Assembly: GCA_963663895.2 (NCBI GenBank) | Contig: CAXXRD010000001.1 | Coordinates: 224,001-288,000 of the forward strand | Length of the DNA: 64,000 nt | Source: Dehalococcoidia bacterium | GTDB taxonomy: Bacteria; Chloroflexota; Dehalococcoidia; Bin125 | Reading direction: 5' to 3' | Part shown: piece by piece, positions 1-64,000 of the stretch | How positions within the stretch are numbered: position 1 is the first letter of the stretch | Layout of the letters: each line of letters opens with the position of its first letter | The notes under the pieces: model-generated | What the model was told of the DNA's origin: nothing | The model's input: only the letters and a program-made list of their open reading frames with translations | Databases searched by the model: none | Position numbers and translations under genes: made by a program

Positions 1-86
1 TCGACGGACTCTACGAATTGGAAACGCGCAGGTAGGTCGATCGCGCGCGAGACTGCGTCATCTGCGAGGGGAGCAAGCGAACCGCG

Positions 87-959
87 ATGAGAAAGCGGCC
101 GATCTGGCAGATCGCGCACGCCCGGAGCAACTCCGCGGCGATCGCCGCTTGCGCTGCGGCCAGCCTCGTCGCCGCTGCCTGCGGCGGCGGCAGCGGCGAC
201 GGCACGGACCATCTCGCCGCCCCCTGCACGCCTCCAGCGCTCGCTTCCGATCCCGACGCGCTGCCGATCGTCGACAGCAAGCATCGCGAAACAAGCAACG
301 GCGAAACCAGCTTCACGATCACCGTCCTCACCGCCGACAGCGAAACGGTCACCTTCTTCACCAGCGCCGAGTGCTGGGAGCGTGCCACCCTCGGAGAAGC
401 CTCGCCCGACGCGGCCGCTGCCGTCGCACCCGCCCCACCGCCCGGCGATCCGACAGCGGCACCGATCCCCGCAAGCAGCGAGCCGAGCGGGCCCATCGAC
501 GATCACCCGGGGTTCGAAGACCTCAACGACCAGATCGAGGAACTCGGCAGCGAACACCTCGTCGCCGGTACGAGCTTTTTCTACCCCACCACGCCGCCCG
601 CCGGCGGGCCGCACTGGGAAATCCCCGCGCGCTGCGGCATCTACGCCGATCCGATCCCGTACGAAGCCCTGGTCCACACCATCGAGCACGGGGCGATCAT
701 CATGTACTACGACCCCGCAGCCTGGACGCCGACTGCCATTGCACAGTTCGAGGCGCTGGCCCGTGAAATCCTGAGTGACGGCGACCGCTTCGTGCTCGTT
801 CCCGCTCCGCCCAGCCCCCCGTTCCCTCGACCGATCGTCCTGGCGACATGGGGCTATCTGCTCTTCTTGGACGAGTTCGAACCCGACACCATTCGTGACT
901 TCGTGGACGAATTCGAGAACGAGGGGCCGGAAGTCCTCCCCCGCCTCAACGCCTGCTAG
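87..959 (+). CDS. DUF3105-domain lipoprotein
   Basis: Lipobox-like LVAAAC; motif PPAGGPHW...GIY...LVHTIEHGAIIMYY typical of DUF3105. Confidence 0.75.
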   Translation: MRKRPIWQIAHARSNSAAIAACAAASLVAAACGGGSGDGTDHLAAPCTPPALASDPDALPIVDSKHRETSNGETSFTITVLTADSETVTFFTSAECWERATLGEASPDAAAAVAPAPPPGDPTAAPIPASSEPSGPIDDHPGFEDLNDQIEELGSEHLVAGTSFFYPTTPPAGGPHWEIPARCGIYADPIPYEALVHTIEHGAIIMYYDPAAWTPTAIAQFEALAREILSDGDRFVLVPAPPSPPFPRPIVLATWGYLLFLDEFEPDTIRDFVDEFENEGPEVLPRLNAC

Positions 960-964
960 CAGCG

Positions 965-1267
965 CTACGACGTACCCGCGCCGGGATCATCGGTGCGCAT
1001 ATCATCGACCTTCCAGGATTCCCTCTGTTGCACCCAGCGGGTGACGATCGTCCCGTCGCCGTCGGGTGCGTGGAAGGTGATGCGAACCACGTTCTCCCCC
1101 TGCTCCTCAACCACATAGCCGGTCGCGTCCTGCACGCCGCCGGTTTGTGCCTGCACCGCGAGCGCTTTCACCATCCCCTGGGGAGTGAACGCCTGCATCA
1201 GCGCCATCAGATCGTTCGCGATAATATCTCGCGCCAGTTGCTCCGCCGCTGCGTGCAATGTAGGCAT
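965..1267 (-). CDS. Small hypothetical protein (possible NTF2/DUF3887-like fold)
   Basis: 100-aa ORF with GAAGGAGG upstream of the ATG and normal composition. Confidence 0.6.
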   Translation of the reverse strand: MPTLHAAAEQLARDIIANDLMALMQAFTPQGMVKALAVQAQTGGVQDATGYVVEEQGENVVRITFHAPDGDGTIVTRWVQQRESWKVDDMRTDDPGAGTS

Positions 1268-1374
1268 CTAGCCCCTCCTTCACCGAGCAGCCATGCTTGC
1301 CAGTGGGCGAGCGGCCGGGAGACTAGAGCGATCCTGGCGTCACCGTCAAAGCCGCTCCGCACGAGGAGGGTTTC

Positions 1375-2118
1375 GTGACCATCATGCCCGCTACCAGCAC
1401 TGCGATCGTCGAAGCACACGACGTACACAAGACCTATCGCTCCGCTGGCGCCGCCGTGCACGCGCTACGGGGGGTTTCCCTCACGGTGCCGCGCGGCGAG
1501 ATGGTCAGCGTTATGGGCCCCTCCGGCTGCGGGAAAACGACGCTGCTTAACACGCTCGCGGGCCTCGACGAGATCGACTCCGGGTCGATCCGTATTGAAG
1601 GTCAAGAGATCCAAGCACTCTCCGATCACGCCAAGACGGACTATCGCGCGCGGCGCATGGGCTTTGTCTTCCAGTTCTACAATCTCTTGCCCGTCCTAAC
1701 CGCTGTCGAAAACGTCGAGATGCCCCTCCTGCTCAGCGGCATCTCGATCCGCGAGGCCCGCCGCCGTGCCCTGGCCGCCCTCGACCAGGTGCATCTCGGC
1801 GAATGGGCGAAGCACCGGCCCGCCCAGCTTTCGGGCGGCCAACGACAGCGCGTCACCATCGCCCGTGCCCTCGTCAACAACCCAGCCATCGTGTGGGCCG
1901 ACGAACCCACGGGCGACCTCGACAGCGCCAACGCCAACGAGATTATGACCCTCATCCAGGAGCTCAACGCGCAAAACGCGCAGACCTTCATCATCGTCAC
2001 GCACGATGAACAGATCGGGGCCCGCTGTCATCGCACGATCCACATGCGCGACGGACAGATCGAGAACGAGACCAGCCACCGGCCCTTTATCCCGCCTGCC
2101 GACGAGCCCCTCGCATGA
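1375..2118 (+). CDS. ABC transporter ATP-binding protein (LolD/MacB type)
   Basis: Walker [17 protein letters not shown] signature, [14 protein letters not shown]. Confidence 0.95.
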
Positions 2119-5100
2119 ACGAACTCTTCGGCGTTCCTATGAGCACCATCCTCGCGATCGTGGTGATCGCGCTCATCGTCTGCACAGCAGTCATCGTCGC
2201 GCTCGCCTCCCGGAACTTCCTCCTCTTCAAAATGGGCCTCCGCAACCTCCCCCGGCGTCCAGGCCAAACCCTGCTCATCGTCATCGGCTTGATGCTGAGC
2301 ACGCTGATCATCTCCGCCGCCTTCGCAACCGGCGACACCCTCAGCCGCAGCCTCCGCAACTCCGCCTTCGAGGTCACCGGTCCAATCGACCACCTCATCC
2401 TCTACGACACCGCCGGCGGTCGCGGCGTCGAGCAACGTGACGCCGTCGTTCCCCAGCGGGTCGCCGACGACCTCAGCGCTGCCTTCGCCGATGATCCGGA
2501 CATCGAGCACTTCACGCGCGTCGTCTCGGACACCGTCTCGGCAGAGAACATCACGACGAGCCAGTTCGAGCCACGCGTCTCGCTGCTCGGGATCGATGTG
2601 GCGGAAGTCCAAGCCCTCGGCGGCATCCCCGATCTCGAGAGCGGCGACATCCCACTCCGCGAGCTCGGCGAAGGGAAGATCATCCTCAATGAATCCGCCG
2701 CCGAGCGCCTCGCCGCGAGCGCCGGCGACCGTGTCAGGCTCCGGGTCCTCGGCGGCCTGCACGAGTTCACCGTCCAGGCGATCGCGGCGGATACGCTCCT
2801 CAGCGGCAAGGTCGACATCACCGAGCCACAAGGCGCCGTTATCCCTCTCGCGGACGCGCAAACCATCCTCGACCAGCCCGACCGGCTTAGCAGCATCGGC
2901 GTCTCGGTCCGCGGCGACGGCCTGGCCGGCCCTCTCGAACTCTCCGAAGAGGTCGACCTTCGCCTCAATCGCTTCCTCATGGAACAGGCGGATGCCGAAG
3001 TCGACGCCGGCCTGGCCCCCGCCCAGCGCACCTACGCGGATGCCCAGGGCCGCCCGATCTTCGAATCCGATCCCTTCAAAGCCGACACCGTCGACAACGC
3101 CGAAACCTTCAGCTCCGTCTTCACCACCTTCTTCCTGGTGATGGGATCGTTCTCCATCGTCGCCGGCATCCTGCTCATCTTCTTGATCTTCGTGATGCTC
3201 GCGGAGGAGCGAAAAATGGAGATGGGCATCGCGCGCGCGGTCGGCATGCAGCGCAGTCACCTTGTGCAGTCTTTCTTGGCCGAAGGTCTCGCCTACAACC
3301 TCGGCGCGGCCATCATCGGAACTGCCGCGGGGATCGGTATCTCCTTCGGCATGGTCGCGGTTCTGGGTTCCGTCTTCGGCGCCTTTGGCTTCGCGTTCAC
3401 CCAGCACATCGAGCCGCGCAGCGTCGTCATCGCCGTCGGCATCAGCATCCTCCTCACGTTCATCACCGTCGTCATATCCTCGTTCCGCATCAGCCAGCTC
3501 AACATCGTCGCCGCGATCCGCGACATCTCCGACGACGGGCAGCACGGCCAGCGACCGATCTCCGTGCTGGGAATCCTCCTCACGCTGATCCTCATCCCTC
3601 TCGCGCCCCTCTTGGTGCTTGCTGCACTCTTCGGTCGCAAACCAGGGCACCCAGCACCTCTTCGTTGGCTCCATCACCGCGTCGTCTGGGGTATCTACAC
3701 CACCACTATCGGCCTGATCCTCTTCGCCATCCTCGGACTCACCGTCCTCCTCGCTCTCGTCGGTTGGCTCGCTCTCAGCACACCCAGACTCGGCGCGGCC
3801 ATCCGTCAGCGTGGCTGGGGCGAGTGGGCTGTTCTCCCTACCTGGCGGCTGATGCGCTGGCGCCAGGAATGGTGGTTCGTTCTGCTCCTAACGGGCGTGA
3901 TCGGTGTCGCCAGCGCGCAGGACAGCGAGAGCGCATTCTTTTATCTGGGCGGTCTTTCGCTCTTCGTCATCGGATTGCTGCTACTTGCACGCCGCTTTAA
4001 CCGCGCCGGTCGCGTCGCCTACAGCGCCACGGGGATCCTCATCCTCTTCCTTTGGCTGGCACCCCAGACTTGGCACACTGCCGTTTGGGGGAAGGACTTC
4101 GAGGGCGGCGTCCAGATGTTCTTCCTCTCCGGCGTGGCGATGGTGACCGGCGCCACCATCGCCGTCATCTTCAACCTCGACCTCCTCGTCAGCCCGCTCC
4201 GAATCATCGGACGCGTCTTCGGTCGTTTCGCCCCGGCGGTCCGAACAGCCGTGGCCTATCCAACCACGGCCCGCTACCGAACGGGCATGACCGTCGCCAT
4301 GATCGCCATCATCATGTTCGCACTCGTCGTCTTCACCACCATCAATGCGACCTTCTCGGAAGCCTTCATCAGCGACGAAGCGGCCGGTGGCTACGATCTT
4401 CTCGCCGACTCCACCCTGAACGACGATATCTCTGATCTGCATACCGCCCTTGAAGAAGCCGCCGCGGACGACCTCGCCGCCAATCTCGACACTATCGGCC
4501 GCCTCAGGATCGCGAGCTTCCCCGGAACAGACGTTGTCGTCCTCAACCACGAACGTTGGGATGAACTGAATACGACGCAAGTGCTCGACGCGACCGGCAA
4601 TCCCATCATCGACACGCCAGACCCCGATAGCGACCTCGCCGAAACCCGCCTGCTGTGGCTCACCGGCACCAATGACGCCTTCCTCCAAAATAACGTCATT
4701 CCCCTGCAGGCTCGGGCCGTCGGCTTCGAAACGGACGCCGCCGTCTGGCAGGCCCTCCACGATCCCACTGCCCGCTACGGTGTGATCACCGCCAACGCTA
4801 TCGAGGCCGATGCCTTTGCTCCGCTCGACGATGACGCCTTCGAAATGCCCGCCATCGGTGGCACGGCGGCCGATCGGATCCCGCGCGTCCGTCTCGAACT
4901 GCGCAACAAGGCAGAGACAGCCGACATCACGATCATCGGCGTGATCGATCAGGTCGTGGGGATCACGAACCCTGCGTTCGCCTTCTTCCCCAGTCTGCTC
5001 GTCCGCGACGAGTTCGTCGACGCTATCTACGACGGCGCAGACTTCACCCGCCACCTCGCTACCGTTGGTCCCGGCACCGATCCTCTCGATACCGCGCGCG

Positions 5101-5579
5101 CGATCGAAGCCACGCTCGGCATCGAAACCGTCTCGATCGTCGACGAACTCGAAGAGCAGCAAGAAACCTCCAACGCCATCCTCAACCTCTTCCAAGGCTT
5201 CACGGGACTAGGCCTGGTAGTCGGCATCGCAGCGCTCGGAGTCATCGCCGTACGTGCGGTCGTCGAACGCCGACAACAGATCGGGATGCTCCGCGCAGTC
5301 GGCTACAGCCGTGGGATGGTCCGCCTCGAACTCCTCATGGAGATGAGTTTCATCGCACTCATTGGAATCGGCCTGGGCATCGCGTTGGCCCTCTCCCTCA
5401 CCTGGCGACTCTTCGAGGAAGGCGTCTTCGGCAGCACTGCCGGCACCGGTATGCAGGTCCCCGTCGGGCAGATCGCCATCTTCGCGGCAGCAGCCTTCCT
5501 CGGCGCCCTCATCATGACCTGGCTGCCGGCGCGCCAGGCATCCCGTGCACCCATCGCGGAGGCGCTCCGCTACGAGTAG
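2115..5579 (+). CDS. FtsX-like ABC transporter permease (two FtsX domains)
   Basis: [13 protein letters not shown] and [13 protein letters not shown] motifs, many TM segments, ends ALRYE, ATGA overlap with the ATPase gene. Confidence 0.92.
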
Positions 5580-5810
5580 CGTCCCGTCCGTACTTGGATC
5601 CACCAGCGCTGCTTGCGTCACCATCGATCACGCCGGCCCCGGCGAACTCTGTCGGCAATCCCGTCCGTCTGGCGCGAACACGGTCCTCGACAACACCGTG
5701 GGGCGCCCCACTCCATTCAATGGCCCACGCGCGATCCTCGTGACTCCCATCCGTAGAGACGCACGCCGATCTGGCCGAGCCGCGAGTGGACGCTCTAAGC
5801 TCGGCCTGCG

Positions 5811-6845
5811 ATGAAGGCGACCTATCTCACGGAGCAAGGGCCGCCGGAGGTCCTCGTCTACGGCGACCTCCCCGATCCCGAGCCGGGGCGGGGCCAGGTT
5901 CTCGTGCGCGTGCAGGCCGCGGCCCTCAACCACATGGACATCTGGCTCCGCTCCGGCCTGGGCCGTGCGCGTACATTCACGGAGCCGTTCATCCTCGGCG
6001 GGGACATCGCCGGGACCGTCGCCGCGCTCGGCCCAGGAGTGACCCGAATCGCCTCCGGTGATCGCGTCCTCATCGACCCCGGCCTCTCGGACGGCACCTG
6101 CGACGCTTGCCGTGCCGGCCGCACCAATCTCTGCAACCACTACCAGCTCATGGGCCTCCACGTGAACGGCGGCTACGCCGAGTTCGTCGTCGCGCCCGCA
6201 GTGAACGTGCACCAGATCCCCGACGACCTTCCGATCGAACAAGCCGCCGCCATCCCCCTCACCACCGCTACGGCCTATCACATGCTCGTCACCCGCGCCG
6301 GCCTGCGGCCCGGTCAGCGTGTGCTCGTCCAAGCCGCGGGAAGCGGGGTCGGCAGCGCGGCGATCCAGATCGCCAAGGCGCTCGGCGCCTGGGTCGCCAC
6401 AACCGCCGGCAGCGACGAAAAAGTTGCCAAAGGGATCGAGCTCGGCGCCGACCTCGCCATCAACTACCGGGCCCAGCCAGCTTTCAGCGAGCCCGTCCGC
6501 GAAGCGACCGACGGCGCCGGCGTCGACATCGTCGTCGACCACATCGGCCCCGCGACGTTCGAGGAGAACCTCAAGTCACTGAAGCGGGGCGGCCATCTCG
6601 TCAACTGTGGCCGGACCACCGGCGAAACCGTGCCGCTGAACCTCTTCCAACTCCTGCTCAACCAGCAAACGATTCACGGTACCTTCATGGGCACCGGGGC
6701 CGAGACGATCGAGTGGCTGCAACTCGTCCGGGACGGGCGCATCCGGGGCCTCGTTGGCGAGACCTTCGCGCTCTCGGACGCCGCGGACGCCCACCGGCGC
6801 ATGGAGTCGCGCGACTTCTTCGGCAAACTCGTGCTCGTTCTCTAG
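5811..6845 (+). CDS. Zinc-binding MDR-family alcohol dehydrogenase / quinone oxidoreductase
   Basis: ALNHMD, DGTCDACRAGRTNLC zinc loop, AAGSGVG nucleotide-binding motif, GKLVL C-terminus. Confidence 0.92.
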   Translation: MKATYLTEQGPPEVLVYGDLPDPEPGRGQVLVRVQAAALNHMDIWLRSGLGRARTFTEPFILGGDIAGTVAALGPGVTRIASGDRVLIDPGLSDGTCDACRAGRTNLCNHYQLMGLHVNGGYAEFVVAPAVNVHQIPDDLPIEQAAAIPLTTATAYHMLVTRAGLRPGQRVLVQAAGSGVGSAAIQIAKALGAWVATTAGSDEKVAKGIELGADLAINYRAQPAFSEPVREATDGAGVDIVVDHIGPATFEENLKSLKRGGHLVNCGRTTGETVPLNLFQLLLNQQTIHGTFMGTGAETIEWLQLVRDGRIRGLVGETFALSDAADAHRRMESRDFFGKLVLVL

Positions 6846-6879
6846 AAACCCCGAGCGGCCGCTGGCCTACACTACTCCC

Positions 6880-7035
6880 GTGCGACGACAGACCAAGCTC
6901 ATTATCGCCGCGGCGCTCTTCGGCCTCATTCTCATCTTCTTCCTCCTGCTCAACAGCAGCCTCGGCGTCGACAGCGACGAAACCATCACGGACCGCAACC
7001 GCCCGCAGATCGTCGGCGAGCACGACGACCGTTAG
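6880..7035 (+). CDS. Small single-TM hypothetical protein
   Basis: GTG start, RRQTK then hydrophobic LIIAAALFGLILIFFLLL. Confidence 0.5.
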   Translation: MRRQTKLIIAAALFGLILIFFLLLNSSLGVDSDETITDRNRPQIVGEHDDR

Positions 7036-7049
7036 TCTGGACGGCGATC

Positions 7050-7367
7050 ATGCCGCGCGTTCGTATCGAGCCGTCCGGCATCGAGATCGACGTGCCCTTG
7101 GGCGAAACAATGATGCGCGCCGCGCGTGATCAAGGCTACTACTGGCCCACGACCTGCGAGATGGCGGGGCGTTGCGCAACCTGCTTCGTCATTTTGCAGG
7201 AGGGCATGGACAATCTTTCTCCAATGCGTCCCAACGAGCAGGAAGCGTTAGTGGAGCAGCGCGGGCGGCGCGCCCTCGATCAGCCGGTCCGGCTCGCCTG
7301 CCAGGCCTCCGTCACCGGGGACCTCGTGGTGCGCAAGCACGGGGTCCGCCGGCACGCATCCGGATAA
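7050..7367 (+). CDS. 2Fe-2S ferredoxin
   Basis: CEMAGRCATC ... RLACQ cysteine pattern. Confidence 0.92.
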   Translation: MPRVRIEPSGIEIDVPLGETMMRAARDQGYYWPTTCEMAGRCATCFVILQEGMDNLSPMRPNEQEALVEQRGRRALDQPVRLACQASVTGDLVVRKHGVRRHASG

Positions 7368-7434
7368 GGGGCCGCACGGCTCCCCCAGTAAGATAGCCAT
7401 GCGTACACCGAGCGCTGGCGCAGCGAGGAGCAGC

Positions 7435-7782
7435 ATGGCGACCATCACCTTCTTCTGCAAACGCGGCTGAAGCACCTGCACGCGAGCCCGGGCCTGGCTC
7501 GCCGAGCGCGGCATCCCCTACCAAGAGCGAGAATTCTTCCGTGAACCCCTCAGTCGGGCCGAGTTGGATCGGCTCATCGGCACGCAGGACGCCCGCACCT
7601 TCTTCGCGGCGCGCAGTCCCAGCGTACGCAAGCTCGGCCTCGACATCGCGGCCCTCAGCGACTCCGAGATGCGGCGGTGGATGCGGCGGGAGCCTCGGCT
7701 CCTGCGGCGTCCCATCCTCAAAGCGGGCCGGCAGACTCTGCTTGGCTTCAATGAGGCGGAATGGGAAAAAGCGTTGAGCTAG
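7435..7782 (+). CDS. ArsC/Spx/MgsR-family thioredoxin-fold protein; predicted selenoprotein (UGA 7468-7470, UxxC motif)
   Basis: GAGGAG RBS, ATG 7435, MATITFFCKRG(TGA)STCTRARAWL continues in frame into ORF 7564-7782 (EPRLLRRPIL, GFNEAEW); hairpin 7482-7502. Confidence 0.85.
7482..7502 (+). promoter_or_regulatory. Putative bacterial SECIS hairpin
   Basis: GCGAGCC-CGGGCCT-GGCTCGC, a perfect 7-bp stem separated from the in-frame UGA by 11 nt. Confidence 0.65.
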
Positions 7783-7792
7783 TCGGCTCGTG

Positions 7793-8713
7793 CTAGGTCC
7801 GCTCCCGGATCGCTTTCAAGATCGCAACGTTCTCCGCATCGGGTCCCTTGCCTGCGAACCCCGGCACCTCCAATAGAAAGGGCGCCTGCCGGAAAGCGGA
7901 GTGAGCCAGCAGGTTGAGAAATCCCTGCTCCCCGATCGTCCCCTCGCCGATGTTCTCATGACGGTCGCGACCAGACCGCAGCTCGGTCTTGGAATCGTTG
8001 GCGTGCACCGCGACCAGCCGCTCGTAGCCGATCTCCCGATCGAACTCGACCATGAGTCGGTCAAGCGCCTCGGCATCCCGCAGGTCGTAGCCAGACGAGA
8101 ACGCATGACAGGTGTCCAAGCACACTTTGACGCGGTCGCTTCCCACCCCATCGATAATGGCGCCGATCTCATCCCACGTGCTGCCCACGCTATCCCCCGC
8201 CCCCGCGCTGTTCTCGATGCAGAGCGCCGCTTCGTCCGGCGAATCGTCGAGGACTTGCTGCATCGCGTCGATCACCTGAGGCAGCACCTCTTCGAACCCG
8301 ATCCCCTTGTGCGACCCCACATGGAAGATCACTCCCTTGATGCCCAGCCGTGCGGCCAAGCGCAGGTCGGCGATCAGCGACTCGATCCCCTTCTCCATGT
8401 TTCCCTGGCTCTGCGAAGCGAGGTTCGTCAGATAAATTCCGTGGATGAAATTCGGCCCGATCCCGGCTTCCGCTACGCCTCGACGGAATGCCGCCACGGA
8501 CTCCTCGTCGTGCTGCTTCCGGCGCCAACTCTGTGGCGCCGCACCGAAGATCTGCATCGCCTCCGCCCCGATCTCGAGTGCGTTGGCGACCGCCTTCTCG
8601 ATGCTGCCCGCCGCCGAGACGTGCGCGCCGACGCGCGGCAGCTCCAGATCGGTCCGCGCCACACCTTCCTTCGCGGCCTGCCCGTCAGCCACCTGCTTCA
8701 CCGCAACCTTCAC
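7793..8713 (-). CDS. nfo: Endonuclease IV (AP endonuclease)
   Basis: GAHVS, HGIYLTNLAS, IENSAG, CLDTCH, HANDSK, DRHENIGEG; start taken at GTG 8713 (approximate). Confidence 0.93.
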   Translation of the reverse strand: MKVAVKQVADGQAAKEGVARTDLELPRVGAHVSAAGSIEKAVANALEIGAEAMQIFGAAPQSWRRKQHDEESVAAFRRGVAEAGIGPNFIHGIYLTNLASQSQGNMEKGIESLIADLRLAARLGIKGVIFHVGSHKGIGFEEVLPQVIDAMQQVLDDSPDEAALCIENSAGAGDSVGSTWDEIGAIIDGVGSDRVKVCLDTCHAFSSGYDLRDAEALDRLMVEFDREIGYERLVAVHANDSKTELRSGRDRHENIGEGTIGEQGFLNLLAHSAFRQAPFLLEVPGFAGKGPDAENVAILKAIRERT

Positions 8714-8778
8714 GATCCCGCATCTGCGCCACACGGTCCCCCGAAACAAGCGCAGTATACGTGCGCGCGATCGCGGGC

Positions 8779-9585
8779 TTAGCCCGCGTTGGCTCCGCCA
8801 CCTAATCGCCCCAACGTCTCGTCCGGGAAGTGCGGAGGCGTCACATCGATCACGCTCCCCGAGACGAACCGCGCCCGTTCCGTGCACAAAAATGCAACAA
8901 CCTCCGCCACATCCTGCGGCTCGGGCCCCTCTCGCCGATCCTGGTCCAAGCCCTTGCCGATCACGCGCGCGTCAATCGCCGCATCATCCGGCACATCCAG
9001 CCACGACGGCGCCACCGCATTCACGGTGATCCCATGCCGGAGCTCCCGCTCTCCCAGATTGCGCGCAATCCAGTGACGGGCCGCCTTCCCGAGCGGGTAG
9101 TCCAGCGGCGCGACGGGCGGCTCCATCGGCCACAGCTCCGCCGCGTGTCCGCCGATCAACACGACCCGGCCCCACTCTTGTGCTCGCATCGACGGCAGGG
9201 CGGCGCGCAGACAGTAGAAAACCGCGTCTTGCTCGAGGCGCAGCACGCGCCGCCAATGATCCGGCTCGATCGCGACGATCTCTTGAGGTTTCCAGTCGCC
9301 TCCCACATTCACGACAACGATATCGACCGTCCCGAACCGCTCCCCGACCACCCCCCACAGTCGCTCCACGTCCGCTGCGTCCCCCGCATCGACGGCGCAC
9401 GCGATCGCCGCTCCGCCCATCGCCTCGATGCGCTTCACCACTTCCTGCGCCGCTGCCGCCCTGCTGCGGTAGGTCACAACGATCGCCGCACCCTCGCGGG
9501 CCAGCGTGAGCGCGATGGCCCGCCCCAGCCCTCGGGATGCGCCCAGCACGAGCGCGGTCCGGCCGGTCAATTCAGCCACGGGCAT
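8779..9585 (-). CDS. SDR-family oxidoreductase (FabG-like)
   Basis: GASRGLG, YPLGK catalytic YxxxK, GITVNAVAP. Confidence 0.9.
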   Translation of the reverse strand: MPVAELTGRTALVLGASRGLGRAIALTLAREGAAIVVTYRSRAAAAQEVVKRIEAMGGAAIACAVDAGDAADVERLWGVVGERFGTVDIVVVNVGGDWKPQEIVAIEPDHWRRVLRLEQDAVFYCLRAALPSMRAQEWGRVVLIGGHAAELWPMEPPVAPLDYPLGKAARHWIARNLGERELRHGITVNAVAPSWLDVPDDAAIDARVIGKGLDQDRREGPEPQDVAEVVAFLCTERARFVSGSVIDVTPPHFPDETLGRLGGGANAG

Positions 9586-10072
9586 CCAAAATGCGCTCCA
9601 GCTGGCGGACATGAAAAAGCTGGTGATCGGCGATCGTCAGCAGCAGCGTCCGCAGCGAAACGTCCACTCCCTGCGAAGCATCCTCCGTCTCCCCGGCCAC
9701 CTCGACGATTCCAGGCTCCCGCAGCTGCGCGGGCTCCAGCCCCTCCAGCAACCGGCAGGTATCCTCTCGCACCGCGTTGACCGCCCAGCGCAACTCGTTC
9801 ACGTCCGCTGCCGGGTCCGCAGCAGGCAAGCGGGTCGCGTCCGATAGCAGGGCAGGCCGATCCGGCGCCACTGCCTCCCGCAGATCCGCCAACTGCGGTT
9901 GCAGCCAATGCTCCGCGTGGATCACGTGCTGCAGTACCTCACGGACCGACCATTCCCCTGGCGCCAACCGTCGATCCAGGTCAGAAGGAGTGAGCCGTTC
10001 GATCGTCGCGGTGAGTTCCCTCAAGTTCTCGGCCAGCACGGCCGCGATGGCGGCGGGATCGTTCGACACCAC
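9572..10072 (-). CDS. DinB-family protein
   Basis: GEWSVREVLQHV...E and HQLFH metal-ligand pattern; start approximate. Confidence 0.8.
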   Translation of the reverse strand: MVSNDPAAIAAVLAENLRELTATIERLTPSDLDRRLAPGEWSVREVLQHVIHAEHWLQPQLADLREAVAPDRPALLSDATRLPAADPAADVNELRWAVNAVREDTCRLLEGLEPAQLREPGIVEVAGETEDASQGVDVSLRTLLLTIADHQLFHVRQLERILDARG

Positions 10073-10391
10073 GGCAGTGTCGGCTAGCCTCAGTAGAGAC
10101 GTCAACGCACAGCCGGAGCAGCCGTGGCCATCGTCGACGCGATCCCAGCGCATACCGATCAGCTTCGGCGCTTCCTTATGGCCGCTCCCCCGGCCCCCGC
10201 CAGCCAACCCGCGCCCGCCGGCGGGGCGGGGAACAGGGGAGGGGGTCCAGCCCGCCCCTCCGTCCGCGGTCGGGAGAGGGCGTCACGGCTCGGGCATTCC
10301 CCCAAGGGAAGCGGACGATGGGACCCGCGCGGGGCCTCGCGGGCCCGCGCTACCCTTGCGCAGCCGCTGGAGGCGTGCGCTATGGACCTAC

Positions 10392-11405
10392 CTAGGCCTC
10401 TGCCGCCAGGGCGGCGTTCACGGCCGCTGCGGCTTCCGGCGTCACCCAGCTCTCCCAAATCTTGTTGTTGTTGAGGAACCAGATGGCCGCGTCGGAGGCT
10501 TCGGTGCCCTCGTTGGCGTCGATATACAGGAAGATGCTCTTGTAGAGATCGACCGTGAACTCCCAGTTCTCAAACATTGCGATCACCTCGGGGGCGCGCG
10601 GCGGCAGGCTCTTGTGCACCGCGACTAACACCAACGAATCATCGAAGGCGCAGGCCTTGCCGGTCTCCCAGCATTCCTCGCTGTAGGGCTCTTCTTGCAG
10701 GCGCACGAGGTCGAGCTTCAACCCGGGGTCGCTCGTGCCCCACATGTAGCCCAGCCAGGGCTCCTGCTTCTCGTAGGCGGCGTAGATGTCGGCGTAGAGC
10801 GCGCTCTGATCGCCGGGGCTGATCACGTGCAGGGCGTCGGCCAAGCCGTAGCTCTCGATCTGCTCGGTGTTGACCAGCGAGCAGGACCACGTCGGCACGC
10901 ACGCCACCAGACGCGCCTTGCCGCGGCTGTCGGGGGTGGCGAACAGCTCCTGGTATTCGGGCCGCAGCAGATCCTGGGGGGTCTGCAGGTCCGGGTGCGC
11001 GTCGGCGATGTACTTGGGAATGACGAACGTGCTCTGCCAATCGCCCACGAGGCTGGTCCCGATCTCCACCACGTCGCCCGCTTCGAGAGCCTTCTCCCAG
11101 CCCAGATCCTGGTTCGGCAGCCAGATCTCGAGCGTGACGTGAATGTCGCCGTTCTGCAGCCCCTGGAAGTTGGGCAGCGTGCCGCCGAAGATCACGTCGG
11201 TGGGGTAGCCGTAGCCGTGCTCCACGATGTACTGGGCGACGCGGTTCTGCACCTGCGCGCTCGTCCAGTTCAGATCGGAGAAGATGATCGGCTCCTTGGG
11301 CGCGTCCGCGTCGCCGTCCCCATCGCCCCCACAGGCGGCGGCCGTCAGGGCGAGCGCCGCCGCCAGGGCTATGGCTAGGGATCGGATCAAGGTTCGTGTT
11401 CGCAT
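10392..11405 (-). CDS. Glycine betaine/proline ABC transporter substrate-binding lipoprotein (ProX-like)
   Basis: Lipobox AAAC, DLNWTS, EHGYGYPT, EIWLPN; no permease nearby. Confidence 0.88.
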   Translation of the reverse strand: MRTRTLIRSLAIALAAALALTAAACGGDGDGDADAPKEPIIFSDLNWTSAQVQNRVAQYIVEHGYGYPTDVIFGGTLPNFQGLQNGDIHVTLEIWLPNQDLGWEKALEAGDVVEIGTSLVGDWQSTFVIPKYIADAHPDLQTPQDLLRPEYQELFATPDSRGKARLVACVPTWSCSLVNTEQIESYGLADALHVISPGDQSALYADIYAAYEKQEPWLGYMWGTSDPGLKLDLVRLQEEPYSEECWETGKACAFDDSLVLVAVHKSLPPRAPEVIAMFENWEFTVDLYKSIFLYIDANEGTEASDAAIWFLNNNKIWESWVTPEAAAAVNAALAAEA

Positions 11406-11506
11406 GGTGCCCTCCCAGGCTCGCTGAGCGTGAAACGCGATCTTAGCAGTGCGCTTAGTCATACAGAGAAGTATCCCTGAAGAGCAAGCATATTTATAGT
11501 TTTGAA

Positions 11507-11701
11507 TTATCCAGTTGGAACCTGGGAATCAACAGTGATCTCTTCTACAGGTTCGCTATCTCTGAGCCATGCAGTGGCCCGCCGAACATTAATCTGGTAC
11601 CGGGTTAGTGCTAGCCTTCGCCGCTGCTCTGCCAGCCTTGCTTGGGTCTCATTGGACACAACCAGTTGCTCCGATGGTTCGTCTTGTGTAGGCGCACTCA
11701 T
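11507..11701 (-). CDS. Hypothetical 64-aa protein, translationally coupled to the Ntn-hydrolase gene
   Basis: ATGA overlap at 11698-11701, GAGG upstream. Confidence 0.5.
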   Translation of the reverse strand: MSAPTQDEPSEQLVVSNETQARLAEQRRRLALTRYQINVRRATAWLRDSEPVEEITVDSQVPTG

Positions 11702-12510
11702 GACGTTTCCTCTTCGTTGCTCTCGAATGGCAGATCCTTAATGCTCTTGTCGACTAGTTCCGTTGGCGGTGCCTCTAGCTGGTTGCGAAGGCCATCCAGT
11801 ATGCAAAGCTCATCCGTCGTCACTGACCGCACACTTTCACTACTGATAATGCGTAGTTCGACGCTTTGGCCGACGCCTGGTGCCAGTTCTGCTTGACGCT
11901 TGGCTCGGAATACGTTGAAGGCAGTCTCGTTGATGCTCTTTGACCAATGCTGGCCTGCCGCGACGAGACTCAGAATTGCGTGGCTTTGTCCACTCCCAAT
12001 CGCGTGATAGCCAATGCGATCGTAGGACGTCGATATACCAGGGTCGGAAATACCAAAGATGTGGGCGCCGCCCTGATCAACACCAGCAATGACCAGCGTC
12101 ACGCCGAATTGGGAATGCTGAACCTTGTTATCGAGTTCCACGGCGATCTCTATAGGAATCTGGCGAATGAGGCCTTGGTAGAATGACTTAATCGTTATCC
12201 CGCGCGGCTTAAACACAGCCTCTTCAATGCGCCTTGCTCGCAACTGGCAGTAGGTGTCCTTAATCGTGTCAGCGATCTGTTCTACGGCTGGGTTCTGGAA
12301 CTGTGTAGAAACAGGATATGCTGACGAAAAGAGATCACCAGACGGAAGCGCGTCGCCAGCGCTTAGGCCGACACAAGATGGCCCTAGGATCTCAATCTTT
12401 GAACCTGGGTGATCGAATTCGAGATCGAGGAACCCTGCGCTGATCATTCTGTCTGATGCGACTACAACAGCGGTCCTGTCCGCTGCTGTCGCCGCAATAC
12501 AAATGGTCAT
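11698..12510 (-). CDS. Proteasome-beta/HslV-like Ntn hydrolase
   Basis: Thr directly after Met (MTICIAA), ASDR, downstream Lys (GSKI), LVIAGVD, HAIGSG; visibly lower GC than flanks. Confidence 0.75.
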   Translation of the reverse strand: MTICIAATAADRTAVVVASDRMISAGFLDLEFDHPGSKIEILGPSCVGLSAGDALPSGDLFSSAYPVSTQFQNPAVEQIADTIKDTYCQLRARRIEEAVFKPRGITIKSFYQGLIRQIPIEIAVELDNKVQHSQFGVTLVIAGVDQGGAHIFGISDPGISTSYDRIGYHAIGSGQSHAILSLVAAGQHWSKSINETAFNVFRAKRQAELAPGVGQSVELRIISSESVRSVTTDELCILDGLRNQLEAPPTELVDKSIKDLPFESNEEETS

Positions 12511-12743
12511 TTCACGTCTCGCCTGCTACCCCACCTCGCCTTCTCAGCACCCTTTTTGGCAATTTCGCGGCGGCGGTCGGCACTCAAGGACGCTGCGCGG
12601 GCCTTACCGCCCTTCTGCCCACCAGTCTGCTTTCTGGTGTTGACGTAGGACTCCTCGGCATCGCCAGTTGCGATCCGCATGCTGAGCACTGCGTTCTCAA
12701 TCACGTCTGTTAGGCGCTTTTCCCCGTCAGGCCCTGTTGGCAT
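12507..12743 (-). CDS. Small basic KGG/GKARA-motif protein of the type found inside IS1-like cargo elements
   Basis: GPDGEKR..DVI.NAV..MRIATG...GGQKGGKARAASLS...RREIAKK..KARW. Confidence 0.75.
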   Translation of the reverse strand: MPTGPDGEKRLTDVIENAVLSMRIATGDAEESYVNTRKQTGGQKGGKARAASLSADRRREIAKKGAEKARWGSRRDVK

Positions 12744-13027
12744 TCAACTGCCCCTTAGTCTTCACCGGGAACCAAAACCGCGTACGACAACACGGTAACA
12801 TCCTTCATTGATACGTACGGCCTCTGCAACGTTAAGGATGCCTAGCCCCGCGCAGCCCTGATCTGGGCCAAGGCGGTCAGGATCGCGGGGTGAGAGATCG
12901 CTGTCAACCCGTGCACAGGCTTTTCAAACCAAGACACTACCCGGCTCGTTGGAGCCGCCCTCGCTGTGGCGCGCGAGACGAATGAAGCGGTGTGACTAAC
13001 AGCGGTGCGCCCCGCCCGCCCCCGTCC

Positions 13028-14704
13028 CTACTCCGCGTCCCCGTCCTCCTCCTCCTCCGCCCCCTCGGGGACCGTCCAGACGACGGCGGCGCTGGTCGTG
13101 ACGGCCAGCAGGTCGCCGGGGGCGATGGGGAAGTCGACGCCGCGCGCGTCGGCCGGCGCGTAGCTCTGCCAGCCCTGCGATGCGTCGAAGCGCCAGATCG
13201 CCGTGACCTGATCCACGATCGCGGCCACCGCCGCCGAGGCCGCCAGCGCCGGTCCGGGCCAGGTGATCAGGTTCGACCCCTCCGCCAGCGAGATGCTGGC
13301 CGCCTGGCCGCGCTCGGGCAGGGGCGCGCTGGCCCGCACGTCCAGGTCGATGGCGGCCACGTAGGCCCGCACCCGCACCCCGTCCCTGGCGCCGTCCAGG
13401 GTGAAGACGGTGCGCGCCAGGCCGTCCATCGTCTCGGCCGTGACCGGATCGAAGGCGGGCATGGCGCTGGGGGTCGCCCCCACGGCGCTGAAGTGCACCG
13501 TGTAGCCGCTGGGGACGGCCGCGCCGCCGCTGTCGGTGACCAGCGCCGCCACGCCGTAGGCGCCGGCCGTCTCCCGCGGCGTCAGCACGAGCTGCAGCCG
13601 CGCCGCCGGCCCCACGATCCGGATGGCGGCGGTGGCCGAGAGCTCGCCCGCCTGGGCCGTGATCGTCACGGCGCCCGTTTCGGTCGCGTCCGCGGCCGAG
13701 ACGTGGGCCGCCGCGCGCCCGCTGGCGCCGGTGACCCCGGACTCGCCCTCGCCGCTGTGCACCACGGTCACGCCAGCCGCGTCGGTCTGGAAGCGCACGG
13801 GGACGCGCGGCACGGGCCGCCCGCCGGCGTCGAAGAGCGAGGCCACCAGCGTGCCCGGCGGCGCCGCGAAGGGCGTGTCGCCCAGGTTGACGCGCCGCGC
13901 CAGCGCCGTCAGCTCCAGCTGCGCCGGGGGACCGTGCAGGGTCAGCGCGAGGCTGGCCGTGGCGGCGCCGGCGGCGGCGCGCACGCGCACGGCGCCGGGA
14001 TCGGCGTGCAGATAGGCCGAGGCGCGCCCGCCGGCGTCGGTCGCGGCCGTGTAAGAGGCGGGCGCATCGTCCGCCGGGGCCGCGGCGCCGGCCGCCAGGC
14101 GGCCGCGGTCCGTCGTGAAGGCGACGGCGGCGCCGGGCACGGGCACGCCGGCGCGGTCGCGCACCTGCACGATCAGGCGCGGCGGCGCCGCCGCGCTCCG
14201 CACCGCGTCGGCGCTGGGGGTCTCGAAGGTGGTCGTGGCCGGCGCCCCGACGAAGGTGACCGTGGTCGAGCGGGCGCTGGCGCCGGCGCTGGCCGTCAGG
14301 GCCGCGGCGCCCAGCCGTCCGTCGCCCACCAGCGTGGCCGTGGCCACCGCCGTGCCGTCCCCCTGGTCGCGCAGCGAGACGCTGACGCGGCGGGGGCCGG
14401 CGGCGGCGCCGAAGGCGCCCCGCGTGGTCGTGAGCGTCACCTGGGTGACGGCCGCCGCCCCCGTGCCGGGGCTGACCGTGACCGTGATCGTCGATTGGCC
14501 GCCGGCGGCGGCGATCTTGGCGGGCGCCGCCTCCACGGCCCGCACCGTGGGCGGGGCCGCCTCGGCGGCGGCGGGCGCCAGCGCCAGGATCAGCCCGGCC
14601 GCCAGCGCCGCCAGCAGGATCAGGAGGAAGGGCCGCCCCCGTCCCGTGCGGGAAGGCGCCGGCCCGCCGCGCGCGGCGGCGTGCGTCGAGGGGCGCATGG
14701 GCAT
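13028..14704 (-). CDS. Secreted Ig-like (invasin/Big) domain surface protein
   Basis: Signal peptide ending APAAAEA; repeats V.DRAGVPVPGAAVAFTTD and FDAGGRPVPRVPVRFQTD. Confidence 0.8.
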   Translation of the reverse strand: MPMRPSTHAAARGGPAPSRTGRGRPFLLILLAALAAGLILALAPAAAEAAPPTVRAVEAAPAKIAAAGGQSTITVTVSPGTGAAAVTQVTLTTTRGAFGAAAGPRRVSVSLRDQGDGTAVATATLVGDGRLGAAALTASAGASARSTTVTFVGAPATTTFETPSADAVRSAAAPPRLIVQVRDRAGVPVPGAAVAFTTDRGRLAAGAAAPADDAPASYTAATDAGGRASAYLHADPGAVRVRAAAGAATASLALTLHGPPAQLELTALARRVNLGDTPFAAPPGTLVASLFDAGGRPVPRVPVRFQTDAAGVTVVHSGEGESGVTGASGRAAAHVSAADATETGAVTITAQAGELSATAAIRIVGPAARLQLVLTPRETAGAYGVAALVTDSGGAAVPSGYTVHFSAVGATPSAMPAFDPVTAETMDGLARTVFTLDGARDGVRVRAYVAAIDLDVRASAPLPERGQAASISLAEGSNLITWPGPALAASAAVAAIVDQVTAIWRFDASQGWQSYAPADARGVDFPIAPGDLLAVTTSAAVVWTVPEGAEEEEDGDAE

Positions 14705-14883
14705 GGCTGGGGCCTCCGTGCCTTCCTGCCGCTGGAGCAGTCTCCCGTCAGGGCGCCGGCGCCGTCCGCGGAGCGCGGGGTCCGGCGCGCTGGCGGGAGC
14801 CCTCTCCGGAGGGCCGGGAGAACGGCGGGGGAAAAGACGGAGCGGCCTCGCCTGGGCCAGGCCGCTCCGCCCTTCCATCCCGT

Positions 14884-14916
14884 GACCGGGCGATCCCCGC
14901 GGGGACCGTCCGGTCT
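14884..14916 (-). terminator. Intergenic hairpin after the LPNTG gene (attenuator/stabiliser-like)
   Basis: GACCGG...CCCC GC GGGG...CCGGTC inverted repeat, no long U tract. Confidence 0.35.
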
Positions 14917-14929
14917 GCTTTACACGCGC

Positions 14930-15502
14930 CTAGCGCGCGCCGATGCCGGCGCGGCGGGTGACCGCCACGCCGCTCAGCGCGACCAGGGCCGCGACGGCCA
15001 GGGCCACCGGCAGCAGCGGGAAGCCGCCGCCCGTGCCCGCCAGCCCGCCGCTGCCCGTGTTGGGCAGCCCGGACGGCGTCTCGGGCGCGACCGGGGCCGG
15101 CTCGTCCGGCTCGGTGGCCGGCTCTTCCGGCTCTTCCGGCTCCGGCGACGTCAGGTCGAGGGCGACCGCGTCCATGCCGAACTGCTCGACGGCGTAGGCC
15201 ATCGAGGGCGCGCTGCCGTCGACCGTGAAGGTGACGCTGCTGGCGTCGCTGCTCTGCACGAGGATCTCCCACCCAGCATCGCTGATGCTGGAGGATCCGA
15301 CGGCCTCGCCGTCCTGGTTGGTGGCCGTGACCGTGCCGCTGGCGACCGCTTCGCCGTCCAGCGAAACGCTGCCGGCGTCGCCGTAGAAGATGTGCGGGCC
15401 CGGCGGGGGCGCCTGGGCGAAGGCGCTCGTTACGAGCGCGAGGGCCAGGGCGGCGGCGCCGGCAACCGCCAGCAAGCGCCACCCCTTACGAATACGAGCC
15501 AT
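14930..15502 (-). CDS. LPXTG-type (LPNTG-SGG) cell-surface-anchored protein
   Basis: Signal peptide ending SAFA, Pro/Glu linker, LPNTG + hydrophobic helix + RR tail. Confidence 0.85.
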   Translation of the reverse strand: MARIRKGWRLLAVAGAAALALALVTSAFAQAPPPGPHIFYGDAGSVSLDGEAVASGTVTATNQDGEAVGSSSISDAGWEILVQSSDASSVTFTVDGSAPSMAYAVEQFGMDAVALDLTSPEPEEPEEPATEPDEPAPVAPETPSGLPNTGSGGLAGTGGGFPLLPVALAVAALVALSGVAVTRRAGIGAR

Positions 15503-15605
15503 GAGTGTGGCTTTCCTTTTCTATCGCTCTTGTTGCCGCGTCCAGGAGTCCGCGCCGGGGGCCGCCGCGCGGGCGGCCCCCAGACACGGATCCGTTTCGC
15601 TTTCC

Positions 15606-17726
15606 CTAGCCGCCGACCGTCTGGTCGATCGGCGAACTCACGAAGAGGATGTCGCCGGTGGCGATGCTGAAGTTCCCGCTCCGGCCCGGGATGTAGACCA
15701 CGTCCCAAACGCCGGTGTCCTGGTTGTACTTCCAGGCGCTGGTGACGGCGTCGCCGAAGAGGGCGGCTGCCGTCGTCTGCGGACCACTCGCCGTGACCGC
15801 GACGATGCGGCCGCCGGCCCGGAGGTCCAGCGAGATGACCGGCTCGGGCTCCGGCTCGGGCTCCGGCATCACGATGGTCACCCCGCCGGCGCTGGAGTAG
15901 GTCCAAGCGCTGGCGAGCCCATCGGCGACGAAGCGCGCGCGGACGTTGTAGTTGCCCGGGTCGCTCGGGGCCATCTCCGGCCACGCCATCCAGGCGCCGC
16001 TGTTGTGCTGCACCTGGATCTCCAGGGTCGCGCCCTCAGGCGCGTCCGGGGAGACGGCGACCGTGAGTGCGCCGTCCACGACGCTCAGGCTCACGTTGCT
16101 CGGCGCGGCAGGCGGTTCCGGTGCCTCCGAATCACCGATCTGCACCACGATCTCGTGCGTGACCTCGCTGTCGCCCACGGGCACCGAGACCAGGAAGACG
16201 GCCGCGCCGGGGGTGAGCGGGGCGCGGTAGGTGAACGACCGCTGGCCGTCCGCCGTGTCGCCTTTGTCCTCGCCCGCCGTCACCTTGCCGGATCCCTCGA
16301 TCTGGTCGAGCGTGGCGTCGACGACGCCCACGGGCACGCCCCGGTCGTCCAGGACGGTGTAGGTGATCGTGATCGAGCTCAGCGGGTCCACCGAGGCGGG
16401 CGCGTCGCTCGTGATGCTCGCCGGCGGGCCGCCGACGTTGATCGTGAGCGTCACCAGGTCCTCGACATTATCGAGGCTTCCCGCCTTGACCGTGATCATG
16501 TGCGCGCCGCGGGTGGCGTCGTCGCTCGCGTCGTTGGGCGTAGTGTCGCCCGGCGCGCTGACCTTGATCACGCACTTGCCGTCGGCGTTGGTGCCGGCTG
16601 TGAACTTGTCGTAGTCACTCACCGAAGTATCCCGCGGGTTAACCCCAGCCGGCTGGTTGCCGCACGCCGGCAGATCCTTATCCGCGTCGTCCGGGTCGAG
16701 CTGGAAGAAGTCCTTGTCGTTGTCGACGAGGACCTTGACCTGGAGCACGCCCACGGGCGTCTTCGGCGACGTGATGCCGCCGTTCGTCGCCGCGCTGTTG
16801 ACGTCGACCTGCTCGCCCGCCACCGGGTTGCCGCCGCTGTCGAGGATGGTGGCGACGAGGAAGGTGTCGCCGCCGATCTCGATCGCGGAGTTCTGGGCCG
16901 CGACGGTCATGCTGGCCGCGGCGCCGTAGATCGGGACTTTGACGGTCCGGGTGAGTGTCGAATTATCGAGTGTGAACGTCACCTGGGCTGTGCCCGGGGT
17001 ACCGTCGCCGTGCACGCTCACCGTGGCCCGGCCCGCTTCATTGACGCCTGTGGTGCCGGCGTCATCAACAGCGGTGTCAATCTCGCAGGAGCTCTTGCCA
17101 GCGTCGGTGGTGCCACTCGACGACCCGCAGCCGCCCTGGCCGTCCGTGTGAATGTCGCCGAGCGACGTCCGGACTTCCAGTGTTTGGCCGCTGAAGCCCG
17201 TGCCGTCCGCCTTCACGAGCCGCACGGTGATGACGGCGCCGGCGCTGCCGTTTTGCGGGACCGTCTTGGGAACCGGGCCGTTATTCAAGACCTGGATCGT
17301 CGTCGCCGGGTTCGCCGCTATGACCTCGACTGGGTGCTCGCCTACGACCGCGTCCGCGCCGGCGGCCCGGCCGACGGATTGGACGTAGAAGGTGCCCAGG
17401 GGCGAGTCCGCCGCGATCTGGACCCGCAGCGCGACGCCGCTGCTGGTGCCGTTCTCGTCGCACGCCGTGTTATCTGCACACGTGATCTCCGTGCCGTTGT
17501 TGCGGGTGAACGTCGCCTTGATCTTGGTGGCGGGGTCGATCTGATATTTTAGAGCGCCCGAATGGTCGAGCGTCACGACGGTCTGCCCGCCGGCCTCGAC
17601 GGTCCCCGGGTTCGCCTGCGCCAGGGCCGTGCCGGACGAGACCATCGCCCCGGCGACCAGCGCCAGCACCAGCGCGAGCAGGACCGCGACCCGTGCGGGG
17701 CGGGCTGCTCTCATTGCTTCAATCAT
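15606..17726 (-). CDS. Large secreted Ig-like surface protein (S-layer/adhesin-like)
   Basis: Signal peptide ending TALA, Thr/Val-rich Ig repeats, paired Cys, strong RBS AGGAAGGA. Confidence 0.8.
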   Translation of the reverse strand: MIEAMRAARPARVAVLLALVLALVAGAMVSSGTALAQANPGTVEAGGQTVVTLDHSGALKYQIDPATKIKATFTRNNGTEITCADNTACDENGTSSGVALRVQIAADSPLGTFYVQSVGRAAGADAVVGEHPVEVIAANPATTIQVLNNGPVPKTVPQNGSAGAVITVRLVKADGTGFSGQTLEVRTSLGDIHTDGQGGCGSSSGTTDAGKSSCEIDTAVDDAGTTGVNEAGRATVSVHGDGTPGTAQVTFTLDNSTLTRTVKVPIYGAAASMTVAAQNSAIEIGGDTFLVATILDSGGNPVAGEQVDVNSAATNGGITSPKTPVGVLQVKVLVDNDKDFFQLDPDDADKDLPACGNQPAGVNPRDTSVSDYDKFTAGTNADGKCVIKVSAPGDTTPNDASDDATRGAHMITVKAGSLDNVEDLVTLTINVGGPPASITSDAPASVDPLSSITITYTVLDDRGVPVGVVDATLDQIEGSGKVTAGEDKGDTADGQRSFTYRAPLTPGAAVFLVSVPVGDSEVTHEIVVQIGDSEAPEPPAAPSNVSLSVVDGALTVAVSPDAPEGATLEIQVQHNSGAWMAWPEMAPSDPGNYNVRARFVADGLASAWTYSSAGGVTIVMPEPEPEPEPVISLDLRAGGRIVAVTASGPQTTAAALFGDAVTSAWKYNQDTGVWDVVYIPGRSGNFSIATGDILFVSSPIDQTVGG

Positions 17727-18072
17727 TGCTGTTCCTTCCTATGCGGCCGGGCCGCGCATTTCCATATGCGGCCCCGCCGTCCTCTTCTGGGATCATTCCG
17801 GGTGAATGGTCGCTCGCCTACTCCCTTCTCCTTCTCACATCAAACGCCGGGCTCCCGCCCGGCTGCGCCAGGTGGAACTGCCCGCCAAGATACCGCCCCT
17901 GCCACGTATGCAGCAGCATTTTTACATCGCGTTGATAAAGGGGAACACCCAGCCGGGGCGGCCCGGCGCCGGCGATCGGTCCGCGCCCGGGCAGGGCCCG
18001 GCTGCTCCCGCGCCGGCAGCCCGGGGCCGCGCGCATTTTCGCACTCTCGACGCGAACGCCGCCGGCGTGCTG

Positions 18073-18390
18073 GCGCTGCATTGCCTGGACCTGGCTCGAG
18101 CGGGATGCTTGACGCGGGCGGCGGGCGGGCGGGAGACTGGCGGAGTGAGCCGGTCGGGTTGCTAGCCCGCAAGCGCTCCGGGGTTCGACACTGGCCTAGT
18201 GCCTTGCGGAGCGCGCCCGGCTCGCATCCATCCTATCCAAGTCCCTCGGGGATCCCTGCTCAAGCGGCGGGGATCGCTCCCAACCGCGTACGCTCTCTTT
18301 AACGATTGGCGCCCATCCCGCGCCGCCCTCCCCGGCCGCCGGCCGCCGCCAGCGCTGCAAACGGGAGCCCGCGCGGCCCGGCGACGCGGA
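18073..18390 (+). repeat. Dispersed non-coding repeat, copy 1 (promoter-like TTGACG-N18-GAGACT + hairpin + conserved tail)
   Basis: 5' part near-identical to 18391 onward (offset 318); 3' part near-identical to 19370-19525. Confidence 0.9.
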
Positions 18391-18577
18391 GCGCTGCATT
18401 GCCTGGACCTGGCTCGAGCGGGATGCTTGACGCGGGCTGCGGGCGGGAGAGAGACTGAGCGCACGACCGGAGCGACGCCGCGTTGGCCTAGTGCGTAGGG
18501 ACGGCGCCGCATCCGGCCGTGCTCCCGCATCCTAATCCAAGTTCTCCCTCGGGGACCCCTGCTCAAGCGACGGGGAT
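18391..18577 (+). repeat. Repeat copy 2 (tandem, 3'-truncated)
   Basis: GCGCTGCATTGCCTGGACCTGGCTCGAGCGGGATGCTTGACGCGGGC identical to copy 1. Confidence 0.9.
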
Positions 18578-18620
18578 TATAACCCTAACTTGACGTGACG
18601 CTTGGCATACTCTGGTCTCC

Positions 18621-18728
18621 CCCGCGCTGAGACCCGCAGTTCGATGCTGAGTGGAGCCATGCTCCCTTGTGGCTCGAACTGTGGAATGGTCTCAGCAATT
18701 ACTCCGCTCACGCGGCAAGGGAGCACCT
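18621..18728 (+). ncRNA. Candidate structured 5' leader with loop-to-RBS pairing
   Basis: Nested stems 18626-34/18688-96, 18635-42/18676-83, 18654-59/18670-75; loop 18660-69 is the exact complement of 18716-25. Confidence 0.6.
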
Positions 18729-18947
18729 ATGGCCGAGCCGACAGAACAGCAACCGTACCGGCGCGTGACCGTGCGCCAATCTGTCTTTGCGATCGCCGTC
18801 ATGGTGATCGTCGTGGTCGTGCTGATGGGAATCGCGTCGGCGGCCTTCGACTTGCGAAGCGATCTGAGTCTGGTCGTGGTCGCGACCACCTTCACGGCCG
18901 GCGGCGTGTGGGCCCACGTTCTGCTCTCCACCTACGCGCGGCGGTAA
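18729..18947 (+). CDS. 72-aa two-TM small membrane protein
   Basis: AAGGGAG RBS, two hydrophobic helices, ARR C-terminus. Confidence 0.75.
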   Translation: MAEPTEQQPYRRVTVRQSVFAIAVMVIVVVVLMGIASAAFDLRSDLSLVVVATTFTAGGVWAHVLLSTYARR

Positions 18948-19014
18948 CCCTTGCGCGCCGGTGTAACATCCCCGGCACGTAACGCTATAATTGCTCCGCA
19001 AGGAGACCACCACG

Positions 19015-19282
19015 ATGACTACCACGCGCGAGACGCTGGAAGCGCACGATCTTGACCATTGAAGCTCTGGCGGCGGAGATGCGTGAGCAGTTCGAGTACG
19101 TCCGATCAGAGTTCGATATCGTCGGCCAACATCTCCGCCGTCTCAACACCAAGATCGACGACACGGAGCACCGGTTGACCGCCAAGATCGACGACACGGA
19201 GCACCGGTTGACCGCCAAGATCGATGATGCGCTGGCGACCATTCAGATGGAGATCAGCGCACTAAGTAGCCAGTTGGACTAA
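19015..19282 (+). CDS. Small coiled-coil protein with 11-residue repeats; apparent +1 frameshift near 19040
   Basis: TATAAT at 18986, AAGGAG RBS, ATG 19015 is out of frame by 1 with ORF 19052-19282; 33-bp tandem repeat KIDDTEHRLTA. Confidence 0.6.
19149..19225 (+). repeat. 33-bp coding tandem repeat (about 2.3 copies)
   Basis: CCAAGATCGACGACACGGAGCACCGGTTGACCG at 19149 and 19182, partial at 19215. Confidence 0.9.
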
Positions 19283-19309
19283 GTTCACCGGAGGCGACCG
19301 ATGTCCGAT

Positions 19310-19525
19310 CCGGAGCAGCCAGCACCGAGCCCTAACAAAGTCCAAGGCGACGCTCGGCCGTGCTCCCTCATCCTCTCCAAGTTCTCCTGCGGGGACCCCT
19401 GCTCAAGCGACGGGGACCGCTCCCAAACCGCGTACGCTCTTTAACGATTGGCGCCCATCCCGCGCCGCCCTCCCCGGCCGCCGGCCGCCGCCAGCGCTGC
19501 AAACGGGCGCCCGCGCGGCCCGGCC
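19310..19525 (+). repeat. Repeat copy 3 (divergent hairpin + conserved tail)
   Basis: CGGCCGTGCTCCC...GGGGACCCCTGCTCAAGCGACGGGGA...AACGATTGGCGCCCATCCCG matches copies 1 and 2. Confidence 0.85.
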
Positions 19526-19825
19526 GCACGACCTGCGCCGCCTGGATGGCAAAGCCCGCTTGACATCCCCCGGCGCCGCTGCGATCGTCCCGGCGCGGTG
19601 GCGCGGCTTCTCTCTCAATGCGGGCGCCGCCCGTCCCCTCGCCGGCTCCGGGCTGGGGCGTACGAGGGGGCCGATCCGCACGCTCCACTTGTGGGCGCGC
19701 CCCCCGCTTGACCGCTTGCGCGTTCCGCGGCGGGAGGGGGGCGCGTCGGGGCGTCCCCGCCGCCGCCACGCGGGCCGCGCAGGTGCTACGCTGCGAGCGG
19801 AGCCGCGACGGGAGGCACGGGAGCG

Positions 19826-20008
19826 ATGGCGGAGCCGCACGATTACGCGACGCAGGCCGATCTGGACGCGCTGCGCGCGGAGGTGGCGCGGATCGCGGCG
19901 GAGGTGCGGGCGGCGATCGCCGAGGCGCATGGGGATACGAAGGCGCAGATCGATGTCGCCATTCTGAGCCTGAGCGAGCTCATCGGGATGCCCGGCGACT
20001 CGGACTGA
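19826..20008 (+). CDS. Small helical hypothetical protein
   Basis: GGGAG RBS; YATQADLDALRAEV resembles the ATKxDL motif of DUF1640-like proteins. Confidence 0.65.
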   Translation: MAEPHDYATQADLDALRAEVARIAAEVRAAIAEAHGDTKAQIDVAILSLSELIGMPGDSD

Positions 20009-20095
20009 CCGGGCGGGCGGGGGATGCGGCTCCGGGACCGGGAGCTGGCGGCCTAGTAGTTCGGCGAGGGGCGCTGGAACGCGGTCAGCACATCA

Positions 20096-20374
20096 TCACT
20101 TGGCAGCCCGGATCTCCTCCTTGACCTGGGCGACCCCTTCATCCTTCGCTTCCTCGATCTGCACCTCCACCGCGCCAAGTTTCTCGGAGATCTCGATCCG
20201 CAATGCTCGGATGTCCCCGCGGAGCTCCTGGCGCAATGTCTCGATCGAGGCTTCCTGCTGCTCCACGACGGACAGCACGCGAAGAAGGTTGTTGGACAGC
20301 ACGTCAACGAAGGCCGTCTTGTAGGCCTCGATCGCACGATCAAGCTCTTCGCGTGTTACGTACTCTTGCGCCAT
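20096..20374 (-). CDS. Small coiled-coil hypothetical protein
   Basis: MAQEYVTREEL...; GAGGG RBS; upstream TTGACA-N16-GACAAT. Confidence 0.7.
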   Translation of the reverse strand: MAQEYVTREELDRAIEAYKTAFVDVLSNNLLRVLSVVEQQEASIETLRQELRGDIRALRIEISEKLGAVEVQIEEAKDEGVAQVKEEIRAAK

Positions 20375-20571
20375 CTGTGCCACCCTCGCTCTTAGGCATT
20401 GTCGCCTGTCAAGTATCGCTGTCAAGTATCTGGATACGCGGTGGCGGCCTCCCGGCGCGCCGTCGCTGGGGGATGCGTTTCCGCTACGCTGCGCGCACGA
20501 CCGAGGCGGCGATGCTGCCGCGCGCGACCCGCGTAAAGCGGCCGGAACGATCGTAGGGAGAAAGGAGAAAT

Positions 20572-20760
20572 AGAGCGTACGCGGTTGGGAACGGTCCCGC
20601 GGCGCTTCGTAGGGGTCCCCGAGGCAGAGCTTAGATAGAATGAGGGAGCACGGCCGGATGCGGCGGTCCCTCAGTTGGCCAACTAGCCGCCGCTCCGGTC
20701 GTGCTCTCAGTCTCCCGCCTGGGCCGTGCGCGCGTCAAGCCAGCGCTCGCGCTACGTCCT
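20572..20760 (-). repeat. Repeat copy 4 (inverted)
   Basis: Reverse complement gives GCTTGACG-N18-GAGACT, GCACGACCGGAGCG...CATCCGGCCGTGCTCCC...CCCAACCGCGTACGCTCT. Confidence 0.85.
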
Positions 20761-20844
20761 CCGGGGTCGCCCTCGGTAGCGCGGGTTCACGCTCTCCACG
20801 TCAGGAACCATCTCTTCCTGCATTAGTTGACGCTCTAGGCACGT

Positions 20845-20873
20845 TTGACAGACCCCCTAGCGTCTTGGACACT
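20845..20873 (+). promoter_or_regulatory. Sigma70-like promoter of a candidate sRNA
   Basis: TTGACA-N17-GACACT. Confidence 0.45.
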
Positions 20874-20938
20874 GCCGACAGCATCATCCCTGGCGTCCGG
20901 CGCACGTTGCACGTCAGGTTAGGATCCCTCTCTTTCTC

Positions 20939-20969
20939 GAAAGGACGGCGTTGCTGCCGTCTTTTCTTT
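20939..20969 (+). terminator. Intrinsic terminator
   Basis: GAAAGGACGGCG-TTGC-TGCCGTCTTTTC-TTT. Confidence 0.65.
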
Positions 20970-21189
20970 GGGTGAGCGCTCTCTCTTCTTTCGCACGGTG
21001 ATTGCTTGGACGCTTCCGCCCAAGATGCAAGGCCGCCGCGACGATACACGCCTCAAGACAGGTAGAACCCGTAGATCGAGAGGTCGGTCCTTCTTTTCTT
21101 TTAACGCTGTTCGACTCTGAGATCGTCGAAGTACGGGGGAGCAAGGGAGATGACCCGGTCGGCTGTATCTCTGAGTTTCCGCGATGAGG

Positions 21190-21471
21190 CTAAGTCAACT
21201 CTCGCACGAGGACGGAAAGCTTTTCTTCGATCGCAGCGAGCCGCTCCTCGACGCCGCTGAGCCGCCCTTCGACGCCGCTGAGCCGCTCCTCGACGCCGCT
21301 GAGCCGCCCTTCGACGCCGCTGAGCCGCCCTTCGACGCCGCTAAGCCGCTCCTCAAAGCCGTCGAACTGCTTTTGGAGACTTTCGATTCGACCTTCCACG
21401 CGACGAATCTCGCCCATCACCGTCGCGAAGGATTCCGTGACTTGTTCTTCGAAGGTCGTCGTGGCGGACAT
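21190..21471 (-). CDS. Small coiled-coil protein with heptad tandem repeats
   Basis: E(E/G)RLSGV x5, encoded by a 21-bp repeat at about 21238-21352. Confidence 0.8.
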   Translation of the reverse strand: MSATTTFEEQVTESFATVMGEIRRVEGRIESLQKQFDGFEERLSGVEGRLSGVEGRLSGVEERLSGVEGRLSGVEERLAAIEEKLSVLVRELT

Positions 21472-21699
21472 CGTGGTGAGCTCTTTCGCGGCGCCGCGCG
21501 CTTTTCAGCGTTACCTTAGCATGGCGAAGCGCACGAGCCGCGGCGCGCCCGCATCGGCGTCGCCGCCCCTTTTTCGTGGGACAGGGCCAGCTTGATAGCG
21601 TGATAGGGCGCTCCGTCCCGCGCCCCCGCCTCACGGCAGCTCCTCGTACCATCCGGAGCCGAAGAGGAGCCCGTCGTGGCGTACGGCCGGCCCGGCAGC

Positions 21700-21894
21700 C
21701 TACTCCAGAACGAACCACCGCCATACCTCCTCGCGGCGCAGCAGCCGCAGGGCGGTCGACGCCAGCAGCAGGGGCACGGTGACATCGATCACGATCCAGA
21801 GCAGGCCGCTGTCGTTGCCGGGCTCCACCCACTGCACGCCAAACCAGTTCCACAGCAGCGCCAGGAGCAGGGCCGCCGCGCCGTAGAAGGTCAC
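21700..21894 (-). CDS. Small two-TM membrane protein
   Basis: 64 aa, two hydrophobic segments. Confidence 0.5.
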   Translation of the reverse strand: MTFYGAAALLLALLWNWFGVQWVEPGNDSGLLWIVIDVTVPLLLASTALRLLRREEVWRWFVLE

Positions 21895-22001
21895 GATAGC
21901 ACGCTAGCAACGGCCCGCCGCTCGCTGCACGCGCACGCGCACGCGCCCGCGCACGATACCATCAGGCAGGGGATCGGCGGGCACGGAAAAGAGGACCTCC
22001 C

Positions 22002-22961
22002 ATGAAACGATGGATCCGGCATCCCCTCGCGGCAGTGGGGCTGAGCGCGGCGGTGGGCCTGCTGGCGGCGGCGGCGCTGGCGGTGGCGGTCGTGGCCCTG
22101 GTCGCGGACGGCGACAAGGATGGTGACAAGAACGGCGATCGGCGCGCGCCGGACGCCCCCGCCGCGCCGGCGGTGCAGATCGATACCGAGGCGCCCGAGA
22201 AGCCCGCGGCGGCCCCCCTCGAACCCGAACCCCGTCCCGCCGCGCAGCTTGAAAGCCTTGAAAACGACGCGCCGGAGACGGCGGCCGGCGTGCGCGAGAG
22301 CGGGGAACCCGGCGACGGGGACGCCCCCTGGGAGGCGCAGCTGGAGGAATGGCGGCCCGGCGAGGACGGGGGCTTTGAGGACGCCACCGAGATATGGGCA
22401 TGGATGGCCTGGCTTGAGGGCGAGGCCGTGGCGGGATCCCTCGAAGCCGATGCGCTGTGGACCTGGCTGACCCTGCTGCTGGCGGGCGGCATGGAGGCTT
22501 GGGGTGACATGGAGGCCTGGAGCGACTGCGACTGCGAGGCGGCGGGCTGGAGCTCGTCGAGCGAGGACGATGATCCGGTGGCGTGGGGGCCGGGGGAGGA
22601 GCCGTGGCCGGACGAGGAGCCGGGCGAAGATTTCGGCGACGAGGAACGCGTGGTGATCGACGCGGAGATCGCGGACGTCACCATCGTGGTGGCGGAATCG
22701 TGGCCGCCGCAGTACTTCGTGCACGTGACCTCGGTGCAGCCGGACGCCTGCCATCAGTTCGCCGGCTATAGCGAAGAGCGGGAGGGGGACGCGATCACGA
22801 TCACGGTGCTCAACAGCGTGCCCGCCGACCTCGCGACGTACGCCTGCGCGATGATGATCTCCATGACGAAGACGAGCATCCCGCTGGGGAGCGACTTCAC
22901 ATCGGGGCGCACCTACACGGTCACGGTCAACGGGGAGGCGCACCTGCTCGAGGCGCAGTAG
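22002..22961 (+). CDS. Secreted/membrane-anchored acidic hypothetical protein
   Basis: GAGGA RBS, N-terminal hydrophobic helix, Trp/Glu-rich middle, C-terminal AESWPPQY...C...C beta domain. Confidence 0.75.
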   Translation: MKRWIRHPLAAVGLSAAVGLLAAAALAVAVVALVADGDKDGDKNGDRRAPDAPAAPAVQIDTEAPEKPAAAPLEPEPRPAAQLESLENDAPETAAGVRESGEPGDGDAPWEAQLEEWRPGEDGGFEDATEIWAWMAWLEGEAVAGSLEADALWTWLTLLLAGGMEAWGDMEAWSDCDCEAAGWSSSSEDDDPVAWGPGEEPWPDEEPGEDFGDEERVVIDAEIADVTIVVAESWPPQYFVHVTSVQPDACHQFAGYSEEREGDAITITVLNSVPADLATYACAMMISMTKTSIPLGSDFTSGRTYTVTVNGEAHLLEAQ

Positions 22962-23079
22962 CCGCCCGCCGGGGCCTGCCGCCGCGCCCGGGGACCGCCG
23001 GGGGTTGCGGGCGCAACGCAGCGTCCCCAGGGGCGCGGGCCCGGATGTCAGATCGCGCGGCTATCAGTGGCTATTGCTA

Positions 23080-26000
23080 TTAGACGCCGCCATGGGCGGA
23101 GGCTTCCTCTTCTTCCTGGCGCTTCCGGCGGCGGCGCCAGGCGATCAGGAACAGGAAGAGGGGGATCAGTCCCAGCAGGAGCCACGGCCACCAGGCCGTC
23201 GACCCGGACCCATCGCCCGCCCCGATCTGGGTCGCCGGGCCGCGAGTCGTCCGCTCGTCCGCCTCCGCCACCTCTATTGAGGGGACGGGGAACCGGTAGC
23301 TGTAGCCGTAGACGAGGGCGTTCGGGCCCGATTCCGGCGGCAGGTACCACTGCGGCGCGCTGGACACCTGTTTCGAGGGCTGCTGCGACTGCGTGGGCTG
23401 CGGCGACTGCTGCTGCGTGGGCGTGGGCTGGGTCGGTTGCGTGGGCTGCCGCGGCTGCTGTGGCTGCTGCGTGGGCGTGGGCTGGGTCGGCTGCTGCTGC
23501 GTGGGCGTGGGCTGGGTCGGTTGCGTGGGCTGCCGCGGCTGCTGTGGCTGCTGCGTGGGCGTGGGCTGGGTCGGCTGCTGCGGCTGCTGCTGCGTGGGCG
23601 TGGGCCGGGTCGGTTGCGTGGGCGGCGCGCCGGCAGTCGTCAGCCCGGTCTTGGCCGTCGCCGTCGCGGACCAGGGGCCGGCGCCTTCGTCGTTCGCCGC
23701 CCGAACCTGGACCTCGTAGCTGGTGTCCGCCGTGAGGCCCGTGATCGTCGTGCTGGTCCCCGTGCCGGTGAAGGCGTGGCCGGTCCAGGCGGACTCCCCG
23801 CTCTTACGGTACCGCACGTCGTAGTCCGTGATGGGCGGCTTGCCGGTCATGTCCGGGGCCGTCCAGCTTACGTCCAGGGCGCCCGTCGGGTCGGCGCTGT
23901 TGGCGCGCACCTTGGGCGCGGCCGGGGCCGCCGGCGGCTCGTTCACGTCGGTGACGCGGATGGTCACGGCGATGGTGTCGTCGATCGCCGGATCGGCGGT
24001 CCCGTCGGCGGCCTTCCCGTCGCTGACGCTCACGGTGACGCTGTAGGATCGCTTGCTCTCGTAGTCGAGCGCCGCCTTCACCTGGAGCCGGCCCGTGCCC
24101 GCGTCCAGGGCGAAGCTGGCGGCGTCGGTCCCGGCGAGGCTGTAGGCGAGCGCGTCGCCCTCCGGGTCGGTCGCGGTCAACGCCGCGCCGATGGCCGCGC
24201 CGGCGGCCGAGTTCTCCGCGATGGAGCGGGCGGCCGTGTCGGCGGGAAACTCCGCGGGGAGGTTCTCGTCCTGCGTGCTGGCGCTGCCGCTGTCCGACCA
24301 AGGGCTGGCGCCCTCGATGTTCTTCGCCTGGATCTGCACGTCGTAGGTGGTGTCCGCCGCGAGGCCCGTGATCGTCGTGCTGGTCCCCGCGCCGGTGAAG
24401 GCGTGGTCGGTCCAGGTGGAATCCCCGCTCTCGCGGTACCGCACGTCGTAGTCGTTGAGGGGCTGCTTGCCCGTCATGTCCGGGGCCGTCCAGCTCACGT
24501 CCAGGGCGCTCGCCGGGGCGGCGCTGTTGCGGACCACTTTGGGCGCGTCCGGGGCGTCCGGCGGCTCGTGCACGTTGGTGACGCTGATGTCCACCGGGAT
24601 GGTGTAGACCCCCGGGCCGTTGGGGACGAGGCGCTCGGCCTGCGGCGCGTTGGGGTTGGGGCTCTGGATCTGGCCTCCCGCGGCCGCCGTCATCGTGACG
24701 GTCACGCGGTAGGATCGCTTGCTCTCGTAGTCGAGCGTCACGCCCTTCCTGACCGTGATCTGGCCGCTGCCGCCGTCAATGGCGAACTGCGCCGCGTCCG
24801 TCCCGCTCATGCTGTGGGTGAGGGCGTAGCCGTTGGGGTTGGCCGTGGCCGTGACGGCCGCGCCCACGTTGGCCCCGGCGGGGGAGTTCTCCGCCACGTT
24901 CCGCGCCATCGTGCTCGCCCTGGTGATGCCGTTGCCCGAGTTCGACCAGACGCTTTCTCCCTCGTCGTTCTTGCCCTGGATCTGCACGTCGTAGCTGGTG
25001 CCCGCCGCGAGGCCCGTGATCGTCGTGCTGGTCCCCGTGCCGGTGAAGGGGTGGTCGGTCCAGGTGGAATCCCCGCTCTTGCGGTACTGCACGTCGTAGT
25101 CCGTGATGGGCGGCTTGCCGGTCATGTCCGGGGCCGTCCAGGACACGTTCAGCGTACTCGTCGGGTCGGCGCTGTTGGCGCTGTTGGCGCCGAGGGCGGC
25201 GGCGTGGAGATAGCTGCCGCGGGCGCTGGCGACGGAGAGTTGGCCGGCGGAGCCGGAGTTGCCGACGAGGTTGGTCACCGTGGGCGCGGCCGGCTTGTCC
25301 GGCGGCTCGTCCACGTCGGTGACGGTGATGGTCACGGCGACGGCGCCGTCGATCGCCGGGTCGGCGGTCCCGTCGGCGGCCTTCCCGTCGCTGACGTTGA
25401 CGGTGACGCTGTAGGAGGTCGTGCCGGATTCGTAGTCGAGCGCCGTGCCGGCCGCGACCGTGATCTGGCCCGTGGCGGCGCCGATGTCGAACTTGGAGGC
25501 GTCCGCGCCCGTGAGGGTGTAGGTGAGCGCGTCGCCCTCCGGGTCGGTCGCCGTCACCGCCGCGCCCACGTTCGTTCCCGCCGCCGAGTTCTCAGCGACG
25601 CTGCGGGCCAGGGAGGTGTCGCCCGGGTCCAGCTTGGGCAGCTGGGGGACCTCGTTCACGTCGGTGACGGTGATGGTGACGGGGATCGTGTAGCTCCCCG
25701 GCGCGTTGGGGATGAGGCTGAAGCTCTGCGCCTGGACCCCCGCCGCGGCCGCCGTCGCCGTGACGATCACGCTGTAGGATTTCTTGGTCTCGTAGTCGAG
25801 GGCCGTGCCCGCCTTGACCGTGATCTGGCCGCTGCCGCCGTCGATGACGAACTTGGCCGCGTCCGTCCCGCTCATGCTGTGGGTCAGGTCGTAGCCGTTG
25901 GGGTTGGCCGTGGCCGTGACGGGCGCGCCCACGTTGGTCCCGGCCGCCGAGTTCTCGGCGACGCTGCGCGTGACGGCGTCGGCGTCGGTGATGGCCGTGC

Positions 26001-29000
26001 CGGAGCCGGACCAGGCGCCGTCGCCCTCGGCGTTCACCGCCCGCACCTGGACCTCGTAGCTCTTGCCGGTCGTGAGGCCGCTGAGCGTCGTGGAGGTTCC
26101 CGTGCCGCTGAACGAGGCGTCCGTCCAGGCGGAATCGCCCGAGAGCCGGTACTGCACGTCATAGTCGCTGATGGCCGGCTTGCCGGCCATGTCCGGGGCC
26201 GTCCAGGACACGTCCAGCTTCGTGCTCGGCGTGGTGGCGTTGGCGACCACCGTGGGCGCGGCCGGGGCCGGCGGCGGCTCGTCCACGTCGGTGACGGTGA
26301 TGGTGACGGCGATGGTGTCGTCGATCTTCGTGTCGGGGTTGTCGTCGGTGTCCTTCCGGTCGCTGACCTCGACGGTGAGGGTGTAGGAGCTTTTGGCCTC
26401 GTAATCGGGGATGTTGCCGGCCTTGACCGTGATCTGGCCGGTGTTGAGGCCGATGTTGAAGCTGTCCTTGTCGGTTCCGTTCAGCGAGTAGTAGAGGGTG
26501 TGGCCCTCAGTGTCGGTGGCGGTGACCGCCGCGCCGACGTTGGCGCCCGCCGCCGCGTTCTCGGCGATGCTGCGCGTGGCCGTCTGGTCCGGGAACTCGG
26601 CGTGGACGTTCTTGTCCTGGGTGTTGGCGCTGCCGCTGGCCGACCAGGCGCCGTCGCCCTCGTCGTTGACGGCGCGCACCTGCACGTCGTAGCTGGTGCC
26701 TTCGTCGAGGCCGGTGAGGGTCGTGGAGGTGCCCGTGCCGGTGAACCCGTGCGCCGTCCACGTCGAGTCGCTGCTCTTCTTGTACTGCACGTCGTAGTCG
26801 TTGACGGCGGGCTTGCCAGCCATCTGCGTGGTCGTCAGCGCCGTCCAGGACACGTCGAGCTTGGTCTTGGGCGTCGCCGTGTTCTGCGTCACCGTCGGCC
26901 CGTCGGGGGCGGGCGGCGGCTCGTTCACGTCGGTGACGGTGATGGTGACGGGGATCACGTAGTCGCCCGGCGCGTTGGGGGCGAGGCTGAAGCTCTGCAC
27001 CTGGGCCACCGCCGCGGTCACCGTCACGGTGACGCTGTAGGAGGTCGTGCCGGATTCGTAGTCGAGGCTGGTCCCGCTGGCGACCGTGATCTGGCCCGTG
27101 CTGGCGCCGATGGCGAACTTGGAGGCGTCCGTGCCGCTGAGGGCGTGCGTGAGGGCGTAGCCGTTGGGGTTGGACGTGGCCGTCACCGCCGCGCCCACGT
27201 TGGCGTTCGCCGCCGAGTTCTCGGCCACGCTGCGGGTGACGCCGCCCGCCTTCGTGATGGCGCTGCCCGAGCCCGACCAGGCGCCGTCGCCCTCGTCGTT
27301 GACGGCGCGCACCTGGACCTCGTAGCTCTTGCCCTTGGTCAGGCCCGTCAGCGTCGTGCTGGTGGTCGTTCCGGTGAAGGAGGCGTCCGTCCACGTCGAG
27401 CCGCCCGAGAGGCGGTACTGCACGTCGTAGTCCGTGATGGCCGGCTTGCCCGTCATCGCCGGGGCCGTCCAGCTCACGTCCAGCTTCGTGCTCGGCGTCG
27501 TGCTGTTGGCGCTCACCGTGGGCGCGGAGGGCGCGGCCGGCGGCTCGCTCACGTCGGTGACGTTGATGGTCACGGCGATGGTGTCGTCGATGGCCGTGTC
27601 GGCGGTGCCGTCGGCCTTCTTCTTGTCGGTGACGTTGACCGTGACGCTGTAGGAGGTCTTGGCCTCGTAATCGGGGATGTTGCCCGACTTGACCGTGATC
27701 TGCCCTGTCGTCGAGCCGATCTCGAACTTGCTGGCGTCCGTTCCCGTGAGGCTGTAGGTGAGCGTGTCGCCCTCGGGGTCGGCGCCGGCGGCGACCGCCG
27801 CGCCGATGTTCGTCCCCGCGGACGAGTTCTCGGCGATGGAGCGGGTGGCGGTGTCGTCGGAGAACAGCGGCGGCTCGTTCACGTCGGTGACGGTGATGGT
27901 GACGGGGATCACGTAGTCGCCCGGCGCGTTGGGGGCGAGGCTGAAGCTCTGCACCTGGGCCACCGCCGCGGTCACCGTCACGGTGACGCTGTAGGAGGTC
28001 GTGCCGGATTCGTAGTCGAGCGCCGTGCCTGCCTTGACCGTGATCTGGCCCGTGCTGGCGCCGATGGCGAACTTGGAGGCGTCCGTGCCGCTGAGGGCGT
28101 GCGTGAGGGCGTAGCCGTTGGGGTTGGCCGTGGCCGTCACCGCCGCGCCCACGTTGGCGTTCGCCGCCGAGTTCTCGGCCACGCTGCGGGTGACGCCGCC
28201 CGCCTTCGTGATGGCGCTGCCCGAGCCCGACCAGGCGCCGTCGCCCTCGTCGTTGACCGCGCGCACCTGGACCTCGTAGCTCTTGCCCTTGGTGAGGCCC
28301 GTCAGCGTCGTGCTGGTGGTCGTTCCGGTGAAGCTGTGGCTGCTCCAGGTGGAGGTTCCGGTCTGCCGGTACTGCACGTCGTAGTCCGTGATGGCCGGCT
28401 TGCCCGTCATCGCCGGGGCCGTCCAGCTCACGTCCAGCTTCGTGCTCGGCGTCGTGCTGTTGGCGCTCACCGTGGGCGCGGCCGGCGCGGCCGGCGGCTC
28501 GTTCACGTCCGTCACGCTGATGGTGACGGGGACCTTGTAGTCCCCCGGCGCATTGGGATCCACCGACTGCGCGTTCGCGCCCTGCGTCTTCGCCGCCGCC
28601 GTTACGGTCACCGTCACGCTGTAGCTTGTCTTGCTCTCGTAGTCGGGGATGTTGCCCGTCTTCACCGTGATCTGCCCGGTGGACGAGCCGATCTCGAACT
28701 TGCTCGCGTCCGTCCCGCTCAGCGCGTGCGTGTAGGTGTAGGTGGTATTGGTGGACTTTGCCGTCACCGCCGCGCCGATATTGGTTCCCGCCGCCGAGTT
28801 CTCGGCGATGCTGCGCGTGACCGCGTTGGCGTCGGTGATCGCCGTGCCGGAGTCGGACCAGTCGCCGTTGCCCTCGGCGTTGACGGCCCGCACCTGCACC
28901 TCGTAGCTCTTGCCCTTGGTCAGGCCCGTCAGCGTCGTGGAGGTTCCCGTTCCGGTGAAGCTGTGCGAGGTCCAGGCGGAATCGCCGGTCTTGCGGTACT

Positions 29001-31974
29001 GCACGTCGTAGTCGCTGATGGCGGGCTTGCCCGTCATGATCGGGGCCGTCCACGACACGTCCAGCTTGGTCGTCGGCGTGGTGGAGTTGGCGGCCACCGT
29101 CGGCGCGGCCGGCGCGGCCGGCGGCTCGCTCACGTCCGTCACGATGACGAGGACGCTGTAGGTGACGTCGAGGATGTTCCGCTGCAGGTTGTTCTCGACG
29201 GCGCGCAGCGTGAGGCTGTAGCTCGACTTGCTCTCGAAGTCCGGGACGTTGCCCGTCTTGACCTGGATCTGGGCGGACTGGGCCGTCTTGTAGCCCGTGT
29301 CCGTGCTGAGCTTGAACGTGGAGCCGTCCGTCCCGCCCAGGCTGAACTGCAGCGGATAGTAGTCCGTGGCGTTGACGTTGAACTTGCCGCCCACGTTGCC
29401 GTTGACCGCCGTGTTCTCCGCCAGGTAGAGGATGACGGACGACCCGGACCAGTGGCCGTCGCCCTCGTCGTTGATGGAAGCCCGCACCTGCACCTCGTAC
29501 TCCTTGCCCGCGGTCAGGCCGGTGATGGTAGTGCTGGTGGCGGTGCTGTTGGTGGTGTCCGGCATCTCCGTCCAGGAGCTGGTGGTCCACTCCCGGTACC
29601 GCACGTCGTAGTCGTTCAGCGTGGTGCCCGTCATCGGGGTCGGGGCGGTCCAGGACACGTCCAGGGCCGTGGTCGGGTTGGTGGAGTTCTGGGCCAGCGT
29701 CGGCCGGTCCACGTTCGGGGCCCGGACATCGTTCACGTTGATCTGGATGTTGCCGCCCACCGTCGTGTTTTCGACGCTGTAGCGGAAAGTCCCGCTGTAC
29801 GAGGTCTTGGTCTCGTAGTCGAGCGTCGTCCCGTCCTTGACCGTGACCTGGCCGGTGCTGGAGTCGATGTCGAAGTAGGTGGCGGCGTCGCCGTTGAGGG
29901 AGAAGCTGCTGCCATCGGCCCTGTTTGGCCCGCCCACGCTGCCGACCACGGTGTCCTTGGGCTTGTTCTCCTGGACGCTCAACGTTTCCTTGCAGTTGAA
30001 ATGCTTCACATACAGGGCGATCGCGTCGTACAGCCCGTCGGGGTCCGTCGCCGTGTAGTGGAATGAGTACCAGTCCAGGGGCGGATGCCTGAGCGTCGCC
30101 ACGGCGTAGCCGGAGGAATTGATGGTGGTGCTGACGAGCTTGTTCGAACCCGCGGTGAAGGTCAGCGTGTCGTCTTCCGGGTCGTAGAAGTGCTTGGTGT
30201 GGCCGCTGCTGGGGGCATAGGTGACGGAGCCGCTGTAGCAGTGGCCGTATTTCGACCAGAGTTGCCCGATAAGCTGGGACCCGCTGCTCTTGATGCTGGC
30301 GTAGGGCGCGTGGTTTCCGGACGTGTCGGACACCCTGATGCGGATGTTTACGGCCGGGGTGCTCTTGTTGGAGGCGTAGGCGTCGTAGTTGGCTACCCTG
30401 GTGGAGAACCACTTGGTGGGCGTACCGCTCAGGGTGCGGGTGGAGGCGTTCCAGGAAATCCCGGGGGGCAGCTGCGCCCCCTTGTTGCCGCCGCCTTCCG
30501 ACAGCTTGTAAGTGATGTGGGGATCGCCGGTGGCCGCGGGCAGCGTCACGTTCACGGCAACGCCCTGCGTCCACTCCAGCAGGGTGGGCGGCGCGGTGAC
30601 CCAGGAGAGGCCGGACTGGGCGGACGCGCCCTCCGCCGTCAGCACCTCGATGCTGAAGGACAGCGTGGCGGTGTCCGTGCCGTCGCTGGCGCTGTAGCGG
30701 TAGGTGGCGCTGACGGCCTCAGCCGTGGGCGTGCCCGTGATGGTGCGCGCCGCCGCGTCGAAGGTCAGGCCCGCGGGCAGGTCCGGGGAGAGGGCGTAGG
30801 TGAGGCTCCCGGCGCCGCCGGCGGCGGCGGGCAGGGTCAGCGTGTCGATGGCGGTGTCCTTCACCCAGGACTGGTCGGCGACGGTCGCGCCGCCGAAGGA
30901 GAGGCCGGGCGCCGCGACGGCGACGGTGAACGTGAGGCTGGCCGCGTCGTATCCGTCGGCGGCGGCGCTGTAGGTGTAGGTCGCGCTCGCCGCCTCCGCC
31001 GTCGGCGTCCCGCTGATGGTCCGGGCCGCCGCGTCGAAGCTCGCTCCGGCAGGGAGGCTCGGGGAGAGCGTGTAGGTGATCTCAGGGACGACGGTCGCGC
31101 AGATGGCGCCGTTGCAGCTGACAGTGGCCAGGGGCAGGCGCAGCGTGTCGATGGCCGCGTCCTTCGTCCACGACTGGCTCGGGACCGTGTGGCTCCCGAA
31201 GGTGAGGGAGCGGCCCGGCGCGGGCGATGCGAACGGCGCCGCTGCCGGCGAGTTGGTCCAGCCGCTGTCGCCGCCGCCGTTGCGGGCGCGCACGCCCACG
31301 AAGTACGTCTTGCTGTTGTCCACGCTGAAGGTGATGCTGGCGGACGCGTGGTTCAGGGCCGCCAGGCTCCAACTCTGCTTGTCGTCCGAGCTGTAGGTGA
31401 CGTGGTAGCTCGTCGCCCCCGATACGGCGGACCAGCTTGCCGTCAGGGAGCCGTCGGCCCGCGTCACGGAGACGGATCCGACGGGGCCGGGCGGCGGCGT
31501 GGCATTGGGCGGCGTGAACGGCCCCGCGGCCGGGGAGTTGCGCCAGCCGCTGTCGCCGCCGCCGTTGCGGGCGCGCACGCCCACGAGGTAGGTCGCGCTG
31601 TTGGAGACGCTGATGGTGATGCTGGTCCCGCCGTGGTTCAGGGCGGCCAGGCTCCAGCTGCCGCCGCCGTCCGAGCTGTAGGTGACGTGGTAGCTGGTCG
31701 CGCCGTCCACGGCGGCCCACGATGCCGTCAGCGTCCCATCGGCGCGGGTCACGCTGACGGAGGACGGCGTGGCGGGCGGGGTCTCCTCCGACGCCGCTTG
31801 GGCGGGCTGAGCGATCGTGGGGATCAGGAGGGCGGCGGTGAGCGCCAGGAGGGCGAGAGAGCGAAGCCGGCGATGGGAACGCCGCGCGGCCCGCCGGCGC
31901 CGCGGGGGGGTTGATTGTCGTCTAGCAGTGAGGAATCTCAGCTCAGCACCCCTGTCTCCACCGAACCAAGCCAT
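23080..31974 (-). CDS. Giant adhesin: FN3 + putative Ig + alternating cadherin/FN3 repeats, Pro/Gln linker, C-terminal TM anchor
   Basis: LDVSWTAP...YDVQYR...YEVQVRAVN FN3 repeats; SVAENS...LDYE...VTDVNE cadherin motifs; AQPAQA signal cleavage; TM then RRRRKR; start 31974 or 32007. Confidence 0.93.
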   Translation of the reverse strand: MAWFGGDRGAELRFLTARRQSTPPRRRRAARRSHRRLRSLALLALTAALLIPTIAQPAQAASEETPPATPSSVSVTRADGTLTASWAAVDGATSYHVTYSSDGGGSWSLAALNHGGTSITISVSNSATYLVGVRARNGGGDSGWRNSPAAGPFTPPNATPPPGPVGSVSVTRADGSLTASWSAVSGATSYHVTYSSDDKQSWSLAALNHASASITFSVDNSKTYFVGVRARNGGGDSGWTNSPAAAPFASPAPGRSLTFGSHTVPSQSWTKDAAIDTLRLPLATVSCNGAICATVVPEITYTLSPSLPAGASFDAAARTISGTPTAEAASATYTYSAAADGYDAASLTFTVAVAAPGLSFGGATVADQSWVKDTAIDTLTLPAAAGGAGSLTYALSPDLPAGLTFDAAARTITGTPTAEAVSATYRYSASDGTDTATLSFSIEVLTAEGASAQSGLSWVTAPPTLLEWTQGVAVNVTLPAATGDPHITYKLSEGGGNKGAQLPPGISWNASTRTLSGTPTKWFSTRVANYDAYASNKSTPAVNIRIRVSDTSGNHAPYASIKSSGSQLIGQLWSKYGHCYSGSVTYAPSSGHTKHFYDPEDDTLTFTAGSNKLVSTTINSSGYAVATLRHPPLDWYSFHYTATDPDGLYDAIALYVKHFNCKETLSVQENKPKDTVVGSVGGPNRADGSSFSLNGDAATYFDIDSSTGQVTVKDGTTLDYETKTSYSGTFRYSVENTTVGGNIQINVNDVRAPNVDRPTLAQNSTNPTTALDVSWTAPTPMTGTTLNDYDVRYREWTTSSWTEMPDTTNSTATSTTITGLTAGKEYEVQVRASINDEGDGHWSGSSVILYLAENTAVNGNVGGKFNVNATDYYPLQFSLGGTDGSTFKLSTDTGYKTAQSAQIQVKTGNVPDFESKSSYSLTLRAVENNLQRNILDVTYSVLVIVTDVSEPPAAPAAPTVAANSTTPTTKLDVSWTAPIMTGKPAISDYDVQYRKTGDSAWTSHSFTGTGTSTTLTGLTKGKSYEVQVRAVNAEGNGDWSDSGTAITDANAVTRSIAENSAAGTNIGAAVTAKSTNTTYTYTHALSGTDASKFEIGSSTGQITVKTGNIPDYESKTSYSVTVTVTAAAKTQGANAQSVDPNAPGDYKVPVTISVTDVNEPPAAPAAPTVSANSTTPSTKLDVSWTAPAMTGKPAITDYDVQYRQTGTSTWSSHSFTGTTTSTTLTGLTKGKSYEVQVRAVNDEGDGAWSGSGSAITKAGGVTRSVAENSAANANVGAAVTATANPNGYALTHALSGTDASKFAIGASTGQITVKAGTALDYESGTTSYSVTVTVTAAVAQVQSFSLAPNAPGDYVIPVTITVTDVNEPPLFSDDTATRSIAENSSAGTNIGAAVAAGADPEGDTLTYSLTGTDASKFEIGSTTGQITVKSGNIPDYEAKTSYSVTVNVTDKKKADGTADTAIDDTIAVTINVTDVSEPPAAPSAPTVSANSTTPSTKLDVSWTAPAMTGKPAITDYDVQYRLSGGSTWTDASFTGTTTSTTLTGLTKGKSYEVQVRAVNDEGDGAWSGSGSAITKAGGVTRSVAENSAANANVGAAVTATSNPNGYALTHALSGTDASKFAIGASTGQITVASGTSLDYESGTTSYSVTVTVTAAVAQVQSFSLAPNAPGDYVIPVTITVTDVNEPPPAPDGPTVTQNTATPKTKLDVSWTALTTTQMAGKPAVNDYDVQYKKSSDSTWTAHGFTGTGTSTTLTGLDEGTSYDVQVRAVNDEGDGAWSASGSANTQDKNVHAEFPDQTATRSIAENAAAGANVGAAVTATDTEGHTLYYSLNGTDKDSFNIGLNTGQITVKAGNIPDYEAKSSYTLTVEVSDRKDTDDNPDTKIDDTIAVTITVTDVDEPPPAPAAPTVVANATTPSTKLDVSWTAPDMAGKPAISDYDVQYRLSGDSAWTDASFSGTGTSTTLSGLTTGKSYEVQVRAVNAEGDGAWSGSGTAITDADAVTRSVAENSAAGTNVGAPVTATANPNGYDLTHSMSGTDAAKFVIDGGSGQITVKAGTALDYETKKSYSVIVTATAAAAGVQAQSFSLIPNAPGSYTIPVTITVTDVNEVPQLPKLDPGDTSLARSVAENSAAGTNVGAAVTATDPEGDALTYTLTGADASKFDIGAATGQITVAAGTALDYESGTTSYSVTVNVSDGKAADGTADPAIDGAVAVTITVTDVDEPPDKPAAPTVTNLVGNSGSAGQLSVASARGSYLHAAALGANSANSADPTSTLNVSWTAPDMTGKPPITDYDVQYRKSGDSTWTDHPFTGTGTSTTITGLAAGTSYDVQIQGKNDEGESVWSNSGNGITRASTMARNVAENSPAGANVGAAVTATANPNGYALTHSMSGTDAAQFAIDGGSGQITVRKGVTLDYESKRSYRVTVTMTAAAGGQIQSPNPNAPQAERLVPNGPGVYTIPVDISVTNVHEPPDAPDAPKVVRNSAAPASALDVSWTAPDMTGKQPLNDYDVRYRESGDSTWTDHAFTGAGTSTTITGLAADTTYDVQIQAKNIEGASPWSDSGSASTQDENLPAEFPADTAARSIAENSAAGAAIGAALTATDPEGDALAYSLAGTDAASFALDAGTGRLQVKAALDYESKRSYSVTVSVSDGKAADGTADPAIDDTIAVTIRVTDVNEPPAAPAAPKVRANSADPTGALDVSWTAPDMTGKPPITDYDVRYRKSGESAWTGHAFTGTGTSTTITGLTADTSYEVQVRAANDEGAGPWSATATAKTGLTTAGAPPTQPTRPTPTQQQPQQPTQPTPTQQPQQPRQPTQPTQPTPTQQQPTQPTPTQQPQQPRQPTQPTQPTPTQQQSPQPTQSQQPSKQVSSAPQWYLPPESGPNALVYGYSYRFPVPSIEVAEADERTTRGPATQIGAGDGSGSTAWWPWLLLGLIPLFLFLIAWRRRRKRQEEEEASAHGGV
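23385..23620. repeat. Low-complexity coding tandem repeats (PTQPTPTQQ/QPRQ linker)
   Basis: Repeated CTGCTGCGTGGGCGTGGGCTGGGTCGG units. Confidence 0.85.
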
Positions 31975-31993
31975 GCGCGTGCGATCCGCAATC

Positions 31994-32087
31994 GTTGCTA
32001 ATGACAACTGTTGCTGCGGACACTAGTGGCACTACCGATAGTTGTCAACCGCAACAATTGCCATCGGAACGCATTGCCGTTGGCATG
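31994..32087. promoter_or_regulatory. Array of about six putative MarR-type operator boxes
   Basis: GTTGCTAATGACAAC, GTTGTCAACCGCAAC and related 15-mers at about 16-bp spacing between the divergent adhesin and marR genes. Confidence 0.55.
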
Positions 32088-32191
32088 TGTTGGGGAGTAC
32101 AAGTATCCTGGCGGCAGAGGCCCGTCCGGGTTAGGTTTTCTCCGCCGTCGGTACGCCAACCTTCTATTACGATGAGTCCGGTGAGACGCGT

Positions 32192-32698
32192 ATGCCCGAT
32201 CCCCAGCACGACGAGCCGCCGCCGGATCCCAGCCGCGATCCCCCGTCGGCGACGGTGGACCTCGTGGTCCGCTCGACCGATCTGCTGAACGCGGTCGCCA
32301 AGGGAATGGCGGAAGAGCTGGGGCCTCATGACCTCAGCCCCCTGGAGTTCAGTCTGCTCAGGGTCTGCGCGGAGAAAAGCGAGGTCACCGCGACGGAGCT
32401 CGCGGTCGTGTTGCCGGTCGACGCGTCCCGGATCAGCCGCGTCGTGACCAGGCTGGTTGACAAGGGCTTGCTGAGCCGCCGCCGGCTGCGCAACGACCGG
32501 CGCATCGTGATGCTGCGGTTGTCCGATGAAGGCGCCGCCCTGACGGCCCGGCTCCACCAGCGGCTACGCGCCTACGACGTCAGGCTCACCAAGAACATCG
32601 CGGAGGAAGATCTGGACGTGTTCGCGTCCGTCGTCTCCAGGATCCTCGCCAACTACATGCGCATCGCCTCCCCCCCCCCCCCCCCGCTAAACCACTAG
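32192..32698 (+). CDS. MarR-family transcriptional regulator
   Basis: ISRVVTRLVDKGLLSR...DRRIVMLRLS winged-helix motif. Confidence 0.93.
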   Translation: MPDPQHDEPPPDPSRDPPSATVDLVVRSTDLLNAVAKGMAEELGPHDLSPLEFSLLRVCAEKSEVTATELAVVLPVDASRISRVVTRLVDKGLLSRRRLRNDRRIVMLRLSDEGAALTARLHQRLRAYDVRLTKNIAEEDLDVFASVVSRILANYMRIASPPPPPLNH

Positions 32699-32744
32699 AC
32701 GCAAGGGTCTCCGGGGGGTCCCGCCGCGGCGCGCGCGATTCCGG

Positions 32745-33572
32745 CTAGGCGAGGGGCTTGTTGGCGACGGCCTCGCCGTAGGCGAGGGCGGCGAACGCCG
32801 CGGCATGGTCCTTCCACTGCTCGTAGGCGTCATGGATGTGCTTGCACAACGTTTCGGTCGCCGCCCCGTATTTGATGGCCGCCTCCGTGATCTCCGGCGA
32901 CAGGAACCACTGATTGGCGATGCGATGGATGAAGGCGACATCCTCGGGGGTGTTGTACACAGTGAACGAGGCCGTCATGCGCAGGTTGGTGAAGCCGGCC
33001 GCGAGGATATGCCCCTTCATATCCTTGCCCATCTGGGGGTGCCCCTCATCGGCCGTCAGCAGGTCCTCGAACATGTCCCACGCTTTGCGGATCACGCCGA
33101 AGTCGGGATGGGTGAAGGATGATCCGGTGATCATCTCCCGACAGGCGAGCAGGCCGCCGGGCTTGAGGACGCGCCGGACCTCGGCGAGGACGGCGGCCGT
33201 GTCGGGGATGTGCATGAGCACGTTGTGGCAGTGGGCGACATCGAAGAAGCCGTCCTCGTAGGGAAGGGCGGTCACATCCCCCACGCGAAAATCCGTGTTG
33301 TCACGCCCCGCCGCCTGCGCCACGGACCGCGCCAGGGCGATCTGGGATTCCTCCATGTCGACGCCGTGCAACTCGCCGGGCGCGATGGCCTTCGCCAGCC
33401 CCACGGAGATGGTGCCCGGGCCGCAGCCGAAATCGAGCACGCGCAGCCCCGGCCGGAGATGGGGGAGCAGATAGGCGGCGCTGGTCTCCGCCGTGTAGCG
33501 CCGGAGCGCTTCCATGAACTCTTCACTGAACCCCATCGTGTAGTCGGGGGTCGCGGACAACTCGTTACTCAT
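32745..33572 (-). CDS. Class I SAM-dependent methyltransferase
   Basis: VLDFGCGPGTIS, LPYEDGFFDV, RRVLKPGG. Confidence 0.93.
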   Translation of the reverse strand: MSNELSATPDYTMGFSEEFMEALRRYTAETSAAYLLPHLRPGLRVLDFGCGPGTISVGLAKAIAPGELHGVDMEESQIALARSVAQAAGRDNTDFRVGDVTALPYEDGFFDVAHCHNVLMHIPDTAAVLAEVRRVLKPGGLLACREMITGSSFTHPDFGVIRKAWDMFEDLLTADEGHPQMGKDMKGHILAAGFTNLRMTASFTVYNTPEDVAFIHRIANQWFLSPEITEAAIKYGAATETLCKHIHDAYEQWKDHAAAFAALAYGEAVANKPLA

Positions 33573-33748
33573 GGTGGCTCATTCTTGGAACTCTTCACTT
33601 AACCCCACCGTGTAGTGGGGATAGGGGTAGACGTATGATACTCACATCTCACTGCTCCTGATCGTCCTGATCAGGATTCGGGAAAGCGATCAAGAGGGGA
33701 GAGTAAGTCCTCCCACACGTCGCCCCTTGCGATATGCCCTGATCGTGT

Positions 33749-33769
33749 CCGATAAGACGCTTTTATCGG
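33749..33769. promoter_or_regulatory. Putative tyrosine-recombinase binding/crossover site
   Basis: CCGATAA-N7-TTATCGG palindrome about 30 bp upstream of the recombinase start. Confidence 0.55.
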
Positions 33770-33798
33770 TCGGTACCGCTAGAACGGCAGCACTCCTG

Positions 33799-34320
33799 AT
33801 GGCCCCAAAGCGACGCGTGGTGGACCCCCGGCTCGGCGAGCGCCGGCGCGCTGCCCTGGTCCCCGTCGACCGCGCTGCATCCACCGTGGCCGCTGTGGTG
33901 CCGCCCGCCCCCGACGCCGACGAGGCGGAGTTCTCCGCGTACGAGCGCGTGGCCGGCTGGAGCGCAAACACCCGCCGCGCCTATCTGCGCGCCTGGCGCG
34001 CCTGGGAAGCCTGGGCCACGGCCCACGGCGCCCCGGTCCTGCCCGCGCGCGGGCAGGATGTCCGCGCCTATCTCCTCGAGCGCGCCGCTGAGGGGCGGGC
34101 CCTGGCGACCCTGCGGGCCGATGCCGGTGGAATCGCCGCCGTCCACAACGCCGCCCACGAGCCCAATCCCTGCGCCAAGGGCGGGGCCGTGCGGATGGCC
34201 TTGACCCAACTGGCCAAGCAGCGCGGCAGCGCCCAGCGCTAGGTCGCCGTCCTTGATGCCGATGCGGTCGCCGCCATCTACGCCACGGCCTATCGCCCAC
34301 GGAAGGGCAAACGGGACGAT
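33799..34320 (+). pseudogene. Truncated Cre-like tyrosine recombinase (N-terminal core-binding domain only)
   Basis: SANTRRAYLRAWRAWEAWA...VRAYL...LATLR...IAAVH; TAG 34240-34242 followed by in-frame LDADAVAAIYATA; no catalytic domain. Confidence 0.75.
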
Positions 34321-34476
34321 TATGCGGGCGAAATCTCAACGTTGCATCGCCTACCTGCTCGCTGCAGTTGCCCGGCAACAGATGCGCCCAAGGCACCAAA
34401 TCGTCCGGGATACACTAAGTGATAATTAGTGATCAAATATTGGTCGCTTTATCTATGAAATAAGTGAATTTTTGAT

Positions 34477-34932
34477 ATGCAAAGTGCGGACATTCCAGCC
34501 CTCAAAGTCCAGCGCCTGCGCGCCAGCGCCCGCCTTCCCGTGCGCGCAACCCCAGGCAGCTCCGGCCTGGATCTCTACGCCGACCTCGGCGGAGCCGGAG
34601 AGACTCTCAACCTCACGGCTATGCCCCAACTCGTCGGCACGGGCATCGCCGTCGAGCCCCCGCCCGGCTGCGAGGTGCAAGTCCGACCGCGATCGGGGCT
34701 GTCTCGCCAAGGAGTCGCCGTCGCCTTCGGCACCATCGACAGCGACTACCGCGGCGAGGTGCTGGTCAACATGGCCTTCCCTGGCGACCCCGGCCGCTCC
34801 TTCCCCATCCGTCACGGCGACCGCATCGCACAGCTGGTCGTCGCCCCCGTGTTGCGGACCGACGTTCTCGAAGTCGACGAACTGACCACGACCGACCGGG
34901 GCAGCAGTGGCTTCGGATCCAGCGGCCGCTAA
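34477..34932 (+). CDS. dut: dUTP diphosphatase
   Basis: SSGLDL, RPRSGL, GTIDSDYRGE, GDRIAQL, RGSSGFGSSG. Confidence 0.97.
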   Translation: MQSADIPALKVQRLRASARLPVRATPGSSGLDLYADLGGAGETLNLTAMPQLVGTGIAVEPPPGCEVQVRPRSGLSRQGVAVAFGTIDSDYRGEVLVNMAFPGDPGRSFPIRHGDRIAQLVVAPVLRTDVLEVDELTTTDRGSSGFGSSGR

Positions 34933-35061
34933 GGCCGGGGAACCAACTGCCGTCGCCGAACGTTGGAACCTAGTGAAAGCGAGGTGTCGCGGCCGGCCGC
35001 GCGAGCGCCAGCCAACGTGTCGCGCTACAGTACCGAATAGGGTCGGGGACGAGCAGAGAAT

Positions 35062-36666
35062 ATGATGCGGAAGCGCCGACCGATCGCCCTCCTGGGCATC
35101 TCCCTTCTGTGTGTGGCCCTGGTGGCGTGCGGCGGTGGAGACGACCTTTTCAGTCCGGAAACCGTGGCGCCCGGCTCGGGCGAGGACCGCGCCCCAAACT
35201 TCGACGACTTCGACCCCACCGCGGGCGTCCAATCCCCTCCTACCGACGCGGCCCCCGGCGAGCCTGCCGACACCCCCTTTGAAGATCGCTCGGAAGACCG
35301 CCCCGTCGCTCCCGAAGATCCTGCCGTCATCTTGGAAGCGGGCAGTCCCGCCAACGTCCCGGACGCCCCGCGCCAGATCGAGCCCCGCGAGGGAGACATC
35401 GTCTACACCGTACAGCCGGGCGACACGATCGGTTTGATCGCGGTGCAGTTTGGCGTCACCATCAACGCCATCATCGAAGCCAACGGCCTCACGAACCCGG
35501 ACAGAATCGACATCGGCCAAGAGCTGATCATCCCGCCCCAAGCGGCCGACGTCGGCCTTGAAACCGTTCCGGACGACACCGCCGTGCCGGACCGGCCCGC
35601 GGGTTTCACCGCCTTCGCCGACAGCGCCCTCGCCTGGATCGACGCGCGCCAAAGCGTCGGCGACTGCATCATCCCGCTCTTCAATCAATGGGGCATGCCG
35701 CCCGTCTTCGGAGGCGACCGCTGCAACCTCGTCGACACCAACCTGGACGGCTACAGCAGCGCCGCTATTATCTTCACGGACCCCACCCCTTCTGACTTTT
35801 CACAGATCAGCAGCGACCTCGTCATCTTCGAGCCGTCTGGCGATGATGGCACGAGCTTCCGTGTCGCCTACCAACTCTCCGCGACCGGTCCTGCCTTCGA
35901 CATCGCCGTCCTGCACACACGCGATATCAATGGAGACGTGTGGCCCGACATCACCTTCCAAGAAGTTGACTGCGGCGCCTCCAGATGCATCACCATTCTG
36001 CACGTCCTCAGCTGGGATAGCGACACGCAAACCTACGTGGACCTCGCTGCGGGCCTCATCGAGATCGCCGGCGCCGCCTCCTTCGACTTCAGTGACCGCA
36101 CCGGCGACGGCATTGCGGATATCACCATCGCCACTGCCGCCGCCAGCTCCCCGGACGCCGGACCGGCCTGCGGCGCGGGCGACCTCCTCTACAGCGCCCA
36201 CTCCGGCACCCTTCAGCTCATCGAAGCGGACAGCAGCTCCAGCGACTCCCTCATCTGCACCATCGTGCCCGGCAACGAAGCCTTCGCCGCCGGCGCATAC
36301 CAGGACGCACTGGCCGCCTACGAGGAAGCGGTCGGCAACGCCGCCCTCCAAACCGGAGAGATCCCCAACGAGCGAGCCGAACTCACCGCCTTCGCCCACT
36401 TGCGCCAGGCCATCGTCCTTGCGCTCCAGGGCAATACGGCCGCCGCCATCGCCGCAGCGCAGCTAGGCGCAACCGAGGAAGGGCTGCACGCCCGCCTCGC
36501 CAACGCCTTCCTCAGCGGCTACGCCGGCAGCAACGACATCAGCGCCGGCTGCGCCACCCTCAACAACGAGATTGCCCCCCTCGCCGATCAGTTCCGTAAC
36601 TTCTGGAGCCAGTTCGGCTACAGTGCCGCTACCGCCCCAGGCACGGAGGAGCTCTGCCCCTTCTAG
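35062..36666 (+). CDS. LysM-domain lipoprotein
   Basis: Lipobox LVAC; YTVQPGDTIGLIAVQFGV...NGLTNPDRIDIGQELIIP. Confidence 0.88.
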   Translation: MMRKRRPIALLGISLLCVALVACGGGDDLFSPETVAPGSGEDRAPNFDDFDPTAGVQSPPTDAAPGEPADTPFEDRSEDRPVAPEDPAVILEAGSPANVPDAPRQIEPREGDIVYTVQPGDTIGLIAVQFGVTINAIIEANGLTNPDRIDIGQELIIPPQAADVGLETVPDDTAVPDRPAGFTAFADSALAWIDARQSVGDCIIPLFNQWGMPPVFGGDRCNLVDTNLDGYSSAAIIFTDPTPSDFSQISSDLVIFEPSGDDGTSFRVAYQLSATGPAFDIAVLHTRDINGDVWPDITFQEVDCGASRCITILHVLSWDSDTQTYVDLAAGLIEIAGAASFDFSDRTGDGIADITIATAAASSPDAGPACGAGDLLYSAHSGTLQLIEADSSSSDSLICTIVPGNEAFAAGAYQDALAAYEEAVGNAALQTGEIPNERAELTAFAHLRQAIVLALQGNTAAAIAAAQLGATEEGLHARLANAFLSGYAGSNDISAGCATLNNEIAPLADQFRNFWSQFGYSAATAPGTEELCPF

Positions 36667-36768
36667 AGTGTGCTTCCAATCGGTCCACGGAACCGATCGC
36701 AGGTGAATCGCGTCGACCCCTCCCCAGCAGCACCCCATGACTCCGCGCCTGCTGCGCGTGCCTAACCC

Positions 36769-38832
36769 ATGACCCTCGCGGACGCGACGGCATCCCGCGT
36801 CCAAGCGCCCTTCCGCACCCTCTACCGCATGCGGGTGCCGGCGGACTTCACCCCCTTCGCGCTCGCGCTCGCCGTCGGCGTCGCGGCCGGCTTGGGAGCG
36901 GTCGCGTTCACCGAGGCTCTGGAAGGCTTCAACGACCTCCTCCTCGGCGACTTAGCCGGCGCGCTGGAGAACGCCCTGGGGCACTGGACCCTGTTCCTGA
37001 TCCCCGCCGTGGTCGCCCTCCCGGTCGGCATCTTGGTTTTCCGCTTCGCCAGCGAGGCCAAGGGCCACGGAGTTCCCGAGGTCATGCGCGCCGTCGAGAC
37101 CCAGGGCGGGCGCATCCGCCCCCGCGTGGCCGCCGCCAAGACGCTCGCCTCCGCGCTCACGATCGGCGCCGGGGGATCCGTCGGGCGCGAGGGCCCGATC
37201 GTCCAGATCGGCGCCGCCCTCGCCTCGTCGATCGGACAGGTGATGCGCCAGCCGCCCGAAATGGTGACGCTCATGGTCGCGGGCGGCGCCGCCGGCGGGA
37301 TCGCCGCCACCTTCAACGCGCCGATCGCCGGCGTCTTCTTCGCGCTGGAGGTGATCCTGCGCCGCTTCAACGTTCGCAACTTCACGCTCGTGGTCGTCAG
37401 CGCCGTCGTCGCGAACATGATCGCGATCGCCTTCTTCGGCGACCGGCCCGGCATTCTCCTCCCCCGCGAACTCGAGCTGGAGTCCACCATCGAGATCGGA
37501 CTCTACGCCATCCTCGGCGTCGCCGCCGCCGTCACGGGCATCCTCTTCGTGCGCATCCTCTACGGTTTCGAGAGCCTGATCGAGTGGCTCCCCAGCTCGC
37601 CCTACCTCAAACTCACCCTCGCCCTCTTGGGCGTCGGCGCTCTCGGCCTCTGGCACGACGAGCTGTTCGGCACCGGCTTCGGAGCGATCGAAGCGGCCAC
37701 GGTCGGCGGCATCGCCACCGGCACCCTTGCTCTGCTCCTCGTGCTCAAGGTCGTCGCCACCTCGCTGACCCTGGGCGGCGGCGCCTCGGGCGGCGTCTTC
37801 GCTCCCTCCCTCTTCCTCGGGGCGATGCTCGGCGGCCTTCTCGGAGAAGGCTACGCCAGCCTCTTCCCCGATTCCGTCGCGCCCTCGGGCGCCTACGCCA
37901 TCGTCGGCATGGCGGCGGTCTTCGCCGCCGCCGCCCGCGCACCCATCACCTCGCTCTTCATCGTCTTCGAGCTCACCCGGGACTACTCCCTCATTCTGCC
38001 CCTCATGACCGGCGTCGCCATCGCCACCGCCCTCGCCCAGATCATCACCCGCGATACGATCTACTCGATCAAGCTCAGCCGGACCGGCATCCAGCTGCGC
38101 GAAGAGCCGGGCGGCTTCGAGATGGACCAAGGGACCGTCGCCGAAGCGATGCGCACCGACATCCCCCTGGCCGCCAACGACGCCACGCTCGAAGAGCTCG
38201 CCCGCGTCTTCAGCGAAACCGACTCCAGCATCATCGCCGTCACCGACGCCGAGGGACATTTCCGCGGCATTCTCACCACCACCGATTTCACCGCCGCGCT
38301 CGACCGCACCGACGCCGAGCTCACCGCGCGCGACCTCGCCGTCAGCAGCCCGCTCCGCACCTACCCGGACGATAGCCTGCGCACTGTCGTCTCGCTGTTC
38401 GCGGAGCATGGCATACGTCACCTCCCCGTGGTTGCACGCTGGGACCGCCGGCGGCTGCTCGGCATCATCAGCCACCAGGACGTCATCCGTGCGCTCTCGC
38501 GCCGCCCCGCCGGCCAAGCCCCACCCCAGCGCCCCACCAGCCCCGTCCAGCGCCTCGCCGGCGCGGTCCTCATCGAGGTCGCCGTCGAGCCGGACTCCGA
38601 GTTGGTCGGCCGGCGTCTCAGGGAGATCTCGCTGCCCAAGGAGGCCGTCGTGACCACCATTCACCGCGACGACGCCGTCGTCATCCCCCGCGGCGACGTG
38701 GAGATCGAGGCCGACGATCTCCTCACGGTGCTCGCCGAGCCCGCCGTCGAAGCCGCCGTCCGGCGCGCCCTCGCTCCCATCGTGCACGTGGCCGAGCGCG
38801 ATCCGGCCGTCGACCCCGACCCCATCGCCTAA
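36769..38832 (+). CDS. ClC-family chloride channel/antiporter with CBS pair and TrkA-C domain
   Basis: GHGVPE, GREGP, GGVFAPSL motifs; CBS and RCK-C-like C-terminus. Confidence 0.95.
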   Translation: MTLADATASRVQAPFRTLYRMRVPADFTPFALALAVGVAAGLGAVAFTEALEGFNDLLLGDLAGALENALGHWTLFLIPAVVALPVGILVFRFASEAKGHGVPEVMRAVETQGGRIRPRVAAAKTLASALTIGAGGSVGREGPIVQIGAALASSIGQVMRQPPEMVTLMVAGGAAGGIAATFNAPIAGVFFALEVILRRFNVRNFTLVVVSAVVANMIAIAFFGDRPGILLPRELELESTIEIGLYAILGVAAAVTGILFVRILYGFESLIEWLPSSPYLKLTLALLGVGALGLWHDELFGTGFGAIEAATVGGIATGTLALLLVLKVVATSLTLGGGASGGVFAPSLFLGAMLGGLLGEGYASLFPDSVAPSGAYAIVGMAAVFAAAARAPITSLFIVFELTRDYSLILPLMTGVAIATALAQIITRDTIYSIKLSRTGIQLREEPGGFEMDQGTVAEAMRTDIPLAANDATLEELARVFSETDSSIIAVTDAEGHFRGILTTTDFTAALDRTDAELTARDLAVSSPLRTYPDDSLRTVVSLFAEHGIRHLPVVARWDRRRLLGIISHQDVIRALSRRPAGQAPPQRPTSPVQRLAGAVLIEVAVEPDSELVGRRLREISLPKEAVVTTIHRDDAVVIPRGDVEIEADDLLTVLAEPAVEAAVRRALAPIVHVAERDPAVDPDPIA

Positions 38833-38850
38833 GCGCCCTGGAGTGCCCGC

Positions 38851-39267
38851 ATGCCTGAACGCACCTTCACGCTGGCGGAAGCGCGGGACCTGATCCCGCG
38901 GGTCGCGCCGATCATCGAAGAGTTCGCGACCAAGCAGGACCGCCTGCAAACGCTCCAGACCATCATGGAGACGATCCGGCGCTCCGCCGCCTCCAACGGC
39001 GGCTCCGCCCACGCGGACACGCGCGCGCAAGAGCGGGAAACCGCCGAGCTTGGCGCGGACCTCCGGCGTGCCCTCCAGGCCCTGCACGAGCTCGGCGCCG
39101 AGCTCAAAGACCCGGATCAAGGGTTGCTGGACTTCCCCGCCCTGCGCGAGGGCCGCCGCGTCTACCTCTGCTGGCGCCGCGGCGAACCGACCATCGACTG
39201 GTGGCACGAGATCAGTGCCGGTTTCGCCGGCCGCCAGCGCATCGTCGAAGAGGAGTGGCTCGACTGA
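38851..39267 (+). CDS. DUF2203-family protein
   Basis: FTLAEA, LKDPDQGLLDFP, YLCWRRGE, WWH...GFAGRQ. Confidence 0.9.
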   Translation: MPERTFTLAEARDLIPRVAPIIEEFATKQDRLQTLQTIMETIRRSAASNGGSAHADTRAQERETAELGADLRRALQALHELGAELKDPDQGLLDFPALREGRRVYLCWRRGEPTIDWWHEISAGFAGRQRIVEEEWLD

Positions 39268-39387
39268 GCCGATGAACCGCACCGCACCGGCCCGGCGCGG
39301 AGAGGCGCGCGCGCAGCAGTGCAGGACTGGCGGAACCATTCCCTTGGCGGCGGCGTTAACTTGGACAAGACGGCCGGAGGGAGCGCC

Positions 39388-40694
39388 ATGCCCCTGCTCC
39401 GCGCGCGGCGCTTTGCAGTACTTCTGCTCGCAGCCGGCCTCGCCCTGGTGCTGGCGAGCGGCCTGGCGGCGTGCGGTGGGTCAGCGGACGACGATCCCCC
39501 GCCCGCACCCAGCGAGACCGCTCCGCCAACCGCAGCACCAGCCGAGCCGCCCGTGCCAGTCGAATCGCCTGCGACGGCTACGCCCACATCGCTGGCGGAG
39601 ACTACGCAAACCCCGAGAATCACGCCCGATCCCCCCACTCCGGAACCGCCCGCAGCGCTGGGTGATCCGCCCCCGCCGCCGGCGGAGGCCACGGCGGCCG
39701 CCGAGACCATGGCCCTCCTTTACGACACCTACGACTTCAGTGGCACCGTGGCGGAGCCGGGCCACTACGTCTTCCTTGAAGATCCCGCCGACACCAGTAC
39801 CGCCGTCACCACCTACGAGGGGGGCTGCGCGACGGCACAGCAACGGCTCTGCTAATCCACACGACGGACGCCCACGGCGTTCCGCAGACGGAACGCTACG
39901 AAGCCGTGGCCACCGGCGACCTCTTCGAGTAGCGCCAGGCCAGCGACTGCTTCGTGCGCTACACGGTGAATGACGTCAAGGACGACCCGGCGGGCGATCC
40001 CCCGCGCAAGCTGCTGGGCGTGGCCTGGATGACCTACGCCTTCACCGGCTGCAGCGGGGCGATCAGCACCGCCGCCACCGCCGTCAGCGTCACCTGGGGC
40101 GCGGTCCTACCCGATCTCGGCGGGACCAGCCTCACGGCGCCCATCCGCCACGGCCCCTTTCAGCTCGTCCCCGAGAACTGGACCGGAGCCGTCGGGACGA
40201 CTGAAGTTCACGAAGCGCCAGTCCTCGACAATCCCAGCTATACCGAAGTCCTGGCCGAGGCCCGGCTCCTGCCCTACTGGCGCGACCCGGCCCTGCCCGC
40301 CGGCTGGACCTTCTGCCGCGCCATTGCCGATCCCACCGAGCTGACCTATGGGTACAGTGCGGTGTATCTGACCCCCCGAGGGAATCCCGGGTTGCTCATC
40401 CAGGGTGCCTTCACGGGGAATCGGGGCGGGGCTAGAGAGGCAGCCTGGCGGCCCAACGGCGCCGATCTGGGCGTTCGCGAAACGCGCGTGATCGCCGGCC
40501 GCCCGGCGCAGGTCATCTACAGCCCGCCGGGGCCCGGCAACTTCTCTTTCTTCCCGGTGTCCGTGTGGGTCTTTGCCGCGGCCGCTGAGAGCGTCCATGT
40601 GCTGCACGGGTACACCAAGAGCCTGCGTGGCAGCAATGTCGACGCCGTCATCGCCATCGCCCGCAGCCTCTTCGCGCCCCCCAACGCGCCTTGA
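39388..40694 (+). pseudogene. Disrupted lipoprotein of unknown function
   Basis: Lipobox LAAC; frameshift in the G-run near 39820 and TAG at 39930-39932 in frame with ORF 39954-40694. Confidence 0.6.
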
Positions 40695-40802
40695 GGCCGT
40701 GCGTGGGCGTCGCCACCTTGAAACCGAGCGGCGTACGTATCCCGACTCGGCCCTCGCGACCGGCGTGTTTCCGCAAGGGCTCCCGACAGAGAGCGCCGGC
40801 GT

Positions 40803-41657
40803 CTAGTGGCTCTCGAACTCCGCGGGATGACGCCCGTGCGGGTGCGCGTGCGGCTCCGCCGCGTACGTCTGCTTCCCTACCTCGAACACCATCACGTGGC
40901 GTCCGAAAGCCCCCGTCAGCGTCTCCTCCGTCAGGACCTCCTGCGGCACCCCCTGCGCCACCAAGCGCTGGTCCAGCAACAAGGCCCGGTTGTAGCGCCG
41001 GTAGACGCAGGCGATGTCGTGCGTCGCCACGATCAGCGTCTTCCCCTCCGCCACGAGCTCATCGAAGAGATCCAGCATGTCCTCTTCCACGCCCGCATCG
41101 AGCCCGGCGGCCGGTTCGTCCAAGATGAAGACCGCCGGATCCTTCACCAAAGCCCGCGCGAGCAGCACGCGCCGCTGCTGGCCGCCGCTGAGCTCCGCGA
41201 TCTGCCGCTTCTCCAACGCGCGCACTCCCACGCGATCCATCGCCGCCGTGATGGTCGCCCGCGACACGCGGCGCCGCGGCTGCCGCCGTCCGAACCAGGG
41301 CCGGTAGGCGCCCATAGCGACCACGTCGCCGACCGTCGCCGGGAAGTTCCAATCCACCTGCTCCGCTTGCGGCATGTAGCCCACGTGCCGCCGCGCCTCG
41401 GCCGGCTCTTCCCCCAACACCCGCACGCGACCCCGCCAAGGCTCGATCAACCCCAGCAACGTCTTGATCAGCGTGCTCTTGCCCGCGCCGTTGGGGCCGA
41501 TCAGCCCCACGAGTTCCCCGGGTGGAATAGCGAACTCGACCCCCTCGATCGCCGGATGATGACCAGCGTACCCCGTCGTCAGCTGCTCCACCGCGATCGC
41601 AGCGGTTTCCGCCCGCGGGGCCGTCTTCTCAAGCACGGCTTCGGACGCAGGTGTCAT
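40803..41657 (-). CDS. Metal (Zn/Mn) ABC transporter ATP-binding protein
   Basis: GPNGAGKST, GYMPQ...DWNFP, LSGGQQRR, LDEP, His-rich tail. Confidence 0.92.
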   Translation of the reverse strand: MTPASEAVLEKTAPRAETAAIAVEQLTTGYAGHHPAIEGVEFAIPPGELVGLIGPNGAGKSTLIKTLLGLIEPWRGRVRVLGEEPAEARRHVGYMPQAEQVDWNFPATVGDVVAMGAYRPWFGRRQPRRRVSRATITAAMDRVGVRALEKRQIAELSGGQQRRVLLARALVKDPAVFILDEPAAGLDAGVEEDMLDLFDELVAEGKTLIVATHDIACVYRRYNRALLLDQRLVAQGVPQEVLTEETLTGAFGRHVMVFEVGKQTYAAEPHAHPHGRHPAEFESH

Positions 41658-41725
41658 GAATCCTCCAGGACCGCTCGGGAGCAATGTAGCCTAGCAGCTT
41701 GCAGCGATCCGGCGGGCGAAAAGAT

Positions 41726-42580
41726 CTAGTAGTCGAGCAGCAGCACCGGGTCGGCCGTGCGTTGACCCACGTGCATGCCGGGCTCCAACGTCACGACGAG
41801 GCTCGTCGCTTCATCCCAATGCTCCTCCAAGTAGCGGCGCACGAAGCCGCGCCCCGACTGGTCCACGTAGAAATGCCCGACCCGCCCGCCCCCGTCCGCC
41901 GTCTCCACCCACACGATATAGACCGTGCCCTGTACCGTCGGCGGCAATCCGTCCGCGACCAGGGTGTAGACCCGCTTCTGCGGCTCCCAGATCATGCGCG
42001 CCTTGGCCGCCGGCGCCATCTCGGTTCGTCGCAACGACATGATCTCGGTGTCCGGCGCGGAGAGCGAGAACAGCGCCTCCTGCGTGGCGAAGACCGGCTC
42101 GGGCGTCCCCCCAGCAGCGAGCGTGCCGTCCCCCTCCCATGCAAGCTCCTGGACGGGCACCGCCAGCACGCTGCTCTCGCCCTCCAGCTCACCGACGCGA
42201 TCGTGCAGCACGGCGTTCCAGGTCGCCAGCCCGACCACAGCCGCTACCCCGACCGACGCCGCCATCGCCGCCACGCCGCCGGGACGCCGGAAGGCGCTGA
42301 GCCAGGTCGCACTGATGCCGCCCGTGAACAGGCTGCTCCGCTGCCTCTCCGCACCCTCCACCCGGACCGCCTGCGCGAGAACGCGCTGCTTGAGCCGCGC
42401 AGCCGGCGTCACCAGCGGCGTCGCCAGCGCCAGCGCGCCGGCGACCCTTGGAACGCGGCCAGCGTGCGGCCACAATCCTCGCAGTCGTCATCGAGATGCC
42501 GCTCGACCAGAGCGTGCTCCTCCGGATCGAGAGCGGCGAGCGCGTACTCCGCCAGCAGCTCCGCCGCAGCCGCGTGCCGC
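41726..42580 (-). CDS. RskA-like anti-sigma factor (zf-HC2 N-terminus), frameshifted; start missing
   Basis: [10 protein letters not shown]...[12 protein letters not shown] in one frame; TM + ADGLPP...YIVW...VTLEPG in ORF 41726-42475. Confidence 0.7.
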
Positions 42581-43045
42581 CGCCCGCGCGCAGCTTCTGC
42601 ATCCCCAAGCGGATGCGGGTCTTCACCGTGCCCAACGGCGTGTCCAGCGCCGCCGCGATCTCCGACTGCGTCATGCCCTTGTAATAGGCCAGCGCGATCG
42701 CCGTGCGCTGCTCCGGCGGCAGCGTCCCCAGCGCCTCTCGCACCAACGCGCGTTGCGCGTGCGCCGCCGCCGCACGCGGTACTGATCGATCGCCAGGTTG
42801 CGCGTCACGCTCAGCAGCCAGCTGAAGAACTTGCCGCGCGCGGGCACGTAGCGCTGCGGCGCTTTCCACAGCCGCGTGAGTACCTCCTGCACCACGTCTT
42901 CGGCGCTTTGCGCATCTTCCAAGACGCCGTAGGCGGTGGAGTAGACCAGCCGGGCGTACCGGTCGTAGAGCGCCTCGAAAGCTCGCACGTCCTGTGCGCC
43001 GATCGCATCCATCAATGCTTCATCGCTTCGCTCGGCACGTTCCAC
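42580..43045 (-). CDS. ECF sigma factor (SigK-like), frameshifted/internally deleted
   Basis: Region 2 AEDVVQEV...[12 protein letters not shown] in ORF 42671-43045; region 4 LPPEQR...EIA...[10 protein letters not shown] in another frame. Confidence 0.8.
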
Positions 43046-43226
43046 GCTGGGGAGGATACCCGAGGGTACTTCCGCCTTTGCGTACTCCTACGATCCACCG
43101 GCGTCTTCGGTTGTATGCGCGGGCCGTACGGATCGGGCGCGCGTCCCGGCCGCAGGCAAGCCGGCCCCCGGACGGGTGCTATACTCGCCGCCGTCCTGCC
43201 GCGATCAAGAGGTTCCCCACGGGTTC

Positions 43227-44291
43227 ATGCCCTCCGCTACCGACGCCTTGGGCCGCACCGTCACGCTGGAGCGCGCCCCCGCGCGGGTCGTCTCTCTCGT
43301 CCCCAGCGTCACGGAAGCCGTCGCCACGTTCGGGCAGGGAAACAAGCTCGTCGCCTGCACGAAGTTCTGCGCCGAGCCCGCGGACCTCACCGCCGCCTTA
43401 CGCAAAGTCGGAGGCACCAAGGACCCGGACATCGACGCCATCGCCGCGCTCAAGCCCGACCTCGTCCTCGCCAACGTCGAGGAGAACCGCCGGCAAGACG
43501 TCCAGGCCCTGATCGACGCCGGCCTCACCGTCTTCGTCGGCTATCCCCGCACCGTGCGCGCAGCGATCGACGAGTTCCAGACGATCGGCGAGCTGGTCGG
43601 CACCCCCGCCAGCCCCAGAATCGTGCGAGAGATGAACGAGGCGATCGAGCGGCAAGAAACGCTGAACCAAACCCGCCGCCGCGTCCGCGTCTTCTGCCCC
43701 ATCTGGCGCAACCCCTACATGGCCATCGCCGGCGCCACCTACGCCGGCGATCTGATCCGGCTCGCGGGCGGGGAGAACGTGTTCGAGAGCCACCCCCGCG
43801 GCGCGCGCTATCCCCAGGTGACCCTCGCCGAGATCAAGGCCGCGGACCCCGAAGTCATCCTGCTCCCGGACGAACCCTACCGCTTTCGTCCGCGCCACCG
43901 CGACGAGCTGCGCGTCCTCAGCGATCTCCGCGCGGTCCGCGGCAACCGGATCTATCTCTGCGACGGACGCTGGCTCACGTGGTACGGCCCCCGCATCGCC
44001 GAGGGGCTTGAGGGCGTCGAGAAGCTCCTGGACCACGCCCGCCCGGAATGGAAAGCGCCCGCCGATCTGCCCCCCATCAGCGAGCGCAAGCCCCGGACCC
44101 GCGCCAAGCAAGCCGGCCGTGCCGGCAAGCCCGCGAAGAAACCTACGCAGAAAAAGTCGCCGGCCGCCGCGGCCGAGCCCAGGCACCGGCCCCCGCCCTC
44201 GCGTTTCGCTCCGGGCCAAGAGCCGCCGCTCCCGCCCGGCCTCACCTTTGACGCCGGCGCCCAGGATGTCGTTGACGAGAGGCGCCGCTAG
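43227..44291 (+). CDS. Helical-backbone metal receptor (BtuF-like periplasmic-binding-protein family)
   Basis: RVVSLVPSVTE, VGGTKDP, LKPDLVLANVEEN, LPDEPY, WYGPR. Confidence 0.88.
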   Translation: MPSATDALGRTVTLERAPARVVSLVPSVTEAVATFGQGNKLVACTKFCAEPADLTAALRKVGGTKDPDIDAIAALKPDLVLANVEENRRQDVQALIDAGLTVFVGYPRTVRAAIDEFQTIGELVGTPASPRIVREMNEAIERQETLNQTRRRVRVFCPIWRNPYMAIAGATYAGDLIRLAGGENVFESHPRGARYPQVTLAEIKAADPEVILLPDEPYRFRPRHRDELRVLSDLRAVRGNRIYLCDGRWLTWYGPRIAEGLEGVEKLLDHARPEWKAPADLPPISERKPRTRAKQAGRAGKPAKKPTQKKSPAAAAEPRHRPPPSRFAPGQEPPLPPGLTFDAGAQDVVDERRR

Positions 44292-44315
44292 GCACGGTTG
44301 GCTGGAACACATCCG

Positions 44316-44435
44316 AAAACGGGACAGGGACAGGCCGGAGCCCGTCCCTACAACATGGTGCATATCGCCCCGAAGGGCTCAGCTTGTTGTTGGCCACATT
44401 GCGAGAATGCGAAGCGGCCATTCCCTGACCCACAT
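44316..44435 (-). ncRNA. tracrRNA of the type II-C system
   Basis: Anti-repeat 44433-44415 and 44397-44386 complementary to the repeat, then GCCC-TTCG-GGGC hairpin and a terminal 10-bp hairpin followed by TTTT. Confidence 0.85.
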
Positions 44436-44504
44436 TTAATCTACCATAAAACTGCAAGCGGCTCCAACTGCTCGCGAGCGATTAGAAGTCCGACGGAGGT
44501 CTGC

Positions 44505-47500
44505 ATGCCGACGGCTGAAGAAGTATACGGCGACGAGAGCGCTGTGGACGATCGCGCTGAAGAGCCGCGGCTGCGGCTCGGCCTGGATCTTGGGACGAAC
44601 AGCATCGGCTGGGCGCTCTACCGCCTCGACGACGGCGATCCCCCCGAGCCCGTGGCGTTGATCGACGGGGGCGTGCTGATCCACTCGGACGGGCGCAACC
44701 CGCAGAGCCGCGCTTCCAACGCTGCAGTGCGACGCGAGAAGCGCGGGATGCGGCGTAACCGCGATCGCATGCTGCGCCGCCGCCGCCGCGCCGCACGCCT
44801 GCTCCGCAGCCTTGGACTGCTGCCGGACGGCGAGGAGGCTCGCAAGGCTTCAAGGAACCTCGATCCGCTGCAGCTGCGCGCCGAGGCGCTGGACCGCCCG
44901 CTCACGCCGCACGAACTCGGCCGCGCACTACTCTCGTTCGCCGACCGCCGTGGCTTCAAAAGCAACCGCAAGACCGATGGGGGCGAGGACGGCGCCATCC
45001 GCACGGACGTCAGCATCTTGCGGCGGCGGATCGAAGACACCGGCTCGCGCACGCTTGGCGAGTACCTGTGGCGGCGGCGGCGGCGCGGCAAGCCCATCCG
45101 CGCCCGCCTCGGCAACGGCCTGTATCCCGAACGCGCGATGATCGAGGATGAACTCACCGCGATCCGTGCCGCACAAGCCGCGCATCATCCATCGATGATG
45201 CCCGAGACTTGGGACGGCATCATCGCGGCGATCACGTTCCAGCGTCCGCTCAGGCCCGTCGAGCGCGGCCGCTGCACGCTGATCCCGGAAGAGCCGAGGG
45301 CGTACAAGGCGTATCCGTTGTTCCAGCGCTTCCGTATCCGCGAGGAAGTGCTGAACATTGAGGTGGCACCGCCCGGCAAAAGCTACCGGCCGCTCGACAC
45401 CAATGAGCGCGAAAGGCTCGTCGATAAGCTTCTGAGCAGCAAGGACCAGACGTTCGATCAAGTCGTGGCGTTGCTCGGCCTGCCCGACGATACCCGTGTC
45501 AACCTCCGCTCTGCCGCCCGCGACAAGATCGACGGCGACCAGACCGCGTACGTGCTGCGCGCGAAGAAGCGATTCGGCGCGGACTGGGCGCAACTGAGCC
45601 TCGAACGCCAGCAGGAGGTCGTCGAGCGGCTGATCGAGGACGAGGACCCAGACGTATTAGAAGACTGGCTACGGGATGAATTTGGACTAACTGAAGCGGC
45701 GGCCGAGCAAGTCGCCTCGGCACCCCTCCCTTCAGGGACAGGCCGCCTCTCATTGGCCGCGATCGAGCGGTTGCTGCCGCACATGCGGCGAGAACTGCGC
45801 TACCACGACGCCGTGCAGGCGGCTGGGCTTGGCCACCACTCAGACCTGCGCGGCGACGGAAGCATGGATCGTCTGCCTTACTACGGCGAAGTGTTGGAAC
45901 GGCACGTTATCGGTGGCCGCCCCAATGGTCGCAACGATGCAGAGCGATACGGGCGCGTCGCCAATCCGACCGTGCACATCGCCCTCGGCCAAGTGCGGCG
46001 GCTTTTCAACGCCATCGCTGATCGCCATGGCAAGCCCTCTGAAATCGTCGTCGAACTCGCCCGGGAACTCAAACAGAACGAGCAGCAACGCCTCGATTAC
46101 CAGCGGGGACAACGTGAAAACCGTGACCGCAACGAGCGCTTGCGCGAGCTGGCCGCACAAGCCGGTCACCCGGACCCCTCGCCGGTGGACATGCGCAAGC
46201 TGCGCCTGTGGGAGGAGCAGGGACCGCCGAACGGCCGTGTCTGTCCATTCAGCGGCGAGCCGCTCTCGATCGAGCGCGTGCTCTCCGACGCCACCGAGAT
46301 CGAGCACATCCTGCCGTACAGCCGCAGCCTCGATAACAGCATGAACAACACCGTCGTCGCGATGCGCTACGCGAACCGTGAGAAGGGCAACCGTACGCCG
46401 TTCATGGCCTGGGGCCACGACCGTGAGCGTTACGACGCCGTCCTCGCCCGCGCCCGCTTGTTGCCGCAGGGTAAGCAGCGGCGCTTTGAGGAAGATGCGA
46501 TGGAGCGTTGGGAGCGCAGCCGTGATTTCTTGGATCGCCAGCTGAACGAGAACAGCTACCTGTCGCGTCTCGTCCGTGAGTACCTTGAAGCAGCCGTCGT
46601 GCCCAAGCGCATCTGGGTGACACCGGGCCGGATGACGGCGATGCTACGGCGCGGCTGGGGTCTCAACGCCATATTGTCCGAGGACAATGACTGGAAGAAC
46701 CGCAACGATCACCGCCACCATCTGATCGACGCAGCGGTGATTGGCCTCACCTCGCGCTCACTGCTGCAGAAGGTCGCCCGCGCTAGCGGACGCGGCGAGG
46801 ACGGCGAGAGCGTGATCGCCGCCGCCGAGCCGCCCTGGGAGGGCTTCCGTCAGGATGTCGGCGATCTGGTCGAGCGCTGCACCGTGCGCCACCGCCCGGA
46901 CCACTTCCAGCCCGCGCGCGGCAGCACCAGCGGCAGCTTGCACAACGAGACGGCCTACGGAGTCGTCTGCGACGGCGACGGAGAACCGAAGCGCGACGAA
47001 CGAGGCAACATCACACTCGTTGAAACCAAGCCCCTGGAGTCGCTCGATGCGCGGAAGCTTGAAGATATCCGCGACCCCGCGCTGCGCGAGCGCCTGCAGG
47101 CACTGTGGGATCGCGTCGAGGCGGAGCACGCGGGCGAGAGTGCGAAGGTGCGGCAGCACTTCGCCGAGCGTGCGAGGAAGGAACTGGGCGTGCGGCGCGT
47201 GCGCGTGCTGGTTCGGCTGGGCGAGGAGAGCCTCGCTTTCATCCGCGACCAGTCGGGCATCCGCGACCAGTCGGGCCGCATCTACAAGGCGTACAAGACC
47301 GACGGCAACGCCTACATGGACGTCTGGCTGCTCCCCGGCGGGAAGACCCGAGGCGAGACGGTCAGCCGCTTCGACGCCCACCAGCGGGACTTCCCACCAA
47401 AGGTCAAGGCCGAGCACCCGGCCGCGAAGAAGCTCATGCGCCTCCACCGCGACGACATGGTCGCCCTTGGCGAGGGCGAAGACCGACGGATCCTGCGTGT

Positions 47501-47699
47501 CAAGGAACTGTCAGGCCAGAAGATCATTCTGGTCGAGCACAAGCAGGCTGGCAAAGCTAAGGAGATGCCGCTGGTTAGCAAGCAGGCGACCCGCGTACTC
47601 AAAGAGGGGCTGCGCAAGGTATCCGTGGATATCACCGGGCGCGTGCAGGACGGCGGCCCGTTCGACTCCGACGGACGCGGCAAGAGCAGCAAGAGCTGA
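44505..47699 (+). CDS. cas9: Type II-C Cas9 (1064 aa)
   Basis: RuvC-I LGLDLGTNSIGW, Arg-rich bridge helix, RRGFKSNRK, VELARE, HNH EIEHILP...N...NREKGN, RuvC-III RHHLIDA; GGAGG RBS. Confidence 0.98.
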   Translation: MPTAEEVYGDESAVDDRAEEPRLRLGLDLGTNSIGWALYRLDDGDPPEPVALIDGGVLIHSDGRNPQSRASNAAVRREKRGMRRNRDRMLRRRRRAARLLRSLGLLPDGEEARKASRNLDPLQLRAEALDRPLTPHELGRALLSFADRRGFKSNRKTDGGEDGAIRTDVSILRRRIEDTGSRTLGEYLWRRRRRGKPIRARLGNGLYPERAMIEDELTAIRAAQAAHHPSMMPETWDGIIAAITFQRPLRPVERGRCTLIPEEPRAYKAYPLFQRFRIREEVLNIEVAPPGKSYRPLDTNERERLVDKLLSSKDQTFDQVVALLGLPDDTRVNLRSAARDKIDGDQTAYVLRAKKRFGADWAQLSLERQQEVVERLIEDEDPDVLEDWLRDEFGLTEAAAEQVASAPLPSGTGRLSLAAIERLLPHMRRELRYHDAVQAAGLGHHSDLRGDGSMDRLPYYGEVLERHVIGGRPNGRNDAERYGRVANPTVHIALGQVRRLFNAIADRHGKPSEIVVELARELKQNEQQRLDYQRGQRENRDRNERLRELAAQAGHPDPSPVDMRKLRLWEEQGPPNGRVCPFSGEPLSIERVLSDATEIEHILPYSRSLDNSMNNTVVAMRYANREKGNRTPFMAWGHDRERYDAVLARARLLPQGKQRRFEEDAMERWERSRDFLDRQLNENSYLSRLVREYLEAAVVPKRIWVTPGRMTAMLRRGWGLNAILSEDNDWKNRNDHRHHLIDAAVIGLTSRSLLQKVARASGRGEDGESVIAAAEPPWEGFRQDVGDLVERCTVRHRPDHFQPARGSTSGSLHNETAYGVVCDGDGEPKRDERGNITLVETKPLESLDARKLEDIRDPALRERLQALWDRVEAEHAGESAKVRQHFAERARKELGVRRVRVLVRLGEESLAFIRDQSGIRDQSGRIYKAYKTDGNAYMDVWLLPGGKTRGETVSRFDAHQRDFPPKVKAEHPAAKKLMRLHRDDMVALGEGEDRRILRVKELSGQKIILVEHKQAGKAKEMPLVSKQATRVLKEGLRKVSVDITGRVQDGGPFDSDGRGKSSKS

Positions 47700-47703
47700 G
47701 CCG

Positions 47704-48612
47704 ATGGAGCGCCGCGTGCTCGATATCGCCGAGGGGCGGCGCCATCTCTCGAAACGGCGCGGCTCGCTGCTCGTGACCCGCGATCCGGGCACGCCCGAGG
47801 CGTGCGAGACGCTCGTGCCATTCGATGAGATCGAGTCGGTGATCGTGCATGCCCCGCAGGCGTCCTACTCGAATGCGGCGGTCACCGAGTTGGCCCGGCG
47901 CGGCATCCCAGTGGTCTGCTGCGACAAGACGCACACGCCGGTCGCCTGGCTGTGGCCGGCCGAGGCGAACTTCGAACAGAGCCGCCGCATGGCGGCGCAG
48001 GCGACGATGCCGGAGCCGCTGCGTGATGCGCTGTGGGCGCGCATCGTGACCGCCAAGATCGAGGCCCAAGCCGCCGTCGTCCGCGGCGAGGGCTCCGGGA
48101 ATGATGGCTTCCTGGAGTTCGCTCGATCCGTGCAGCCGGGCGACCGCAGCAACGTCGAGGCGCAGGCGGCGCGCCTCTACTGGAAATTATTGTTCGACGA
48201 CTTCTTCCGGCGGGCGCGCCACGGCCGGCCGCCGAACGGCCTGCTCAACTACGGCTACGCGATTCTGCGCGCGACGGTCGCACGGTACCTCTGCGCGGCG
48301 GGGCTGCACCCCTCGATCGGCCTGCACCACCGCAACCGCTTCAACGCCTTCTGCCTTGCCGACGACCTCATGGAGCCCTTCCGTCCGGCGGTCGATCGCG
48401 CCGTGCTGGCGCTCTGGAGGGATGGCCGCGAGGAGGTGACGGCGGAGACGAAGCCAGCGCTCGCGGCGGTGATGGCGGAGACGGTGCGGACCGACCGCGG
48501 AGCGGCCCCGCTCAGCCGCTGCGTCGAGCGGGCGGCACAGTCGCTCGCGCAGTCGGTGCTTGATGGAGAGGACCTGCTGCACCTCCCCGACGGCGCCGCG
48601 ATCGCCGGATGA
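47704..48612 (+). CDS. cas1: Type II Cas1
   Basis: NVEAQAARLYW, NGLLNYGYAILR, GLHHRN..NAFCLADDLMEPFR. Confidence 0.97.
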   Translation: MERRVLDIAEGRRHLSKRRGSLLVTRDPGTPEACETLVPFDEIESVIVHAPQASYSNAAVTELARRGIPVVCCDKTHTPVAWLWPAEANFEQSRRMAAQATMPEPLRDALWARIVTAKIEAQAAVVRGEGSGNDGFLEFARSVQPGDRSNVEAQAARLYWKLLFDDFFRRARHGRPPNGLLNYGYAILRATVARYLCAAGLHPSIGLHHRNRFNAFCLADDLMEPFRPAVDRAVLALWRDGREEVTAETKPALAAVMAETVRTDRGAAPLSRCVERAAQSLAQSVLDGEDLLHLPDGAAIAG

Positions 48613-48941
48613 GCACGTTCAGCGGATATCGCTTCATGTGGATGCTGGTGATGTTCGACCTGCCGGTGCTGACGAAGCGTCAGCGCAAACGCGCGACGAA
48701 GTTCCGCACCGACCTGCTCGATCTCGGGTTCGAGATGGCGCAACTCTCGGTCTACATGAAGTTCTGCGGGGGGCGCGACGCCGCGGACGCCTTAGCCGCG
48801 CGCGTCGAACGCCGCGTGCCGGTGCAGGGGCGGGTCAGCGTGCTCGTGTTCACGGACAAGCAGTACGGACGCATGCGGGTGTTCAGCAGCGGCAGCCGCG
48901 AGTCCCGGAAAGCGGAGCGCGGCCAGCTGCTCATGCTGTAG
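48609..48941 (+). CDS. cas2: Cas2
   Basis: YRFMWMLVMFDLPV, GFEMAQLSVY, TDKQYG. Confidence 0.97.
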   Translation: MSTFSGYRFMWMLVMFDLPVLTKRQRKRATKFRTDLLDLGFEMAQLSVYMKFCGGRDAADALAARVERRVPVQGRVSVLVFTDKQYGRMRVFSSGSRESRKAERGQLLML

Positions 48942-49004
48942 CGCCTGCGCCGCCTCGGACGGGATGGCGCGAGTCCACGGCTCGCCCTGGCCGCCAGGCT
49001 ATCT

Positions 49005-49766
49005 ATTTTAGTGGGTCAGGAAATGGCCGGCAACCAAAACTGCTCTCCCCATTGTGAGCAGGCCAGACGAATTTTAGTGGGTCAGGAAATGGCCGGCAAC
49101 CAAAACAGCAGCGGCACGCTGACTGGAGCGCTGGGATTTTAGTGGGTCAGGAAATGGCCGGCAACCAAAACACACGGGAGAGCGGGAGCGGAGCGAGGAT
49201 TATTTTAGTGGGTCAGGAAATGGCCGGCAACCAAAACGTGAAGGGAACCTGGAGCGCATAGGCGGTCATTTTAGTGGGTCAGGAAATGGCCGGCAACCAA
49301 AACCAATGGGATCGTGACAACCTGCTAGCCGCGATTTTAGTGGGTCAGGAAATGGCCGGCAACCAAAACACGTCTAGGGCGCATCGGCTATACCACGCAT
49401 ATTTTAGTGGGTCAGGAAATGGCCGGCAACCAAAACGCAGTGAGGGTCAGATCCGCAGGTATCACGATTTTAGTGGGTCAGGAAATGGCCGGCAACCAAA
49501 ACACGGACAAGAGCCGGCCCGTGCTCACGATGATTTTAGTGGGTCAGGAAATGGCCGGCAACCAAAACCGCGAACGGCTGCGGAATCAGTTCCGCGTGAT
49601 TTTAGTGGGTCAGGAAATGGCCGGCAACCAAAACGACGTACGGGACTACATGCAGCAGGGGGTGATTTTAGTGGGTCAGGAAATGGCCGGCAACCAAAAC
49701 GACGTACGGGACTACATGCAGCAGGGGGTGATTTTAGTGGGTCAGGAAATGGCCGGCAACCAAAAC
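49005..49766 (-). CRISPR. CRISPR array: 12 identical 36-bp repeats, 11 spacers (29-31 bp)
   Basis: + strand repeat ATTTTAGTGGGTCAGGAAATGGCCGGCAACCAAAAC at 49005, 49071, 49136, 49202, 49268, 49334, 49401, 49467, 49533, 49599, 49665, 49731; minus orientation inferred from GTTTT start, TAAAAT end and tracr complementarity. Confidence 0.99.
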
Positions 49767-49827
49767 GCTACATACAGTATCTAGTATCCTAGGCTTTGTC
49801 CCGGTCACTTTTTAAGAACAGGGCAGG

Positions 49828-50412
49828 CTAGCTGGTCCCCGCAGGCTCTCCCGCCAACCCAATCTCCTCCGCGATGCCCCGCATCGCCTCGATCACCTCT
49901 CCGATATGATCATTCAACTCGACGCCCAACTCCTGCGCCCCGTTGATGATGTCGTCCCGGTTCACCGCGCGCGCGAAGGCGGGCTCCTTCAGCTTCTTCC
50001 GCACCGACTTCACCTTGACATCGTGAATCGACTTCGACGGCCGCACCAGCGCCACCGCCACGATGAAGCCGGACAGCTCGTCCACGCCGTACAGCGTCCT
50101 CTCCAGGGCCGAATCGCGTGAAACCCCCGTCGCCGGGTTATGGGATTCCACCGCCCGCGCCAGAACCTCCGGCCAGCCCCGCTCGCGCATGATCCCCGCG
50201 CCGACGCGCGCGTGCTCGTCGACATCGGGATGCTGCTCGTAATCGAAGTCGTGCAGCATGCCCGCGATCGCCCACTGCTCCTCGTCCGCTCCCGCCTGCC
50301 GCGCGAACGCCCGCATCACCCCCGCCACGCAGAGCGCGTGCTTCCGCAGTGAGTCGGATTGCGTGAACTCGCAAAGCAGCGCCCAGGCCTCGGCACGCGT
50401 CGGATTGTCCAT
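49828..50412 (-). CDS. HD-domain (HDIG-type) metal-dependent phosphohydrolase
   Basis: LRKHAL, GMLHDFDYE, DELSGF...RPSK, FARAVNR. Confidence 0.9.
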   Translation of the reverse strand: MDNPTRAEAWALLCEFTQSDSLRKHALCVAGVMRAFARQAGADEEQWAIAGMLHDFDYEQHPDVDEHARVGAGIMRERGWPEVLARAVESHNPATGVSRDSALERTLYGVDELSGFIVAVALVRPSKSIHDVKVKSVRKKLKEPAFARAVNRDDIINGAQELGVELNDHIGEVIEAMRGIAEEIGLAGEPAGTS

Positions 50413-50431
50413 CGATCTCCCTCCAATCGAT

Positions 50432-51256
50432 TCAGACGGCGCGGCCGCTATCGAAGAGCAGCGCCCGCGCGAGCAGCTCGCCCGCCAGGACCGCTCCCGT
50501 CACCAAGTACAGCAGCCCCGTCGCCGACATCATGGAGCGTATCCGCGACGAGGACCACGCCATCCACCCCAGCACCAGCGAGAAGGCGAGGCCCACTCCC
50601 ACGCGCAGCCAGAACGCCCGGTTCGCCTCGATCGCCAGGTCCCGCCCCCCCGCCGGCCGCTCGTCGATCGGCGCCACCACCGCCAGTACCAGCAGCAGCA
50701 CCTGCACCGTCAGCAGCACGAGCAGCAGGAAGGTCACCTCGTTCAGCGGCTTGGCGGGCAGTCGCGGCGTCACCAAATACCAGTGGCCCAAACTCAAGCC
50801 GACCGCGGCCAGTCCCAAGGTCAGCGTGCCCGCCAACAGACTCACGAACACCAATCCGAAGTTCCACGCCGGCAGGCGCAGCATCATGGCGAGCAGCACC
50901 AGCACCACCACCGCCAGCGCCGCCAAGCAACCCGCCGCCACCCGGCCCGCGCGCGGGCGCTTCGCATAGAGCAGCGCGGGGTACAGCGCGCTCAGCCCGG
51001 TGGCGACCGCCAGCAGCGCCGCGATCGCGTCACGCGGGCCCGTATCCAGCCGGTAGCCGTTCACCGAAACCCCATCCAGCTCCAGCGCCAGCCACAGCGC
51101 CAGCCCCATCACCGGCGGCACCATCAGCGTCGTCGCCCGCACGAACCCCACGGTCGCATTGCCCCGCAGGTCCACGGCCAGCATCACCATGCTCGCGCCC
51201 AGGGCGAGCTCGGCCAGCACCAAGAACAGGACGTATGGCAGGGCGTCGGATTCCAC
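50432..51256 (-). CDS. Multi-TM membrane protein (possible DmsC/NrfD-like anchor)
   Basis: About 8 TM helices, LGHWYL..P, SATGLLY motifs. Confidence 0.7.
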   Translation of the reverse strand: MESDALPYVLFLVLAELALGASMVMLAVDLRGNATVGFVRATTLMVPPVMGLALWLALELDGVSVNGYRLDTGPRDAIAALLAVATGLSALYPALLYAKRPRAGRVAAGCLAALAVVVLVLLAMMLRLPAWNFGLVFVSLLAGTLTLGLAAVGLSLGHWYLVTPRLPAKPLNEVTFLLLVLLTVQVLLLVLAVVAPIDERPAGGRDLAIEANRAFWLRVGVGLAFSLVLGWMAWSSSRIRSMMSATGLLYLVTGAVLAGELLARALLFDSGRAV

Positions 51257-51288
51257 AGCTCACATGCTCCGCGATTCGCGCGCCGCCC

Positions 51289-51888
51289 TCAGCGCTCCGC
51301 CAGCCAAGCAGCCACCGCGCCGTAGTCAGCGCCCTGCTGCGCACGCGAGCGCCGGCCCATCGTCTGCCCCGACGGGTGATAGAGGGATGCGATATGCCGC
51401 TCCCCCCAAGGCGCAATCCGTCCGGCATCCACGCCGAACCGCAGCCCGTGCGGCTCAATCCTGCCCAATGCATCCAAGGCCACCCGCCCAAGCGCCACCA
51501 CCAACGACGGATCGACAAGCGCAATCTGCCGGCGCAGGAATCGCGAGCAGGCCGCCACCTCTCCCACGCTGGGCGTCCGGTTGCCACCCCGTGGATCGGG
51601 TGGGTGGCACAAGACCGCGTTGGTCACGAACGCCGCCGCGCGATCGATGCCGGCCAACCCACAGTACCGCTCGAAATTATCGCCGCTGCGGTCGCCCCGC
51701 AGGGGTACGCCGCTGCGCACCGCGCCCAGATAGCCCGGTGCTTCCGCCACGAACATGACCGCCGCCGGCGCCGCTCCGTTCGCCGGCCCCAGCACACTCG
51801 ATCCCGCCCGCATGCCAGGGCAACGGCGGCAGCGGCGTGCCTCATCGCTCAGCGATACCAGTGTCTGGGACAGCGTCATGTGCACCAT
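51289..51888 (-). CDS. Uracil-DNA glycosylase, Fe-S (family 4/5-like)
   Basis: CRRC, VAEAPG, TNAVLCHPP...NRTP, YHPS. Confidence 0.88.
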   Translation of the reverse strand: MVHMTLSQTLVSLSDEARRCRRCPGMRAGSSVLGPANGAAPAAVMFVAEAPGYLGAVRSGVPLRGDRSGDNFERYCGLAGIDRAAAFVTNAVLCHPPDPRGGNRTPSVGEVAACSRFLRRQIALVDPSLVVALGRVALDALGRIEPHGLRFGVDAGRIAPWGERHIASLYHPSGQTMGRRSRAQQGADYGAVAAWLAER

Positions 51889-51914
51889 GCCCGCGCATCA
51901 GCCGCCGAATCTCG

Positions 51915-52166
51915 CTAAATCTTGAGCGCTAGCACTTCCCGCCTGAGTCCCGCATCGCCGAACTCCACCTGGGCGGACAGCACCCGAAAGCGTCGCCGCC
52001 CCCCGCCTCTGGTCACCACGAAGGTATCTCCCTTCGACCAAAAGTAATCGGTATCCAGCGTGTCGATCAGCGACTCTTTCCTCTCCGAAAACGGATCGGA
52101 TTCCCAGATCTCCGTCAGCACGGAAGCGCTCCTTCCTCGCCGCACCGAACGCGACGCTTCACCCAA
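51915..52166 (-). CDS. Small hypothetical protein
   Basis: 83-aa ORF with plausible composition; start uncertain. Confidence 0.5.
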   Translation of the reverse strand: MGEASRSVRRGRSASVLTEIWESDPFSERKESLIDTLDTDYFWSKGDTFVVTRGGGRRRFRVLSAQVEFGDAGLRREVLALKI

Positions 52167-52364
52167 CGTGGCCCGGCCTCTGCATCACCGCATCGGCCCG
52201 TTCACAACAGGAGCGATACGCCGCCACCGCGGCCGCGGGCAGGCTACGAAGCGCCTCGCTCGCGTCCGAGCATACCCCGGCCCGCCCGTACCCTTCCTTC
52301 CGTCCGGGAGCAGGCCGTATCAGCACGACGTGCTACGCGGCCTGCGGACGGCTCCTTCCCGAGA

Positions 52365-53273
52365 CTACTGACGGACCTGGCGCACCAGTTCCACCACGCC
52401 CGCGATCTTGCCCAGCAGCGGGATCACATACACACCCGCACTCCATCCCCGCACGGTCTGCACGAACTCGTACGCCATCTCCAGACCGAGCTCCGCCGCA
52501 CCATCGCCGGCACGCTCCATGGCCTCCACCACCGTCGGCGGCACCGTGATCCCGGGGACGTTCTCCGCCATGTAACGCGCGTTGCGACCGCTCACTAAGG
52601 GCATCACCCCCAAAATCACCGGCCGCCCGATCGCCTCCGCCCGCTCCAAAAACCGCTCGATCACCTCCAACTCGTACGACGGCTGCGTGAAGAAGACGTC
52701 GGCTCCGCGTCGGACCTTCTCGCCCAGCCGCGCAATCTCCGCGTCCAAGTCGGAGGCTCCGGGATTCGCGGCCGCCGCGATCGTGAACGCCGCCTCGCCG
52801 CCCAGCGCGTTACCCGCCGAATCCACGCCGCCGTTGAGCATGGCGATCAATTCGATCAAGCCTTCCGCCTTCACGTCCCAGACACCGGTCGCGTTGGCAT
52901 AGCGGCCCAGCGCCGGCGGGTCGCCCGACAGCGCGATCACCGAGCGAATCCCCTGCATGTGCCCACCCAACAGATCCGCCTGGAGCGCCATCAAGTTCCG
53001 GTCGCGCGCGGCGAAGTGAACGATCGCCTCCACACTCGTCCGGCGCTGTACCTCCGCCGCAAACGCCAGCGGGCTCATCCGCACCGACGCCATCGGATTA
53101 TCGCCCACATCGACGCAATCCACGCCGGCTTCGCGCAAGGCTTCGGCGGCAGCGACCCCATCCTCGGCTGCAAGCCCGTGGGGCGGATCTAGCTCCACGG
53201 ACAGAATCCACTCTCCGGCATCCAGCTTGCGCCGGAGTCGGTAGTCCACGGGGCTCTGATCGCTTGCCGTCAC
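52365..53273 (-). CDS. Methylenetetrahydrofolate reductase (YitJ C-terminal-like)
   Basis: VELDPPHG, DNPMASVRMS, RDRNLMALQ, GDPP, FFTQP. Confidence 0.88.
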   Translation of the reverse strand: MTASDQSPVDYRLRRKLDAGEWILSVELDPPHGLAAEDGVAAAEALREAGVDCVDVGDNPMASVRMSPLAFAAEVQRRTSVEAIVHFAARDRNLMALQADLLGGHMQGIRSVIALSGDPPALGRYANATGVWDVKAEGLIELIAMLNGGVDSAGNALGGEAAFTIAAAANPGASDLDAEIARLGEKVRRGADVFFTQPSYELEVIERFLERAEAIGRPVILGVMPLVSGRNARYMAENVPGITVPPTVVEAMERAGDGAAELGLEMAYEFVQTVRGWSAGVYVIPLLGKIAGVVELVRQVRQ

Positions 53274-53349
53274 GCCTGCGTATCGCTCCACTCGCAGCCT
53301 AGCGGCTCGGTCGCTTCCATTCGAAGCGCGGCAACCAGAAAGAGATCGT

Positions 53350-53381
53350 AAAAGAAAACGGCCCGCTGACAGCGGGCCGTT
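53350..53381 (-). terminator. Intrinsic terminator after the A-type carrier gene
   Basis: AACGGCCCGCTG/CAGCGGGCCGTT hairpin followed by TTTCTTTT on the minus strand. Confidence 0.8.
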
Positions 53382-53402
53382 CAACTCACAACGCGAGTGC
53401 GA

Positions 53403-53786
53403 TTAGCAGCAGGACCGTGCTTGACTCGCCCCCGACCCCGCCGCCGTGTCGAATGACGTTCCGCAGGCGCAGGACCGCGCCGCGTTGGGATTGGAGATGC
53501 TGAAACCCTGCTTCATCACGTCGTCGATGTAATCCACCTGCGACCCCCCGATCAGCGGCGCACTCTCGGAGTCCACGAGGAAGCGCACAGTGCCCTTGAC
53601 GATCTCGGTATCGTCCTCTTCCTTCTCCGTCGCCAGCGCCATCCCATACTGGTAGCCGCTGCAACCGCCGCCCACTACAAACACGCGCAGGTATCCGTCC
53701 TCGTAACCCTTCTCCTTGAGCATGGCCGCCGCCTTCTCGGCCGCGAGGTCGGTCACCGTAAGGATCTCTGGCACAACCGTCGTCAT
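53403..53786 (-). CDS. HesB/IscA/ErpA A-type Fe-S carrier
   Basis: GGGCSGYQY, NPNA..SCACGTSF. Confidence 0.95.
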   Translation of the reverse strand: MTTVVPEILTVTDLAAEKAAAMLKEKGYEDGYLRVFVVGGGCSGYQYGMALATEKEEDDTEIVKGTVRFLVDSESAPLIGGSQVDYIDDVMKQGFSISNPNAARSCACGTSFDTAAGSGASQARSCC

Positions 53787-53891
53787 TAGGTCTTCTCCGC
53801 AAGATCGTCGCACCGGCGACTCTAGTTGCAGTCCGGCAGGCCTCGCCCTCGACAGGGAAACCTCCGGCGTTGCCGATTCCCCTGCATCATA

Positions 53892-53921
53892 TTGACCCCC
53901 ATGAAAGAGCGTCTATAGCCT
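53892..53921 (+). promoter_or_regulatory. Putative promoter of the cysteine desulfurase gene
   Basis: TTGACC-N18-TAGCCT. Confidence 0.4.
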
Positions 53922-53955
53922 GGAATCAGCGGGCGCTTCCGCGGGAGAGCGTACC

Positions 53956-55125
53956 ATGCCCGACCGGATCTACTTGGACCACGCCGCCACCACTCCCGTC
54001 GATCGCCGCGTGCTCGCGGCCATGATCCCCTACTACCAGAACGCGTGGGGCAATCCTTCTGGCATCTACATGGAGGCCCAGCGGGCCCGGCGCGGTCTCG
54101 ACGAGGCCCGCGAGCAGGTCGCCGACCTGCTGGAATGCCTGCCCACCGAGATTATCTTCACGTCCGGCGGCACCGAATCCGACAATCTCGCCATCCGCGG
54201 CGCGCTCGCCCCCCGTTCAGAGCTCGGCCGGCACGTCATCAGCACTCCGATCGAACATCACGCCGTCCTGCACACGCTGGAAGCCCTCGATCGTGAGGGC
54301 TACGACGTGACGTTGATCCCGGTCGACAGCGAAGGCTTCGTCGATCCAGCGGCCGTCCAGGCCGCTCTCCGCGAAGACACGGCCCTCGTCACCATCATGG
54401 CGGCCAACAACGAGGTCGGCACCCTGCAACCCATCGCCGCGATCGCCCGCGCCGTCAAGGAACGCAACCCCCGCACCCTCGTCCACACCGATGCCGTGCA
54501 GGCCGCCGGCGTTCTCGACATTCGCCCCGACGCCCTCGGCGTCGACCTCATCTCGCTCACTGCCCACAAGATCTACGGCCCAAAGGGCATCGGCCTCCTC
54601 TACGTTCGCCAGCGCACGGAGCTGGAGCCTCAGATCCTCGGCGGCAGTCAAGAGCGCGAGCGGCGCGCGGGCACAGAGAACGTTGCCGGCGCGGTCGCCT
54701 TCGCCGCAGCGCTGGAACTCGCCATCCGGGAGCGCGAACAGCACAGTGACCACGTCCGCCGGCTCCGCGACAAACTCTGGCTTGATCTGCGCGAGCGCAT
54801 CGACGGCCTTCACCTGAACGGCCCCGCGGATTTCGACCGCCGCCTCCCCAACAACCTCAGTCTCTGCTTCAGTGGAGTGGAGGGCGAGAGCATCCTCCTC
54901 CAGCTCGATATGGCCGGCATCGCTGCCAGCAGCGGCTCGGCCTGTAGCACCGGCTCCACCGAGCCCAGCCACGTCCTCACCGCGATGGGCGTCGACAGCG
55001 ACCTCGCCCACGCCGCCGTCCGTCTCAGCTTCGGCGCCGAGAACGATGATTCCCACGTTGACAGGGTCGCGGCGGAGCTCCCACAAGTGATCGACCGCCT
55101 CCGCTCCCTTTCCCCCGTCGCTTAA
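53956..55125 (+). CDS. iscS: Cysteine desulfurase (IscS/NifS class I)
   Basis: YLDHAATTP, TSGGTES, AHKIYGPKG, SSGSACS. Confidence 0.95.
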   Translation: MPDRIYLDHAATTPVDRRVLAAMIPYYQNAWGNPSGIYMEAQRARRGLDEAREQVADLLECLPTEIIFTSGGTESDNLAIRGALAPRSELGRHVISTPIEHHAVLHTLEALDREGYDVTLIPVDSEGFVDPAAVQAALREDTALVTIMAANNEVGTLQPIAAIARAVKERNPRTLVHTDAVQAAGVLDIRPDALGVDLISLTAHKIYGPKGIGLLYVRQRTELEPQILGGSQERERRAGTENVAGAVAFAAALELAIREREQHSDHVRRLRDKLWLDLRERIDGLHLNGPADFDRRLPNNLSLCFSGVEGESILLQLDMAGIAASSGSACSTGSTEPSHVLTAMGVDSDLAHAAVRLSFGAENDDSHVDRVAAELPQVIDRLRSLSPVA

Positions 55126-55229
55126 CGCGCCCCAGACGCCACGAGCAGATATGATTGGCCCAAGCGCAGCGGCAAGGGTTCTCCAAACTCAGCCCGTGCC
55201 GCGCGCGGCCAGAGAGCGAAAGGCGGAAG

Positions 55230-55922
55230 ATGCCGCACGATCCCAACCTCGTCCCGGTGCTTGACGCAAGCGCCGACTCCATTGAGGCCGATCTCAGCCA
55301 GCAGCTGCTCCTCACCCGCGTGGACGCCGTCCTCACTTGGGCTCGCCGCTCCTCGCTTTGGCCGGTGATGTTCGGGCTCGCCTGCTGCGCGATCGAGATG
55401 ATCGCCACCGCCACCTCCCGCTACGACATCGCGCGCTTCGGCGCCGAAGTCTTCCGTGCCTCCCCGCGCCAGGCCGATCTCATGATCGTCGCGGGTACCG
55501 TCACCTGGAAGATGGCCGTCCCGGTCCGCCGCATCTACCTCCAGATGGCCGAGCCAAAATATGTGATCTCCATGGGATCGTGCAGCAATATTGGTGGGCC
55601 CTTCGCACATGGCTACAGCGTGCTGCCCGGCGTGAACAACGTCGTCCCCGTCGATGTTTACGTCCCCGGTTGCCCACCCCGCCCTGAATCGCTCCTCTCC
55701 GGACTCATGCTGCTGCAGGACGTCATGAAGCAAGAGGGGCTCACCGGAAAGCGACAGCGTCCCGAGCCCAGCGGCGACTTCTCCACGATGCTCCCCCCAG
55801 ACGACCCCATCCGCCGCGAACTGGAGTCGCTCTTCCCACCCTACCTCAGCAAGGACGGGCTCCCTCGCGATCCTGAAACCGGCGCCCTGCCCCACGACAC
55901 CCTCATCGGCGGCAACTCCTAA
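55230..55922 (+). CDS. nuoB: NADH-quinone oxidoreductase subunit B
   Basis: [33 protein letters not shown]. Confidence 0.95.
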
Positions 55923-56405
55923 TGTACGGCCTCGGCGTCGCCAAGGGCATGCTCACCACGGTCAAGCACCTGGTCCGCCCACCCGTCACCGTCCAGTTCC
56001 CCGACGAAACTCGCCCGATCCCCAAGCGCGCACGCACCAACCTCGTCTGGTTCGTCGAGCGCTGCACCGGCTGCAGCACCTGCGCCCAGGCCTGTCCGGA
56101 CGGCTGCATCCTCGTGCAAACCCAGCCGCGCGAGGATGGCTCATTCCTCGTTGAGCGCTACGAGATCGACTTCCGCCTCTGCATGTACTGCGCCCTTTGC
56201 GTCGAGGCCTGTCCCTACGAAGCGATCCAAGTCGGCGGCCCCTACAACGATGTCGTCACCGAACCCCAACCAGCTCTACCGCGATAAGCCCAAGCTCATC
56301 GAACTCGCCAACGACTATCTGCAAAAGAACGACTGGCTCTACCCCAACGGCCAGCCCGCCGTGCCCCAGACGATCCACCCTGCCGACCAGCGGCAGCACC
56401 ACTAA
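55922..56405 (+). CDS. nuoI: NADH-quinone oxidoreductase subunit I (frameshift in C-run near 56265)
   Basis: CTGCSTCAQACP and CMYCALCVEACP; C-terminus NQLYRDK continues in ORF 56136-56405. Confidence 0.85.
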
Positions 56406-56418
56406 GCCGAGCACGCCC

Positions 56419-59022
56419 GTGGCCCGCATCACCATCAACAAGCAGCCCTTCGACGTGGAAGAGGGGCGCCCGCTCGTCGAAGTGATCAAGGAACAAGGCT
56501 TCTACATCTCCAACCTCTGCTATATCGACGGTCTGCCTCCGCACGCCGGCTGCCGTACCTGTGTCGTCGAGGTCGAGGGCGCCCGTGGCCTCCCCCTCGC
56601 CTGCAGCACCCCCGTCGCCGACGGTATGGCCGTCCGCACCGATACGCCAGCCGTTCTCGCCATGCGCCAAGAGGTCATGGCCATCATCCTCGCCAACCAC
56701 TCCGATCGCTGCCTCACCTGCCATCGCACCGAGCACTGCAAGACCGGCGAGATCTGTCTGCGCGACAACACCATCACGCACCGCTGCGTCACCTGCTCCA
56801 AGAACTACCGGTGCGAGCTCCAGACGGCCTCCGACATGGCCGCGATCGGTCGTGCCAACATCGAGCCCTACCTCGACGAGGCCCGTACGTTCTACCAGTA
56901 CGATCAGCCTCCCCCCGACACGCACAACCCCTTCCTCGAATTCGATCCCCAGATGTGCATCCTCTGCTCGCGCTGCGTGCGCGCCTGCGACGAACTCCGA
57001 CACACCACGGCTATCGCCCTGGCCGGACGCGGCTTCTCCACCCGTATCGCTTTCGGAGCCGGAGGCCGCATCGACGAGTCCAACTGCGACTTCTGTGGCG
57101 CCTGCATCGACGTTTGCCCCACCGCCACGCTCATGGAAGCCCCGAACAAGTGGATCGCCCGGCCCGACCGCTGGGTCGGCACCGCCTGCACCGAGTGCTC
57201 CATCGGCTGCACCATTCAGCTCGGCGTGCGCAACGGCCGGGGCGTCATCGTCCGCCCCGGACAAGGCAACGACGTGAGCCGGAACCAGATCTGCGTACGC
57301 GGCCGCTTCGGCTACGACCAGATCCGCGATAAGCACCGTCTCAAGACCGGACGGTTCGTCCGTGGCCCCGACGCCACGGACGCCCACCCGCAGGCCGTGA
57401 TCGAAGACGCCGCCGCCAAGCTCCACGCGATCGTCACACAGCACGGCCCCGAGGCGGTCGGCTTCCTCGGCTCCGGCGTCGCTACCAATGAGGACAACTA
57501 CCTTCTCCGCCGCCTCGCCGCTCTGATCGGCAGTCCTCACCTCGACTCGAGCGCCGGCTACATCGACGGGGCCGTGGCCCAACCACTCCGCACGGCCTTC
57601 GGCCACGAACGCCTTCCCGCTTCCCTCGCCGACATCGAGCATGCCGACGCGCTACTCGTCATCGCCGACGACCTCGAATCCAGTCACAACATCGCCGCGC
57701 TGCGTATCAAGGACGCCGTTGTCAACCGCGGCGCCAAGCTCGTCAGCATCGGCCCGCGCGCCTCGGAGATCGATGACTTCGCAGCGGTCGTCCTCCGCGC
57801 CCCGCGTGGAAACACGGCGGGCACCGCTTCGGCCCTGCTGCATGCCCTGCTTGCCGACGCTGCGATTCGCGCCGACCTCGGCGACATAGCCCCCGATCTC
57901 CCAACCACGACCGTTCCTTTCAACATCGCTGAGGCAGCAGGCATCCTCGCCGCCGGGCACGGCAACAGCCTCGCGGTCATCTGTGCGCCCTCGCGCTCCG
58001 ATCCCACCCAGGCCGCCGCCCAGGCCGCAGTCGCCACCAACCTTGCCATCGCCCTCAGAGGCGCCAAGGCCGCCGCCGCGGCCCTACACCTCTTACCCGC
58101 CGACGCCAACGCCGTGGGCCTGCGCGAGATGGGTGTTCATCCCGGCGACACCGGCCTCGGTATCGCGGGCATGTTGGACGCGGCCCGCGCGGGCACGCTC
58201 AAAGCCCTGGTCATCGCCAAGGACAATCCGATACTCACCCTTCCCCACCGTGCCCACACCAGCGCCGCGCTCGAAGCCCTCGACCTCTGCCTCGTCATTG
58301 ACGACATCCCGACCGACACCACCGCGCTCGCGACCCATCTCCTTCCAGATGTCTCGCCCTACGCTAAGGACGGCACCATCACCACCGCCGACCGCCAGCT
58401 GCTGCGTCAGCGTCAGGCGCTGACCGGGCAGGGCCACGCGGCTCCCGCCTGGACTCACCTCGCCGCCCTCGGGATGGCTCTCGCTAACGCCGCCCAGCGC
58501 CCCGCGGACGCTGCGTCTTTCAAGTACGACTCAGCCGCAGACGTCATGGCGGAGATCAGCCACACCGTCGCCGGTTACCAGAACACGGCCTACAGCGAAC
58601 TACTTCGCGGTCGCCGCCTTCCCGGTAAACCCGCGACCGCCAAAGGGCTGCTGCCTCTCGCCCAGCCGACGGCGACTACAGATGTCGACGCGGGCCTCGT
58701 ACTGATCACCAGCCGCGATCTCTACACGGACCGGGAAGCCGCCGCCCTGCGCCTTCCGGACGCCGACCGGCTCCACCGGAGCGAAGCCGTGGAAATCCAC
58801 CCGCGCGACGCAGCGGACCTCGGTCTCAGCGATGGACAAGCCGCTCGGATCGGATCCAACGGCACAACGCTCACGCTTCCCGCCAAAGTGACGGAGGATG
58901 TCCCAGAGGGAACCGTCCACATCGCCGCTCTCGTCGCCGGCGGAAGCGTGAACCAACTCCTCGACGGCAATGAGACCCGTGTCACGGTCCGGCCCGGCGA
59001 GGACGGCTCAGTCCAGCGGTAA
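56419..59022 (+). CDS. NuoG / formate dehydrogenase alpha-like Fe-S subunit
   Basis: 2Fe-2S (CRTC), H...CLTC, CILCSRCVRAC, CDFCGACIDVCP, CTECSIGC...ICVRG, molybdopterin-oxidoreductase scaffold. Confidence 0.88.
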   Translation: MARITINKQPFDVEEGRPLVEVIKEQGFYISNLCYIDGLPPHAGCRTCVVEVEGARGLPLACSTPVADGMAVRTDTPAVLAMRQEVMAIILANHSDRCLTCHRTEHCKTGEICLRDNTITHRCVTCSKNYRCELQTASDMAAIGRANIEPYLDEARTFYQYDQPPPDTHNPFLEFDPQMCILCSRCVRACDELRHTTAIALAGRGFSTRIAFGAGGRIDESNCDFCGACIDVCPTATLMEAPNKWIARPDRWVGTACTECSIGCTIQLGVRNGRGVIVRPGQGNDVSRNQICVRGRFGYDQIRDKHRLKTGRFVRGPDATDAHPQAVIEDAAAKLHAIVTQHGPEAVGFLGSGVATNEDNYLLRRLAALIGSPHLDSSAGYIDGAVAQPLRTAFGHERLPASLADIEHADALLVIADDLESSHNIAALRIKDAVVNRGAKLVSIGPRASEIDDFAAVVLRAPRGNTAGTASALLHALLADAAIRADLGDIAPDLPTTTVPFNIAEAAGILAAGHGNSLAVICAPSRSDPTQAAAQAAVATNLAIALRGAKAAAAALHLLPADANAVGLREMGVHPGDTGLGIAGMLDAARAGTLKALVIAKDNPILTLPHRAHTSAALEALDLCLVIDDIPTDTTALATHLLPDVSPYAKDGTITTADRQLLRQRQALTGQGHAAPAWTHLAALGMALANAAQRPADAASFKYDSAADVMAEISHTVAGYQNTAYSELLRGRRLPGKPATAKGLLPLAQPTATTDVDAGLVLITSRDLYTDREAAALRLPDADRLHRSEAVEIHPRDAADLGLSDGQAARIGSNGTTLTLPAKVTEDVPEGTVHIAALVAGGSVNQLLDGNETRVTVRPGEDGSVQR

Positions 59023-60115
59023 TACCGACCCAATCCCGAACGTCACTCCAGTCGCCGTCAGGCCGATCACGACCATCCGCGCCCCAGCGAACAACGCACT
59101 CCGTCCCGTCAACACCGACGACAAACCCCCTACCACCGCGAGCGCGAATGCGCCGCCCGCGACCGCCGCGATCAACGCCGAGTACCCTCCTCCGATGAGA
59201 AACGGCAGCAGCGGCACGATCGCCCCAAGCGCGAACGCCAAGAACGACCCGGCCGCCGCCGACCACGGCGAGGCCAGGTCGTCCGGATCCAGCCCCAGCT
59301 CCTCACGCGCCAGCGCATCCAACGCCCGCGCCGGATCCGCCATCAGTTCGTCGACCAAGCGAGCAGCGGTCTCCTCACTGATCCCCTTGCCGCGGTAGAT
59401 GTGCAACAGCTCTTGGCGCTCTTCCGCCGGGTCCAGCTCCAACTCCATCCGCTCCTTGGCCAGCAAATGCTCCAGCAGCTCTCGCTGGCTCCGCACCGAG
59501 ATGTACTCCCCCGCGCCCATGGAAAACGCCCCCGCCAGCAGGCCCGCCGTCCCCGCGATCAACACCGCATCTCCTTCCAGAGATGCACCGGCAACCCCGG
59601 CCACCAAGCTCAAGTTCGACACAAGCCCGTCATTGAGTCCGAACAACGCCGCGCGGAACACACTCGCCGCGTTGCTACTCGCGAAGCCGTGCTCCGCTTG
59701 CGCCAGTTGATCCGGGTCCAGCAAGGTGCGCAGCGCCGCCCGATGCGCGCGCTCCTCATCAACAAGAGCGGGCTGCTTCCGGATCGCCCTGGTACAAGCG
59801 GATATTCGCCAGCTCCTCCGTCCGCAGCCGCGGTAAGACGATCCCTAATCCACCCACCCGCGCCAGCAACACCAGCATCCGCGCGCGCAAACTCGGACCC
59901 GGGCGCCGCACCAACAGCGACTCGTCGCCGAGCAGTGCCGCCCAGTGCCGGGCATGCTCTACCTCCGACTCCGCTAACTCCTCCAACAGCGACACCGTCG
60001 CCTCGTGCCGCGCCGCGCGCGCCAATTGCTCGTAGATCCAGGCGCTCTCCAACTCCTCCGCAATCATCGCGCGGTACTGCTGCGCCCGAGCCGGTTCGAC
60101 GCGCCGATCACTCAC
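59008..60115 (-). CDS. Rubrerythrin-like + VIT1/CCC1 iron exporter (frameshift near 59770)
   Basis: E..SA.IY..LA...E..HA..W N-terminal domain; [20 protein letters not shown]. Confidence 0.85.
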
Positions 60116-60410
60116 CCGGCTAGGGATAGGGTCGTCCTGCCTGGCGCGCTTCCATTCGCCGTGCACTCCCCCGCAGTTGAGCGGCTGCACCACCACACTC
60201 ACCGTCACGTTCCCTTCACCGATCACAATCCCCAAAACGCCTCGGAACGCTGGCCCGTCCCGCGGACGCTCCACAGTGACGCGAACAAGCGCACCCGTAG
60301 CTGGCGTGACGCATGCGCGGTCGCACAGCACAACCTGTTATGCGATCCTGCAAGACACGATCGAGCAGCCAGCCACCAGGACGCGGCCGATCACCGAGCC
60401 GCGCAGCATA

Positions 60411-61296
60411 ATGACCGCACCTCTCCTCAAGCTTGGCCTGCCCAAGGGCTCCCTGGAAGAGGCGACCCATCGCCCTCTTCCAGCGCGCGGGCTTCGAGAT
60501 CGAAGTGCGCACACCGCTCCTATTTCCCCAGGATCGACGACCCCACACTCGAATGCGTCCTTTTCCGCGCCCAAGAGCTGGCCGCCTACACCGCGGACGG
60601 CATCGTCGATTGCGCCATCACCGGTCACGACTGGATCAAGGAGAGCGCCGCCGACGTCCACGAGGTCAGCGAATCTCCGGTACAGCAAAGCGACCTCCCA
60701 GCCCGCCCGCTGGGTCCTCGCCGTTCCCGTCGAGAGGTAACGTCCAGACGCCGGCCCAGCTCGCGGGCGGCATCGTCGCAACCGAACTCGTCAACGTGAC
60801 CCGTCAATACTTTGCGCAGCGCGGCATCGACGTTCGCGTCGAATTCAGCTGGGGTGCTACCGAAGTCAAGGCGCGTCTCCTGGACGCCATCGTCGAACTC
60901 ACCGAGACCGGCTCCAGCCTGCGCGCCAACAACCTCCGTGTCTTGGACGAGGTTCTCGTCAGCACCACACGCCTTATCGCCAACCATGCCGCTTGGAGCG
61001 ACCCCGCCAAGCGCCAAAAGATCGAAGCGCTTGACACCCTGCTGCAAGGCGCCATCACGGCGCGCGCCAAGGTCGGACTCAAGCTCAACGCCCCGCGCCG
61101 CTCCCTGGACGCCGTCATGGCGGTGATCGGCTCCTTCGGCGAGCACTCCCCGACCATCAGCCCCCTCACGGATGAGGACTGGGTCGCGCTGGAGGTCATC
61201 CTCGACGAGCGCATCGAGCGCGAGATGATCCCGGAACTCCTGCGCGCCGGCGCGAGTGGCCTCGTTTCCTATCCGCTCAACAAGGTCATCTCGTAG
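60411..61296 (+). CDS. hisG: ATP phosphoribosyltransferase, long form (about four +1 frameshifts as written)
   Basis: [42 protein letters not shown] spread over several frames. Confidence 0.88.
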
Positions 61297-61408
61297 TCGC
61301 CCGCTCCGCGAACCGCACAGCAGCACCCGCTCCATTGTCGGCCCCTGGTTCCCGCCGTAGGATTGCCTCCGCCAGACGACCCGGCTCAGCAGCAGAGTGG
61401 AGTGCCTT

Positions 61409-62842
61409 ATGCCCCTCAAGACGCGCCAAGAGTACGTCGCTTCATTACGGGACGGTCGCGAGGTCTGGTTCCGCGGCGCGCGCGTCGACGACGTCACCAC
61501 CCATCCCGTCATGCGCATCGCCACCGACCACGCCGCCATTGATTACCGCATGGCCGAGGATCCCGCCTACCGCGACCTCGCCATCATCCACGAGGACGGC
61601 CGCGAGTTCAGCCGCTTCTACAAGATCCCTCGTGATGCCGATGATCTGCTCAAGCGATCGCAGCTCATCGAAGCCGGTACCACCGAAGGCGATACGCTCG
61701 TGATCCTGATCAAGGAGATCGGCACCGACGCGATCTTCGCCCTGCTCGCCGTCACCGCCCTCCTGGACGGACCCTATGCCGAGCGCGTGCGCGCTTTTTA
61801 TGAATACTGTCGGGACAACGACCTCGCCGTGGCCGTCGCCCAGACGGACGTCAAGGGCGACCGCCGCAAGCGGCCCAGTGAGCAGGCCGACCCCGACCTC
61901 TACTTGCGCGTGATCGACCGTCGCGACGACGGCGTTGTCGTGCGTGGCGCCAAGGTGCACACCTCCGCCTCCACGCAAGCGCACGAGATCGTCGTTCTCC
62001 CTACCCGCGCCATGGGTGCAGGCGAGGAGGATTGGTCCATCGCCTTCGCGCTCCCCGTCAACACGCCCGGTCTCCGGCTGATCGCCAGTCCCTACGGCGA
62101 CGGCGACCACCGGCCCGGCGAGCGTCCCGTCGCCTCCCGCCACAAAATGATGGAAACCATCACCATCTTCGACGATGTCTTCATCCCCAACGATCGCATC
62201 TTCCTCAACGGCGAGCGTGAAGCCGCCGGCCAACTCGCTCTCACCTTCGTCGAGTACCATCGCTTCACGGCCGTCTCCTACAAGCTCCCCCTCCTGGATG
62301 CGCTCAACGGTGCCGCCGCCCTCATCGCCGACGCCAACGGCATCGTGGGTGCCGGGCACGTCCGCGACAAGTTCGTCGCGTTGATCTCCTACGCCGAGAC
62401 GGTCCGCGGCCTCACCCAGCTCGCCGCGCAGCGCTGCATCCCCAAACCCAACAACCAAGTCGCCCCGGATCCGATGACCGTCAACCTCGCCAAGAGTCAC
62501 TTTGCTCACGGCTACCACGAAGCCGTGCAACACGTGCAAGAGCTCGCCGGCGGCCTGCTCGTCACCGGTCCCGGCGATGAAGACTGGGCCAGCGAGGAAC
62601 TCCGTCCCTTCCTCAGCAAATACCTCGCCGGCCGCGAGGGCATCGGTGGCGAGCAGCGTCTCCGCATGATGAACTTCATCCGCGATCTCACCTCCTCCGA
62701 CTACGGCGCCTACCAGGAGGTCTTGGCCATTCACGCGGAAGGCTCCTTGGAAGCCGAAAAGCTCCAGATCTTCCGCGCCTATCAGGAGAACGGCACAGCC
62801 AAGCGCGTGATCGACCTCGCCAACCGCATGGCAGGCGTCTAG
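61409..62842 (+). CDS. 4-hydroxybutyryl-CoA dehydratase / HpaB-family flavoprotein
   Basis: EYVASLRDGR, AQTDVKGDR, VVRGAKVHT, FDDVFIP..RIF, H.EGS. Confidence 0.85.
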   Translation: MPLKTRQEYVASLRDGREVWFRGARVDDVTTHPVMRIATDHAAIDYRMAEDPAYRDLAIIHEDGREFSRFYKIPRDADDLLKRSQLIEAGTTEGDTLVILIKEIGTDAIFALLAVTALLDGPYAERVRAFYEYCRDNDLAVAVAQTDVKGDRRKRPSEQADPDLYLRVIDRRDDGVVVRGAKVHTSASTQAHEIVVLPTRAMGAGEEDWSIAFALPVNTPGLRLIASPYGDGDHRPGERPVASRHKMMETITIFDDVFIPNDRIFLNGEREAAGQLALTFVEYHRFTAVSYKLPLLDALNGAAALIADANGIVGAGHVRDKFVALISYAETVRGLTQLAAQRCIPKPNNQVAPDPMTVNLAKSHFAHGYHEAVQHVQELAGGLLVTGPGDEDWASEELRPFLSKYLAGREGIGGEQRLRMMNFIRDLTSSDYGAYQEVLAIHAEGSLEAEKLQIFRAYQENGTAKRVIDLANRMAGV

Positions 62843-63069
62843 CCTCATATCCCCGCGCATCCGAGGAGCACCAACTCGCCGACCGCAGTGAAGCGATCCC
62901 GCTACACCCAAGATCGAATCGGACCGAGATCGAGCATGGAGCGACGGCAGGATCAGACATGCCAGGCGCCCCCTCGCGCCATACTTGGCAGCGGCGCCCA
63001 TACCGCTAGACTCTAGGGCGCCGCGCGACGATGCGCGGCGACCACCCAAGACCGTCTGCTCGACAAGGA

Positions 63070-63726
63070 ATGCCCGTGCCCGACCTCTCGATCAGCGACC
63101 AAATCATCCTCCTCGCGCTCGGCGAAAACGGCGTGCTTCACCGCCCCAGCGATAGGCAGCTCGATTACGCCATCGCCGGGACCACACTCATCGACCTCGC
63201 CTTCCAAGACCGCATCGACACCGACTTGCAGCGCCTCTTCGTCATCGATCAGTCGCCAACCGGTGATCCGCTACTCGACACGGTGCTCAAAAACATCAGC
63301 GCTGGTCCGCCCGATCAGCCAACGTCGTACTGGATCTCGGAAATTGCCGGCTACGCGCCCGGCCTGCGCCAGCAATTGATCAATGACCTTCTCGCGCGCA
63401 ATCTGATCCGCAAGGATCGAGGCCGTCGGCTGCTGGTATTCAAATCGGAGCGCTATCCGCCGGTCGATCCGATGACCACACGCAATCTGCACCGCCGCCT
63501 GATAGACGTGCTGCTGAGTAGCGAAATCCCCGCGCCCGAGGAAGTCGCATTGGTGAGTCTCGCCAGCGCCTGTTCCCTCCTAGAGCTGCTGCTGCCAAGC
63601 GACAGCCTCAAGCGCATCGAGCCACGTATCGAGCAACTCGCCAAGATGGACCTCATCAGCCGCAACGTGAATCGCACCCTGGCCGAAATCCAGGCTGCCT
63701 ATGTGGTCGCCGCGCCATGGCTCTAA
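63070..63726 (+). CDS. GPP34 (GOLPH3/Vps74-like) family protein
   Basis: ILLLAL, AG..LIDL...RI, PTGDPLLD, L...NLI...RRLLVF...YP. Confidence 0.85.
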   Translation: MPVPDLSISDQIILLALGENGVLHRPSDRQLDYAIAGTTLIDLAFQDRIDTDLQRLFVIDQSPTGDPLLDTVLKNISAGPPDQPTSYWISEIAGYAPGLRQQLINDLLARNLIRKDRGRRLLVFKSERYPPVDPMTTRNLHRRLIDVLLSSEIPAPEEVALVSLASACSLLELLLPSDSLKRIEPRIEQLAKMDLISRNVNRTLAEIQAAYVVAAPWL

Positions 63727-63798
63727 CCCGTCCCGCGGACGCCCCGAGAGAAGCCAGCACGATCCCCGGTGGCGCACCGGCTTAAACAGTACAGGCGC

Positions 63799-64000
63799 AT
63801 GTCCGTACTACCGCTCTTCCCGCTCGATCAGGTCGTCTTCCCCGGACAAAGGCAAGCGCTCTATATCTTCGAGCCGCGCTACCGTCAGCTCGTCCAGGAA
63901 ACCAGGGAGAATGGCACACCCTTCGGCATCGCTCTCATCCGCGAAGGGCAGGAGGTTGGAGGCACCGCCACCACACACGACATCGGCTGTGCCGTGCAAT
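63799..64000 (+). CDS. LON substrate-binding-domain protein (partial, runs off the window)
   Basis: MSVLPLFPLDQVVFPG...IFEPRYRQLV...PFGIALIREG.EVGG. Confidence 0.85.
   Translation, partial: MSVLPLFPLDQVVFPGQRQALYIFEPRYRQLVQETRENGTPFGIALIREGQEVGGTATTHDIGCAVQ

What the first reader, a model, noticed from the sequence alone, without database searches (positions are those of the whole stretch)
18603..18947. Pseudoknot-like leader that can occlude the RBS of a 72-aa membrane protein
Seen: after an extended -10-like TGGCATACT (18603-18611), a ~105-nt leader has stems GCTGAGACC/GGTCTCAGC (18626-34/18688-96), CGCAGTTC/GAACTGTG (18635-42/18676-83) and GAGCCA/TGGCTC (18654-59/18670-75). The 10-nt apical loop TGCTCCCTTG is the exact complement of CAAGGGAGCA (18716-25), which contains the Shine-Dalgarno. 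TGAGTGGAG (18648-56) can also pair with CTCCGCTCA (18702-10), and CCGC/GCGG closes the base. Five or six helices in 105 nt look unlikely by chance. Inference: a translational riboswitch-like element or type I toxin mRNA leader controlling a small two-TM protein.
Basis: partly seen in the sequence, partly recalled or inferred. Interest (0 to 1): 0.7.

Follow-up and report, generated by a model that had tools for sequence, protein, structure and literature searches.

The report
Conserved pseudoknot leader hiding ribosome site
The ~105-base stretch before this small membrane-protein gene is one copy of a previously undescribed, conserved folded RNA leader of Chloroflexota bacteria that buries the ribosome-binding site in a double pseudoknot and sits mostly in front of genes for exported proteins.

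Summary
Hairpin P1/P2 (18626-18696), the loop-to-Shine-Dalgarno pairing and the second loop-to-tail pairing all exist (RNAfold z = -5.1).

It is not a one-off. Covariance-model searches found 39 copies in 25 Chloroflexota genomes. Stem sequences differ widely while pairing is kept: on 32 aligned copies 93.0% of cells pair against 69.4% when shuffled, and 26 of 31 pairs show compensatory changes. The loop-SD helix is 13 bp. It and the A:A' helix both covary (0 of 10000 permutations each). G-U exceeds A-C by 99 to 8, so the structure is RNA of this strand.

A -10-like TAnnnT lies 2-12 nt upstream in 20 of 32 copies. The next ORF begins with a hydrophobic signal or membrane segment in 26 of 30 copies, against about 17-20% background.

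No Rfam family matches. The 72-aa ORF is an orphan.

Best reading: a new cis-acting translational lock. Its trigger is unknown. The type I toxin reading is not supported, and a metabolite riboswitch is unlikely.

The parts
The predicted TSS is about 18619-21.
   Evidence: A TAnnnT ends 2-12 nt before the motif in 20 of 32 copies, against 5% of 5000 random positions in the same loci. This is a prediction only; no RNA data.
18626..18634 (+). P1, 5' strand (GCUGAGACC); pairs with 18688-18696.
   Evidence: P1 columns pair in 99-100% of cells, and all 7 pairs show compensatory changes over 32 copies.
18635..18643 (+). P2, 5' strand (CGCAGUUCG); pairs with 18675-18683.
   Evidence: All 9 pairs show compensatory changes; 89.8% of cells pair.
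18648..18656 (+). Segment A (UGAGUGGAG), on the 5' side of the apical loop. It pairs with A' (18702-10). Its GGAGC can instead pair locally with GCUCC of B.
   Evidence: A:A' own-partner mean -15.5 against -10.5 kcal/mol for swapped partners, 0 of 10000 permutations as low, at least 7 bp in 32 of 32 copies. A:B local pairing -9.7 against -8.7, 4 of 10000.
18658..18660 (+). Linker CAU between A and B (consensus C-A-Y), one of the few conserved nucleotides outside the stems.
   Evidence: Read by eye from alignment A9.
18661..18673 (+). Segment B (GCUCCCUUGUGGC), an anti-SD mimic on the 3' side of the apical loop. It pairs with 18712-18724.
   Evidence: Helix columns pair in 95.6% of cells, and 7 of 11 pairs show compensatory changes. 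Own partner -25.8 against -21.5 kcal/mol for swapped partners, 0 of 10000.
18675..18683 (+). P2, 3' strand.
18684..18687 (+). 4-nt bulge GAAU between P2 and P1 (GAAY in the closest copies, variable in others).
18688..18696 (+). P1, 3' strand (GGUCUCAGC).
18702..18710 (+). Segment A' (CUCCGCUCA); pairs with A. It lies one base (C18711) before B' here, and abuts B' with 0-2 nt between them in 31 of 32 copies.
18712..18724 (+). Segment B' (GCGGCAAGGGAGC); contains the Shine-Dalgarno AAGGGAG (18717-23).
   Evidence: The SD with the genome's own 16S 3' tail scores -8.5 kcal/mol against -19 to -26 for B:B', depending on the window of bases used.
18729..18947 (+). 72-aa ORF (P0001) with one strong and one weak hydrophobic segment. 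An orphan, but with coding-like composition.
   Evidence: GC of codon positions 1/2/3 = 0.66/0.45/0.84. No Pfam family. No real homologue in 65 genomes of the family or in 5.8 billion proteins.

Best explanation
The region 18619-18728 is the whole 5' untranslated leader of the 72-aa gene. It is one member of an undescribed family of cis-acting leader RNAs in Chloroflexota. A long hairpin (P1-P2, sometimes extended) starts within a few bases of the predicted transcript 5' end. Its apical loop carries two segments: A, which mimics the SD, and B, an anti-SD mimic GCYCCCUUGYGGC. The single-stranded tail after the hairpin carries A' and then directly B', which holds the real SD. Two folds are possible. 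In the nested fold A pairs with B at the hairpin tip and the tail with the SD is free, so translation is possible. In the double-pseudoknot fold the tail invades the tip: A' pairs with A (9-13 bp) and B' pairs with B (13 bp), burying the SD about 5 nt before the start codon, so translation is blocked. By nearest-neighbour sums the locked fold is the ground state. Translation would then need either the short time after transcription before the tail invades, or a factor that opens the lock. Shown here: the helices, their covariation, the strand, the position relative to promoter-like sites and start codons, and the link to exported proteins. Inferred: that the fold represses translation, that the two folds alternate, and what shifts the balance.
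For: The structure is real: z = -5.1. There is a family of 39 copies in 25 genomes, 2 of them in the window's own genome. On 32 aligned copies 93.0% of cells pair against 69.4 +/- 1.0% when shuffled (0 of 500), and 34-46% when partners are slid by 1-3 columns; 26 of 31 pairs show compensatory changes. The pseudoknot helices were not part of the search model, yet B:B' pairs in 95.6% of cells, with own-partner energy beating swapped partners in 10000 of 10000 permutations, and A:A' likewise. G-U/U-G 99 against A-C/C-A 8 shows RNA of the + strand. A -10-like hexamer lies directly upstream in 20 of 32 copies against 5% control. A start codon for an ORF of at least 60 aa lies 0-5 nt after the motif in 23 of 30 assessable copies. 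The locked fold is on average 20 kcal/mol lower than the nested hairpin, and lower in 31 of 31 copies. The SD binds the loop far more strongly than the 16S tail. The alternative A:B tip helix shows a modest covariation signal, 4 of 10000. The next ORF starts with a hydrophobic segment in 26 of 30 copies, against 17-20% of 1089 background ORFs.
Against: There is no expression, TSS or probing data; no RNA run holds the region (a blank only). Kin are not independent, so the permutation counts overstate significance. The P1/P2 columns were fitted by the model. The energy sums ignore pseudoknot and steric penalties. Whether a closed loop can form about two helical turns with its own tail while P1-P2 stays intact is unresolved, so the two pseudoknot helices might alternate rather than coexist. 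4 of 30 downstream ORFs are not exported by my criterion, including a UvrD helicase and a zinc-ribbon-like protein. At least 5 of the 32 aligned copies have only a short ORF right after the SD, with the larger ORF 60-220 nt further on. The distribution is patchy: 5 of 65 genomes of the own family, and 0 of 37 in its largest genus under strict filters.
Confidence: 0.72

Rival explanations
1. It is a small-molecule riboswitch: a ligand binds the pseudoknotted fold, or the nested fold, and sets SD access.
For: It has a conserved, covarying pseudoknot that includes the SD, as in H-type and HLout translational riboswitches (recalled). There are two alternative pairings for B. A few conserved unpaired bases exist: CAY before B, and GCA after P1.
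Against: Nearly all conserved positions lie in long Watson-Crick helices of 13 and 9-13 bp, much longer than the 4-7-bp SD helices I recall for known translational riboswitches. Hairpin length varies from about 18 to 28 bp. The downstream genes are unrelated exported proteins with no shared pathway or transporter. No Rfam family matches.
Confidence: 0.1
2. It is mainly a 5'-terminal stabiliser and protection structure for long-lived mRNAs of abundant surface proteins, as recalled for the ompA and aprE leaders. On this reading, SD pairing is a side effect that ribosomes overcome.
For: P1 begins within about 2-12 nt of the predicted start. The genes encode exported or surface proteins. The hairpin is very stable: the nested hairpin averages -45 kcal/mol.
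Against: It does not explain why the loop is an exact SD complement that covaries with the SD, nor why A' covaries with A. A 13-bp helix at -23 to -26 kcal/mol is not easily opened by a 30S subunit whose own SD pairing is -8.5 kcal/mol.
Confidence: 0.1
3. It is the leader of a type I toxin mRNA, kept untranslatable until processed or freed from an antisense RNA.
For: The window ORF is small (72 aa), hydrophobic and an orphan. SD sequestration by an upstream anti-SD is what I recall as typical of type I toxin mRNAs. A commentary on pseudoknots in toxin translation appeared in a search listing (PMC11295053; only the listing and the start of the abstract were seen).
Against: Of 30 assessable copies, 28 precede ORFs larger than the window's 72 aa (82 to at least 499 aa), including trypsin-like peptidases, DUF2511 and lipoproteins. 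No antisense promoter or RNA was sought or seen. The ORF itself is not conserved even within the genus, while the leader is.
Confidence: 0.03
4. It is a DNA-level repeat (REP, MITE or attC-like palindrome) or a chance palindrome with no RNA role.
For: It is an imperfect inverted repeat lying between genes. The surrounding 2.7 kb holds other local repeats.
Against: G-U 99 against A-C 8 in the helices. The orientation and distance to start codons and to -10-like sites are fixed. Copies share structure, not sequence. The pseudoknot partners covary.
Confidence: 0.02

Closest known systems
Autoregulatory pseudoknot leaders of ribosomal-protein operons (E. coli rpsO/S15; alpha-operon/S4 nested pseudoknot). 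Recalled from memory; no call.
   Same: A hairpin loop pairs with downstream sequence at the ribosome-binding site. There is an equilibrium between nested hairpins and a pseudoknot. The pseudoknotted form blocks productive initiation.
   Different: Those leaders are bound by the encoded r-protein and precede r-protein genes. Here the genes encode unrelated exported proteins, no protein partner is known, the helices are much longer, and no Rfam model matches, the S15 and alpha-operon leader families that I recall being in Rfam included.
Translational pseudoknot riboswitches (SAM-II, preQ1-II/III, guanidine-III). Recalled; reviews seen only in the search listing.
   Same: A loop-to-tail pseudoknot incorporates the SD.
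   Different: There is no conserved ligand pocket. The SD helix is 13 bp rather than a few. A second covarying loop-tail helix (A:A') is present. There is no metabolic gene association.
Type I toxin mRNA leaders (hok, tisB, zorO, aapA1). Recalled.
   Same: An upstream anti-SD sequence keeps a small hydrophobic ORF silent, and successive folds during transcription matter.
   Different: The family mostly precedes ordinary exported proteins. No antitoxin RNA is known. The leader is conserved and the ORF is not.
rdhA motif of Dehalococcoides (Narunsky et al. 2024, PMC11109978; passages read through 'find'; figure and supplements not visible).
   Same: A candidate cis-regulatory RNA in the same phylum, immediately upstream of genes for an exported enzyme class.
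   Different: It is tied to reductive dehalogenase genes, and none of the ORFs here that I scanned is one. My models found nothing in the small-genome family f47 (0 of 7; what organisms f47 holds was not established). The structures could not be compared because the figure is not held.
5' stabiliser hairpins of ompA / aprE mRNAs. Recalled.
   Same: A stable hairpin close to the 5' end of mRNAs for secreted or surface proteins.
   Different: Those leave the SD accessible. Here the hairpin tip is built to capture it.

Membership tests
Any Rfam 15 family (4227 models) | A match at or near the family's gathering score. | tested here: not met
   Only spurious microRNA-hairpin matches, far below threshold: best 19.8 bits against a gathering score of 70, in 4 kb and in 171 nt of the window. 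In 20 other loci the only matches were tRNAs.
Metabolite riboswitch | A conserved structure supported by covariation. | tested here: met
   26 of 31 pairs show compensatory changes.
Metabolite riboswitch | Highly conserved unpaired nucleotides that form a binding pocket. | tested here: inconclusive
   Only CAY before B and GCA after P1 stand out by eye in A9. The rest of the conservation is explained by SD complementarity.
Metabolite riboswitch | Association with genes of one pathway or one transporter class. | tested here: not met
   The downstream proteins are trypsin-like peptidases, DUF2511, lipoproteins, unknown membrane proteins and a helicase.
Metabolite riboswitch | Direct ligand binding. 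| not testable with these tools
   Needs in-line probing or ITC.
Type I toxin-antitoxin | A small hydrophobic toxin ORF conserved together with its leader. | tested here: not met
   The window ORF is small and hydrophobic, but it is an orphan. 28 of 30 family members precede ORFs larger than the window's 72 aa.
Type I toxin-antitoxin | An antisense or overlapping antitoxin RNA. | not tested
   No RNA data. The promoter scan of 18000-19600 listed no minus-strand promoter-like site, which is weak evidence.
RNA thermometer (ROSE, fourU) | The SD is held by a short, imperfect helix that melts within a physiological temperature shift. | tested here: not met
   B:B' is 11-13 bp at a mean of -25.8 kcal/mol.
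r-protein leader pseudoknots (S15, S4) | Located upstream of the regulating r-protein's own operon. | tested here: not met
   None of the 16 downstream ORFs scanned against Pfam matched a ribosomal-protein family, and none of the others read looks like one.
CsrA-controlled leader | CsrA is encoded in the genomes that carry the leader. | tested here: not met
   PF02599 was found in 6 of 65 genomes of the family, but not in G000, G001, G002 or G023, which carry 16 of the copies.
DNA repeat (REP / MITE / attC) | The structure is equally good on both strands, with near-identical dispersed copies. | tested here: not met
   G-U 99 against A-C 8. There is a single DNA-level match in the own genome, and the copies differ in sequence.

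The most novel reading that the evidence does not exclude
This is a new class of regulated RNA switch, a 'self-invading' double-pseudoknot SD lock. The mRNA's own tail opens the tip of its 5' hairpin and buries the SD. This would make translation of a set of exported and surface proteins depend either on a short co-transcriptional time window or on an unknown opening factor (a helicase, an RNA-binding protein, or an envelope or secretion signal) across several classes of largely uncultured Chloroflexota.
Probability: 0.3. Interest if true: 0.8.

Novelty: new variant of a known kind. Interest (0 to 1): 0.66.

Why it matters
Little is known about gene regulation in Dehalococcoidia and related Chloroflexota, most of which are known only as metagenome-assembled genomes.

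This adds a well-supported structured RNA family: 39 copies, with compensatory changes in four helices. Its architecture is unusual, since the hairpin loop is almost entirely paired with the adjoining tail through two crossing helices. Its gene association is also unusual: proteins that start with a signal peptide or membrane anchor.

If the lock is regulated, it defines a post-transcriptional regulon for the cell surface of these organisms. It also offers a compact, portable translational off-switch. If it is constitutive, it is still a clear natural example of an anti-SD / anti-anti-SD design that can be tested in vitro.

Tried and rejected
Rfam scans, permissive on the window and at gathering scores on 20 other loci, showed no family.

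- **CsrA as partner:** rejected, because the gene is not found in four of the carrier genomes.
- **RNA evidence:** The look-up of sequencing runs listed 3 holders from one study and no RNA holder, so nothing can be said on expression. Read laying was not used, because contigs cannot show a TSS.
- **Metagenome pattern scan:** 12 stretches, none scoring above 21.3 bits with model R2, so nothing was added.
- **Genome contigs pattern scan:** 12 stretches. Six of them are true copies by R2, all in records titled Dehalococcoidia or Chloroflexota MAG. The other six (Nocardiopsis x2, Gordonia, Thermodesulfobacteriota, Bdellovibrionota, Bacteroidales) scored at most 25 bits or nothing, and I take them as chance.
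- **Candidate hits dropped before the counts:** L023 has no C-rich loop. L012:365-465 (also seen as L020:1225-1325) and L015:2726-2786 are weak and lack the pairing. L020 and L036 duplicate L012 and L034. L032 was kept although its loop-SD pairing is poor (-15 to -17 kcal/mol). L018 was left out of three loop-based energy tests because the aligner placed its loop inside an insertion; its cells count as gaps.
- **Local A':B' hairpin** (predicted by RNAalifold on 5 copies): no covariation signal, 5815 of 10000 permutations.
not seen in the 3 other copies checked by eye.
- **Homologues of the 72-aa protein:** none beyond weak hydrophobic matches in 65 genomes, and none among 5.8 billion proteins of 39-126 aa (longer and shorter forms not searched).
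- **Literature:** searches found no description of this motif. One search showed Chloroflexi-1 (RF01698) listed only for Chloroflexus aggregans. One search found no Chloroflexi term in PMC8632094. The supplements of PMC11109978, which list further weak candidates, could not be seen and might bear on novelty.
- **Three-dimensional feasibility of the double pseudoknot:** only reasoned, not computed.

Full report
**Observation.** These are the outer stem 18626-34/18688-96, the second stem 18635-42/18676-83, a 10-nt loop 18660-69 that is the exact complement of 18716-25, and 18648-56 complementary to 18702-10. ATG is at 18729 and opens a 72-aa ORF. RNAfold of 18612-18740 gives -64.2 kcal/mol against -44.6 +/- 3.9 for 200 dinucleotide shuffles (z = -5.1). 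At the DNA level the stretch occurs once in the window and once in the 2.37-Mb genome.

**It is a family, not a singleton.**
- A DNA search of 41 related genomes matched the leader, not the ORF, in three other genomes. The aligned copies showed swapped base pairs in the stems.
- I built covariance models that contain only P1 and P2: R1 from 5 copies, R2 from 10, R3 from 32.
- Hits by group searched:
  - 5 of 65 genomes of the window's own family, which is also its whole order. That is 3 of 3 in its genus, 1 of 1 and 1 of 7 in two other genera, and 0 of 37 and 0 of 9 in the two largest genera, under strict filters.
  - A second copy in the own genome at G000:C1:683964-684088, minus strand.
  - 6 of 151 genomes in a class-wide sample.
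  - 4 of 12 and 8 of 28 genomes in two other families of the class.
  - 8 of 151 genomes in a phylum-wide sample. Seven of these belong to three families labelled only 'same phylum'.
- An exact-pattern scan of 185,579 species genomes gave 12 stretches. The 6 confirmed by R2 all lie in records titled Dehalococcoidia or Chloroflexota MAG.
- The same pattern in JGI metagenomes gave 12 stretches, none convincing.
- In all I count 39 copies in 25 genomes; 32 were aligned (A9).

**Structure.**
- On A9 the given structure (P1, P2 and the loop-SD helix) pairs in 93.0% of 948 cells, against 69.4 +/- 1.0% after shuffling partners (0 of 500 as high). With partners slid by 1-3 columns it pairs in 34-46%.
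- 26 of 31 pairs show changes on both sides. P1/P2 were fitted by the model and so lean towards it.
- The loop-SD helix was not in the model, yet it pairs in 95.6% of cells with 7 of 11 pairs changed on both sides. Examples are GCUCCCUUG/CAAGGGAGC, GCCCCCUUG/CAAGGGGGC, GCCUCCUUG/CAAGGAGGC, GUCCCCUUG/CAAGGGGAC and GCUCCCUCAC/GUGAGGGAGC.
- This helix extends to 13 positions in most copies. Own-partner duplex energy averages -25.8 against -21.5 kcal/mol for swapped partners, with 0 of 10000 permutations as low.
- The second helix, A:A', joins the 5' half of the loop to the tail segment between P1 and the SD. Its sequence is different in almost every copy. It still forms at least 7 bp in 32 of 32 copies, at -15.5 against -10.5 kcal/mol (0 of 10000). 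A' abuts B' with 0-2 nt between them in 31 of 32 copies.
- G-U/U-G pairs outnumber A-C/C-A by 99 to 8 in these helices, so the fold belongs to RNA of the + strand.
- The order A, B, A', B' makes the two helices cross each other and cross P1/P2. The loop is almost fully paired with the tail.
- I could only reason about geometry. A compact bundle or junction-like arrangement seems possible. I cannot exclude that A:A' and B:B' alternate rather than coexist.

**Alternative fold.** A resembles the SD (GGAGC or GGGGC) and can pair locally with the 5' half of B. This makes one long hairpin with a CAY-ended tip loop, which is what RNAfold predicts without pseudoknots. The A:B pairing shows a modest own-versus-swapped signal: -9.7 against -8.7 kcal/mol, 4 of 10000. 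A local A':B' hairpin shows none (5815 of 10000). Summing nearest-neighbour terms, and ignoring pseudoknot and steric penalties, the double-pseudoknot state is lower than the nested hairpin in 31 of 31 copies, by 20 kcal/mol on average. The SD pairs with the genome's own 16S tail (GGAUCACCUCCUUUCU, found) at only -8.5 kcal/mol.

**Context.**
- A TAnnnT hexamer ends 2-12 nt before the motif in 20 of 32 copies, against 5% of random positions. Nine of these 20 have a -35 with at least 4 of 6 matches, and 3 have a perfect TTGACA. In the window the hexamer is TACTCT at 18608-13. The motif is therefore probably the whole 5' UTR. This is a prediction; there are no RNA data.
- An ORF of at least 60 aa starts 0-5 nt after the motif in 23 of 30 assessable copies.
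- By a fixed criterion (a 15-aa Kyte-Doolittle window of at least 1.8-2.0 within the first 50 residues), 26 of 30 of these ORFs begin with a hydrophobic segment. The background is 17-20% of 1089 composition-filtered ORFs of the own genome. Several ORFs are homologues of each other, so the binomial figure overstates.
- Pfam finds trypsin-like peptidase domains in 2 and DUF2511 in 1 of the 16 ORFs scanned (a second DUF2511 match is below threshold), and nothing else above threshold.
- Exceptions exist. The own genome's second copy is followed by a 22-aa ORF that ends 3 nt before the start of a UvrD-helicase gene. One copy precedes a zinc-ribbon-like protein.
- The window's 72-aa ORF has coding-like composition, with GC3 at 0.84. 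It has no homologue in 65 related genomes or among 5.8 billion proteins.

**Interpretation.** The best-supported reading is a cis-acting translational lock. The hairpin tip holds an anti-SD, and the tail invades the tip and buries the SD. What relieves the lock is unknown.
- A thermometer is unlikely, because the helix is too stable.
- CsrA is excluded as a general partner.
- A metabolite riboswitch is unlikely, because the helices are long and there are few conserved unpaired bases. The hairpin length also varies and the genes share no metabolic theme.
- A type I toxin leader does not fit the family.
- A kinetic window during transcription, or an unwinding factor, are my inferences, not results.

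**Novelty.** No Rfam family matches, and three full-text searches found no description. Chloroflexi-1 is a different, single-species motif. The rdhA motif of Dehalococcoides is the nearest published candidate by taxon, but I could not compare it (passages only; figure and supplements not visible). The closest mechanistic parallels are the S15 and S4 pseudoknot leaders and pseudoknot riboswitches, which I cite from memory. I class this as a new variant of a known kind: an SD-sequestering leader with a distinct double-pseudoknot architecture and an unusual association with exported proteins.

Noticed in passing
window 18073-20759: A cluster of local direct and inverted repeats (for example 88 nt at 18295-18382 and 19437-19524 at 99% identity, and 67 nt at 18073-18139 and 18391-18457) fills the intergenic space around several small ORFs. 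BLAST against the whole genome finds them only in this 2.7-kb stretch.
   Followed up: partly
window 18963-19282: A good sigma-70-like promoter (GTAACA-17-TATAAT, 18963-18991) sits directly after the 72-aa ORF. It is followed by an SD, a 14-aa ORF (ATG 19016) and, in another frame, a 76-aa coiled-coil ORF that contains three 33-nt tandem repeats (19138-19236). This may be a frameshifted or recoded single gene.
   Followed up: no
window 21190-21471 (minus strand): A 93-aa coiled-coil ORF built on six or more 21-nt tandem repeats (21207-21374), with a weak sub-threshold match to DUF7310. Two more small coiled-coil ORFs lie nearby (19826-20008 on +, 20096-20425 on -).
   Followed up: partly
G000:C1:683964-684088 (locus L019 1501-1625, minus strand): The second copy of the leader in the same genome is followed by a 22-aa ORF whose stop lies 3 nt before the ATG of a UvrD/REP-helicase gene. 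This suggests control through a coupled upstream ORF, and it is an exception to the exported-protein rule.
   Followed up: partly
L012 1501-1605 and 641-762 (minus strand): Two leader copies lie about 860 nt apart in tandem, each before its own gene. The first is followed by ATC rather than a canonical start codon right after the SD spacer.
   Followed up: no
L022 1058-1145, L060 2520-2591, L064 2150-2222: tRNA genes lie within about 0.4-1 kb of three leader copies. This may hint at island-like, variable regions.
   Followed up: no
window 15606-17726 (minus strand): A 706-aa ORF with an N-terminal signal-like segment and no Pfam match lies just upstream, divergent from the leader.
   Followed up: partly
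L035 2134-2247 and L039 10-116: Two Nocardiopsis genomes match the exact loop...SD pattern, with weak model scores (19.6 and 25.1 bits). I treated them as chance but did not examine them further.
   Followed up: no
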